A DNA stretch of 64,000 bases from Octopus sinensis (lineage: Eukaryota). Under the pieces are notes generated by a model, which saw nothing but the letters and a program-made list of their open reading frames with translations, did not search any database and had not been told where the DNA came from. The position numbers and the translations under genes are program-made. The stretch lies in the NCBI RefSeq assembly GCF_006345805.1, contig NC_043014.1, positions 21,824,001-21,888,000 on the forward strand, in the 5' to 3' direction. This document shows, piece after piece, positions 1 to 64,000 of the stretch (its first letter is position 1; each line of letters opens with the position of its first letter).

Positions 1-47
<47 letters not shown>

Positions 48-180
48 ATGTATATACGCAAGGTATGTATACCTGCGTGTACAGGGCAATAATACATACA
101 GATACGCGTATATATGGATGTGCATGTGTACATATACATGTGAGTACAAGTTCTATATGTAGATATTGATATGTATACAT
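1..180. repeat. (TG)n/(TA)n microsatellite and degenerate flank
   Basis: Pure (TG)n at 1-38 grading into mixed TA/TG/CA dinucleotides. Confidence 0.9.
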
Positions 181-809
181 CTTCACATATATATTTTCTT
201 CTACTACTAAGCACTGACCTGTCCAACCACTTAATCTATATTCCTAAATTTTTCATTCCATACTACTACTCCTCTCTCGGTCCCATCACTTAGACTGTAT
301 TGCTACATAACTGACACTCCCTTACCTTTTACATTATTATACCTCTTTCTATCACTCCCCCCCATTCCTTCTATCTCTTTACACTCTAATACCTTTCTCT
401 CTCAATCACCCTCATCTCCCCATTCTTACTTTTAAATTATCTTGACTGACCAATAACTGGTATACTCCTTGTTTTTCTTTTTCCTTTTTTTTCTCTTTTC
501 TTTATTCCTCTCTTCTTGTTTTTGATTTGACCTTACAAATACATTCCCTACTTTTAGGTCACTTTAAATAAAACCTTTGATTCAATAGCACTGTGTACAA
601 ACTCTATACTTGGAATGACCAATTTTAAATACTATTGGATTTTACTCACAAGATATTGGAATCTTATATGTATACCATTCATTCTGCCTAAATAATGGAT
701 CTACAAATGCAATATCCCTGCATATCTCACACCTATTTTCATTCCTCCACTTCATTCTCTATTTCATATCTTATCTAAATTAACTATTGCTTAACCATTT
801 TCTCACACC

Positions 810-857
810 GTCTCCGATGAAGGGATATAATAAATATCCTGGAAACAGCTGTAAGAC
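810..857 (+). ncRNA. Minimal type-I hammerhead ribozyme motif (variant core CCGATGA)
   Basis: gtct-CCGATGA-a-gggatat[aataa]atatcct-g-GAAA-CAGCTG-TA-agac: stem I gtct/agac, 7-bp stem II, palindromic stem III, GUA cleavage triplet. Confidence 0.6.
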
Positions 858-1278
858 CTTCTATTTATAAATGTTCAAAAATCTTCACAGCCTTGGTTTT
901 TTTTTATCTCATACTGAAAAAAAAATTATGTATGTATGTATGTATGTATGCATGCATGCACACGCATGCAAAGAAAATCTCTTGGCATATGCTTATGCAA
1001 GTTAGTTGTTACATGTGAAAGATAAAGAAGGAAAAAAATCAGATAAGTGGGGGGGGGGAGAAAACAGTGGAAAAAAAGAAAAAGAAGAAACAGAAAGTTA
1101 GAGAAGGAAAGAGAAAAAATACTTAGGAAAAGATAGTTGTAAAATGATGTTTTGCACGACAAACACATATAAAAATGCACACAAAGCTACATGTATTTCT
1201 ACATAAATTCAAATACACACACATAGATACACATACATATATACAAAAAAAATATGTATGCATATATCACAGCATTGG

Positions 1279-3420
1279 TTTCTCCAGGGGTTCTCTTTCC
1301 ATTTACAAGTTCCCCATATAGCATCAGTTTAGGGATCCTGCTATCCTTCATTCTAATAAGGTATCTGGTCCAATGTAACCAGTGCTTGTGCACCATCACC
1401 TCAATACTCGAGATATCAGCTGTCCTCATGGCCTGTATGCCTGGAGTTTTTAAGGTCCATCCAACATCCAGAATAAGTCTGAGACATCTCTGATGAAACC
1501 GTTCAAAGGCCCTTACATGACGTTTGTAAAGGGTCCATGTATCACATGAGTAAAAGAGCAATGTCAGTATATATGCACAGTACACAGCGATTTTTGTTTG
1601 ACTTCTGATGCCGTGCTGGGACCAGACACGAGACTGAAGAGACCAGAAGGAATCAGTTGCTCTCTGCAGCCTGAAAGATATTTCCTCATCCAGGGAACAA
1701 GAACAGTTAAGTGCACTGCCCAGGTAGACAAACTAATCTACCACATTCAGAATTGTTCCGTTAACCAAGATAGCTGGTTCCACATATGGATTTCCTGGTG
1801 CAGGCTGGAACATTACAACAGTTGTGTCCAAGCTAATGCTGAGTCCAAAAGCCTTGCAAGAATCAGAAATATGATTCATAAGTATTTGAATGTCATCCAC
1901 AGTATGAGTGACTAAGTCACAGTTATTTGCATAAAGGAGGTCATGAATAAGAGACTAAAAAAACTTTTGAATTGGCAGCAAATTGGCGCAGATTAAGGAG
2001 GTGGCCAGAAGATCAATAACTGACATATATTCCCAGAGAGCGAACTTTAGCAAAAGCATGAGTAAAAGCCGCAGCAAAGTACAAAGAAAGAGATTTGGTG
2101 TATGGATGTCAGCCTGCTTGACACCATTCTCTACAGGAATGGGTCCCACCATGCCTCCACCAAGATTGTCTCAAGCATCCATCCCATCATAAAATGATTT
2201 AATTATAGATACAAACTGATCTGGACATCCAAGCTTGCCAAGCTTTTTCCATCAAAAAGCCCTACATACAGTATCAAAGGCCTTCGTTAAATCAATGGAC
2301 AAGGACGTCATTTAGTAGGCACCTATTCAAGCAGGTAAAAATATTTGCCAGAACCTTGCCAGCAGCTGATAGTAGAGCAATACCGCTGTAGTTACCACAC
2401 AATGTTATTGCTCCTTTTCCTTTATAGTGAGGAAGAATAATTGCGTCCTTCCAGTCCTTAGGTATTGCACCAACCCTCCAAATTGCACATGAAGGGACTG
2501 TATGATGTAATCACCACCAAATTGCAAGACCAGTACAAATGCCATCATTTCCAGATACCCTACCAAGAGTCAATTTACTTATTGATATCATTACTTCATC
2601 TATTGAGGGCATGGAATTTAAGGAGCCAATGATAAGTCTTTGTAGCATAGTATCCATCACTGTTTCATCCACAACTGACCCATGGGTTTCGAAGTTCAGA
2701 GACGTGTTCGATCCAACGACCTGCAATTTCTGTTGATTTAGTAAATAGAGTGGAAAATCCTTAGAAAGCAAAGGAGCTGATGTGGAGCTCTTAGGCCCAT
2801 AAACTTGCTTCATAAGATGGTAAAGCTTCTTGCTGTCATTTGCATCAGCAGCAGCCTGAACATCACAAGCAAGATCCTCCCACAAAGTGTTCTGCATCTT
2901 CCTGAGAGATCGCTACAGTAGTGATTTTACACTGCTATAGTGGGCAAGTACTAGATTTCCCTGCACAACAGAAAGTTTTCCCCATGCTGCAGTATGTGAG
3001 TCAGAAGCTCTTTCCTCAACACAGCATTATATATCTTGTAGACATTCAGACACTGGAGAATGCTGACTGGCCCTCTCCTCTCTTTTACTCTAATCATCAT
3101 CTGGAAGTTTGCTCACACCAGACTATGGTCTGTCCAACATTCCGATCCATGAAAAGACTTGACATTACAAATGTCATAGATGTCACACTTGTGGATGATG
3201 ACATAATCCAGCAAGTGCCAAACTTTAGACCTTGGATGCATCCACATTGTCATGTGATCACCTTTGTGCATAAAATGAGTGCTTGCGATGTAAAGTCCAT
3301 GTTCATCGTGAGCTCCAGCAGCATGAGACCATTACTGCTCATGTTCCATACTCCAAAACATTGTAGAGAGTTCCATGTTTGCCAGTCAGTTCCAACTCTG
3401 GCACTGAAATCCCGCGTGAG
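1279..3420 (-). mobile_element. Degenerate RTE-clade (BovB-like) LINE
   Basis: Minus-strand fragments: C-terminus (LLFYSCDTWTLYKRHVRAFERFHQRCLRLIL...RIPKLMLYGEL...GKR), RT remnant (PIPVENGVKQ), linker (VQAAADANDSKKLYHLMKQVYGP). Many stops and frameshifts. Confidence 0.85.
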
Positions 3421-3754
3421 CACTCACACACGTACACACATATTTTCCAAAAAAAACTGAATCTGTGAACTTTATTTTAGAACTGTAATCTCCTTCTGAA
3501 GAATAAAGCTCAAACAGAAATGTTATGGTTGATTACATGACACAAAACAGAAGAGGGCAATAAAAACCGAAAACAAAGAAACTGAAATTTTCAAAATTTT
3601 TTATGTTTATTTAATTATAATCTTCTTTGTTGAAAGCAGAAATACCAAGAAAGAAAACAAAATAATAATTGCGGAGAGATTATTCCAAAGCTTTGCCAAA
3701 TAATTACCAAGACGAAGGTATGTACATGTATGTTTGCACAAATTTTTTTTCATA

Positions 3755-4260
3755 TTCATTTTCTACACGTTTTTTTTTTTTTACACCTATTAGGCTGCTT
3801 CTTTCGTTTTGGTGACTGGGCGCTAAACTAGATCCTGAAAATTATGAGGGAAAAAACGGATCATATGAACTTTCCGACAGTCCTCTCCGCACATATTTCT
3901 TTATAATCGTAATCTATGCTGTTTGAAAGGTGTTTCTATAAAATTTCATTGAAAGATATCCATTTTCCAGAAAGTTGAAGGAAAAACGGATTGTATGAAT
4001 TTTCCGAAATCCTCTCTCCACCCCTTCCAAAAATATTTTCCCCAGAAATTTCGTTATAATTTTAATTTGTGCCATTTGAAGGGTATTTCTATAAAGTTTC
4101 ATAAAATATATCCATTTTCCTGAAAGTTATGAGGGAAATATCGGATCTTGTGAATTTTCCGAAAGTCCTCTTCCCACCCACCCCGTTCGTTTGCGTAAAT
4201 TTTTGTTTTCTACACATTATTTTACACCTAGTAGGCTGTACATATTTTTTCCCCGTGACC
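3755..4260. repeat. Short element with three ~140-bp internal repeats and direct-repeat ends
   Basis: gaaa(a/g)tt.gagggaaa..cggat..tgaa.tttccga..tcctct recurs near 3838, 3971 and 4122. tttctacac..ttttacaccta.taggctg occurs at ~3761 and ~4208. Confidence 0.55.
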
Positions 4261-5202
4261 GGGGCTTAAACAGTATATTGACCTAATCTAGTTCTATGAT
4301 AATTTAGTTCTATGATAAACACGGGATGTTTACGGCCAGAACGCCTTTGATCATTGATCTTCTCAGTCATAACTAGCTACGAGCTAAATAACTAAAAATG
4401 TGTGGCTAAATATCCCTCAAATCACACCCCTACATCTTTAAAAAAAATAGATAAACAGATACGCTCACGGCTGGAGCAACTTTTATCAATAAGAGTCGAC
4501 ATGCAACTAAGAACTAAAAATTTATCGAAGTGCGGAATATGGCCTCAACGAAATATGGTATTGCAGGGTTCAGGCATAAGCTAAAAGCAAGCTTCAACTT
4601 TAAACCTCACAAATAAAAGCATTTAGGTTTTTGATTTTTATGAGACCATCTGGTGTAAGTTTAAAAATGTAGCATGCACGTCTAAATCCGACACAGGATG
4701 TATGGATTATGAGATATTGGAAACAACGTAGCGTGTAAGACCAAAACTGAATATTTTAAGGAACTCAGTAAAATACTGGCGTCAAAAAATCGTTTAATTT
4801 GTTAATCGTATGTTTAACAGCGTCTTTCAACAAGGGCGTCCTGCGTCCACTGGACCTGCTAAAAATAGCAATCAAATCTCCTTAAAAATCACACACCTTG
4901 GATAACATAGTCATGAATATATAAAAACACGGAATGTTTACGGCTGGAACGTTTTTTCGTTGTTTTTTATTATCATAGAACTGTTCGATCAGCGTTGACC
5001 TAGGGCTAAATAACACCTGACCCTTTAATTTGCTATAGTACGACTCAGCCTACAGAGACTAGCAAACTTAAAAATTAAAACTGAGTAGGAAAATGTGCAC
5101 TAAAGACAAGTATATTAACCACATTAAGTAACAATAATTTCTTACACAGACACAAGGCCACGATTTTGTTTTTATCACATCAACTCAGTACTTTACTAGG
5201 AT

Positions 5203-5454
5203 GGTAAATTTTGGGAAGTACACCCGCATGTACTAAGAAGAAAAAAAAAGACCTCGGATTTTTTTGCATGAAATCAAATTTCCAGTGATTCCGGGATGGA
5301 GGGGGGGGTCTGGTTTCCCACCCCACCTCTTTTTTTCCGAATAAAAATAAGGGGCTTGCGGCATATTAGGGGGTCAGAGTGCTTGATCCCATGCAAAAAA
5401 TCGAGGTTTTTTTTCTTAGGGAAACGCGTGCAGGTGTACTTCCCAAAATTTACC
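5203..5454. mobile_element. MITE with GGTAAATTTTGGGAAGTACACC terminal inverted repeats
   Basis: Perfect 22-bp TIR with imperfect extension to ~70 bp. GG-starting ends are compatible with Merlin/MULE. No clear TSD. Confidence 0.75.
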
Positions 5455-5471
5455 AAATTAGAACTACATTT

Positions 5472-5880
5472 GGATCTTTTCAGTTTGAACGGCAGTTTTT
5501 TCTAGCGGTGTCATATGAAATTGTCACCCATAATTATGACCCTAGTATCGATCTATTGCATTTCAATCTATTTTAGGGTTAGGGTGGGGGGAAGGGTATC
5601 TTTTTTCTTCAGAAATGTAAAAAAAAACAATCTGTTTCTTAAACGAGGGACATATTCATAGGACACAGAATGTTTTCACCTCAAATACACGTCATTGATT
5701 GGTTGAAATTGCCAAACTTGAAGAAAATATCTTACAAACATCTTACAAACTATAGAATTTTCTCAATAAAGCCAAGAGAAAAAGATGTTTTATAAACACA
5801 TTCTACCAGTATACGAAGTTTAAAATTTTTTAGTTACCTAGAAATTATGTTAAAAACTGCCGTTCAAACCGAAAAGATCC
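5472..5880. mobile_element. GGATC-ended MITE, short copy
   Basis: ggatcttttcagtttgaacggcag ... ctgccgttcaaaccgaaaagatcc. Body shared with copies at 10241, 14026 and 15615. Confidence 0.85.
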
Positions 5881-6278
5881 CTTATATTTTACTAATTCTG
5901 AAAGGATGAAAGTCAAAGTAGATCTTGGTTGGATTTGAACTCAGAACGTAACGAGATGTAAAAAATAAATACCTCAGGGCAGTTAAAATGGTGATAATCT
6001 ATGTCGGTCCTTTCTGTTTCAGACAAAGAAAGGAATACGTCTGATTGTTCTTCCGGTACACGAACTTCACTGTGCGAAGCAGCTTTAGCTGTCAATGGAA
6101 TGCTGAAAACATCAGCAAAAATCCTTCCAATCGTATCCCACCGTCTTCAAAAGAGGACACACAAAATGTGGTCCTAGATACACTACAACGGGGGAGGGGA
6201 CGGTATACTGAAACTTGTTCAATAGAGGCTGATCAGGAATTCAATAACACAACCTCCATAAAAAAAAGTATTAACATA

Positions 6279-6662
6279 GGCGCAGGCATCGCTGTGTGGT
6301 AAGAAGTTGCTTCCCAACCACATGGTTCCGAGTTAAGTGCCACTGCGTGGTACCTTGGGCAAGTGTCATCCACTATAGCGACGGGCTGACCAAAGCCTTG
6401 TGAGTGGATTTGGTAGATGGAAACTGAAAGAAGCCCGTCGGACGAAAGGACAGACAGATAGATAGGTGTGTGTGTCTTTGAGTCTGTGTTCCCGCCATCA
6501 CAGCTTGACAACTGGTGTTGTGTGTATACTAAGCGGTTTGGCAAAATAAACCGATAGAATGAGTACCAAGTTTTAACAAATAATTACTGAAGTCGATCAT
6601 TCGACTAAAAATTCAAGGCGATGTTTCAGCATGGACGCAGTCTAATGACTGAAACAAGAAAA
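6279..6662 (+). mobile_element. tRNA-headed SINE, family A
   Basis: tRNA-like head, core ccaaagccttgtgagtggatttggtagatggaaactgaaagaagccc, central (TG)n, tail cagcatgg..gcagtc.aatgactgaaacaag. More than 10 copies or halves in the window. Confidence 0.85.
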
Positions 6663-7188
6663 CAGTAATTTTGGCTACCAAATCCTAAAGTTTTTAATAA
6701 TCTTATAAATAATAATAACCATCAAGTTAACACAATATAGCATTTCACTTCAAAACATTATCAATTTCCAACTTGTCTATTGAATCGTTCTGAGAGGTGG
6801 CGAATATTCGGAACTCTAAATTAGAGGCGTTTGAAACAAGATTGGACTGTGCTTGTGAGAATAAAGAGCAAAGATTCAAACCAAAAGTAAAAATACTTAT
6901 CCAACTTGACAATCGCAAAATAATACCAAAATGTGAAAGAACTTCAGCTAGGTGTAACCTAGATGAAACCTATTTCCAAGTCACCTATTACTAATACCTG
7001 TAATCGCTATGAAAAATCATTTATGTAGCATTCACAAATTGATTATTACTTCCGTCATATGCGGAGTCTGTTCCCTACCTCTCTCTCTCACTCTCTTGTG
7101 TAGCTTCATCTATAATGAATCACAAAAAGTCCATGACACTCTGCCACCAATTCTGACGTTACCTAATCTCGACCGTAAATATTTAAGT

Positions 7189-7255
7189 TATCCTCGCTTT
7201 TACGGTCCTAAACTGAAATTGGTCTTTTGAATAGAGGACCGTAAAAGCGAGGATA
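7189..7255. repeat. Perfect 21-bp inverted repeat with 25-nt spacer (possible mini-MITE)
   Basis: tatcctcgcttttacggtcct (7189-7209) / aggaccgtaaaagcgaggata (7235-7255). Confidence 0.8.
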
Positions 7256-7516
7256 TCCAATATTTTTGTTCGCTACTTTCTGTTTATATATTGCAACATG
7301 CTGTAATTTCGTGGTTGAAATGAACGAAATGAAGTGAAAACAGTCAGTTTGCACCTCCAGTACTTTGATAAAGACAATTTCAATAATAATCAATAGGCTC
7401 AGAAGAACAAGTTAGGTGATTTTGGTTTCCGCTGCCAGTTAAATAACTACATGTGTGAAAACGAAGCTCCCTGATTATTTTTTCACACGTTAGTTTACAA
7501 TATATAATAATGACAA

Positions 7517-7900
7517 GGCGGCAAGCTGGCAGAATCGTTAGCACACCGAGCAAAAAATGCTTTGCGGCATTTCGTCTGTCTTTCGAAAGTCAGTCAATAA
7601 AATAAGTATCAGTTAAGTGCTGGGATCGATGTAATCGACTTACCCTCTCCCCCGAATTTGCTGGCCTTGTGCCAAAATCTGAAATTACTATATAACAATA
7701 ATCCTCTTTCTACTATAGGAACAAGGCATGAAATTTGGAGGATGGGGCTAGTTGATTACATTGATCCCGATGCTCAAATGGTAATTATTTTATCAAATCC
7801 CGAAAGATTAACAGGTAAAGTCGACTTCGGTGGTGTTTGAACTCAGAACGTGAAGAGCCAGAAGAAATGCATCGATACGATAACGAGCCAACCAGATCGG
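7517..7900. mobile_element. Two SINE family B copies, tail to tail
   Basis: ggcggcaagctggcagaatcgttagc head on + (7517-7690) and an inverted copy (7700-7900). Related copies near 31510-31830, 39695-40255, 52950-53180 and 61740-61955. Confidence 0.75.
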
Positions 7901-7990
7901 CAATCATACAAATATAACAATAACTTAATGTCAACAAATAAATAAGTTATACAGAAAAAATAATAGAAACATCATGAACAAAGGTCTTAC

Positions 7991-8092
7991 TTCCTTGGTG
8001 ACTAAATGTCCAGTAACACGCTTCATGTCAACGCATTTGCTACAGGAAACAACCAGAAGACAGAGCCACAAGCAGTAACATTTTTTGTTCAT
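7991..8092 (-). CDS. TMEM145: First coding exon of a TMEM145-like (GPR180/TMEM145 family) membrane protein
   Basis: ATG at 8092 gives MNKKCYCLWLCLLVVSCSKCVDMKRVTGHLVTKE (34 aa) ending at a phase-0 GAA|GTAAG donor. A signal-peptide-like N-terminus is followed by KRVTGHLVTKE, resembling KYVRGNLSSKE recalled for TMEM145. There is an in-frame upstream ATG at 8155. Exon 2 was not found in the window. Confidence 0.6.
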
Positions 8093-9066
8093 GTTGGAGC
8101 TGAAACGAAAAGTCCATTCAACGGTTTCCTTCAAGGCAACACCAAGGTCCCTCATTTTAAATGTTTCGCCATTTTCTATGTCATTGCCTACTGTTATTCT
8201 TCTGTTATATAATGAAGTTTTGTTGTTAAGTAGAGTCTGATTAAAGCGAGTCTGAGCTTGTAGTAAGGCAATTAAAACATGGACAGTTCGGTCCACTCAT
8301 CTCTGTACTTTCCAGCTAACATCATCCAATATGATAGAGAAATACATCAAACGCAACAATGGCCGCTAAGAAAAATCCACGACACTCCTTACCGTCTTCC
8401 CTCTTTTTTTCTCTTTCACTTTCTTTCTCTTTCTATCATTTGTGTATGTGCGTTCTCCGCTCTTTCTTTTTTTCTCATGTCATTGCCCCCTTTCTCTTTT
8501 GTTTCTGTACGTCAGTTACTTTTCTGATGCTCTTTAACATTCTTCTCTCTATTGATCAATCTAAATATGAAGTAGTAATTCATCTGTCTGTCTATTTATC
8601 TATTGCCCCACCAATCAATCTCTCTGCTTACCTTACCTATAAACATATCTACGAATCTTTTTTCTTATTTTGTTTTATTATTTATCTTTATAAGCAATAA
8701 CATATTTGTTTTGTGTTGTTAATATCTATTAGTCGCTGTATGTATTGATGTTATTGTTACTGTTGTCATTATTTTTTGTTTGTGTTTCTGTTGCTGTTAG
8801 TTTTAATTTGTTGCCTAGCAATCACTACCAATCCTCATTAACTTGAGCATTGAAATAAAATATCCAACCATTACAGGGAAGAGTCCTCACCTCCCACTAC
8901 TACCTCTGTTTGTGTCCCCCCCCCCCGCTTTAAAACAAATTATCTCTTCCCATACAAATACATTATGTATGTGTATATGTATGTATATACACACACACAC
9001 ACACATTAATGTGTATTTATGTATGAATCTATAGATATTTCATTTGTATGCATACGCACACATACA

Positions 9067-10232
9067 CAGCCATACCACTTGATACTTTCCCGAAGATTTA
9101 CCGCTAAACGAAACAGCGCTTTATGGGGTCATTAAAACATAGACTCATTGTTTAATAGACTAATTTGACATGAACATAAAAGATGATAGACATCGCCAAT
9201 CGACTGAAAAAATTTATCGGGAGACTTGCTATCACACCCTTTAAGCAATTAACTTTAGATAACTTCATACAATGTGTCTTACGATAAAGTTAGAAAACAA
9301 ATTTAAAATTCAGTGTTATAAAATTAAACATACAACAGGTTGAGTTAATCAACTTTATTGACAATTTACACATACCTTCTCACCATAAATTATGTTCAAA
9401 ATGCAAAATGAGAGGAAAGAAATGATTATTTGAAATGTGAGTCCGAGCTGTGGTTTTTCTTTATGCAGCGATGGCTGTCTTTCGAAAATTCTCTTATCTG
9501 CGTTTTGGCTCTTGTAAATAGATCATGGTAGCAGGACATCAAGTCCAGAATCCTTTTTTATTTGATTTTATTATTATTTTTTTTCCTTGCTGCTACGCTC
9601 CCAATCAAAGTAACTCAGTAAACTGATCCATAACTTCCGCAATTTTAATGAGGCTATTACTGAGGAATTCAGCAGATAAAATTTTTTTCTCGTTATTACT
9701 AGTCAACAGCAGGATCTTCGACGCTTCAGTTGATGAACACTTACTATGAGACTCTATTAACCTCGAGAAATCTTCCACGTTTACATTTTGCAGGCTTCCT
9801 TTATTGATCAGCTTAACAATAACATACTGTTATTTCGTTGTCATACTGTTATTTCTTTTCTTCTATCTTTTAGTTCTTCGTTTCAGGTTAATTAGTGATT
9901 ATCTAGAGCCTTTATGATATCGAACATTTTCTTTGATAAATGTTTTGATTTAGTCATCTGTTCGTTCAACAATTTGCCTGAAAGTGCGACGAAGGTATGA
10001 TACTGATCCATAGGTTGAACTAAGGAAATGGTGTTTGGTGGTAAGTAAACAACTTCGTCAGGATTTCAGGTTGAATATCGAGATTTTGGAGTTGGCCAGG
10101 TGCATGCCAATCACCAACAATGCTTTAGGTTATGTTCCTAGCAATATCTTTTCATTGCTAGACAAAAGTCAATTGTGTTTTATTTGACTTATCCACTTCT
10201 GTACTTTTTTTTGTTTTTGTTTTTGTCTAGAA
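9067..10232 (-). mobile_element. Degenerate Tigger/pogo transposon, 3' part
   Basis: Minus strand reads EVVYLPPNTISLVQPMDQ, YLRRTFRQIVE, FDIIKALDN, DWERSSK and GILDLMSCYHDL, typical of pogo/Tigger DDE_1 and C-terminal regions. Possible TIR cagccatacc at 9067. Confidence 0.75.
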
Positions 10233-10240
10233 TCAAATTC

Positions 10241-11119
10241 GGATCTTTTCCTTTTGAACGGCCCTTTGTAACATAATTTCTAGGTAACTAAAAAGTTTTT
10301 AACTTCGTATACTGGTAGAATGTGTTTATAAAACATCATTTGGATCTTTTCCTTTTGAACGGCACATGTCAACACAATTTCTAGTTAACTAAACACTTTT
10401 AAACTTCGTATACTGGTAGAATGTGTTTATAAAACATCATTTTTTTTTTGGCTTTATTGAGAAAATTCTATAGTTTGTAAGATATTTCCACTTTAAAATC
10501 GAGCATTTCGGCAATTTTAACCAATCGCTGACCTCCATTTGGGGTGAAAACATTCCGTGCTGTATGAATATGTCCCTCCTTTAAAAAACAGATTGGGTTT
10601 ATTTACATTTGCGAAGAAAAAAAGATACCCTTCCCCCACTCCTAACCCTAACTCTAAAACAGATTGAAATGCAATAGATCGATACTAGGGTTATAATTAT
10701 GGGTGATATTTTCATTTGACACCGCGAGAAAAAAATCCCATTTTCCGTAGCGGTGTCGTATGAAATTGTCACCCATAATTATAACCCTAGTATCGATCTA
10801 TTGCATTTCAATCTGGGTTAGGGTGGGGAAAGGGTATCTTTTTTTCTTCGCAAATGTAAATAAACTCAATCTGTTTCTTAAAGGAGGGACATATTCATAC
10901 AGCACGGAATGTTTTCACCCCAAATGGACTCCAGCGATTGGTTAAAATTGCCGAAATGCTCGATTTTAAAGTGGAAATATCTTACAAACTATAGAATTTT
11001 CTCAATAAAGCCAAGAAAAAATGATGTTTTATAAACACATTCTACCAGTATACGAAGTTTAAAAGTGTTTAGTTAACTAGAAATTGTGTTGACATGTGCC
11101 GTTCAAAAGGAATAGATCC
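10241..11119. mobile_element. GGATC-ended MITE, almost fully palindromic, 8-bp TSD
   Basis: TSD tcaaattc at 10233-10240 and 11120-11127. Arms of ~370-400 bp are inverted about ~10745. The left ~101 bp is tandemly duplicated. Confidence 0.9.
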
Positions 11120-11295
11120 TCAAATTCTTATTTTCATATACAATATATAAACATGTACATTCTTTAGAACATTGTCATTTTATAAGATTTTGCTGGCAAA
11201 TTTTAAAATTAACATAAACATTTATTTATATGAAAAACAGAGAGAACTTTCATTTAATTCCTCCAAATCTTTCTGTTAAAAGTATTTGTGGGGAA

Positions 11296-13760
11296 TTTTT
11301 TTTTATCACAGCAACTGGTTTAACAGATCCTACTGAAGCAAGCCAGCACACCACATGGTTTAACGGAACCTACTGAAACAAGCCAGCACACTCGCAGCAT
11401 TACAGCGAGTGATGGCGAGGCTAAGGTGGGAAAACCAAGCGCCCTCACGGGCATCACCTGACACCACGGTGAGGCAAGCCTCCAACGTTGACAAGAACTT
11501 CGCAGTTAGTGCTCCAGTCCCTCCGAACGTCTCAAATGCTACAGGTTGGAAGAGATAGTTCACTAACAGGTCACAATACTTCAAGGATTTCTTCCATTCG
11601 GCTATGGAAGCTGTATCCTTCCGTAGCATCCAGGATGGAGTGGGAGGCAAAAGAGTCGCAGACTGTGGCGTCCCAAATGCACCTACCTCTAACCTAGGAA
11701 CAGAGGGTAAGACCATCTGGTCTCTTTCCACCACTTCTGGATAACCCCGACGGCTCCAGAACTGAGGGGATATTGATCCGAGCTAGGGTCCGCTAATGAT
11801 TAGGTTTAGCTCGGTGTTACGAACGAAGCAACCAGCATTAAGGTGGCAAGACAGACCGTGAAGACCTGTGCGGTCGGCGGGATTTCTACAGCGGCATCTC
11901 AGTCCCCTACAGATGTTAGCTCCCACTCTGAGTGTGATGGAGATGCAGAGTTCATCTAGACTGTGTAGGCTTCCAATGTTGGCCACAGGCAGGGCATAAA
12001 TCCAGTCCCCCAAGAATTTTGCACTAGCTGAAAGTAGGCAACACCTTGAAAATTGATCAGATTGATCAAGGAGAGAGTTAAAAGTGGCACCAGAACGCAA
12101 ATTGTCCCATACTCCTTGTTTCCGTCTATCCTCCACTGTAACCAGAACTGACAAATTCAGCTCTCTCCGCTATAATAGCGCTTCATCCATCTCCCTGTTG
12201 GAATTAGTCCATGTTGGAGAGTGGAGGATGTTGCCTACCAAAGGGGTGCAAGCGTGGTTGGAGGAAAGAAAGCGGAAGACGTGCACTTGTGCAGACCTAG
12301 ACCCCCAAACCGTTTGGGCAAAGCAGCTTGATTGTGGGAGTCTGAGGAGAGTTTGACATTGACCAAGCATTCGAGTCTCCTGAAGATTAGGTTGTCAAAG
12401 TATTGGAGGGACAACAGGAATCTGTAAGAAGGACTAACTCTCAGAAAATATGATAGCTTAGGAATTGACAAGTAATTCTTAAGTATATAAAAAAAAATTG
12501 CAGGAGCTCAATTACTTCCAGTTTTTTAAAAGTTGTTCGAGGTTAGCCATTTTGGATCTAAAGATGGCTTGAAAGCTAGATCAGTAATTGGGGCTCCAAT
12601 AAGGAATCGTGATTGAGGGGAGGGAGTCAACAAAAAGTTTAGTAGTCTGCTCATTCGAAGCTGGGTGGTTGAGGAGCCAGAGCTCACATTTGGAGCTGTT
12701 AATGCTGAGACCTATACAACCAAGTTCTTTGATCATCGTCCTTGCAGTTGCAAGTACCTTGTCAGGAGGGCCTCCCAAACAAGCATCATAGAGATACAAG
12801 GCATTTATGTCTAGGTTGACTCCCATCTTGGTAACATCAATACCAAATGCGAATAAGGCAGGACCAAGTGGATCACCCTGTTGGACTCCAGAGGCAGATT
12901 GGATGAGGTGGTCACCAAACATGAGGTATCTACTCCTAGCTGAAAAGGGTAAAATTCTTCGGACAGGCAGTTAGAAACTGGGGACAGGCACACTTTTGCT
13001 GTGATCCGTCACAGAGTACAACCAACTGCTATGGGGTGGAAGTTACCATTGGCTTGGTGAGACCAAAGAGTTTGGCCCCAAAGAAGAGGGGATGAATGTA
13101 GGCAAGGACACTCTCGGACGAGAACAGATTTATGAACTGTGATAGATTCTCAAAGAGTTTGAGCCCAGCTTCACCAGTTGACAGGGAGATACTATCCTTG
13201 AGATGCTGAGGTCATAAGCCATCAATCCCAGCACCAGAACCCGCTGAAAAAGAGGTAGTTGCCCTCCTGACATTGTCAGGGTTGAAGATGGGCTGTAGAG
13301 AACTTGGTAGGTCGACCCAGTGTAGGTGATCATCTGGAGGGATCGGAGGACAGAGAGGAAAGAAGGCGAACAGCCTCTTTAATGACAAAATTCGCTGAAT
13401 TTGGCATTAATAATCTTAAGTTGGGTAGTCAACCATTGTTCGGGGTTGAGCTAATGACCGACCTGAGATGAACAGTGGTTGGAGTAGATGCGAAATGCCG
13501 TTTCAAGGAAGAAGTGAGGGACCCACTATTCCACGTGGAGGGAGACCAAAGGGAACAGGAATAGTTTCTGCCAATCCGAGGTGTCATTGGATAGGCAGAC
13601 TGAAAATTTTATTGCCACCCATGACTTATTTGATTTCCAAATCAAAGGCAAATGCATTTCTGATAGTCCTTTATTAATCACGGTGTTTCTGAATTATATA
13701 TGAGCATTGACATCGGCTTAAGATCTGTCAAAACAATTCCCCCAATTGGTAGTGTGAACC
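11296..13760 (-). mobile_element. Degenerate CRE-clade non-LTR retrotransposon (RT, zinc knuckle, restriction-like endonuclease)
   Basis: SASGVQQGDPLGPALF and LYLYDACLGG (RT), IPKLSYFLRVSP, CRCRNPADRTGLHGLSC (CCHC), AEWKKSLKY...FQPVAFETFGG and LSLAITRCNAASVL (RLE). N-terminal DWQKLFLFP. Short A tail at 11296-11304. Confidence 0.85.
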
Positions 13761-14025
13761 GGTATTTTATCTCCTTAAATCTAATTTTTTCCCTCCTCTT
13801 AAGATAACATGTTTGGTAGCTTCTTTCCTAGAAAAAGATCTTGTTTCTATTTCATTTACATTGATTATAAGTTGTGGGGAGGGTAGTTGCTTAATAATCT
13901 AGGGAAATCTTATAGATTCCTTGATATCAGCACTTGCAGCTGTAAAGGTTTTGCTATCATTCAAATTGGCTGGATCTGTCTTGTAGCTGTAAATGTTTCT
14001 AAGTTGTTTCCTTCTTTCACTGTTA

Positions 14026-14666
14026 TTTATGAGAAAAAAGATACCCTGTAGCCATAAACTGAGGGGTCACTCGTAAACAGAGCTGGATAACAAAACCGTT
14101 CCCTCTTTAGTGTCCACCCATAAATATGACCCTAGTATCGATCTATTACATTTCAATCTGTGTTAGGGTTAGGGTTGGGTTAGGGGTTATGGGTGGGGGG
14201 AAAGGTATCTTTTTTTCTTCAGAAATGTAAATAAACCCAATCTGTTTCTTAAACAAATATATAATATGTAATGTGTGTATCTGTGCAACAGAGAGGGAAA
14301 TTAAAACTGCATATGTTGTGAACTTAGAATATGTGTTTATTAATAAAAGTTTAATAACGATAATTTTTTATTCATACGAACGTAATTGATATGAAATATG
14401 TCATAAATAACAGTGACAAACTGAGTAGACACCGCCAGAAAATGTTACGGCAGAAATTGTATTCACCTCAATAGACGTCACTGATTGGTTGAAATTGCCG
14501 AAATGCAAGAAATTAAACAACAAATAGCTTACAAACTACAGAATTTTCTCAAGAAAGCCAAGAGAAAAAGATGTTTTATGTAACACACTACCAGTATACG
14601 AAGTTTAAAAGTGTTCAGTTACAAAGAAATTATTTTGAAAATCTGCCGGTCAAAGTGAAAAGATCC
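14026..14666. mobile_element. GGATC-ended MITE, right portion
   Basis: Ends gtgaaaagatcc at 14666. Contains a TTAGGG tract at ~14162-14200. It is the inverse of 16070-16480. Confidence 0.8.
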
Positions 14667-15614
14667 GGCCATTCTAATAATAATCGACAATCCATTTTTT
14701 GGTAGACTTCACCGTGTGCTTAGGGTCGTTATCCTGTTGTAAAACCCACCCTTCACAAAGCTGGAGCTTTTCTACAGAGTCCCATAAATTATTGTTCAAA
14801 ATATTTTGGTACATCTCTGCATTCATTCTACCATCTATCACATGTAAATTGCCAGTACCATTTGCAGAGAAACACCCCCACACCATGATGTTGCCACCTC
14901 CAAACTTTATGGTAGGAATTGTGTTTTTCGGCAAATAGGCAGTACCATCTTTCCTCCAAACATGGCTACGCGAATTTCTTCCAAACAATTCAATTTTCGA
15001 CTCGTCTGTCCATAGAACATTTTCCCAGAATGTATCAGATTTATCTTTATGTTCATAAACAAATTTTAAACAGGCATCTCTATGCCTTTTAGTCAACAGC
15101 GGAGTTTTTCTAGGAGAGCGTGACTTCAGTTCATTACTGATTGTTCATAGTGTAACACTAGTCCCTGAAGCTAACAAATCTTCTTGCAACTCCTTTCTGG
15201 TGATCATTGCGTTTTTTTCGATTCTTCGCTTCATTTTTCTTAAAAATCTAGGGGAAATCTTGCATGGTGCACTGGATCTTATTCTGTTTTCAACAGTTCC
15301 CGATTTTTTTATATCTTTGAATAAATGAAAATATGGTAGAAAATGGAATACAAAGGGTCTCTGATATTTCCCTGTAACTTTTACCTGCTTTCCACTGTTC
15401 AATTAAGTTTTTCACTGTATTTGTATTTTCGCCATTATTACGATACTACTTTATGTTGTCTCAGTGCTGAATGAAGAAGCTAACGTTTTGACACTTAAAA
15501 ATGACAACTGATAAGATTATTGGAACAAACGAGAAAGTTCTAGTAAAAAAATTATTTTAACAGTATTTTGTGGCATAGAAAATCATAAATTTATTCTGTA
15601 CGAATACTTTTTTC

Positions 15615-16722
15615 AGATCTTTTTGGTTTGAACGGCGTAACTAAACACTTTTAAACTTCGTATACTGGTAGAAAGCTGACTAGAAGAGGATGCATCCGAG
15701 CTTTGGTGTTGGAGAAGACTTTTACGGATTCCATGGACAGCGAGGCTTACCAATGGAGAAGTTCTTAAGCAGATCAGGCCAAAAATGTCGCTAGAAGCTA
15801 GAATCACCAAGCTTAGATTGGCATATTTCGGTCATATTATGTGGAGAAAATCCCTGGAGAAGGACATCATGCTCGGAATGGTCAGTGGCAAGAGAGGAAG
15901 AGGCCGACCAAGAACCCGCTGGCTTGACACCATCAAGTGTGATACCGGAATGGACATAGCCAATCTGAAAGAAGCGGCCCAGGATAGAACTGACTGGAGG
16001 ACACTGATCCAACGAGTAACCAAGAGTCGACTTCAACTGAGCGGATAAGAGAGATACTGGTAGAATGTGTTTATAAAACATCTTTTTCTCTTGGCTTTCT
16101 TGAGAAAATTCTGTAGTTTGTAAGATATTTTCTTCAATTTTGGCAAGTTCAACTAATCAATGACGTCTATTGAGGTGAAAACATTATCTGCCGTAAAATT
16201 TTCCGGCGGTGAAATATGAAAATGTCCCCCATTTAAGAAACAGATTAGGTTTATTTACATTTCTGAAGAAAAAAGATACCCTTCCCCCCACCCCTAACCC
16301 TAACCTAAATCCTAACCTTAACCCTAACCCAACCCTTAACCCTAACAGATTGAAATGCAATAGATCGATACTAGGGTCATAATTATGGGTGGACACTAAA
16401 GAGGGAACGGTTTTGTTATCCAGCTCTGTTTACGAGTGACCCCTCAGTTTATGGCCACAGGGTATCTTTTTTCTCATAAAAAACAGGAACATTTTCATAT
16501 GACGCCGCCATAAAATGTTACGGCAAAATCGTTTTCACCTCAATAGACATCATTGATTGGTTGAAATTGCCGAAATGCAAGAAATTAAAGACCATATATC
16601 TTACAAACTACAGAATTTTCTCAAGATGTTTTATAAACACATTCTACCAGTATACAAAGTTTAAAATTTTTTAGTCACATAGAAATTATTTTAAAAAGCT
16701 GCCGTTCAAACCGAAAAGATCC
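15615..16722. mobile_element. GGATC-ended MITE, 8-bp TSD
   Basis: TSD cttttttc at 15607-15614 and 16723-16730. (CCCTAA)-like tract at ~16290-16345. Confidence 0.9.
15674..16053 (+). mobile_element. 5'-truncated RTE LINE with 12-bp TSD
   Basis: ELWCWRRLLRIPWTAR...LRLAYFGHIM..SLEKDIMLGMVSGKRGRGRPRTRWLD. TSD ATACTGGTAGAA at 15662-15673 and 16054-16065. Confidence 0.9.
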
Positions 16723-16810
16723 CTTTTTTCACTCCTAAATATTTATGATTGTATATAAATTCCTTAGTTACTATAATTTATTAGTTTCTTTTGCATATCC
16801 TTAGTTTATG

Positions 16811-17220
16811 CATCATCATCATCATCATCATCATCGTTTAACGTCCGCTTTCCATGCTAGCATGGGTTGGACGGTTCAACTGGGGTCTGGCAAGCCCGAA
16901 GGCTGCACCAGGCCAGTCAGATCTGGCAGTGTTTCTACAACTGGATGCCCTTCCTAACGCCAACCACTCCGAGAGTGTAGTGGGTGATTTTATGTGCCAC
17001 CGACACAGGTGCCAGACGAGGCTGGCAGACGGCCACGCACGGATGGTGTTTTTTATGTGCCACCGACACAGGTGCCAGACGAGGCTGGCAGACGGCCACG
17101 CTCGGATGGTGTTTTTTATGTGCCACCGACACAGGTGCCAGACGAGGCTGGCAGACGGCCACACTCGGATGGTGTTTTTTATGTGCCACCGACACAGGTG
17201 CCAGACAAGGCTGGCGAACT
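16811..17220 (-). mobile_element. RTE 3'UTR-only insertion with 63-bp tandem repeats
   Basis: (CAT)n tail. Matches the 3' end of the RTEs at 37371 and 51036. Repeat units start at 16992, 17055, 17118 and 17181. tatgca occurs on both flanks. Confidence 0.85.
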
Positions 17221-18654
17221 GTATGCAAATATAGTATTGGTATATCCCATTTATGTTCATTAGAAATTAAATAAATAAAGAATTTTGACATGTACGAATA
17301 TTTATTTCCCCTACTGTATATATGATTTTTATATGTCTGTTTTAGATTTAACTGATTTTTGTTTTCTATTTGTCCTTTGTAAATGTTATATTTATATTGT
17401 ATTACTTTTTATTTAAGTAGAATTTGGGCGGAGGGGGGGTATTATCATTTTTTATATTGCTTTATTTTGGCACCCCTTGTAGCTTTGCCATAATAATATA
17501 ACAGATAGGTTGATTGAAACAATTATATACCAAGGGAGCAATTCATCTTTTTTTCAGTGAAATTGTTTTGCGACAAAATTTCCTATGCTGCGGACTTTCC
17601 TACTGTCAAAAATCCTTGGGCGAATTTTCCTGCAGCAAACTTTACAGATACGTTAGTGTATGAATGTGTGTGTATGTGGTAACTAAACACGAACTTACAA
17701 GGCATGTCCTAATTCCTCTAATCAAGTTATTCACCGTGTGTACTTTTCAATCAATTAGGAATTAGTAGTGATTATGAACAATGTCTCTGTGAACTAAATT
17801 TACTGAAAGAATAAATCTCGAATTGTGTGTGTGTGTAAATGTATTACAAATATATCAAGGGTTACCGATGTTGACAAATTGCAGATGAAATTACACGTTA
17901 TTTATTTGTTGTGTACATAGAAAATTATTACAATAATAGTTTGTCTAACTACCGATTCAGTCATGTATTGTGTTAGGCTGGTAACTTATGCAAAAATCTT
18001 GGTTACAGGCACATTAATAAGTTGTAAATATGTATGTGCAAGAACATGTTTGGCTGCATGTGTGTATGTGACAGGTAGCTAACTGGTTAGTCATAGTAAT
18101 AATAATACTTGGCTATTATTGTCGCTGCCATACTGATGGTGACGAAGAGGTAGCAAAAGAAAAAGGAAGGTTTTCGTATCTGTAGAATTGAAATGAGGTC
18201 TTGTTTCTTTGTGTTGAAAAGGCAAATAGCACTAAGCTGATTTGGCCAAGAGAAACTAGTAAATTGCATCTTAGCAAAATTTCCCGTTATATCGCCCCCC
18301 CCCCCCACACACACACTCACACATGTACAGAGTTCTTTAATTACTTAGTGTGTCAAAGTCCTTTGTGACGAGAATATTATATGTCATTTGATTTTTAGAT
18401 TAGTCCATCATAATACTGCATATACTATATACAAACAGGCAGAAAAAAAATTGCCTGGTTTTCCTTCACAGTGAATTCGACTTGACAAATGAGTTTGTCC
18501 TACTTTTAATAATTAGTAGAGCATCAAGCATGCTTGTTAGAATTAGTAGCACTTCGTAATAAATCTCCCGTTGTATTTAGCTTTGGTTCTTTACGTACGT
18601 TCTGCGTTCAAATCCTGCCGATATCTACTTTGCCTTTCAGTTATTCTGGGTCCA

Positions 18655-18920
18655 CGGTGTAGTTCTGTGGTAAGAAGCTTGCTTCCCAACCACATGGTTC
18701 CGGGTTCAGTCCCACTGAGTGGCACCTTGATTTCAGTCCAACCAAAACCTTGTGAATGGATTTGGTAGACGGAAGCTGAAAGAAGTCCATCATGTGTGTG
18801 TGTTTGCCCGCCGTTTGTTGGTGTGTTAACGTACTCGTGACCTAGCGGTTCAACAAAAATAACTGATAAAATAAGTAGAAGATAAAAGATACAAGTTGAA
18901 TATTAGGGTCGATTTAACTG
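18655..18920 (+). mobile_element. SINE family A, degenerate
   Basis: Head gtggtaagaagcttgcttcccaaccacatggttccgggttcagtccc and core tggatttggtagacggaag. Confidence 0.75.
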
Positions 18921-19222
18921 AAAGAACCCCTCTATAAAAACAAAATCTTGCACAAAATAGGCTTGCTTCCCATCAACAGAGTTCGGTTCCACTGCATGGT
19001 ACTTTGGGCATGTATATTCTACTATAGCCTCGGGTTGGCCAAAGCTTTGTGATTTGGTAGATGGAAACTGAAAGAAGCCCGTCGTATATATATACATATA
19101 TATATATGTGTGTGTGTGTGAGACCACCGGTTGACAACTAGTACTGCTGTTACAGTTCTATATTTAAGAGATGAGAAATTATTTACATTTGATGGATATT
19201 TGTCCTCATCTTGTTTGTTGTT

Positions 19223-19268
19223 AACACAACGTTTCGGCTGATATACCCTCCAGCCTTCTTCAGGTGTC
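19223..19268 (-). ncRNA. Minimal hammerhead ribozyme in Penelope terminal repeat
   Basis: gacac-CTGAAGA-a-ggctg[..]cagcc-GAAA-CG-TT-gtgtt. The palindromic ACGT stem III is typical of dimer-acting PLE hammerheads. Confidence 0.8.
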
Positions 19269-19371
19269 TTGGGGAAATTTCGAACCTGGGTTCTCATTCC
19301 TCAGGTATTTTTGATGTTATTATTATTATTATTACTATTATTATTATTATTATATTATTATTATTATTATT

Positions 19372-19445
19372 CAGGTCACTGCTTGGAATCAAACTCGGAA
19401 TTTTGGGGTTAGTAGCCCGCACTCTTAACCACTATGCCATATGTC
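19372..19445 (-). promoter_or_regulatory. tRNA-like Pol III A/B-box module inside Penelope terminal repeat
   Basis: A box TGGCATAGTGG at 19429-19439. B box is GTTTGATTC here and canonical GTTCGATTC in the sister copy at 22146-22154. Anticodon-arm-like ggg-ctactaa-ccc. Confidence 0.6.
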
Positions 19446-20477
19446 AATGAGCAATTATGGAGTGAATTTTAGGGCTTATAAATCTAATCTTTTTCTATCC
19501 TTCCTTAATACCAGTTCCCATATTCTGCTCATATCTGCACTCAGTCTGCTTAGGAGGTTGTTGTGTCCTAGCATATGTGCTGCTTCTTTTAGTTTTCGTA
19601 TTTTCCAGTGGTATTCTCTGTCTATTATTTTAACTTCATCCCACAGGGGGAAGTGGCCTCCATTTTCCCATACTTGATCAGCTATACCCGATTTATCAAT
19701 ATCTCTCTTTGATTTCGTTATTTAATTGATGTTTTTTCCAACGGTTGTAATGGATCCTCTCACGGACGAGGGAATGTCCTACCCTTTCCGCTACTCTTTT
19801 AGCTTCAGATAATGAATCACTATCAGTGATACAAGAAAAACTAGTGGCAGACACCCATGTAAAAGAATGCACTATTATACCAATAAGAAACTTGATGGAA
19901 ATGTTGACCTTCTGTGTAGAAACTACCTACTTCACTATGGACACTGATATATATCGACAGAAGGAGGGTTTAGCTATGGGTTCACTATTATCACTGGTAA
20001 TAGCCAATATATACATGGAATACTTTGAGAATTTGGCTTTAGGATCAACACCACTAATACCAACACTATGGCTACAATATGTTGATGACACCTTCATACT
20101 CTGGCCCCACCAGGAAGATGTCCAAGTGCTGTTAGATCATGTGAACTCAATAAAGCCATCCATACAGTTCACAATGGGAAAGGTAAAAGACAATCAACTG
20201 GCATTCCTGCACGTATTAATAACACGCACCAAGTATAGATTCAGGACACCTGTATACCGCAAGCCGACCTTCACTGGACAATACCTCAACTTCAATTCCC
20301 ACCATCCATACAGTGTAAAGAGAGGGATTGCTCAGTGCCTAAAACATCGTGCAAAGAATATAAGTAGCGATCGTGATACACACCATGAAGAGATGATCAA
20401 GCTCAGTAACGATCTGTAAAGCAACAACTACCTGAAAAGTATACTATCCTCCTTAGCAGACTGAGTGCAGATATGAG

Positions 20478-22026
20478 CATCATCATCATCATATCATCAT
20501 CATTTAACGTCCGCTTTCCATGCTAGCATGGGTTGGACGGTTCAACTGGGGTCTGGGGAGCCCGAAAGCTGCACCAGTCCAGTCAGATCTGGCAGTGTTT
20601 CTACAGCTGGATGCCCTTCCTAATGCCAACCACTCCGAGAGTGTAGTGGGTGATTTTATGTGCCACCGACACAGGTGCCAGACGAGGCTGGCAAACGGCC
20701 ATGCTCGGATGGTGTTTTTTATGTGCCACCGACACAGGTGCCAGACGAGGCTGGCAGACTGCCACGCTCGGATGGTGTTTTTTATGTGCCACCGACACAG
20801 GTGCCAGACGAGGCTGGCAGACGGCCACGCTCGGATGGGTTTTTATGTGCCACCGACACAGGTGCCAGACGAGGCTGGCAGACGGCCACGCTCAGATGGT
20901 GTTTTTATGTGCCACCGACACAGGTGCCAGATGAGGCTGGCAAACGGCCACGATCGGATGGTGCTTGTTACGTGCCCACAGCACGGAGGCCAGTCGATGC
21001 GGTACTGGCTACGGCCACGTTCGGATGGTTTTCTTATGTGCCACGTGCCACCGGCACTGGTACCACAAAGATACAAATTCCATTGATGTTCATCTATTTT
21101 GATTTGTTTTGATTTTCACTTGCCTCAGCAGGTCTTCACAAGTGTCACAAGAAGGAAGGTATGCACAGGTGGACTGACTACGTCCCAGGTAGGGGCCATG
21201 GGTTATGGCCTGACTAGTCTTGCCGGGTCTTCGGATGGTGTTTTTATGTGCCACCGACACAGGTGCTAGATGAGGCTGGCGAACGGCCACGATCGGATGG
21301 TGTTTGTCATGTGCCCACCGCACTGACTACAGCACTGATGGATTTTTGTGTGCCACAGGCACTGGTACCACAAGATACAAATTCCATTGATGTTCATCTA
21401 TTTTGTCTATTTTGATTTGATTTGATTTTCACTTGCCTCAACCGGTCTTCACAAGTGTCACAAGAAGGAAGGTATGCACAGGTGGACTGACTAGTCTTGC
21501 CGGGTCTTCGGAAGGTGTTTTTATGTGCCACCGACACAGGTGCCAGATGAGGCTGGCGAACGGCCATGATCGGATGGGTTTGTTACGTGCCCACAGCACA
21601 GAGGCCGGTCGATGCGGAACTGGCTACGGCCACGTTCGGATGGTTCTCTTGTGTGCCACCGGCACTGGTACCACAAAGTGTGTGCCACCGGCACTGGTAC
21701 CACAAAGATACAGATTCCATTGATGTTCATCTATTTTGATTTGTTTTGATTTTCACTTGCCTCAACAGGTCTTCACAAGTGTCACAAGAAGGAAGGCATG
21801 CACAGGTGGACTGACTACGTCCCAGGTAGGGGCCATGGGTTATGGCCTGACTAGTCTTGCCAGGTCTTCGGATGGTGTTTTTATGTGCCACCGACACAGG
21901 TGCTAGATGAGGCTGGCGAACGGCCACGATCGGATGGTGTTTGTCATGTGCCCACAGCACGGAGGCCAGTCGATGCGGTACTGGCTACGGCCACTTTCGG
22001 ATGGTTTTCTCTTGTGTGCCACCGGC
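20478..22026 (-). mobile_element. RTE 3'UTR insertion with 61-63-bp units and a ~320-bp higher-order triplication
   Basis: Units at 20658, 20721, 20784, 20845 and 20907. Block ggtcttcacaagtgtcacaagaaggaagg at 21131, 21443 and 21768. It interrupts the Penelope terminus with a small deletion. Confidence 0.85.
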
Positions 22027-22207
22027 GGGAATTGGTATTAAGGATGGATCGAAAAATATTAGATTTATAAACACTAAAATTCACTCCATAATTGCTCACA
22101 GAGCAGAGTGGTTAAAAGCACAGGCTACTAACCCCAAGATTCCGAGTTCGATTCCAAGCAGTGACCTGAACAATAATAATAATAACCCAGGTTCGAAATT
22201 TCCCCAA

Positions 22208-22253
22208 GACACCTGAAGAAGGCTGGAGGGTATATCAGCCGAAATGTTGTGTT
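22208..22253 (+). ncRNA. Minimal hammerhead ribozyme, sister of 19223-19268
   Basis: gacac-CTGAAGA-a-ggctg[..]cagcc-GAAA-TG-TT-gtgtt (C>T in stem III). Confidence 0.75.
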
Positions 22254-23699
22254 AACAACAACAAGATGAGGACAAATATCCATTGAATGTAAATAATGTA
22301 GTGCTGGTGTGTTTGCGTCCCCGTAACTTGGCAGTTTGACAAAAGAGACTGATAAAGTACGTGCTGGGATCAATTCACTGAACTAAAAATTCAAGACGGT
22401 GCCCCAGCATGGTCACTATCTACTGACTGAAATGAGTAAAGTATTAGAAGTCAATGATTACCAGAGTATGAAAGCAGTTTGAATGATCAATAAAAAGGAT
22501 TACTAGGCTATCAATACAGTAATGGTGATCAAAAAGATGTGTTGTCATATATGTTTAATAACCAATACAATTAATCATGTTGCGAAATTAATAGCGATGT
22601 ATTTAATCTCTCATGGTTGTATTTTCATTAACTTACAATGATAAATTAACTGTATTTAATGACTCGGTTCTAACACACTTGATCTATGATCAAAGGCATT
22701 CCAGATGAGATCATCCTGTCTTGTTCTTTCTTGCTTTTTTTTACATGAACAATATAGTCTGATGTGTCCCTCTTTTTATAAGAGCGTAGAGTCTCATTTC
22801 TTGCAAGTCAAGTGGCCACAAAGATTCCCATGGCTCACTTGTGTGGTTTAATCTACTGCTTTTGAACAAATAGTTCATTTCAGAAGACAGATTTGTCATT
22901 TTCTCGATGTTATCTTTATAGCCATAAATATGCAGTTCATCACAAACTATAATGATGCTCCAACCATAGAAATACTTGACTTGGTTGGGTTATGAAAAAT
23001 CAAAAAAAAGTTTACAATTTCCTGTAAACGCTGTACATTTATATTATTTATATCGACATTATATTTTAATCAGTTTGATCTCCAGTGGTCATCAGGTTCA
23101 TGGACATGTACTCTCTGACTGGATTCAAATTAGGAACTCTAATATAGTTATGCTTTGAGCCACTAAACTACAACTTGTGTTCAAAGTCAATTATTTTATT
23201 TATCATTTTTATAATTATTCCTAATTCTTAATCTGAAAATCGCCAAGAAAAGAAAGTAGAGTGCATCCTTAGTGATGTCTTAGCCTCCAAACAATCGACT
23301 TTCCTGAATGAAAGAGCAGGTTCTCCCAGACAAGTGACTATGATATCAAAAGTATTTCATTTAAATTGTTGGAAGTTGACAACTGCAGACGAGACATGTA
23401 CAAAGAAGGCATTCCTAAAAGCCAACCTTCTGTGAAGGACAGAATAGTAATAAGTGTAGGACTTCAGGTGTTGGACACAACAAGGATGATGAAATGAGTG
23501 ACAAGAAGTCCAAGAATGCCTGAGAAGAAGTAGAATAAGTCTAGCCACCTCTAATCGGCAGAAGTCATTATAGTGGTGGTAAAAAAAAAGGCAGAGATTG
23601 CATGCCTATAGATCAAACATAGGAATGTGTCCATGAGTGATTTTATGATGAATTGTCACGTGACTCTTTTCGGATGTGATCTAGTATCTCTGTGTGTGC

Positions 23700-24460
23700 A
23701 GCTGTTAGGGGGAGCTCAGTAAGTTTTTCAGTATTCAATTACTTCATGAGATCAAAGCGTGAAAGTTTTCAATAGAGTTGAGGAAAATATCCAGGTAAAG
23801 AGGCTTTTTCAGGACCACTCATTTCTCTCCTAAATAGAATTTGTACATTTTGCTGCTGTTGAAATACAGCCTGCATTTTTCAGTCAATATCCAGTTGATA
23901 CTGTACTTTTATTAAAAGCCATATGTGCCTGGCTAGTATTATGAAGTTTTAGCTATTCTGGACCCTAAACAAAGACTTGTGGTTGTTCAGGATCGATCTT
24001 GAAAGAGTTTTCAGTCTCTCCGACATTCTGTTGCACTTGTTCTATCACTCCCACATACCAATACGCTTCCTGTGGGAGTGCTTGAATAAAACCCCTATTT
24101 CATATCAACAATCTCTGTATTACATAGTCATTATTTCTGCATGAGCAACTTGTCTCAGAACTAATTTTGCAACAATTAACTAAAATCTGTTTTACGCACA
24201 CATGTAAAATGACTCTCACTTCTGAGACAGTAAAATGTGATTTGAAGGAGTTTTGCTGCTCTTTCGAATTGGTTGATAACCACATAAAGGCTTCTTCATT
24301 GCTGTTGTCAAGGTGAACATCCAACTGTTCTGATAAACTAGTTGGATGTTGTGAATTCCTAAGCATTTCAGCTGCCAGGTAAACATGCTTAACCCAAAAC
24401 TGCTGCTTTATCAATAAGATCAGCTTCAGGAAGTCATGTTTTTGACAAAAGACAGTCATA
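23700..24460 (-). pseudogene. Highly degenerate probable DNA-transposase fragment, unclassified
   Basis: ORF 24100-24459 has protein-like composition (YLAAEM, EEAFMWL) and frameshifted continuation. Family not identifiable by eye. Confidence 0.25.
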
Positions 24461-24536
24461 TATATATATATTGATAAAAATGGTAAGACAGCAAAAGAAT
24501 GAAAGAGACCTCGATATTATGTAAATAGAGGAATTT

Positions 24537-24683
24537 ATCTGTAAATGTAATATGTGACAATTATTCAGTAGCTGGAGTTTTATCATGGATACCAAATAAT
24601 TGTCACATATTACATTTACAGATATATATATATATATATATATCTGTAAATGTAATATGTGACAATTATTCGGTATCCATGAT
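24537..24683. repeat. A / inverted A / (TA)n / A fold-back repeat
   Basis: atctgtaaatgtaatatgtgacaattatt at 24537 and 24642, with its reverse complement at ~24594-24623. Confidence 0.85.
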
Positions 24684-26039
24684 CATTGAGAAATAGTCAC
24701 TCATTCTAGTCTCAACACATACCTGCACAATAGATACAAGAACATTCAGAAACCTTTGTGGAGCAGATACTGACATCAGATGGACTAGATGCACTAATTT
24801 AGTCTCATTGTCTATGTTTTAAAACTATGATGTGAATGCTTCTCCATTTCTGGTAGAAGAAACACATGCTTAGTGACCATCATGGTCACTGCATCTTCTC
24901 AGCTTTTGTCTACATCATTATGATTAAGTTTAGCCAAATTATTTTCCTAGAGAAAAACCCTCTCATTCGTTCTAGCTAACTGTTACCTCTTCATATCACC
25001 CAAGTTTTACAAGCCAATAGGATAATATTTATGTGGTTGCTTGACCAGGATGAAATAGCAACCAAATCTTTTAAATCATATCTTAGTGTTTGGAAAAGAG
25101 ACTACTTCAGTGTACATATGGAAAGGCTTGAATGCCTTTGAACATAGGTTTTCTTTGTCAGTGCCACTCTGAGGTTAGACACAGCAACAACAGCAACAGT
25201 AACACCATTTTAAATGTATTACATCAAATTTCGAAGTGGATGGCTCTATGAAAGAGACATGAATCTCGTAAGTAAACATAAGTAAACTTCCTGAGTTCTC
25301 TTTTATTCTGGAAACTTTTATAATGTATCCAACATCTTTTAGTAAAAGCTCGAACAACAACACCCATGCAACCACAACATAACTATATTTCCACTGACTG
25401 AAAGCAAAAATCATGTAGTGCCAGATAATAAGTTCACCACAAACCACAACCATGTCCTTAAACATCTTCCCATCCAATCCACCATGACGCAAACCCACAA
25501 CTACAATCTTTCATGTGGTACCCACAGAACGATGGTGAAAGAGTTAGTAGGGTCTGCGATGTGAAGACTCGTTTTTTGGCTCCTTTACATAGGGATTCAT
25601 AGAGGGAGTGGGATGGTGGGAAACTCGAAACTAGTATTTGACAGATACTTGTATTAATCAACCCTGAAGTGATAATTGGCAAAGTTGACATTAGCGGGAT
25701 TCGAATTCAGATCACAGGGTAGGAACATACACTGTAACCCTGCCTTTCACCACTACACTAAACCAATACAGCACCCATTAAGTCAAAATATTACACTACC
25801 ATCACCTATTTCTACAACTACCATTAACCACCACTACTATTACTTCTACTATCTGAAATAAAGTAGAGACAGTCACAGCTATAATGCCTTTGATTATAGG
25901 CCAGACTCAATGGGGTCTTAATAATTAATACTAAGATCAACAAAACTGTAACAGCAGTACTAAATATACACACACTATTACCACCACCAACACCACTGAA
26001 AACATGAACAAGGAACCAACAATGAAACTTCTACCTATT

Positions 26040-26600
26040 CACTTGGCCTGTTAGACATAAATACCATTAGACCTTATTTTCTTAAAAGGGAAGGACACAT
26101 TAGGCAATGTAGTCATAGACATCAAAGTCAGGATGATTACAGTTGAAGTGCCTTTGATCATACATCTGCTAGATTATAGCTGGTCTGGGGCTAAACTACA
26201 ACCACAAGAAGCAGAGAGGGCTTCTTTGTAGATGCTTGACTAGAAACAGCCACCAAATCGCTTTCATATGAACTACCATCTTAAAAAAAGAGCAAGTTGA
26301 GATAATATAAACAGACCATAATTGTAATTTTTTTTTAATGGGCAGGATGGTCATGGCTGGTTTACTTTTTTGATCATAAGCTTGCTCAATCAGGGTGCAC
26401 TTGTGCTAAACAAGGAGCCTTTACGTGGTCACTCAAATTGCTTCAAACAGCAGTCAAATATCCTTAAATTCACACCTTAATGTTAAAAGTGTTTTCAGTT
26501 CTATTTACATTGGCTGAAAAAAAGCGAAATGGTCATGAATGAAATGTCTTTCAATCACAGACCTGCTTGACCGGGACTGACTTGGAACTAAACAACAATA
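26040..26600 (+). repeat. Three diverged ~190-bp tandem copies of an interspersed repeat
   Basis: ggatggtcatggctg..tttgatcata..ctgct..ggctaaac-type motif three times. Relatives near 4250-5020, 22660-22830 and 25030-25170. Confidence 0.55.
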
Positions 26601-27191
26601 AACTCATTAAGGTGATAACTGATTACAATTAGTATTTCCTACCTTTATATGAAGATAGATAGCCAGTTAGCAACAACACCTGAACAGGTTTCTACCAGTC
26701 GCACCTTTGTTCTTTAAAAAAACCACTAACAGTGTAATAATATATGACTGCTATGGGATGTTTTACTAAACAAAACGATGAAAGATCACCATATTGATTA
26801 CTCTTGACATAACAGGAACCAACACATTAACTACCTTTCCACAATAGTTTGTCTTCAAGCTTGGGAAATATGGAAATATCTGAGGTTGCTGTCCATTGTA
26901 CTTGCTTTCTTTCATGGGATGCATGTTATTGTATTACAGCTGAGAAATTATAGCAGTAAGTTAGGAACCAAGAGTCACTGATGTAACTTTGCAGTTGTAG
27001 TCATTCATTCATATCTACGGTTATCTGTCTGTTTCCATGATATAAAGATTACCTTTATATATATATACAAAATAAGGGCAAAAGAAAAATTATAAGGCCA
27101 GATATGCCGAAAAAAAGACAAAAATTGTCAATAACCATTATAATTTATGCGTCTCGAAACAAACCGATAGAAATTTCTAAAAAATCCGTTA

Positions 27192-27252
27192 TTACCGTAT
27201 TGGTCCCAATTTCGGGGTTAATTCATAAGAATTTTCCCCTCTTCAGCGATAA
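27192..27252 (-). ncRNA. Type-I hammerhead ribozyme, intact core
   Basis: ttatcg-CTGAAGA-gggg[18 nt]cccc-GAAA-ttgg(ga)ccaa-TA-cggtaa: all three stems pair, AUA triplet. Confidence 0.8.
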
Positions 27253-27504
27253 ATACGGGGGATATTAGTGAAATACTTACTCATACCCATGGAAAAATTC
27301 AAGCACTAAGTACCCCAAATATATCCAAAATAGAAAAACTTTGGCACATCTCGAGACACGTGTGATTCGAACTAGAAACTTTCACAGAGTGAGAGAATCC
27401 GGAAGTGAACACTATTCAATTTATAACTAATGTAGGATAAAAAATTTTTCGGGAAAATATATATATATATACTTTATTTAAAGCAGCAGAAAATTCAACA
27501 AAAT

Positions 27505-27542
27505 CTGTTACTCTGAGTTTCTCGTTGCCGTTCATCAGACAG
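27505..27542 (-). ncRNA. Minimal hammerhead ribozyme, left arm of palindrome
   Basis: ctgt-CTGATGA-acg[gcaa]cga-GAAA-ctc(a)gag-TA-acag. Confidence 0.7.
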
Positions 27543-27558
27543 TTTTTGCTAGCAAAAA

Positions 27559-27596
27559 CTGTCTGATGAACGACAACGAGAAACTCAGAGTAACAG
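27559..27596 (+). ncRNA. Minimal hammerhead ribozyme, right arm of palindrome
   Basis: ctgt-CTGATGA-acg[acaa]cga-GAAA-ctc(a)gag-TA-acag. Confidence 0.7.
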
Positions 27597-27698
27597 ATTT
27601 TGCTGAATTTTCTGCTGCTTTAAATAAAGCATATTACTCTACCACTGGTATTTGAGTACTCTTTTTTCCACCTTGTTTCACATTTATGTGTTTACTCC

Positions 27699-27735
<37 letters not shown>

Positions 27736-27766
27736 GAATAAGTAACAACAGATAGATGACGTGTCA

Positions 27767-27852
27767 ATTCACTACAGCTGTTTCCAACGAAATTTTAATT
27801 TATGAATGGAGACATTACTTCATTAGAAAAAAAACGTTTTTATCAGGTGAAT
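27767..27852 (-). ncRNA. Hammerhead motif with mutated core, in left arm of inverted repeat 27737-27993
   Basis: attcac-CTGATAA-a-aacg[long loop]cgtt-g-GAAA-CAGCTG-TA-gtgaat. The right arm carries only the GAAA half. Confidence 0.6.
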
Positions 27853-28659
27853 ACATGAACCATAACATTTAAAAACATTCAAAATCCAACTAGTTTTTTT
27901 TTCTAATGATGTAATGTCTTTATTAATCAATTAAAAATTTGTTGGAAACAGTTGTAGTGAATTGACACATCATCCATCTGTTGTTAGTTATTATATTATT
28001 ATATATGTTTTGTAGTTTTAATTTTGGTTAAGAAATGAAACAATTGTAGATGAAGATGTTAATTAATTACTTAATTTGACCCATTAGATCTCTCCATTTT
28101 CAAACTTAATAATATTTGATATTTTATATAATATATTCATTGAGAAATATCTCTTCAAAATACAATATATTGAACCAGTGTATCTCTTATTAGAATCTTG
28201 AATAAAAATATCCCTATAAGAGGTCTAAATATCTTCATAGTGATCATACACACACACACATATATATATATCAGTCTTCCTACCATCAGTTCAGTAATCA
28301 GAGAAAGAACATATTCTTTTCTTTTATTTGTTTACTCATTTCAGTCATTTGACTGCGGCCATGCTGGAGCACCGCCTTTAGTCAAGCAAATTGACTCCAG
28401 GGCTTATTCTTTGTAAGCCTAGTACTTATTGTGTTGGTCTCTTTTGCCGAACCCCTAAGTTATGGGGACATAAACACACCAGCATCAGTTGTCAAACGAT
28501 GTTGGGGGGACAAATACAGACACACAAACACACACACACACATATATATATGAGGACATTTCTAGAAAAACAAGGATGAAATAGCCAATAATCTCATTCT
28601 CTTGAAATCCACACATGAACATACAAATATTGGCTGACTAAAAAGAGCTTAGGAAGCAA

Positions 28660-28900
28660 GGCACCACATAAAAAGTATTGGTGTGGGTGCTGGCACCATG
28701 GGAAAAGCACTGGTGATGGTGCCACATAAAAAGCACCAGTACACTCTGTAAAGTGGTTAGCATTAGGAAGGTATCCAGCAATAGAAATCAAGCCAAAACT
28801 CTGTGTGACCTGATGTGGGGCCCTGGCCTTGCCAGTTACTGTCAAGTCATCCAGCCCATGCCAGCATGGAAAACGGACATTAAACATTGATGATCATGAT
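28660..28900 (+). mobile_element. Old RTE 3'UTR fragment
   Basis: ttaggaagg.atccagc and cccatgccagcatggaaaacggacattaaa plus (GAT)n tail. Similar old fragments near 55005-55230 (-), 57860-58230, 61555-61710 and 62060-62300. Confidence 0.7.
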
Positions 28901-30310
28901 ATTTATCAACTTGTAAAATACCCAGTGTCTTCTATGAGGATGTGAAGACTATTAAAGATCAGAACATCTGATATGGAAGAATTGCATTGGTTCAGGAAAG
29001 TTACCAAAGTGAGAGAGAGAGTAGTAACCTTGTTTGAAACAGTCATTTTAAAACGTCCTTGACATCTGGTATAAAATGAAAGTGATGTAGCAGACAACCA
29101 TATCCTATAGATTGAATGGAAAACAAAACAGTTTTCACTATATGCAATACTTTCAGTCAAGTTTGTTCTACTTTTGAACAAAATCTGCCAAAATTATCTG
29201 CATCTTTACTACTGCAAGCCAACCAGCCATGCTTCATAGGCATGTTACCAGAACAGTTATGAATTGAAATTAAATCAATATGACCAACACCTCTAAGTCT
29301 AACTATATATGCAATGAAATACTGAATCATTATATCACATATGTTAATTTTCCCAATTAATCATGGCTTTCTAATGTTACTCTACATTCCAGTTTTAAGT
29401 TTTTTGTTAATACAAATTCAAATGCAGTCATACAGTCATATACAATATACTGACTATTTTTTTGAATTTCAATTTACTGTCATCAAAGAATATATTCTTA
29501 CTTACTGATGTTTCCTTACAATTTTTAACATCACCAATATCTACCATCTACATGAGTCTGCCTTGGTCCATTAATTTCATCAGTACATGTATCATATACT
29601 CACTGTGAAAACAAACAAACTGAATGTCTTCAAAACATATTATGTATGGTATTAATGCATACAAAAATCCAATAAAATAGTTATGAACTCAGCTTAATTA
29701 ATCTTAGTAGTTATTTTTGTAAAATGCTTATATTTGTATACTGTATGCATGGATACATACATGCATACATACATACATATATATAGACAAATGCATATAG
29801 AAATGCTGATCACTTAAGGTGGATGGAACATGTGGAAGAAGAAGACAAGGGACAAAGTATTGAAGGCCATTCTCAAGACACTAAGCCTTACAAAGGACCA
29901 AGATATCTGGTGCCTTGTTGTACTCAAGAAGACTTGTCCACTACAGCAGAATTGATACTGGTGCTGATGCCATGTATAAAGCATTGGTGATAGTAAAAAG
30001 AAGGAATGTAGGTAGTATGATAGTAGTAGGGTGTTAAATTGTCAAGTGACCTAAAAGTGGTTTGTTATGGATTATAGCAGTGATTGGGACTGTTTTTTAA
30101 TGAATTCTTTGGAATCTCTTGAGTGCATCATTTTTAATATTTACATGTGTTTGTGTTATTCTAAGGCCGTGGTGGATATGTTGTTCGTAGACACGTTCAA
30201 AAGGGGTCTGTATTTTGTAATAAAGAGAGTCTCTTTATAAATTCATTGGCTACAGGTTGTATTGTCCTTGAATTGGTAGAGGGGGAAAATTCTGAAGCTT
30301 GGATTTTTGT

Positions 30311-30360
<50 letters not shown>

Positions 30361-31855
30361 CATATATACACACACATGTGCATATATGGCTACAGGACAC
30401 CACCAACAGTAAACAACATGAAATATGAAAACAAATGAGTTCAATACACAAACAATGAGAGAAACAAATGGAAAACAGGACAAGTAACATAAAGAATGAT
30501 CTTTCATCAGTTGCCAGCTGTCTATCTACTCCTCATTTCTATCATTGAACGACAATATGAGTCTTCAAAGACAGTTACTCCCATAAGTACCAAAATAAAT
30601 TTGAGATTTATGGAGGGTCAAAGTTGGGAACAAAAACAGGACAATGGAGACATACAAGGAAACCAAACAAAAACAAACATAGAGAGTCGTTAGACCAGAA
30701 CGAGGATAAAATAGCAAACGCTGGAGAAATATTTTCTTTGACAAGAGAAAAGATAGAAGAGAGAGATAGGATACATCCAGTCCTTAGGACAGTCCTGAAG
30801 AAAAAGAAAGATGATTACATGAGGAAAAGAAAGATGGATGATGGTCACGTGTTAATAGCAAATATTCTGCTGAATACCACAGATTCACTTGTCAATTGCT
30901 TGACCTTAAGCACTTGAGCATGTCCCCTTGTGGCTGACAATATGTGCATCTCTGATCATGAGCAGGAGTAGTGGGGGAGCATCATAGCCGTGTGTTGGGA
31001 GAGATTCTTTGGGATTTGAATAAATGTAACAAAAGCAAAGTTTGAAAGAAATATTAGCCATTTTTCATAGTTTCTAGGGGTGAGCAAATAGAAATAATAG
31101 TTGCTACCCAAGGACAAAAATTATGGAATACTGTTTACACACGGATCTGTACTAGGTTTTTTAAGCTTCCATTTACCAATTCCTCTCACAAGGCATTGCT
31201 CAGCCTGAGACTATACCAAAACACAATTGCCCTAATGCTATGCTGTGGGATTGAACCAGGAACCACATGGTTTTAAAATAAATTTCATAACCACACACCT
31301 GTGTCTGAGCTTCACAAACACATAAACACGCAAACATATAATTGTATAATTATATAGAAACAACATTCCTGTTAGACTTATACATTTATTTGTATGACTG
31401 GGTTCTAGTTTTCATTTGTTTATCATGTTTTTTTCAATATACTTTCTAGAGTCCCTAAATGCATTGTCAATGTTTCCAGATCTTCATAGTGTTATCAATA
31501 TTTATTAGGTGTAGGGAATAAGTTGATTACATCAACCCTAGTGTTCAAGTGGTACTTACTTTATCAAGTCTGAAAAGATAAAACACAAAGTCGACCTTAG
31601 TGGAATTTGAACTCAGAACATAAAGACAGACGAAATGCCACAAAGTATTTTGCCCTATGTGCTAATGATTCTGCCAGCTCTTTACCTTGCAATGAAGTAA
31701 TACTGATTTCAAATTTTGGCACAGGACCAGCAAGTTTGGGGAAGGAGTTAAGTCAATTACATCAATCCCAGTTTTCAACAGGTACTTATTTTATTGACCC
31801 CAAAAGGATGAAAGGCAAAGTTGACGAAATACCACTAAGCATTTTGCACAGTATA

Positions 31856-32245
31856 GGCGCAGGAGTGGCTGTGTGGTAAGTAACTTGCTTACCAACCACA
31901 TGGTTCTGGGTTCATTTCCACTGATTGGCACCTTGGGCAAGTGTCTTCTACTATAGCCTCAGGCCGACCAAAGCCTTGTGAGTGGATTTGGTAGTCGGAA
32001 ACTGAAAGAAGCCCATCGTATATATGTATGTGTGTGTATATGTTTGTGTGTCTGTGTTTGTCCTCCCAACATCACTTGACAACCGATGGCGGTGTGTTTA
32101 CATCCCCGTAACTTAGCGGTTCGGCAAAAGAGACCAATAGAATAAGTACTAGGCTTCCAAAGAATAAGTCCTGGGGTTGATTTGCTTAACAAAAGGTGGT
32201 GCTCCAGCATGGCTGCAGTCAAATGACTGAAACAAGTAAAAGAGT
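31856..32245 (+). mobile_element. SINE family A, full length
   Basis: Head ggcgcaggagtggctgtgtggtaag, core, (TG)n and tail gctccagcatggctgcagtcaaatgactgaaacaagtaaaagag. Confidence 0.9.
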
Positions 32246-32619
32246 ATGCTAATGATTCTACCAGCTCGTTGCCTATCAATGAAACAATATTAGTGTGTGT
32301 TGCTGTTTCTTTATAGCAGGCAGAGTAATTGTGATTGGCATTGACTACAATAAAGACTATAAAAATCAATAAGATTTACTGCCTGAATTTGAATTTTGAC
32401 CACCAGATTTATATGTCTTCAGCCAGGTGTTTGTTTCTATTTGTGGTTGTGTGTGTTGTTTGTGTGTTTATTTTAGCATTGTGTTGTACTATGAGCATTG
32501 TTCCTACTATTAATCATTCAGTTTTGCAAGGAATTCTATACAGGATAATAGTGTTCATCAATAATGTTGGCTTTTCTAGTTTTGTTTTAGGTCATGCTGT
32601 AAATGCATGGTGGACCAGG

Positions 32620-32950
32620 GGGAGTGTATCACATGGCTTAGTGGTTTGGGCATTCGGCTCACATTCATAAGGTCTTCAGTTCAATTCCAGGCAGTACATT
32701 GTCTCTTTGAGAAAGGCACTTTATTTCATATTGCTCCAGTCCATTTACCTGGCAAAAATGAGTAATATCTGTATTCCAAAGGGCCAGCTTTGTCACCCTC
32801 TGTGCCATGCTGGATCTCCCTGAGAACTGCTATATTAAGGGTATGTATGTCTGTGGAGTGCTCAGCCACATGCACACAAATTTCACAAGCAGGCTGTTCC
32901 GTTGATCGGATCAACAAAAATCCTTATCATTCTAACCAATGGAGTGTCAG
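32620..32950 (+). mobile_element. tRNA-headed SINE, family C
   Basis: A box tggcttagtgg, B-box-like gttcaattcc, core gcactttatttcatattgctccagtcc. Related inverted copy near 51600-51810. Confidence 0.6.
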
Positions 32951-33087
32951 TATCATATGTGTCTAGCCAATATAAAAGTTGGAGTTTAACTGGCTTTCTT
33001 TCATGCTCATGATCTAATTCAATCTAATTTAAAAATCACATCAGTCATTAGTAGTTTGTTCTTGAATTTACACACATATGGTTTGTT

Positions 33088-33475
33088 ACTCTTTACTCTT
33101 TTACTTGTTTCAGTCATTTAACTGTGGCCATGCTGGAGCACCACCTTTAGTCAAGCAAATCGACCCCTGGACATATTCCTTCTAAGCCTAGTACTTATTC
33201 TACTGATCTTTTTTGCTGAACCACTAAGTTACGGAGACGTAAACACACCAACATCGGTTGTCAAGTGATGTTCGGGGGGACAAACACAGACACACAAACA
33301 CACACATACATATATACGACAGGCTTCTTTCAGTTTCCATCTGCCAAATCCACTCACAAGGCTTTGGTCTGCCCGAGGCTATAGTAGAAGACATTTGCCC
33401 AAGGTGCCACGCAGTGGGACTGAACCCGGAACTATGAATTTGGTAAGCAAGCTACTTACCACACAGCCACTCCTG
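33088..33475 (-). mobile_element. SINE family A, full length
   Basis: Reverse complement of the 31856-32245 copy. Confidence 0.9.
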
Positions 33476-33872
33476 TTATTGATAAAAAATATTTTAAATT
33501 TTAGTGTTTTCGCCATATTTATCTATATTTGCCATATTTATGCTTTGTGCAAGGCTTTTCTGTTCTGTTTAATGAAGTTTTAATAACGTGTTCATCTAGC
33601 TTATGATTGATCTTCCTTTTTAATTTGTTATCTATTACTTGTTTCAGTCTAAAGACTGAAACATGCTGGGACTCTGACTCAAAAAATTTTAGTCAAGTGG
33701 ATTAACCCTAGTACTTACTTTTGTTTTAAGCCTGGTACTTATTCAATTGGTCTCTTTTTGATGAACTGCTAAGTTATAAGAATGTAAACACACCAACACT
33801 GGTTATCAAGCAGTGGTGACAGGTCAAACACACATATGCACATATATATACATGTATATATATACACACACA

Positions 33873-35113
33873 CACATGTTAGAAGTAAATAGACACCCCA
33901 TAAAACATCGTTTTCTGTTTATTTTATCTTGTAAAGGTTTATATTTCTTATTAATTGACATTTTTATGTTTCAGATTCAATATGTGACTGTTTAATCATG
34001 CCACATACAAAAGAAGCCTTGGAACTGTCTGAATTTCAAAGAGGCCGTATTGTGAGTCATTCTGAAGGTGGATATAGTCAGCATAAAATCGCAGAAAACC
34101 TTGGGATCCCACTTTCTACAGTTAATAGAGTGATTGTGCAATTCACCAGAGAAGGGAAGGAGTCCACATCACCTTGTCCAGATCAACCAGGGCCCTCTGA
34201 CAGAACCCTTCTCTTTGCTAAGAGAAGTGTGGAGGATAATCCTTGTTGCAAGACCTCTGACATAACAGAGCAAGTTGATGTCAGTCCCAGAACAGCTGTC
34301 AGGTATCTCCACAAACTTGGTTATTATGGCATAGCAGGAAGAAGGAAGCCACATCTTTGACCAGCCAATATAAAGCGGAGAAAAGATTTAGCCAGTGAGA
34401 TGGTGGAAAGGCCATTAGCATTTTGGGACACTGTTATATTCTCTGATGAATCCAGATTTGCTGTATTTCCTAACAGTGGTTGAGTGTGGGTCTGAAGACA
34501 CTGTGATCAAGAATTTGATGTGAAAAGATTGCAGCCAGCAATGAAACACAGCAGCTATTCTATGATGGTCTGGGGAACAATTTGGAGCAATGGTTGATCA
34601 GAGCTGGTGGGGTGTGAGGGAAAGATAAACTCAAATAAATATGCGTCCATATTGCAGGAAGTCCAAACTTCTCCAGTGGTGAAATGATTAAAGAAGACTC
34701 TCTATTTATGGAAGATGGCATTCCTTGTCACACGATTAAAATGACCCAAGATTTGTTGGAAAAGAATAGCATTAGAAAGCTTCCATGGCCAAGCCAGCCA
34801 CCAGATATGAACCCTATAGAACACCTCTGGGGCATAATGGTCAGGACATTACATAAACAGAACAAGGAAGCATCTTCAAAGCCAGATCTTTTGAGATTAT
34901 TGTATGAAACTTAGCAAGAAATTCCACAAGAGAATATTCACCATCTGATCAGTGACATGCCTAATAGGACCCTTGCATTGAAAAATGCAAAGAGCATGTC
35001 TACTAAATATCAAATGTTCACATTATAGCACCTAACAAATAATATAAATGTATAATTTCAGATTTAAATAAATTTTAATGATTATAAGGGTGTCTATTTA
35101 CTTCTTTAATGTG
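33873..35113 (+). mobile_element. Full-length decayed Tc1 (DD34E) transposon
   Basis: TIR core AGAAGTAAATAGACACCC at 33881-33898 and inverted at 35088-35105. [28 protein letters not shown]...PDMNPIE with 34 residues between D and E. In-frame stops. Confidence 0.92.
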
Positions 35114-35813
35114 TATGTGTGTATGTATATGTATATATATACAACTGTAAGATCCAGGGATTGAGGTGTAGGAAGAAAGTAAATCTGTAGTAAATATAAA
35201 AAACAACTTTCAGGGACAATAGTGGTTTATTGAGACTGAAGGTTGTGGATTATTTTCGTATTGAAGTACGATAAACTGAAAAAAGTTCTTTTTATATTTC
35301 ACAGGAGGTGATCAGGGTTACATATATATAAGAAAACAAGGTGACAAAGGAATAAATGTATTCCTTTGTTGTTGTCTTATTTTCTTCTTACTACTATGTA
35401 CTCGACTAATGCTTCATTCTGAAACATATGTATGTTGAGTTCTACACTAGGATATTAGGCTTGAAATGCTTCAGTGAAATATATATACAATTAGCTTCTT
35501 TCAGTTTCCATCTACCAAATCCACTCACAAGGCTTTGGTTGGTCCAAGGCTATAGTAGAAAACATATGCCCAAGGTACCATGCAGTGAGACTGAATCTAG
35601 AACCATATAGTTGGGAAGCAAACTTCATACCACACACACCCACACCCTTGTCTAGTCATTTTACTCAACTTATACAATCTATGTGTAATTTGTGTATTTC
35701 TGTAGGTGTGATGGTTACTGCATTGTTGCTATATATTAGTGGATATAGTGTTTTATGGCTCAATTTATTATTTTGTCAGAACACTCATTGTTATTTAGTG
35801 TTTACTTAAGTAT

Positions 35814-36000
35814 TTGTTGTATTTAGGGATGGTCATGTTGATGGTTTAGCCAATAAAACACACACACTCTATATTTGGTGTTAATTTGCTTCAGCTTTAT
35901 TTTATTTTTTAGATTTAATGTAAAAAAAATAACACCAAATGTATAGTGCATGTGTTTTATTGGCTAAACTGGCAACATGACCATCCCTAAATACAACAAT
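35814..36000. repeat. ~70-bp inverted repeat pair
   Basis: ttgttgtatttagggatggtcatgttg...atttggtgtta / taacaccaaat...caacatgaccatccctaaatacaacaa. Confidence 0.85.
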
Positions 36001-36453
36001 ATCTGTTTTCAACACATGATTTCACATCAAGAATCTTGCAAAACAAATATATAAACGTAACAAAGTTTACTGAAGTGTTTCTTTTTTTTTTTTTTTGCAA
36101 CAGATTTCTTTGCATCTGTTGCTTTGGTTGTGGTGGGAAAAAAATCTAAATACTCTTCAGAGTTGTGTCTTTACTAATGACATGTGTATATATTTGCTAT
36201 CTGTATGTATATGTAATCATATTTATTTGTGAGAATAAACCTAGGTACACACATTTAGAACATCAAGTGACACATATATACACATACATGTGACATATAT
36301 ACACATCTAACAAACCAAATGTAGTACACATGTACACGTTTAACATACCAAGTGGTATACATACACACACACACACATATATATACAAATATATATATAT
36401 AATATATATATATATAATTATATATACATATCTATATATATATATGTTTATAT

Positions 36454-36504
<51 letters not shown>

Positions 36505-36532
36505 GCACACACACATATGTATATACATACAC

Positions 36533-36592
<60 letters not shown>

Positions 36593-37059
36593 TAGCTATA
36601 TATATTATATTGTACTATATTATATTATACTATATTTTATGTGGTATTTTCCATCTACTATGTATTGTGAATAGCAGAATGCACATAATCTAATATTGGT
36701 ATTATTAATAATAGTAATAATATTAATAGTTTTGTTAATGTAATGAACTTTGTATATGTACCCCTTGATGTGGATGTATATGTATACTCCAGTATATATA
36801 TTTGATTATCTGTAACCTTATGTGTATGTTACCTTATGTATCTGTAACCTTATGTGTATATTATTATACATATATTTATATATATGTATATACACTTATG
36901 TATATATATATATATTATATATATATATATATACACGCACACACACATATGTATATACATACACATATATATATATATATTATATATATATATATATATT
37001 CTTGTGTATGTGTATTTTGTTTCATATTTATATTTGCATTTTTATAATTGTACTTTATA

Positions 37060-37187
37060 ATCTCTGACGAGGCCTTCAGATATATATATATATGTAACTC
37101 ATTTTTAACTGCATATTACCTCAATACATTTTACTAATATAGGCAGAATGAGATACCTTTATTTACAGGCTGAAACAGCTGTAAGAT
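37060..37187 (+). ncRNA. Hammerhead ribozyme with ~90-nt loop II
   Basis: atct-CTGACGA-ggcct[~90 nt incl. (TA)n]aggct-GAAA-CAGCTG-TA-agat. Confidence 0.65.
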
Positions 37188-37370
37188 CCATTTTATGTAT
37201 ATTATTCTTATGGTATTATTATCTTACATATTGATGTATATTGTTTTGTTTTGTTTGATTTGGATGTTCCTATTTATGTAGTTAATAAATAATATGAATT
37301 GGTAATATCTGTAAGTCGATGATTGGAATGAATCTGTTCCTCCATTTTCTTATTTGTATATATGTTTATA

Positions 37371-38698
37371 TCATCATCATCATCATCATCGTTTAACGTC
37401 CGTTCTCCATGCTAGCATGGGTTGGACGGTTCGACCGGGGATCTGGGAAGCCAGAAGGCTGCACCAGGTTCCAGTCTTATCTGGCAATGTTTCTACAGCT
37501 GGATGCTCTTCCTAACGCCAACCACTCCATGAGTGTAGTGGGTGCTTTTTACGTGCCACCCGCTCAGGTACCAGGCGAGGCTGGCAACGGCCACGGTCGG
37601 ATTGGTGTAATTTACGTGCCACCGGCACGGAAGCCAGTCGAGGCGGCGCTGGCATCGGCCACGATTCGGATAGTGCTTTTTACGTACCACCAGTCCAGGG
37701 GTCCTGGCATCTGCCGGGTGCCAGTCATAGGATTGGTTCAATTTCGATTTTGATTTCGATTTCACTTGCCCCAACATGTCTTCGCAAGCAAAGGGGGTTG
37801 GCATGGGTGCCTGTCGTCGGATGAGGTTCGATATCGACTTCGCTTGCCTCAACAGGTCTTTGTGTCCAAGGGAAGAAAGGCATGCATAAGTGGGCTGGGC
37901 TCACTTGTCCTGCCTGGTCTTCTCACGTACAGCATATTTCCATAGGTCTCGGTCGCTGGTCATTTCCTCAGTGAGGCCTAAAGTTCGAAGGTCGTGCTTC
38001 ACCACCTCGTCCCAGGTTTTCCTGGGTCTACCTCTTCCACGGGTTCCCTCAACTGCTAGGGATTGGCACTTTCTCACACACCTATCTTCATCCATTCTCA
38101 CCACATGACCATACCAGCGCAATCGTCTTTCTTGCACACCACAACTGATGCTTCTTAGGTACAACATTTCTCTCATGGTACTAAAGCTCTGTCGAGTATG
38201 TACACTGACATTACACATCCATCGGAGCATACTGGCTTCATTCCTCGCGAGCTTACGCATGTCCTCAGCAGTCACGGCCCATGTTTCACTGCCTTGTAGC
38301 ATGGTTGTTCGTACACATGCATCATACAGTCTGCCTTTTACTCTGAGCGAGAAGCCTTTAGTCACCAGCAGAGGTAAGAGCTCCCTAAACTTTGCCCAGG
38401 CTATTCTTATTCTAGCAGTTACACTTTCAACGCAGCCACCCCCACTACTGACTTGGTCACCTAGATAACGGAAGCTATCAACTACTTCTAGTTTTTTCCC
38501 CTGGAAAGTGATGGAAGTTGTTTTCTGCAGATTTTCGGAGGTTAATGCTCCCGAGCATCTGCCACATACAAAAACTATCTTCCCAGTTAGCCTGCCTTTG
38601 ACATTGCTGCACCTCTTATGTGTCCATAGCTTACACTGGGTACATCTTATAGAGTTTCTACCTACACCTTTTCTACAGATCGAGCAGGGCCATCTTCC
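37371..38698 (-). mobile_element. 5'-truncated RTE LINE (PHD-like finger, RT C-terminus, 3'UTR)
   Basis: Open frame from WPCSICRKG to EKTRQDK*, with [15 protein letters not shown] and [10 protein letters not shown]. (CAT)n tail. The 5' end abuts (TA)n. Confidence 0.95.
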
Positions 38699-38730
<32 letters not shown>

Positions 38731-38779
38731 GTATATATATATATGTATATATACATATGTGTATATATATATATCTATG

Positions 38780-38837
<58 letters not shown>

Positions 38838-39064
38838 TATATACACATGCATGCACACACACACACAACACACATATCCACACAGATATACACACACACA
38901 TTTAACACACCATATGATATATGATAAGCAGTAAGTTACATATATTAACACACTCACATCTAACACACCACATGATACAAATACACATATGCACACACTG
39001 TACCTATCTATACAGTCAACATCTACATACTGTGTCCATATCTACACATAGTGTTTGTTTGTGT

Positions 39065-40560
39065 CAGAGGTGAGGAACCTTTTTAAATGTAATGGCCACA
39101 TTAAAATCTGTGGCCACTCAATGAAGTTAATCAGTTAATGAGTGCGGCTATTCTCACAGAAATTTAAAATCTTGTTAATGTTATTTAAATTAATAGCTGG
39201 CCGGTAAACAACTAAAACACAAGACATTTTAAGATGAATAATTTATTTACTTATTTCATTTGAGGAATTCTTTCTGAGATTGCTTCTGGTCTGACAGCAC
39301 TGTGAAATTGGCTTCTAAGAGGAAATGGGGTTCAGTTTTAATTGGTTTTCTTTGAGATTCATTGGGCATCTGTGTTCTCGTGTCAAATATGAGTATGTTG
39401 ATTCACACTGGTTTGTTGTACAAAGAACATAAACAGTATACAAGCACATTCACAAAGGTGAGGTTATTCTATCACCTTTATCCAATTTTCAATGGAATCT
39501 TCCTCACAAAAGATTTCTGAATATTATCATCAGAAAACACAATAAACTTAAACTGTAACTCTTCATGTGCCTTTGATACATCATCTAAGTTTGAATAGCT
39601 AGTTTCAAGGTGATATCACATTTTAAAAATCATGGAGCCTGTCATTGAATTCTTTGATTAAGGCGTTTAAAAGTGATTTGCATTATTCACAGGTATAAAG
39701 GCAGCAAGCTGGGCAAAATGTCTAGTGGCATTTCCTCCATTTTAATGTTCTGAGTTCAAATCCTGCCAAAGTTAACTATACTTTTCCTCCTTTTGGCATT
39801 GATAAAATAAGTACCAGTCATACTGGGTTTGATGAAATCAACTTACCCCCTCCCTCAAAATTTCAGGCCTTATGCCTAAAGTAGAAATGATTATTCAGAG
39901 GTATAATCTTAATTTTCATTAATTATTTTTATGAACTGGAGAAAGTGTTCTGAAATTTCCTTCTTGCTCAAAAGGGATTAGGAAAACAACAACTTCTTTC
40001 TAAATATCAAGATTTTTTTGCCACATATCAAATATTTAACAGTGGATTAGTATAATTATTAGAGTATTGGACAAAGTACCATACAGTATATCTTCTGACT
40101 CTTTATGTTTTGAGTTCAAATTCCACTGAAATCAAATTTGCCTTTCATTCTCTTGGAGTTGATAAAAAAAAAAAGCTATAAAACACCAGTTAAATATTGG
40201 GGTTGATGGAATCCCCTTAAAGTTACTGTCATTGAACCTAAATCAATAACCATTATTACCTAGCAATGAAATACTTAATTTATTCTGTTTTAACTTTATA
40301 TCACTTACAAATGCAACATCTTGGTGAAAATTTGTACCTGATAATTAACAATGCTAATTCTTGAAAAGTCAATCATTTTCTCTTGCAATAATTTTCTCTT
40401 GCCTAATGCTTACCTTGCAATAAAGCATTGCACTTTTTGGATGATAAGGTAAAATACACATTAATTATCTTATCACCATCATGAGCATATGTTGAACTGG
40501 AAGTGCCTCATATAATTTTCTTAAATATAGTTCACAATACCTACTTTTTACAAAGTGTCA
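39065..40560 (-). mobile_element. Degenerate hAT (Charlie/Buster-type) transposon, 3' part
   Basis: End cagaggtgaggaacctttt resembles hAT TIRs. Minus-strand remnants LPYH, FRKKLLF, HEELQF and QCESTYSYL (hAT dimerisation region). Interrupted by two SINEs. Confidence 0.55.
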
Positions 40561-41855
40561 TTTAAAATGACAGGTTTGGCACAGAAATTGTTTTGATGCA
40601 GAATACAATGAAAAAAATCAATATATTTGGATCTTAGAGTTTTCTTTTTAATAAAGCAATTAATCCTTTATTTTTTTTCTGGTTATAGATCAAGCATCCA
40701 GTCTACTCACAACTGCTTGTTGAAAAGTCAGTCCCCATATTCTTCACTTAGCTTTTAGCATCAAAACCAACCATACCTGTTTTATGTTCAAACTGGCCAG
40801 ACCCAATATCTCACATCTACCCTACAATGTCATTCTAAAAATAAACAATCACATCATTGAAATCTTAAAGCAATGCAATAATGCATGATTAATTCAAAAG
40901 AATGTAGTTAAATAAGCATTATATTTGACAGAGTAATCTGAATGTTAAAAGGCTAAGAGTAAGTAAAATGAGTAATTCTTCAAATACATGTAAAATCTTT
41001 GGATTATTTTTTGAAGTTGTTAATCTATTACTTTGAGGATTAATTCATACAAATACTCATGTCCATATAGTAGTGCTATTGGAATAAAATCACTGACAGA
41101 TATTTGCCAATTTATTGCTCTCTAATATATATGGCAAATCGTATACTTTGTAATTTGTGATCCAAGTGAAAAATGTCAGCTTATCTGTAGGCTCAGAGTT
41201 GATAAATCCATCAAATTGTGGAGTCTAGATTTAGGCTCATGGTGAAATTAGGCATGATAATTCTCCTTTCTTCATTACTGTATTTCAGGATCGGACATCT
41301 TGGTAGATTCTTGCTAAATATTGTACATCCGGCAATGTTTATTGATATCACCAATAGTCTTTTCCACACTTATTTCCCTTACTTTTACATTAATATATGT
41401 TTCATATTTACAGGTATAAATGATTTATAAAGATGGATATATTCCATTCATGTTACACTTGGCACAATATTTTAACATCAGCCGGTATCTGTTCCATAAG
41501 AGTTCAGTCATTATATTCTTTTATTGTTGTACCTGCTCGGTATTCGTAGCTCTTATATCTTTTATCTTTTTCTTGTTTCAGTTATTAGACTGTGGCCATG
41601 CTGGAGCATCGTCTTAAAGAATTTTTAGACAAATGAATCAACCCCAGTACTTCTTTTTTTTTTCCTTTTTCTTTTCGTTAAACTTGGTATTTATTCTATC
41701 GGTGTCTTTTTGCTGAACCACTAAGTTACAGGGACATAAACACATTACCACTAGTTGTCAAGTAATGTTGAGGACAAACACAGACACAAAGATACACACA
41801 GACACATATATATATGTATATGTAGTGAGTTTTTGAAGTGATGTACAGATATTGT

Positions 41856-42050
41856 ATATTGAGAATAACAAGGTAGTCAGAACGTTGGATGATTATATAC
41901 ATTTTTATTTACATTTTTAGCGCTTTTTTCCATTATCAGATTTGGTAAACCACATTTTTGATAAATTTGATAACAGAAGAAAGTGTTAAAATGTAAATAA
42001 AAATATATATAATCATCCAACATTCTGACTACCTTGTTATTCTCAATATA
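41856..42050. repeat. Inverted-repeat cassette in the (TA)n core of a SINE, with degenerate hammerhead at 41953-41993 (+)
   Basis: ~70-bp arms tatattgagaataacaaggtagtcagaa.... Motif cattt-TTGATAA-a-tttg[ataa]caga-a-GAAA-gtgt-TA-aaatg. The other arm retains palindromic GCGC at stem III. Confidence 0.7.
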
Positions 42051-42894
42051 TATGTATATATGATGGGGTTCTTTCAGTTTCCATCTACCAAATCCACTCA
42101 CAAGGCCTGAGGCTATAGTAGAAGACACTGAACCACATAACCATGCCTGCACCTATATAGGAAAAAAAAAAAAAAGATTCACCTCCAAACATTGCAGAAG
42201 GCCACACTAGGTGACTAAGAAGGCTGCATACAGTCTCAAATTTACAGGTTTCCCCACCTCTGGTCTCTTTGTCAACATTTACGCACTGTATGTATTTTGT
42301 ATTCTGTTAACATATACACAGTGTTTATCCATACAGTTAAACAGCTACATAGCATTACAAACTATGCCAATATTTCTTAGCCTTTTTTTTTCTGTAATTC
42401 TGTCTCCTTTCTTTACTAGTTCACCATCCTCATTTCCCACCTCATATAGTAAAAAAAAAATTAAAATAGTTTTGTATGCAACACAGTATATTCTTTAGTA
42501 TTAACAGCCTTAAATTAATTTATCATTGACTTCTTTGAAATCAACATTAATGAAAATAAATCTAACAAAAACAATATGATTAATGTTAAAGAAGTTTTTA
42601 ACTGAAAAGCAGTTTTGCCACTGGAGTCCTAAAATTTTCACTAGGAATTATGGAGCTATATCTTTAACTTTTCTCTTTTACTTATCATTAGACTGTGGCC
42701 ATGCTGGGACACTACCTTGAGGAATTTTTAGTTGGATGAATCAACCCCAGTACTTATTTTTTGTTAAACCTGGTACTTATTTTATCAGTCACTTTTGCCA
42801 AAGTGCTAAGTTATGAGGACATAAGCACACCAAAACTGGTTGTAAAACAGTAGGGAAGGACAAACTGACACACACACACACACACACACATGTA

Positions 42895-43762
42895 CGAGGT
42901 GGCATCAAAAAGTTTTCAGACTAGTTCTGTAGCATGCTAACAGATGGTAGCCTATGGTTGCACATGCAGTGAGAACTAGCAGTGACCTTCATGAGGCAGT
43001 GCATCAAGTGACATTGCTATGTTTACTTCGTAAGTTGTGAAGTTTGTGTTTTTGTGATCACATCTATGCTGTAGTCTGTGATTTTTGTGTTGGACAGGAA
43101 GTTGGAACAAAGAGCCAACACAAAATTTTACATGAAACTTGGGAAGTCTATTACAGAAACATTGAGCATGCATTGGTAAGATTACAGTGATGAGGAAATA
43201 GGTCGTACACAACATTTCAAGTGGCACAGGTGCTTCAAAAATGGAAGAACATTTTTTTTGAAATCCACAGTATTGTGCATTGAGAATTCACCCCCCCAGG
43301 GCCAGATCATCAATTGAGAGTTCTATTATGATGTTTTGAAGCATCTGAGGGAGGACATTCAGCAAAAGTTACTGGATCAGTGGAGCATGAAGACAATGCA
43401 CCATCACAGAGCTCTCCTCATTTGTGAGTTTCTCGTCAAAAACAACATGGTATCACTTCCACACCCACTCTATTTGCCAGATTTAGCAGCTGCAGACTTC
43501 CGTCTCTTCCCCAAGATGAAAATGCTGCTCAAAGGTCACTATTTTAACACCGTTGTCAAGGTCAAGAGGGAATTGCAGAAGGTCCTCAACTCACTTAGGA
43601 AAAATTACTTCCAGGCTGGATTCCAAAAGTGGCAGGAATACCACTGGGACCAGTGTATTGCTGCACAAGGTCACTATTTTGAAGGTGATTATGTTAAAAC
43701 TTAGATAAATAATTTTTTTTTGTTAAACATAACTGGTCTGGGAACTTTTTGATATCACTTCA
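42895..43762 (+). mobile_element. Internally deleted mariner transposon
   Basis: ~32-bp TIRs cgaggtggcatcaaaaagtt.. / ..aactttttgatatcacttca with flanking TA. LPHPLYLPDLAAADFRLFPKMK and CIAAQGHYFEG. Confidence 0.9.
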
Positions 43763-43769
43763 TATATAT

Positions 43770-44215
43770 GGACTGGTACCAAACTTTGGCATCAAGTACT
43801 ATACAAATGCCCATACAGGTTGCCACTGCATAGTACCAAGGATACCATCCACTGCATCTCACATAGAAACAAGGTATTGCAACAGCCTCGGTTTCAGAGG
43901 ACCTCAGCTCTTTAATGTCCTGCCAAAACAATTGAGAGACCTGCAAGACATAGATGTAAAGGTCTTCAAAACAAAACTTGATACTTTCCAATCCACGATA
44001 CCAGACGAACCAATGGCTCGAAATGAGACAGAGTTGAGGGCAGCAATGTCAAATTCTCTTATACAGCAGATGTGCCATTGAAAGTTTTGATTGAACTACA
44101 TCAGCTGGTGGAGAAGAGTCATGCAAGGAACGTACAAAGAGCACAGCATAAGGAGGGAAAGTCATAGTGGTACTCCAGCACAACTGCAGCCACTTGGTTG
44201 AAACAAATAGAGAGA
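43770..44215 (+). mobile_element. 3' fragment of a CR1-group LINE
   Basis: GLVPNFGI...NSLGFRGPQLFNVLP...FKTKLD...IPDEP. Tail ggtactccagca..gctgcag..tgaaacaa resembles the SINE A tail. Confidence 0.7.
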
Positions 44216-44389
44216 GAGAAAAAAATATATATACATGACAGGCTTCTTCCAGTTTCCATCAACCAAATCCAGTCACAAGGCTTTGATTGGCCCAAGGCTG
44301 TAGTAGAAGATACTTGCCGAAGGTGACATGCAGTGGGAATGAACCTGGAACTATGTGGTTGTAAAGCAAGCTTCTTATGACACACCGAT

Positions 44390-44752
44390 ATAGTCAACAT
44401 TTATATACTGTGTCTATTTAACAGTCAATATCAACATAGTGTGTTTGTCTATACAGTCAATATCTACACAGTTTGTCTAATTTATACAATCAATATGTAC
44501 ACAGTGTTTGTCTAACTAGTTGACATCTACACATAATATTTGTCTATACAGTCAACAAGTACACACTATGTGTATGCAGTCAACATTTACTGCATATCGT
44601 GTACATCTATAAGTAAGCATCTATACACTGTCTATACAGTTAGTATCTTCATGCTGTGTTTGTGTATGTAGTCAATTTGCAGTTGCTATGTCTGTCTATT
44701 CAGTCAACATTTACACACTGTCTCTAGCTTGTCAGTCAACATCTACACACTG
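44390..44752. repeat. Degenerate ~30-bp minisatellite
   Basis: About a dozen copies of (ta)cagtcaacatctacaca.tgt.tgtc. Short related run at 39000-39060. Confidence 0.8.
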
Positions 44753-45722
44753 TGATGTAAGATAATATATATCACTTGATTAACACTGCTCATTATTCAA
44801 ATAAAATGTTATAATTTGAAAAAAAAATATTGATTTTTCTTCTTTTGAAGGAAATTTGATCTTTTGAATTCGGAAAAATCTTTTGTTGTTCAGTTTCTTT
44901 AGAGACATTGCTCTCATTATTAACTTACTTCCACCACCACCACCACCACCACAATTCTACCGCCATCACCAAACCATACCCACAGCCACTACCAACTCAA
45001 ACTTACAATTACCATTATTTCTGCAACCACCACCATCTCCACCACCACTACTATAACCAACATAGAACAGCCACCACCACCACCATAGCACTCCACCTTC
45101 AACCTTGCAACCACAATGTCTGCTGCCTTTGCAGAATCACCACCACATTGATCACCACTATCACTACTGCTTTATAACCACCATAAACAACTGCTGCTGC
45201 CACCACCACCACATCACTACTATCATGACACCACTACCATGCCTCCATCATCACCACCTGAACAAGTATCAAACACCACATCCAGAACCACTTCAACCAC
45301 AAGTATCACCATCATCAACATCATAGCTGCAGTCAACCTATTAGATTGATGACAGCTGGTAAAGCTTCAAATCTAAGTTCACCATCAAATATCACTCTAC
45401 TCCTTCCTTCTTAGCATGACCAAAGAATAGATTTTTTTCCAGCTCTTCTGCTATCTCCTCAACTATAAAACTATCACCACCACTACTAACAACACCACAT
45501 CATCACTTCACAACTAGAGTTAGTTTATTTATGTCCATGTAACTTTGTGGTTCAGCAAAAGACACTGATAGAATATAGTACTAAACTTAAAGATAAACAC
45601 TGGGGCTGGTTTGATCAACAAAATCTTTCAAGACGAGCCCAAGCACAGTAACTAAAACAAGTAAAAGAGAGTATGTCATCACCACCACCATCATCATACA
45701 CATATATATTAATCAGCGAGTA

Positions 45723-46543
45723 CAGGTCTGATCAATAAGTATCCGGACTGTTTTGCACAAAGTTTTAATGTTTTAGCTCACTTCGGCTATTTCCAGTAGT
45801 GCTTGGAAGTAATGTGTGTAATGTGTGATTGTTGCATTGACCATGAAAGAGAAAGTTAAGCAGAGAATCAGCATCAAATTTTGCCAAAAGCTTGCCAATA
45901 CCTGCTCAGAGGCCTACGCAAGGTTTTCAAAAAATTTTCATCATCTTCAACACAATCAAAGAGATCTTGTGGAACTGAAACCCAAGTGTCTTTTTGGTCA
46001 GCTGAAAGCAGATTTGACACAAATTTGGCAGACATGTATCTCATACCCAAATCTTCAGTGATAATGGAATGAACTGAACCATAACTAATCTGCACATCCT
46101 CTGATATCTCACAGATGGTGATTCAATTATTTCCCCTCACAACTGCATGCACATCTGCTATATTTTTCTTAGTTCAGCTGGTTGTGGGTCACCCAGAATG
46201 TTCATCATTATCGGCATTTTTTCAGCCATCTTGGAAATGTCTGAACCACTCATACACTTATGTGCGGCTCATATACTCCTCTCTATACACTTTCTGCAAC
46301 TTTGTGTAACTCTCTGAGCAGATATTGCCATGACAACTTTTTCTGTCATAGTCAATGTGAGGATCTCACATTACACACATTACTTCCAAGCATTGCTGTA
46401 AACAGGGTAAGTGAACTAGAGCGTTTAAACTTAATGTGCATGCCCAGCAGAGGTCAAGGTCAATCTGTGCCAAGCAGCTTCACTTTGCATGCTTTAGCTT
46501 CGTTACTATAGCAACAGTCTGAATACTTATTGACCAGACCTCA
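45723..46543. mobile_element. Mariner derivative made of two converging 5' halves
   Basis: TIRs aggtctgatcaataagtatccggactgtt / aacagtctgaatacttattgaccagacct. The transposase N-terminus reads on + (MKEKVKQRISIKFCQKL) and on - (VYEWFRHF...ISYGSVHSIITEDLGMRYMSAKFV). Confidence 0.85.
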
Positions 46544-46556
46544 TATATCCATTATG

Positions 46557-46645
46557 GCCTATCTTACCGATTGCTTTCACACTAGTTGTTCAATGGAGTG
46601 TTAGATAACAGCTGAGTTATGTAACCATGTGCTTTTCAGAAATGG
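46557..46645 (-). ncRNA. Degenerate hammerhead, left arm of inverted repeat 46544-46772
   Basis: ccattt-CTGAAAA-gcac...gtgt-GAAA-gcaatcgg-TA-agataggc. Confidence 0.5.
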
Positions 46646-46668
46646 TCACCATATTTTATTCCATAACT

Positions 46669-46758
46669 GCCATTTCTGAAGAGCGCAGGGTTACATAACT
46701 GGGCTGTTATCTAACACCCCATTGAACACCTGGCATGAAACCGATTGGTAAGATAGGC
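46669..46758 (+). ncRNA. Hammerhead ribozyme, right arm of inverted repeat 46544-46772
   Basis: gccattt-CTGAAGA-gcgcagg[..]cctggcat-GAAA-ccgattgg-TA-agat(a)ggc. Near-palindromic stem III. Confidence 0.65.
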
Positions 46759-46935
46759 CATAATGGATATATAATACTGTACACTTTGATTGATATACCA
46801 CTCTATGAATTTTTAAACAGCTTAAGCGAAATATCAAATCAATGTATATATATATATATTCATACATTTATATATATTTATATATATTCATATGTTTATA
46901 TGTATATATATATATATATATCATACATTTATATG

Positions 46936-46968
<33 letters not shown>

Positions 46969-47280
46969 TCATACATTTATATGTATATATATATACATAT
47001 ATATATTCATACATTTATATGTATATATATATACATATACATATATATATATACATATATATATACACACACATATACATATATATATATATACACATAT
47101 ACATGTATATACACATGTAAACTCTATTATTCTATTTATTCTTTTATCTACTTTATCACTGATTCCTTTGACCACTCCCCTAAGAATGATAGTTTGCGCC
47201 ATGCCTACCCCAAAAAGTCCCCCACCACCACCCCTTAAACCTGCCTAAGTGTATAAATGCCAAAACTATTCTTGTTACCC

Positions 47281-47331
47281 AGCTTCCTGATGATTTCTTT
47301 TGAATGAAACAGTTCTAGTCCTGTAGAAGCT
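47281..47331 (+). ncRNA. Type-I hammerhead ribozyme, intact core
   Basis: agcttc-CTGATGA-t-ttc[tttt]gaa-t-GAAA-cag[ttctagtc]ctg-TA-gaagct, followed by aataaa and (TA)n. Confidence 0.8.
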
Positions 47332-47346
47332 CCTTCTATAAAATAA

Positions 47347-47434
<88 letters not shown>

Positions 47435-47439
47435 TATAT

Positions 47440-48110
47440 CTATAAGTCAGTAAATGGTGAGGTTGTGTTAACTTCACAAGGAGAAATGATAGGAGAGGAA
47501 AAATTATAATAAGGCAGAATGCTAAATTGAAAGTAAATTTTAATAAAAATGGGTGTATGGAAAATTTTTTTTAAAAATAATAAATCAATCTGGCTTTCAT
47601 TGCAAGGCAAATTTTCAAGATTTGGAAGGGGGGAATAAATTTTTTTTAAATTGAGGAAGGGGAAAAAGAAATTTACGATGTTTTTTTCAAAAAAATAATA
47701 ATATATATATACAAAAATTAATAAATAAGTATACCAATACATTGTAGAGTCTTTATGCTTTTAAAGTGCAATAATAGTCCTTGGCAAAACTTCTTTGGAG
47801 GGTTAGGATGCATGTGTTTACATGTAGTGTATATTTTGAAAGAGTGGGGTGATTGTGTGTCAAAACAGGAAATGGGATAGGAGTTATCCAGTTCCTGTGA
47901 GTAAGGGGAGACAATTCTGTGGATTTTATACTCTTTAATTGGAATGATGGATTTTTTGTCAAACAGGATGCTTATATGAATTTTTTGTCAGAGAGGATAT
48001 TAGAAAAAGGAGTATGGTCACCGTGGAGTTTGCATATTAAGACGCATTTGGAATTTTTCAATAAAAAGATTCTCCTTGTTGATTCTTTCTTGTGTAGAGA
48101 TTCTGTCTTT

Positions 48111-48112
<2 letters not shown>
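47440..48112 (-). mobile_element. Probable Penelope-like 3' remnant with degenerate hammerhead at 47582-47623
   Basis: ERINKENLFIEKFQMRLN resembles PLE endonuclease C-termini. Motif aaatc-TTGAAAA-t-ttgc[ctt]gcaa-t-GAAA-gccaga-TT-gattt. A similar C-terminus (ETLFITKYRPLLN) lies near 30190-30235 (-). Confidence 0.5.
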
Positions 48113-48157
<45 letters not shown>

Positions 48158-48168
48158 CATACATATAT

Positions 48169-51036
48169 GAGTACATCCTTGCCAGGAAAAGGGAAAGATG
48201 GCTGCTTATAAATGCCAAAACCTTCCCAGGCGAAGAATGTACCCCACAACATAGACTGGTAGTTAGTGACTTTAGGATCAGGACTAAGAGGATGACCAGA
48301 AGACGACCAACATGGAGAAGAAGGATCTGGAAGCTTAAAGATCCTGCAAATAGACAGAGATTTAGGGACATATTTTTTGAAGCCTTTGACGAAGAAGAAG
48401 GAGATATAGCTTCACATGGGGTAGAAGACAACTGGAGGATTCTAAGGGACAACCTGCTGAGAGCCACTGACCAGATCTGTGGCTGGTGCAAAGTCCCCTC
48501 TTGACCCAAAATAACGTGGTGGTGGAACAATGTTGTAGACAGGGCTATTAGAGAAAAGAGACAGGCTTGGAAGGAATGGAAGAATGGTGGTAGCAGGGAA
48601 TTGTATCAGACTGCCAAAAGAGAAGCTAGGAGACAGGTTTCTTTAGCCAGAGGGGAAGCAGATAAGAAAAAATTTGCCAATGTTCTGCACCGTGAGGACC
48701 AAAGACTTGAGGTATTTCGCGTTGCAAGACAGTGTGTGAGAGAGAATCGTGATGTGGTAGGAGAGAAATGTGTTCGCATGGATGATGGTTCACTTGCGCT
48801 AAATGAGGATGCAAAGAGAGAGGTTTGGAGACGCCACTATGAAAGGTTGCTGAATAAAGAAAATGAATGGGATAAAGCGAGTCTGCCGAATGTCGACCCA
48901 ACAGAGGGACCAGCTATCCAAGTTGACAGTTCCTTAGTAGTTAAGGCAATTAGAAGCATGGAGACAGGGAAAGCCCCAGGCCCATCAGGAATTACTGCAG
49001 AGACGCTCAAAATATCTAGTAGTGTCAGCTATAGCCTAGTCATCCGTATAGTTAACCAGGTGATACACGAAGGAGTCATTCCCAATGACTGGTGTAGCAG
49101 CATAATAGTCAACTGCTACAAAGGTAAAGGTGACACCCTAGATACAAATAATTACAGAGGTATCAAGCTGTTGGATCAGGTAATGAAGGTTACGGAGAGG
49201 GTCATAGCCCAACTAATTAGAGAAAGAGTTAGTTTAGATGAGATGCAGTTTGGGTTCGTGCCAGGGAAAAGCACCACTGATGCCATATTCCTGGTAAGAC
49301 AGTTGCAGGAGAAATATCTAGCCAAAGATAAGCCCCTGTACCTGGCTTTCGTTGACATGGAGAAAGCCTTCAACAGGGCCCCCCCGATCTGGTGGTCAAT
49401 GAGGAAACTAGGGATAGATGAATGGTTAGTGAGAGCTGTGCAAGCCATGTACAGGGACGCTGCTAGTAAGGTGAGGGTTGGCAATGAGTACAGTGAAGAA
49501 TTTCGGGTAGAGGTTGGGGTCCACCAAGGTTCAGTCCTCAGCCCCCTCCTATTTATCATAGTCCTCCTGGCAATAACAGAGGAATTCAAGACAGGATGCC
49601 CCTGGGAGCTCCTCTATGCTGATGACCTTGCTCTAATTGCTGAGTCACTATCAGAACTGGAGGAGAAATTTCAGGTGTGGAAGCAAGGATTAGAATCGAA
49701 GGGCCTTAGAGTCAACCTAGCTAAAACCAAAGTCCTAATAAGTAGGAAGGTAGACAAGTCACAAACGCCTTCTGGTAGATAGCCTTGCTTGATCTGTAGA
49801 AAAGGCGTAGGTAGAAACTCTATAAGATGCACCAAGTGTAAGCTATGGACACATAAGAGGTGCAGCCATGTCAAGGGAAGGCTAACTAGGAAGATAGTTT
49901 TTGTATGTGGCAGATGCTCAGGAGCAATAAACAACTGAAAATGCGCAGAGAGCAACTTCCGCCACATTCCAGGGAGAAAAACTAGAAGTTGTTGATAGCT
50001 TCCGTTACCTAGGTGACCAAGTCAGTAGTGGGGGCGGGTGTGTTGAAAGTGTAACTGCTAGAGTAAGAATAGCCTGGGCAAAGTTCAGAGAGCTCTTACC
50101 TCTGCTAGGGAAAAAAGGCCTCTCGCTCAGAGTAAAAGGCAGACTGTATGACGCATGTGTACGAATAGCCATGCTACATGGCAGTGAAACATGGGTCGTG
50201 ACAGCTGAGGATATGTGTAAGCTTGCAAGAAATGAAGCCAGTATGCTCCGATGGATGTGTAATGTCAGTGTTCATACTCGACAGAGTGTAAGTACCTTGA
50301 GAGAGAAGTTGGACCTAAGAAGCATCAGTTGTGGTGTGCAAGAGAGACGTTTGCGCTGGTATGGTCATGTGGCTAGAATGGATGAAGATAGTTGTGTGCA
50401 AAAGTGCCACACCCTAGTGGTTGAGGGAACCTGTGGAAGAGGTAGACCCAGGAAAACCAAGGATGAGGTGGTGAAGCACAACCTTCGAACTTTAGGTCTC
50501 ACTGAGGAAATGACTAGAGACCGAGCTCTTTGGAAGTATGCTGTGTGTGAGAAGACCCGGCAGGACAAGTGAGACCCATAACCCATGGCCTCTACCTGGG
50601 ATGTAGCTAGTCAACTTATGCATACCTTTCCTTCTTGGGACACAAAACTCTACTTGTGAAGACCTGTTGAGGCAAGTGAGAATCAGAATCAAAATCGAAA
50701 TCGATCAACATCAATGGAAATTGTAGCTGTGATACCAGTGCCGGTGGCACGTAAGTGAACCATCTGAACATAGCCGTTGCCAGCCCCCCATGCCAGTGGC
50801 AATAAAAAGCACCAGCCGATCGTGGCCGTATGCCAGCCCCGTCTGGCACCTGTGCTGGTGGCACGTAAAAAGCATCCACTACACTTTTGGCATGGTTGGC
50901 ATTAGGAAGGGCATCCAGCCGTAGAAACATTGCCAGATCAGACTGGGCCTGGTGCAGCCTTCTGGCCTCCCAGACCCCAGTTGAACCGTCTAACCCATGC
51001 TAGCATGGAAAGCGGATGCTAAATGATGATGATGAT
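48169..51036 (+). mobile_element. 5'-truncated RTE LINE, young but disabled
   Basis: End of APE domain (QHRLVVSD), RT (NYRGIKLL, QFGFVPGKSTTDAIF, GVHQGSVLSPLLF, LYADDL), PHD-like finger, C-terminus, 3'UTR and (GAT)n tail. Stops at 48502 and 49780, frameshift near 49935. Confidence 0.97.
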
Positions 51037-51156
51037 ATCACCATGATCACCGTGACCGACCAGGCTATCAGATGTTGCTACACATCGCTGGTCACAATGT
51101 GCTTTCCATTGTTTTAGCCTTCAAATGACGCCACATCGCTGGCTAAGCAAGCAGGC

Positions 51157-51187
51157 TATATACATATATATATATACATATTTTTAG

Positions 51188-51231
<44 letters not shown>

Positions 51232-51244
51232 TATATATATATGC

Positions 51245-51283
<39 letters not shown>

Positions 51284-51399
51284 ATATATATATATACATA
51301 TATATATATACATATATATATATACATATATATATGCATATATATATATGCTTATATATATATATATATACATATATATATGTGCACATATATATATGC

Positions 51400-51477
<78 letters not shown>

Positions 51478-51550
51478 TATATTTATATACATACATATAT
51501 ATACATATATATATATATATATACATATACACACACACACACACATGCAC
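51157..51550. repeat. Long (TA)n/(CA)n microsatellite
   Basis: Direct reading. Similar arrays at 36360-36600, 36880-37000, 38700-38900, 46845-47115, 47350-47440, 59690-59735 and 61430-61550. Confidence 0.95.
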
Positions 51551-52631
51551 ATCAAAAGGATCAAACGTCCATTCCAAGCCATAAGCTTATGAGATCAGTT
51601 TCCTGGATTCTGTGATGTATATATTCTTCCCCCACCCAACTGGATAGGACAGCAGTCCATTGCAGAATTCTTCCTCTTTAATAGCTGAGTGGACTGGAAC
51701 AATGTGGAATGAAGTGTTTTGCTCAAGAACACAATGTATTACCCAATCTAGGAATTGAAACCATAATCTTATGATCATGAGTGCAACAGCCTAATCACTA
51801 AGCTATGCATCGCCATATAACTATATATATGTGCATGTATTGCATATGCATGTTGTGTGTATGTTCGTATATATGTATATATAATATATATGTGTGTGTG
51901 TGTGTACTTATGTGTATGTATATATATGTATACACACACGTATGCATGTGTGTGTGTGTGTATAAATGTATTTAATACATACATTTTACGAGTTTATGTA
52001 AGAAACTGCTATGCAAATACCATTATCTTCAGTTTTTAAAAGCAAAATACATTGGGTAGACCCAAATTACCCCTGTATATAGTCAATTGGAAAAAAAAAG
52101 TAACAGAAACCCATAGAAAAGAGAAATAGAAGTAGATAAAACAGAAAGACAAGAGAGACTATAATTTTATCAATATCCAAGGAAGAAGAGAAGCAATGAA
52201 AGATAATATAATGATGATAAATAAATTAATACATAAATACATTAGCTGCAACCATAGACAGTAAGTAAAGAACAAACTAAATTATACTACCAAATTGAAG
52301 CAAACTAAGATATACTGATAAAATCTCAAGGAGTGTTGCTTTTAAGCATCACTCTTTTTCTCACTGAGTCATAAAGCTATAAATTTAAAAAAGTACTTAC
52401 TTATTAGGCCAATGCTCTATTATTATATTGAATTCGAAAGAAACATTTGTGTCTTTTGGATAAAATGTAGAATAATAAAAGGCAATAATACTGCTATGTC
52501 AATTAAAAGAATAAGTAATAACCATAGCTTTTAATTAATTCTAACAATAATGATATAAATATCAATGATAATATTGATTATACAACACCACTGCCGCTGT
52601 CACCACCAGCACCAGCAGCAACAACAACATC

Positions 52632-52695
<64 letters not shown>

Positions 52696-53239
52696 ACAAC
52701 AACAACAACAACAATATTTTATAAAGATTGATGCAACTCTTCACGAAGGTGAATAAACAATAAGAAGAGTGTGATTGTAATAGATTGTTTATTGGTTTGA
52801 ACGATACTAACCCAAATTCAAAATGTAAAATGAAGAAACATAAATTCAAAAATACGAACAAGGAAATCTCGCATTCCCACTTTGATAGAATGACATCATT
52901 AATCTTCAATTTTGCAACTGACAAAAAGAAAAAGAAGGGTAAAAGAAAAACATTGACCTCAGTGCTCAATTGGTACTTATTTTATCAACTCTGAAAGGAT
53001 GAAAGGCATAAATGGCCCTTCATCTTGACTGTAGCTTCACTCAGTTGAAGGGAGTCCTTAGTTTGGCAACCTAACTAGTGCTGGTGCTAAAAAAAAAAAA
53101 AATTTGAATTCAGAACTTAAAGACAGATGAAATTCTGCTAAACATTTTGCTCAGCATGCTAATGATCCTGTCAGCTTGTACCTTCTATAATAACAACAAC
53201 AACAACAACAATAATAATAATAATAATAATAATAAATGA

Positions 53240-53736
53240 TCTTAACTGATTGGAAGTGTTATCATGTACATTGTTTTGTCTTGGTATAAAAGTTGGGCTA
53301 CAGCAAATATTCTGCTCAATACCACAGATTTGCTTGTCAGTTGTTTGACCGTAACCAGTTGAGCATGTCCCTTAGCGGCTGACGATATGTGCATCTCTGA
53401 TCACGAGCAGAAGTAGTGGGGGAGCATCATAGCCGTGTGTTGAGAGGGATTCTTTGGGGTTTGAATAATTCACCTCTGGAAACATCCTTAAACAACCCTT
53501 ATTCAGGGACCTTTTGAGCGGGATGGGCTACTCAACCTGAAGAAAATTCTAACTGGGCCCCACCTGCAAGGTCATGTGCTGTTTATCTTGATATGAGATC
53601 ACCATGTCGCGCACATATGGTTGTGATGCATGTGCCTGGTGTACCCTTATCAAACGGGTAGTCATGATGGGTATATTGGGCTTCGTATATTTTACCCCAG
53701 TATCACTTTGATGGCATGAACTGCTCTCTCACTCAA
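53240..53736. mobile_element. Unclassified interspersed repeat flanked on both sides by (AAT)n
   Basis: (AAT)n at ~53210-53235 and 53736-53800. A partial second copy lies at ~30856-31025. Confidence 0.6.
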
Positions 53737-53771
53737 TAATAATAATAACAATAATAATAATGATGATGATG

Positions 53772-53806
<35 letters not shown>

Positions 53807-55937
53807 CTCTTTTATTTGCCACCAGGGTAAAAGCTGAGGAGTACAATGCAAGCATGGACATAAAATGCAGGGATTTATCAAGTATGCATGATATACAATA
53901 TTAACCAAAGAAAAGTATACATGGAATACATCAGTAAAATAAAAAGAAAAAAAGATGGGAGTGATGTTATTTTCTTGATACTGGAGGATCTCTAGGGCTG
54001 ATTAAGGGACCTCACCATCCAAGATTCCCTAAACATCAAGAGCAAGTACTTTCTTTAATTTTTGTTCTCCAACTCAAAAGTTTGTACACCAATGACAAAC
54101 ACCAACCCTTTCACTAACATTTTGGCCAAAATCTTAACCTTTGGGTTTAACAGTTATGGGCCCAAATTTCCTATTACATTCCATTTGACATTGTCCTTTT
54201 TCAGCAGCATTACTACTCCCAATTTGTGTTTTGTGCAACCACTCATCACCTTTCATATTTCAGCATGTGTTGTCAGCTTTTCACAGAACCTTATGTCTAT
54301 TACCAAGAGCTGCAACAGGGCATCTGGGTATGAACTAAAGTCCACTACCATTGCTGACCTATTGATTTCTCCAAATAGTCATAGGAAGTGCTACTGAAAA
54401 GCTGCACTCATCTGCCCAGAACCTGGAATGATGTGATTAGGAAGCAAAGTTCTTACCATATAGCCACGCCTAGCATTTAGTAAACCCTCAGATGTCTTGG
54501 GAGTGTTTTTATTTTAGGACAAAATAAGTCTCAGAATCAGTCTATATAAGCAGTCTGTCAGAAAGTGTTTTCAGGAGGAGTACAACACATCTCTCCCTAC
54601 TTGAAGTTGATAAAGAAAATATGAGCTTAGCATGTGACAGTCATGTTGTTGTTCCAGTGTTTGTTTTTGTGATTTCTTGTGAATTTGTGGTTGTGAATGT
54701 GCTTGTAAGAATTGGTTTTGTTGTTGTTTTGATGTTGCTGATATTTTTGGTGTATGATTTTGTGATGGTGCTGTTGTTCCAGAAATCCTTGAACCATGAA
54801 ATTTGAGCAACCTTTCTGGACTTTACACCATCACAAAATCACACACACAAACAAATGCCCACATGCACGCATACACACACACACACACATACCATGCACA
54901 CACACACACAAGTTCATTTTCAAGGCTTCGGTTGACCTGGTGTAGACAACACTTACCCAAGGTGCTGCGAGACTAAACCTGATACCACATCGTTGGGAAA
55001 CATATCATCATCATCATCATCATCATCTTCAGCAGCAGCAGCATTATCATCTTCATCACCATTTAATATCCATGTCCCATGCTGGCATGAGATGGATGGT
55101 CAGATAGCATCCAAAGATTTCAAAGACTGCATTGTATTCCAATACCTGCTTCGGCATGGTTTCTATGGCTGGAAGTCCTTCCTAACATTTTACAGCATGT
55201 ATTGGGTGCTTTTTTTTTTTTTAGCAACAGCACTAGTTAGGTTGCCAAACTAAGGACTCCCTTCAACTGAGTGAAGCTACAGTCAAGAGGAAGGGCCATT
55301 TACGCTACAAGAAGGATTAAAGTGTGAGAGAAAGGACTTAACAGTACAAACTTCTTGCTGTTGAGGAGCTACATGGCTATTCCCATGGCGTGGTCAGGAT
55401 GGAGCAGAAAAAAGATAAAACTTGTGATGATGAGGTGGACCTTCAAGATATGAGGTTAGGATAAGTGATGATGAGGTGGACCTTCAAGATATGAGGTTAG
55501 GATAAGTGAGAAGGGACAGAAGAACAGGAAGTGTTGGTGGGTGAAGGTTACAAGAATGTGTGGGAGATGGTTAGAGATGGAGAATGAGTAAGAGGGTGAA
55601 ATATAAGGAAGAACAAGTGCTGAGAGACGGTAAGTAGGAAAGAGTAGGTGACAACTGTAGAAATTGGTTAAGGTTGAGAAGTGGAAGTAGTGAATAGGGA
55701 ATAATGGGTGAGGGTGACCAAGAATACATATGAGTTGGAGAAAGGTTGGTTGGAGAGAGGAGAAGAGATGACTGACAGTGCAGACAGTGGGAGTGAAGAA
55801 CAACAGAATAGTAATAATGATATAGTAAACAAGGGAAGGATGAGTGAGAATGAGAGGAAGGTGTCAAGTGGTTAGGTAGGTTGTAAGAGAGCAAGGGGGA
55901 AAGATAGCATAATAAATAGGGAAGAGGGAGAGGTGTA

Positions 55938-57112
55938 TTTAATTTAATTTTAATTTAATTTTAATTTAATTTTTAATTTAATTTAATTTTTTGGCTCAAA
56001 AAGCAAAAGCAAGGCCATGTAGGGGGACATGGAGTTATGTACAGGGAGGGTGTTCATACAAAGAGTTCAGGCCATTTCTGGTCAAGAGAGACTTTGAACC
56101 AAGCGGTCGTCGGCATCTTATTCCATGGATCCACAACCCGGACGGAGAAAGCCCCTCTCCTTCAATTGAGATGAAATCGTCGTTGATAGAGCTTTTTGGA
56201 GTGACCCTGCAGCCCACGCTCTGGAGCAGGAGTGAAGAACAGCTCTTTCAAGAGGTTACACTTTCTGCTTATGATGTTGTGAGCAAGAATGAGATCACCA
56301 CAGCGGCGGCGTTTTTCTAGAGAATAAAGGTCGAGTGTCTTCAGCCTTTCTTCATAAGACAAATGCTTGAGACCAAGAACCATGTGGGTAGCCAGCTTCT
56401 GGACTCTTTCGAGATGATGTATGTCTTTGAGGAGATAAGGACAAGAGGCTTGAATCCCGTACTCCAATATGGGTCTCACCAGCATGACATAGAGCGGTAG
56501 GAATATGGCTGCTGTGAGCATTCCGAATGACCGTCGAATCTAAAACAGAACTCCGCGTGCTTTGTTGGCAGCATGGACGCATTGGGCCGAAGGTGAAAAG
56601 GAAGAATCCACCAAGAAACCCAGGTCCTTTACTTGGTCGGTCTTCTCCAGCAGCAGACGAACCTGAGTTGCAGGAGAGGAGCCAACAGGCAGATGACAAC
56701 ACTTTGACACGTTCAGACACAGGTCCCATTCGTTTGACCATCTCCAAACTTGGTGGAGGCATCGACGAAGATCATCTATATCACTGCGAGGAGCAACCAG
56801 TTTGACATCGTCGGCAAATAGAAGGATGTGTTGCATGAGGTCGTCGGGCAAGTCATTGATGAAGACTAAAAACAATAACAGCCCAAGCACTGAACCTTGA
56901 GGCATGCCACTGCTCACACTGGAGACGTCGGACAGCATACCATTAACTTGGACTTGGAAGGAGCGATCTGAGAGGAAGGCACCAATCCATTGTACAATAT
57001 CTGGATGGAAACTATATGCTTGAAGCTTGACAAGTAATAGGCGGTGGTTAACCGAGTCAAAAGCTTTGGCAAAGTCCAATAAAATGATGTCAACAGCATC
57101 ACCATCATCCAG
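55938..57112 (-). mobile_element. 5'-truncated CR1-like LINE
   Basis: LDFAKAFDSVNH, SGMPQGSVLG, LFADDVKL, LVRPILEYG, LERVQKLAT, LSYEERLKTLDLYSLEKRR. (ATTAA)n tail. Confidence 0.92.
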
Positions 57113-58231
57113 TGTATGGTGATGGGGAGAGATAATTCGCTGGTTGAGGAAGGTGATCAATGTTAAGTATTGGTGGAGAAGACAGTACTAAAAATGATTG
57201 CAAGATATGAAGGGAAATATTTCTGGCTGATTAAAAAGATAGGTGGTGGTATCAGGAAAAGCTAGTGAAGTATGCAGTCCTGCTCACATTTAATTACAGC
57301 AGCAGGTTATTTCAGCTAGAGATGATGGGTGTTGGAGATGAAAACCAGATTTAGGCCCTGAGAGATCCAGGGCACTTCAAGTTTGGTGGGTTACTCATAT
57401 ATTGGTTTCAAATTTTGGTAGAAGGTCAGCAATTTTGGGGGAAGGGATAAGTTTCACCCCACATCTTTACTACTATATCCTACTACAATGCCTACAAAAT
57501 GTCTTTTGTTCTACACTTGACATCTAAAAACATTTTTAATGATTTCCTCAAACTGTATCATCTTTAGAACTCTGTCCTCTTAATCCAAAAGGCACAGAGT
57601 ACTTAATCTTTCAAACATCATTGTGACTCTCAGAAAATCCATCAGTCTCAATTTACTGAACAACTGGTGACCATCTAGCTCAAATACATCCTAAGAGCTT
57701 CAAGACTTGGAAAGGTATCAACAAGCCCTTCATGATGGATTAAAAGTGCCTATTGACATGGAGTGAGACATGACCTTAACTTACAAAAGGCTGAAAACTA
57801 TACAATTTCTTTAATGAACACATAGCTAATATCACAGGGAAAGCAGTGATGAGTTTTCACAGCTTCAGATTTTATCTCAAGTAGACTGCTATACTCAAGA
57901 AGACCCACCCACCACAATAGAATTGAGATCCTAAAACCAAAGTGCCACATAAAATGCATTTGTGTCACATAAAAAGCACTGGTGTCACATAAAAAGCACT
58001 GGTGATGGCCCCACATAAAAAGCACCCAATACACACTGCAAAGTGGTTGGCATTAAGAAGGGTATTCAGCTGTGGAAACCAAGCAAAAGCTGACAATGGA
58101 ACCTAGTGTAGCCCCTGGCCTTGTCAGTTCCTGTCAAGCTATCCAACCCATGCAAGTATGGAAACTGGACATTAAATTATGATGATGAGATGATGGTGGT
58201 GGTAGTGGTGGTGGTGGTGATGATGATGATG

Positions 58232-58330
58232 TAAACTACATAAGTTGACTGTGACTTTGAACTTTTGCACTGATTGGTAGGCTACCAATCAGTGCAAAAG
58301 TTCAAAGTCATAGTCAACTTATGTAGTTTA
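58232..58330. repeat. 99-bp near-perfect hairpin (49-bp arms, 1-nt centre)
   Basis: taaactacataagttgactgtgactttgaacttttgcactgattggtag-g-ctaccaatcagtgcaaaagttcaaagtcatagtcaacttatgtagttta, one mismatch. Confidence 0.95.
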
Positions 58331-58511
58331 TAAGCCTCATGCAAAGCACTGCACAGGGTTCCCTACAGACATAACCATCTCACAAACAGAAATAATGGTG
58401 GCGCCCCAGCATAGCTGCAAGCCATGCTGGGGCACCACTCCTGGGCTGAAACTAGAATCAGATTATAACTAAAAAATTTAAATTCTAAAATGACCAAAAA
58501 CATAGAATATA

Positions 58512-59346
58512 AAATCTGTTCAGTTTTGCTCACAGATTTTTTAATTATATTTTTTTTAACTAAACAGTTTGAAACTTCGTATACTGGTGTATTTTCTCAT
58601 GCTGAACACCGTTCACTTTCTACATTTTTGAAGAACTTCTGGGTCATCTCTCCTAAATGTCGCCACTCTGTTCTATTCATATGTCAAGTGAAGGGCAAAA
58701 AGAAACTGTTGCTCCTTCGTCATAGCTGACACAAAAGAGAAGCTTTCAGCTGCATGAAAGACAATGCCACCTTTATCCTTTCTTCCTTTCTAGTCAGCAC
58801 TATGCATTCCTTACTCTTTCCCTCTCTACTGGCAGACAGCCACTTTTATACTATCAACTACCAACCAGTGAGCGAACTTGTTACTGCCACTACAATTACT
58901 GCTGTATCTCTAACTACATGTCAGACAAACTGATAAATATATGTAAATAATATTTCTTCTTTCTTGGTGTTGATTCTTTGATGTTTACTGGTTACTCTGA
59001 TGCAAGAACCAAAAAAAAGTGTGTAATATGCAACACAAGCAGTAAACAAAAATAAGACAGAACAGAATGGTGACATTTAGTAGAGATGACCCAGAAGTTG
59101 TTCCTCTTCAATTACTATCACAAACAGCAGTAGTTTTCTTCAACTGAATACATATCGTTGATTGGTTAAAATCACCCAAATATGACAACTTTAACATGAA
59201 ATAACTTCTAAAATATAAAATTTTGTCAAAGATGTTGAAAGTAAAACGTGTTCAGCATGAGAAATTACACCAGTATATGAAGTTTCAAACTGTTTAGCTA
59301 CATAAAAATAATTTTTTAAAATCTGTGAATGAAATTGAACAGATCC
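58512..59346. mobile_element. Older relative of the GGATC-ended MITE family
   Basis: ~110-130-bp imperfect TIRs sharing AAACTTCGTATACTGGT with the younger family. Right end gaacagatcc. Confidence 0.7.
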
Positions 59347-59692
59347 AAATTTTCAAATCTTATTCAACTTCATTTAAGATTTCCCCTCTCTAGGATAGTT
59401 GCCAAAATGTTACAACTATTGGCCTATGAATGACATAAACAAACCATAGGATGCATGTTTCTGCATTGTTGCACATGGTCAGTTATAAAAAGTAAGCTGT
59501 CATTCAGAGCCACTAAAAATAGGTTGTTCTTATAGAAGAGCAAATAGGTTGTTCTTATAGAAGAGCAAATAGTATATTTGCTGATGAGCACAAAGCTTTG
59601 TCTAGCTGGAATTTATTTATTGGAGGTGCACTAAGCAGTATTGAATGAAATATATCATTTGTTATTCTGAGAGGGATAGGAGAATTTCATAC

Positions 59693-59738
<46 letters not shown>

Positions 59739-61447
59739 TTATTATGAATGTCGCACATGGTTACAGCAGATAATTTTATTGTGGTCAAAATGACAGAAAG
59801 TAAACATTTTTTATAGGAACTGGCAGGAATGAGTTACTACTTTCAGTATTCATTCAGCTAAACATCTGCTTTTTATGAAATCAGTAGGATATACAGTTTT
59901 GATTCAGGTTTGCTTAATCTGTGTAGGAAAAAAATACGTGTAAGCTGTGTCAGTTTGAATCAATCTGTCATATCAATGTCAAAAATGAACTGTATAGCTC
60001 AAAACAAGCTGTGCTCAAGTTCTCACATTAGCTTTGAACGTGAGTTGCATAATATGAAACAAGATATGGTCAGTTTGTTGTATCTTGGTCAGTTGTGAAT
60101 TATACAGCTTAAAACCAGCTGTGTTTAAATTGTTGCATTAGAATCTAATGTGAGCTATGTAATTCATGAATGTTATTGTATCATGGGATAACTACAGAAA
60201 TAAAGCTGGAGAAATTTGTCATATTGAGTGTGATAAATAAGCTGAAAACTGGAAATAATCTGTGTGCCTTCTCTACTCAATACGTGACTGGAGAGAAGCA
60301 AATCTGTAGTAGTAGTGCACAGCAAAGTTGTATAGTCCTGTAAAGTTGTAGGTTTCTGCTATAGTCAGATAAGGAAAACATTGGTGAAAGTTACTGAAGC
60401 AAGAGCAATGAAGGTGGGGCTCTATGTGATATAACCTGAAATACAATATTATCCAATTGTTCTATCAAGATGGAAGCCATGATTTTCTGTTGGGGTAAGG
60501 AGCATGTGGAAACAAAGTTTGCTGTTTTTTTCATAGTATTGTAGGCTTAGAACAGTCCATTGTCTGATCTAGTTCATTTCTTGTATAACTTTGACTACTA
60601 TAGTATTAATATTAAGGGATATTCGATTCACTGGTGCTTCAAAGCTTGTGTTTTTGGACTATCAACAAATTATTTTAATTGAGAAGAATGCAGTTTTGGC
60701 TGCAGTAATCATGTGGATCTGAAGTTAACTTTTTAACCAAACAGCCATGCCTACACACACATAAATATGCAACAAAAATATTTTATGTTGGTGTTGATAG
60801 ATAGAGGAATAAAAATTTATATGAAGTTCCAAATACAAAATATTTATTATCATTAACAAAACAATGTGTCATTGCGACAAACAACAGAAAAAAGATGTTT
60901 ACACCAAGTGACGCAGTTCAGCAATTTGTGCAGGATATGTATCAGTACTGACAGTTTACAGTAACAGTGGTTGAATAGTGTAACTGAAGTTAAGTGACAT
61001 AAGTTCATGCAGCCATAGGTCTTGGCTAGGCTGCAACCTCTGATGTTGTTGTCATATTCTGTAGCTGAGGTTGAGTGGTATAAGTTTGTGCAGCCATTGG
61101 TTTTGGTAGGGCTACAACCGCAGGCTAGTTGGCAGATAAACAAATCTATATATAGTCAAGGTCTGTCAAAGAAAAGGTACTAAAGACAAAATTGTTAATG
61201 ACATACTGTTTCTGCCAGAGGTTTGAGTGATCAGTTGTTTGCTGATGTCATAAATCTTTGGCAGAATCTTATCTGTGTTGTTTAGTTATCATACATCTGA
61301 ATAAAAATGATAGTTTGATTTCTTGGTAATGAGTTGGTGCTTGGGGTTCTCATGGTAAATATCACAGTATTCTGTGTTCTAACACAACATCCACTATCAA
61401 GCGGGGGTAAATATTACCTTTTCATGCATAAACACATATATGTATAC

Positions 61448-61481
<34 letters not shown>

Positions 61482-61510
61482 TTGTGTGTAAATGTATATA
61501 TGTGTGTATG

Positions 61511-61552
<42 letters not shown>

Positions 61553-63209
61553 TTTGTAAAAGACACCTGTACCAGTGACACCTAAAAGACTCCAAGTACA
61601 CTCTATAAAGAGGCTGGCATTAAGAAGAGCATCCTGCTGTAGAAAACTAGCCAAAACAGATGACCATTTAAGTCATAGCAGCATGGTAAACGGACCTTAA
61701 AAGAGGATGATACAGACACACACACACAACTTTTAATTATTCTTTCTGCTATAGGCACAAGGCCTGAAATATTGGGAGAGGGGGCAAGTCAATGACATCA
61801 ACCCCAGTGCCCAACTGGTACTTAATTTATAGAGCCCAAAAGAATGAAAGGCAGAGTCAACCTCAGCAGAATTTGAACTCAGAATGTAAAGACAGACAAA
61901 ATACTGCTAAGCATTTTGCCTGGCATGCTAACATTTCTGCCAGCTTTCTACCTTAAACAAATGAAATATCATAGGTACAATGGGGTGCTTATATATGAAC
62001 AAATCTTGAAATGAAGAAATTGAATAAAGAAGAATAAAGAAGGGTTTGTCTGAAGAAAATTGGTGCCACATGAAAGTAGTCATTCAAGTGCCAGGTAAAA
62101 GTGCCCATGCCAGTGGCACATAAAAGCACCTATCCCAGTGTCACTTAGAAGTGCCCATGCAGGTTATGTGGGTGTCAAATAAAAGTGCCTGTGCTAGTGT
62201 CATGTAAAAGTGCCTGAACAGGTGCCATGTAAAAGCATCCAGTACACCATAAAGTTTGGCATTAGGAAGGTCATCCAGATGTAGAAACCATGCCAAAGCA
62301 GACAAATTTCATTGCCTTTCATTTGTGTGTATGTGTATCTATGTGCATGCACAAGTGTGTATTAGTGTGCATGTGTGTGTGTGTGTCACTATTGAAGTCG
62401 TTCATGCAACTTGTTTGTGTGTATTGACTTAGTGGTATAGAATTTTTGGAAACTGTATATATGGTGCAAGTTTTGAGTACTTGTCAGTAACTTTTTCACA
62501 TCGTTTTCTAATAGTAATTACCCAACTTTCTAGGCTTTTCTCACAGCTATCCTGCATTCAAAAATTATACAGGTATTTAAAAAAATTCTCATTCAATAAA
62601 TAATGTTTTTACATTATGTATACATTGATAAAATAAACTGTCGGTTTTCCAAATAGTGAATTAAAACTTAAAAGACAAAGTGAGAGACTTTGCAAATGGA
62701 AATGGAATACTCTGCAGTGAATGCAATGAATATTTAAATTTGCTAGAAACTGGAGTTAAAAAAATTCAATAAACTTGAGAATTCAAAATTATAGGAAATT
62801 TCTTAGAATATTTCCAGATGGTCAACCCTTTAATAATTGCTTTCTTTTAGTAATTGTTTCATACCTAATTGATAAGCAGTATTCTCCATTATAATATTAT
62901 ATATATGTATGTATGTATTTATGTATGTAAGCATGCATGCCTGTACATATACAATTATGTGTTTGCTATTGATGAATGAAGAAATAAAATATCATATCAT
63001 GCCTTTATGTGGAGTTTGGATATGGCTTGAAAAGGGCTACCTCTATTTTTAAGTATTTCAATTACTCATGTAACAAACAATTTGGTCAATGAACAGAGCT
63101 CTGAAACAGTTGCATTCATATATAGAGACCCTGCTGTATGTGTATATTCTTATAATGGCAAGAAAAAAAAACATCTAAGGGCAGTTTTTCAGCTAGTATC
63201 ATATATTTT

Positions 63210-63626
63210 ATTTTTTAGTTGTTTCAGTCCTTAGGCTGTACCCATGCTGGAGCACCATCTTGAAGAGTTTACTGACCCCAGTACTTATTATTTTTTGTAA
63301 AGCCTGGTACTTATTCTAACGGTTTCTTTTGCCAAAGCACTATGTTACTAGGATGAAAACACACCAACACCAGTTATCAAGCAGTGGTGGAGGACAAACA
63401 CTGACACAGACACACACCCAAACAGATGTATGCATATGTATATATATATATTTATGTATACATATGACAGGCTTTTTTCAGTTTCTGTCTACCAAATCCA
63501 CTTAAAAGGCTTTGGTCAGCCCAATGCTATTGTAGAAGACACTTCACCAAGGTGCCATGCAGTGTGACTGAACCAGAAACCATATGGTTGTGAAACAAAC
63601 TTCTCACCACACAGCCACATTTGCAT
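63210..63626 (-). mobile_element. SINE family A, full length, degenerate
   Basis: Tail, microsatellite core and head in inverted order. Confidence 0.8.
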
Positions 63627-63644
63627 CTATGCATATGTAACATT

Positions 63645-64000
63645 TATCTGGTGGTCAATGAGGAAACTAGGGATAGATGAATGGTTATTGAGAGCTGTGC
63701 GAGCCATGTACAGAGACGCTGCAAGTAAGGTGAGGGTTAGCAACGAGTACAGTGAAGAATTCCGGGTAGAGGTTGGGGTCCACCAAGGTTCAGTCCTCAG
63801 TCCCCTCCTATTTATCATAGTCCTCCAGGCAATAACGGAGGAATTCAAGACAGGATGCCCCTGGGAGCTCCTCTATGCTAATGACCTTGCTCTAATTGCT
63901 GAGTCACTATCAGAACTGGAGGAGAAGTTTCAGGTGTGGAAGCAAGGATTAGAATTGAAGGGCCTTAAAATCAACCTAGCCAAAACCAAAGTCCTAATAA
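63645..64000 (+). mobile_element. 5'-truncated RTE LINE running off the window end
   Basis: Near-identical to 49388-49741 (IWWSMRKLGIDEW...GVHQGSVLSP...KTKVL). Confidence 0.95.

Follow-up and report, generated by a model that had tools for sequence, protein, structure and literature searches.

Hammerhead ribozyme motifs in cassettes between (TA)n tracts of the Octopus sinensis genome and their probable Penelope-like origin

Results and Discussion

Organization of the cluster

The window analysed here is a stretch of 64,000 nucleotides from Octopus sinensis (contig NC_043014.1), and all positions below refer to it. Within about one kilobase, three cassettes set between TA tracts carry hammerhead motifs on both strands, in DNA that is generally rich in TA tracts and retroelement remnants. 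The features of the cluster are as follows.

27056..27067, (TA)6 tract, abutted by the 3' end of cassette 1
27068..27456, minus strand, cassette 1, a piece of a high-copy family with its hammerhead 131 nt from (TA)n
27192-27252 (core 27198-27246), minus strand, hammerhead 1, intact core, AUA, predicted cut 27198/27197
27457..27471, (AT)7 tract separating cassettes 1 and 2
27472..27550, minus strand, inverted arm of cassette 2, without tail, carrying hammerhead 2
27505-27542 (core 27509-27538), minus strand, hammerhead 2, GUA, predicted cut 27509/27508
27549..27552, head-to-head junction of cassette 2, self-complementary CTAG, 11-14 nt upstream of either core
27551..27634, plus strand, direct arm of cassette 2, carrying hammerhead 3
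27559-27596 (core 27563-27592), plus strand, hammerhead 3, GUA, predicted cut 27592/27593
27635..27700, plus strand, 66-nt tail, on the direct arm only, beginning at an internal AT-rich site
27701..27732, (TA)16 tract between cassettes 2 and 3
27733..27890, minus strand, left arm of cassette 3, carrying hammerhead 4
27767-27852, minus strand, hammerhead 4, core broken (CUGAUAA at 27840-27846, G8A at 27841)
27888..27895, approximate head-to-head junction of cassette 3, 8-bp palindrome
27895..27999, plus strand, right arm of cassette 3, beginning within stem II and ending in a decayed TA tract
about 27990..28244, fourth repeat family, directly after cassette 3

An earlier note on this DNA had described three unrelated short elements separated by (TA)n, which agrees with our result: the cassettes show no blastn similarity to one another, and (TA)6, (AT)7 and (TA)16 tracts delimit them. 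The 79-bp-arm palindrome with one hammerhead per arm that it had reported was also recovered. The segment 27472-27550 pairs with 27551-27629 with 2 mismatches (27528/27573 and 27498/27603), and each arm has a core. Cassette 3 is an inverted repeat as well (27730-27834 / 27895-27999, 87%), whose right arm keeps only the 3' half of the ribozyme, namely GAAA, a mutated stem III and the 3' strand of stem I. No internal inverted arm was found in cassette 1. Judged by arm divergence, cassette 2 looks the youngest (2/79 different), and cassette 3, with its less similar arms and decayed core, looks older.

The tail of cassette 2 contains a predicted hairpin (27635-27658) whose stability is not beyond chance alone (z -0.57), and at the internal AT-rich site where this tail begins many family copies join (AT)n. 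Further to the right, a possible decayed fifth hammerhead was noticed at about 28100-28160 (minus strand), consisting of a 7-bp stem between two defective core halves.

Hammerhead ribozyme motifs

The type-I core tested comprises C3 U4 G5 A6 N7 G8 A9, G12 A13 A14, A15.1-U16.1 and H17 together with stems I-III, following the consensus given in PMC3088659. The descriptor scan returned four strict CUGANGA hammerhead folds in the whole window, three of them inside the cluster kilobase, whereas none of 40 dinucleotide shuffles of the window contained a single one (mean 0.0, maximum 0). The earlier reading of the motifs as minimal type-I hammerheads with palindromic stem III is supported. The count of four hammerheads at these places stands in part. 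Hammerheads 1-3 have the entire type-I core, but the fourth reads CUGAUAA instead of CUGANGA; the copy of hammerhead 4 at the cluster thus lacks the core, and it was detected once any base was permitted at position 8.

Hammerhead 1 has a stem I of 6 bp, a stem II of 4 bp with G10.1-C11.1 and a palindromic stem III of 5 bp + 2 nt. In hammerheads 2 and 3, stem I has 4 bp (11 bp if one mismatch is allowed) and stem III 4 bp + 1 nt; stem II consists of just 2 bp and a tetraloop, with an A.A apposition at its base, and the foot of stem II in hammerhead 4 is A.G. While the 10.1-11.1 pair is thus G-C in hammerhead 1, the A.A of hammerheads 2 and 3 and the A.G of hammerhead 4 do not pass the strict filter described in PMC3088659. 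Hydra ribozymes are in many cases depicted with one additional base flanking stem II on either side (PMC8557442).

The predicted cuts lie 131, 38, 109 and 41 nt from (TA)n for hammerheads 1, 2, 3 and 4, respectively. These distances place each motif in a terminal repeat near the 3' end, as in endonuclease-bearing Penelope-like elements (PLEs). No hammerhead was among the 65 Rfam matches at E up to 10 in 24000-31000, and the Rfam miRNA matches, with scores below gathering, merely mirror the hairpin.

Cassette families in public contigs

We further aligned contigs of four public runs from four studies (X5, X2, X3 and X11), chosen out of 24 candidates, to positions 26500-28300. The left flank is single-copy, with contig depths of 56, 6.9 and 54 in X5, X2 and X3. 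In these three runs the peak summed contig depth, which is not a copy number, amounts to about 6,900-8,000 times the flank for cassette 1, 31,000-99,000 times for cassette 2 and 220-360 times for cassette 3. The depths differ by orders of magnitude, which argues that the cassettes belong to separate high-copy families and do not form one composite. Moreover, depth remains high to about 28240, and at least five contigs among those listed end at 27990-27996 and then diverge from the window, so that 27990-28244 represents a fourth family. Run X11, putatively RNA, contains contigs of all cassettes, with cassette 2 enriched relative to cassettes 1 and 3 in comparison with the DNA runs; we do not take this enrichment as evidence of transcription. 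Exact-pattern scans of public genome contigs, viral contigs and metagenome contigs gave 0 matches.

Among the 40 of 173 variants listed, G8 at 27841 is intact in 87, 89 and 91% of the cassette 3 family depth; at 27952, about 86-90% of it preserves the palindrome of stem III. Among these variants the family majority therefore has the intact base at both ribozyme defects of cassette 3. The core variant U4C (27537, equivalent to 27564), also among the variants listed, accounts for 16-53% of the cassette 2 family depth in the four runs; U4C lowers activity in vitro, yet it is tolerated in a viroid (PMC3088659). No compensatory pair was seen among the 40 of 173 variants listed, which are unphased.

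Cassette 1 shows a drop in depth at 27232-27292, immediately upstream of the ribozyme, with a recovery farther upstream (within 27232-27414), and its loose ends at 27257 and 27306 suggest subfamilies. In X3, one contig goes back from 27275 to 27069, which corresponds to a cassette 1 family unit of about 214 nt in head-to-tail arrangement.

Head-to-head joints of the cassette 2 family

Loose ends behind 27552 run on with other sequence in all four runs (18, 14, 18 and 5 contigs). The parent is therefore longer than the arm and not itself palindromic, and the family extends past the centre of the palindrome. Behind 27634, the loose ends are (AT)n in X5, X2 and X3 (20, 28 and 34 contigs; three of the four runs among the rows listed), so that the short, tail-less end is a normal and common end of the family.

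At least 13 head-to-head joints, in which an antisense arm is followed by a sense arm, occur at differing positions among those listed (10 of 15 listed, the best 15 of 105, plus 3 of 12 listed, 12 of 36). Measured from the cut site, the starts of the inverted arm in these 13 joints range over 0-54 nt on the upstream side, and those of the direct arm lie between 18 nt upstream and 41 nt downstream. Most of them have one to three times single-copy depth (34-189 against 54-56 in X5 and X3; one X3 row has 3.4). The joints at 27556, 27561 and 27562 cross the CTAG centre and may be other loci sharing that centre, and since the stem I strands are mutually similar, short alignments may be distorted. 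The earlier idea of the palindrome as a unit with a fixed centre is not supported by these data: the family continues past the centre, and the other listed joints vary. Because of these two facts we regard the palindrome as an insertion product and not as a unit.

The same observations bear on an alternative in which the palindromes would be MITEs left by a TA-targeting DNA transposon and would resemble hammerheads by chance. Inverted arms flanked by TA would suit a MITE. However, a fixed unit with symmetric TIRs was not found, as the ends are asymmetric owing to the tail, the family runs on beyond the centre and the joints are variable; in addition, the hammerhead motifs are far above chance and the ribozyme positions are intact in the family majority among the variants listed. 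We find this explanation scarcely credible.

A palindrome with zero spacer may also be an assembly or amplification fold-back artefact, and no contig among those listed bridges the palindrome or any TA junction by 31 letters on both sides. Against an artefact, the arms differ at 2 positions, one of which (27603) is private to this copy against more than 99% of the cassette 2 family depth; each of the two outer ends coincides with an end known from the family, comparable joints appear in three runs, and the arms of cassette 3 have diverged to 87%. An artefact is thus very unlikely. An empty site was not seen, as no joint among those listed (15 of 105) skips the whole cluster.

Three regularities of the joints were considered and rejected. 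First, the inverted arm begins within 1 nt of the cut site in 2 of the 13 listed joints, which chance allows (rough estimate about 0.1-0.15). Second, 6 of the 13 listed inverted arms have their start at the stem I edge, 37-48 nt upstream of the cut site, a count that is biased because the reference itself ends there. Third, three of the four junctions in the window lie on small palindromes (4, 8 and 4 bp) and the one at 19806-19811 does not; this idea is weak because 4-bp palindromes occur at 5.7% of positions.

Predicted folding of the palindrome

The earlier note had suggested that self-cleavage competes with formation of the long hairpin, as a possible switch. Indeed, the cores are intact in both arms, and a transcript of either strand holds a ribozyme together with its own antisense. 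However, since the arms lie head to head, the antisense arm is transcribed first on either strand. With ViennaRNA, the 5' strand of stem I is paired to the antisense arm with a probability of 0.81-1.0 on emergence and 1.0 afterwards, and forcing the hammerhead fold in the two full palindrome transcripts costs 68 and 73 kcal/mol. These predictions were computed without tertiary contacts or proteins; a gap of this size would be too large for a balanced switch between cleavage and hairpin.

Even folded alone as monomers, hammerheads 2 and 3 lie 5.6-6.1 kcal/mol above the ensemble (hammerhead 1, 2.9 kcal/mol), and monomers of metazoan minimal hammerheads (min-HHRs) are described as failing to cleave, their dimers as cleaving at a low level (PMC4209133). 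Same-sense duplexes between the palindromic strands of stem III are predicted at -7.4 to -12.3 kcal/mol. For hammerheads 1 and 2 the best predicted two-strand fold is a dimeric hammerhead; for hammerhead 3 it is not. Stem III is accordingly predicted to need a same-sense partner, which the antisense arm cannot supply. In addition, the listed joints vary between loci, and intact cores are expected anyway in a young copy. A regulatory switch is therefore extremely unlikely. A transcript initiated within the centre could free one ribozyme; no pointer to such a start was found.

A neighbouring Penelope-type element

Outside the cluster, 5-8 kb away, the window contains a Penelope-type element with the following parts, located by tblastn and a relaxed hammerhead scan.

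19151..22297, Penelope-type element, inverted arm and direct arm
19488-19712, minus strand, C-terminus of the endonuclease, in the inverted arm
19228-19263, minus strand, hammerhead of the inverted arm
19811-20452, RT remnant, in the direct arm
22213-22248, plus strand, hammerhead of the direct arm

The relaxed scan found 7 motifs, whereas 30 local shuffles contained 0.07 on average, and the two hammerheads of this element are of identical type and textbook minimal. Its relatives are RTs (56 hits), one of which has a C-terminal GIY-YIG domain, at 45% identity; a PDB search with this RT gave weak RT matches only. The element shows that Penelope-type elements of this genome leave head-to-head inserts with two ribozymes. 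The cassettes belong to other families, and their parentage is not proved by this element. Nested inside it, at about 20493-22020, there is an insertion of 63-bp repeats.

Comparison with known elements

Endonuclease-bearing PLEs are reported to share an inverted 5'-truncated copy, a tail on one end and a bias for (TA)n (PMC8557442), and palindromes occur at head-to-head junctions, for which self-priming has been proposed (PMC3846280). In metazoans, opposite-strand pairs of min-HHRs are 100-700 bp apart, and an extra base follows A9 (PMC4209133). File S1 of PMC8557442 gives (TA)n as the insertion site of 26 of 27 Hydra families, one of the families being from Octopus. The Hydra ribozymes in File S2 have a palindromic stem III of 3-4 bp, and the foot of their stem II is often flanked on both sides by a base that is unpaired or additional; Penelope-13_HM has an inverted truncated copy with a ribozyme on each strand (PMC8557442).

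The cassettes conform to much of this anatomy. An inverted 5'-truncated copy stands head to head with a direct copy in cassettes 2 and 3, a tail on one end only is seen for cassette 2 (27635-27700), and the cassettes are inserted in (TA)n. The combination of inverted truncated arm, one-end tail, (TA)n target and opposite-strand hammerheads corresponds to the published insertion anatomy of endonuclease-bearing PLEs, and by this analogy it supports the Penelope-like origin that had been proposed. The (TA)n targeting claimed earlier is borne out as well, as the cassettes are set between (TA)n tracts and family ends run into (AT)n. This target is not by itself diagnostic for the Hydra clade, because it is common to Naiad and Neptune.

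With the Hydra clade as described in PMC8557442, the cassettes share the (TA)n target, a hammerhead about 100-150 nt from the 3' end, a 4-bp palindromic stem III with a loop of 0-2 nt, one additional base to either side of the stem II foot and an inverted truncated copy with a second ribozyme. By eye, likeness to the canonical File S2-type hammerhead is closest for hammerheads 2 and 3, partial for hammerhead 4 and weak for hammerhead 1. Compared by eye, hammerheads 2 and 3 agree with Hydra-2_aMil in stem I (ctgt/acag), stem III (actc-N-gagt) and GUA, and with Penelope-3_HM in an identical stem III. About 40 nt behind its ribozyme, Hydra-2_Amil has a tail hairpin that resembles 27635-27658 in shape, with both bases of one pair altered, and Hydra-2_Ajap and Hydra-1_Crog have looser versions of it, again compared by eye. 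In cassettes 1 and 3 we found no Hydra-type tail match.

There are also differences from the Hydra clade. The cassettes have no ORF left; A.A or A.G stands at the foot of stem II in place of the usual U.U or paired bases; the cassette 2 ribozymes have a 2-bp stem II, with U4C in part of the family; and the cassette families are not among the consensus sequences available from PMC8557442. The 3' ends of the octopus Hydra and Naiad consensus sequences available there do not match the cassettes by eye, and 8 short cassette motifs had 0 occurrences in the supplement of that paper, whose line breaks could hide a match. On the short by-eye match of ribozyme and tail, cassette 2 is likely the 3' end of a Hydra-clade element; cassette 3 is probably a Hydra 3' end too, and no clade is proposed for cassette 1.

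Compared with the PLE insertions described in PMC3846280, the cassettes show the same head-to-head inverted pLTR, junction palindrome and optional one-end tail. They differ in that no target-site duplication is readable inside (TA)n, that the tail of cassette 2 has 66 nt against about 31 nt (30-40 bp is described for PLE tails), and that the arms of cassette 2 are cut to about 80 nt, so that the whole insert is a palindrome. Like the metazoan PLE min-HHRs in PMC4209133, the motifs are of type I with a palindromic helix III and an extra base after A9, and they are mostly single or in opposite-strand pairs from truncated elements. In contrast to those, helix III is longer in the cassettes (4-5 bp), and helix II of hammerheads 2 and 3 is shorter and lacks G10.1-C11.1.

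Animal non-LTR retrozymes (PMC7229834; bioRxiv 10.64898/2026.07.22.740005) resemble the cassettes in being short, non-coding, AT-rich and PLE-related, with a type-I hammerhead. However, the cassettes are inverted and not tandem, and a head-to-tail array of 150-450 bp units with a hammerhead in each was not found at the cluster.

Proposed origin of the cluster

We consider it quite probable that the cluster consists of stacked, independent and heavily 5'-truncated insertions of three or four (TA)n-targeting Penelope-like families, and that the palindrome was made in one insertion. The order of events that we infer, with its RT and endonuclease partner, would be as follows. The GIY-YIG endonuclease of the element would nick a (TA)n tract, and the RT would copy the RNA from its 3' end, first the tail and then the ribozyme, by target-primed reverse transcription. 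It would stop early, for cassette 2 at CTAG just outside stem I; the same event would yield a second, inverted copy, by fold-back on the cDNA or from a second template, and the self-complementary CTAG would link the two head to head. The inverted arm would then be joined to the other side of the target at the internal AT-rich site, and the proposed reason why it has no 66-nt tail is this attachment. Each insertion would leave a hammerhead-bearing 3' end of the element RNA with (TA)n on both sides, where the next family could insert. Cleavage of the parent RNA would require ribozyme dimers formed through palindromic stem III, and a read-through transcript of the palindrome would zip into the 79-bp hairpin without cutting. 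The dip and renewed rise of cassette 1 depth speaks against simple 5' truncation, which does not predict it.

The claim that these are non-coding mini-elements stands as far as the copies at the cluster are concerned, which do not code for protein, but coding elements reduced to their ends by 5' truncation account for them just as well. No ORF with RT and GIY-YIG is present at the cluster locus, and tblastn with 56 Penelope-type proteins, a query set free of Hydra proteins, gave no RT or endonuclease remnant at 26-29 kb. It is possible, at less than even chances, that the families are instead stand-alone non-autonomous elements, SINE- or retrozyme-like and derived from Penelope ends, in which a short RNA of fixed length is moved in trans by a Hydra- or Neptune-type RT. 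Only the parent would differ; the mechanism of insertion and the palindrome would be as above. The very high depth of cassette 2, the lack of a coding remnant and the head-to-tail unit in the cassette 1 family are consistent with such elements, and non-autonomous PLE derivatives have been described (PMC8557442; bioRxiv 10.64898/2026.07.22.740005). On the other hand, there is no tandem array at the cluster, the tandem hint comes from one contig in one run, and contigs of cassettes 2 and 3 continue upstream.

A more specific variant, which we regard as unlikely, would make cassette 2 the terminal part of a non-autonomous RNA that derives from Hydra and is hyper-abundant. Its tail hairpin, which by eye appears common to coral and sea-cucumber Hydra elements, would recruit the RT, and its dimer-forming hammerhead would hold two RNA copies, priming both sides of the cut (TA)n. 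If true, this would explain the head-to-head insertion of Penelope-like elements, and it would be directly testable on tens of thousands of tiny copies with mappable joints.

Taking the stacked insertions as the preferred reading, the cluster as it stands amounts to ordinary transposon debris, with three or four Penelope-like 3' ends that had not been described. The kind of element is already known, and the cassette families are additional members of it. In the literature on octopus and cephalopod hammerheads, Penelope elements and head-to-head pLTRs we found no paper on the cassette families, which Repbase or Dfam may contain. Head-to-head insertion by PLEs and the role of their hammerheads are treated as open questions in PMC8557442 and PMC3846280. 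The abundant family, with its short copies and readable joints, offers a well-powered genome-wide test of where arms start and stop relative to the ribozyme. If transcribed, such palindromes would be a passive source of dsRNA against their own family.

Other features of the window

Several further features were noticed in the window. At 47287-47325 (plus strand), just before a long (AT)n tract, there is a type-I hammerhead of Hydra-like build, with U.U at the foot of stem II, a 4-bp stem III with an 8-nt loop, and GUA. At 814-853 (plus strand) lies a hammerhead fold whose core reads CCGAUGA (U4C) and whose stem II has A.G at the foot, and it shares the 8-nt palindromic stem III and GUA with hammerhead 4; no perfect TA tract adjoins it. 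At 24533-24683, beside (AT)11, a head-to-head stub (24533-24570 / 24571-24621) is followed by a third arm of its family at 24644-24683, with no complete ribozyme left.

The RT remnants at 37897-38699 and 48505-50576, which we take to be an RTE-type LINE, are 89-92% alike and lie in opposite orientation, and the second is found again at 63646-63945. The segment 10441-11021 is a MITE-like inverted repeat of 199 nt, 96% complementary, with arms 183 nt apart. Another inverted repeat at 14020-16486 (142 nt, 97%) surrounds a transposase-like frame at 14674-15144 (minus strand), and (CCCTAA)n at 16292-16346 adjoins one of its ends.
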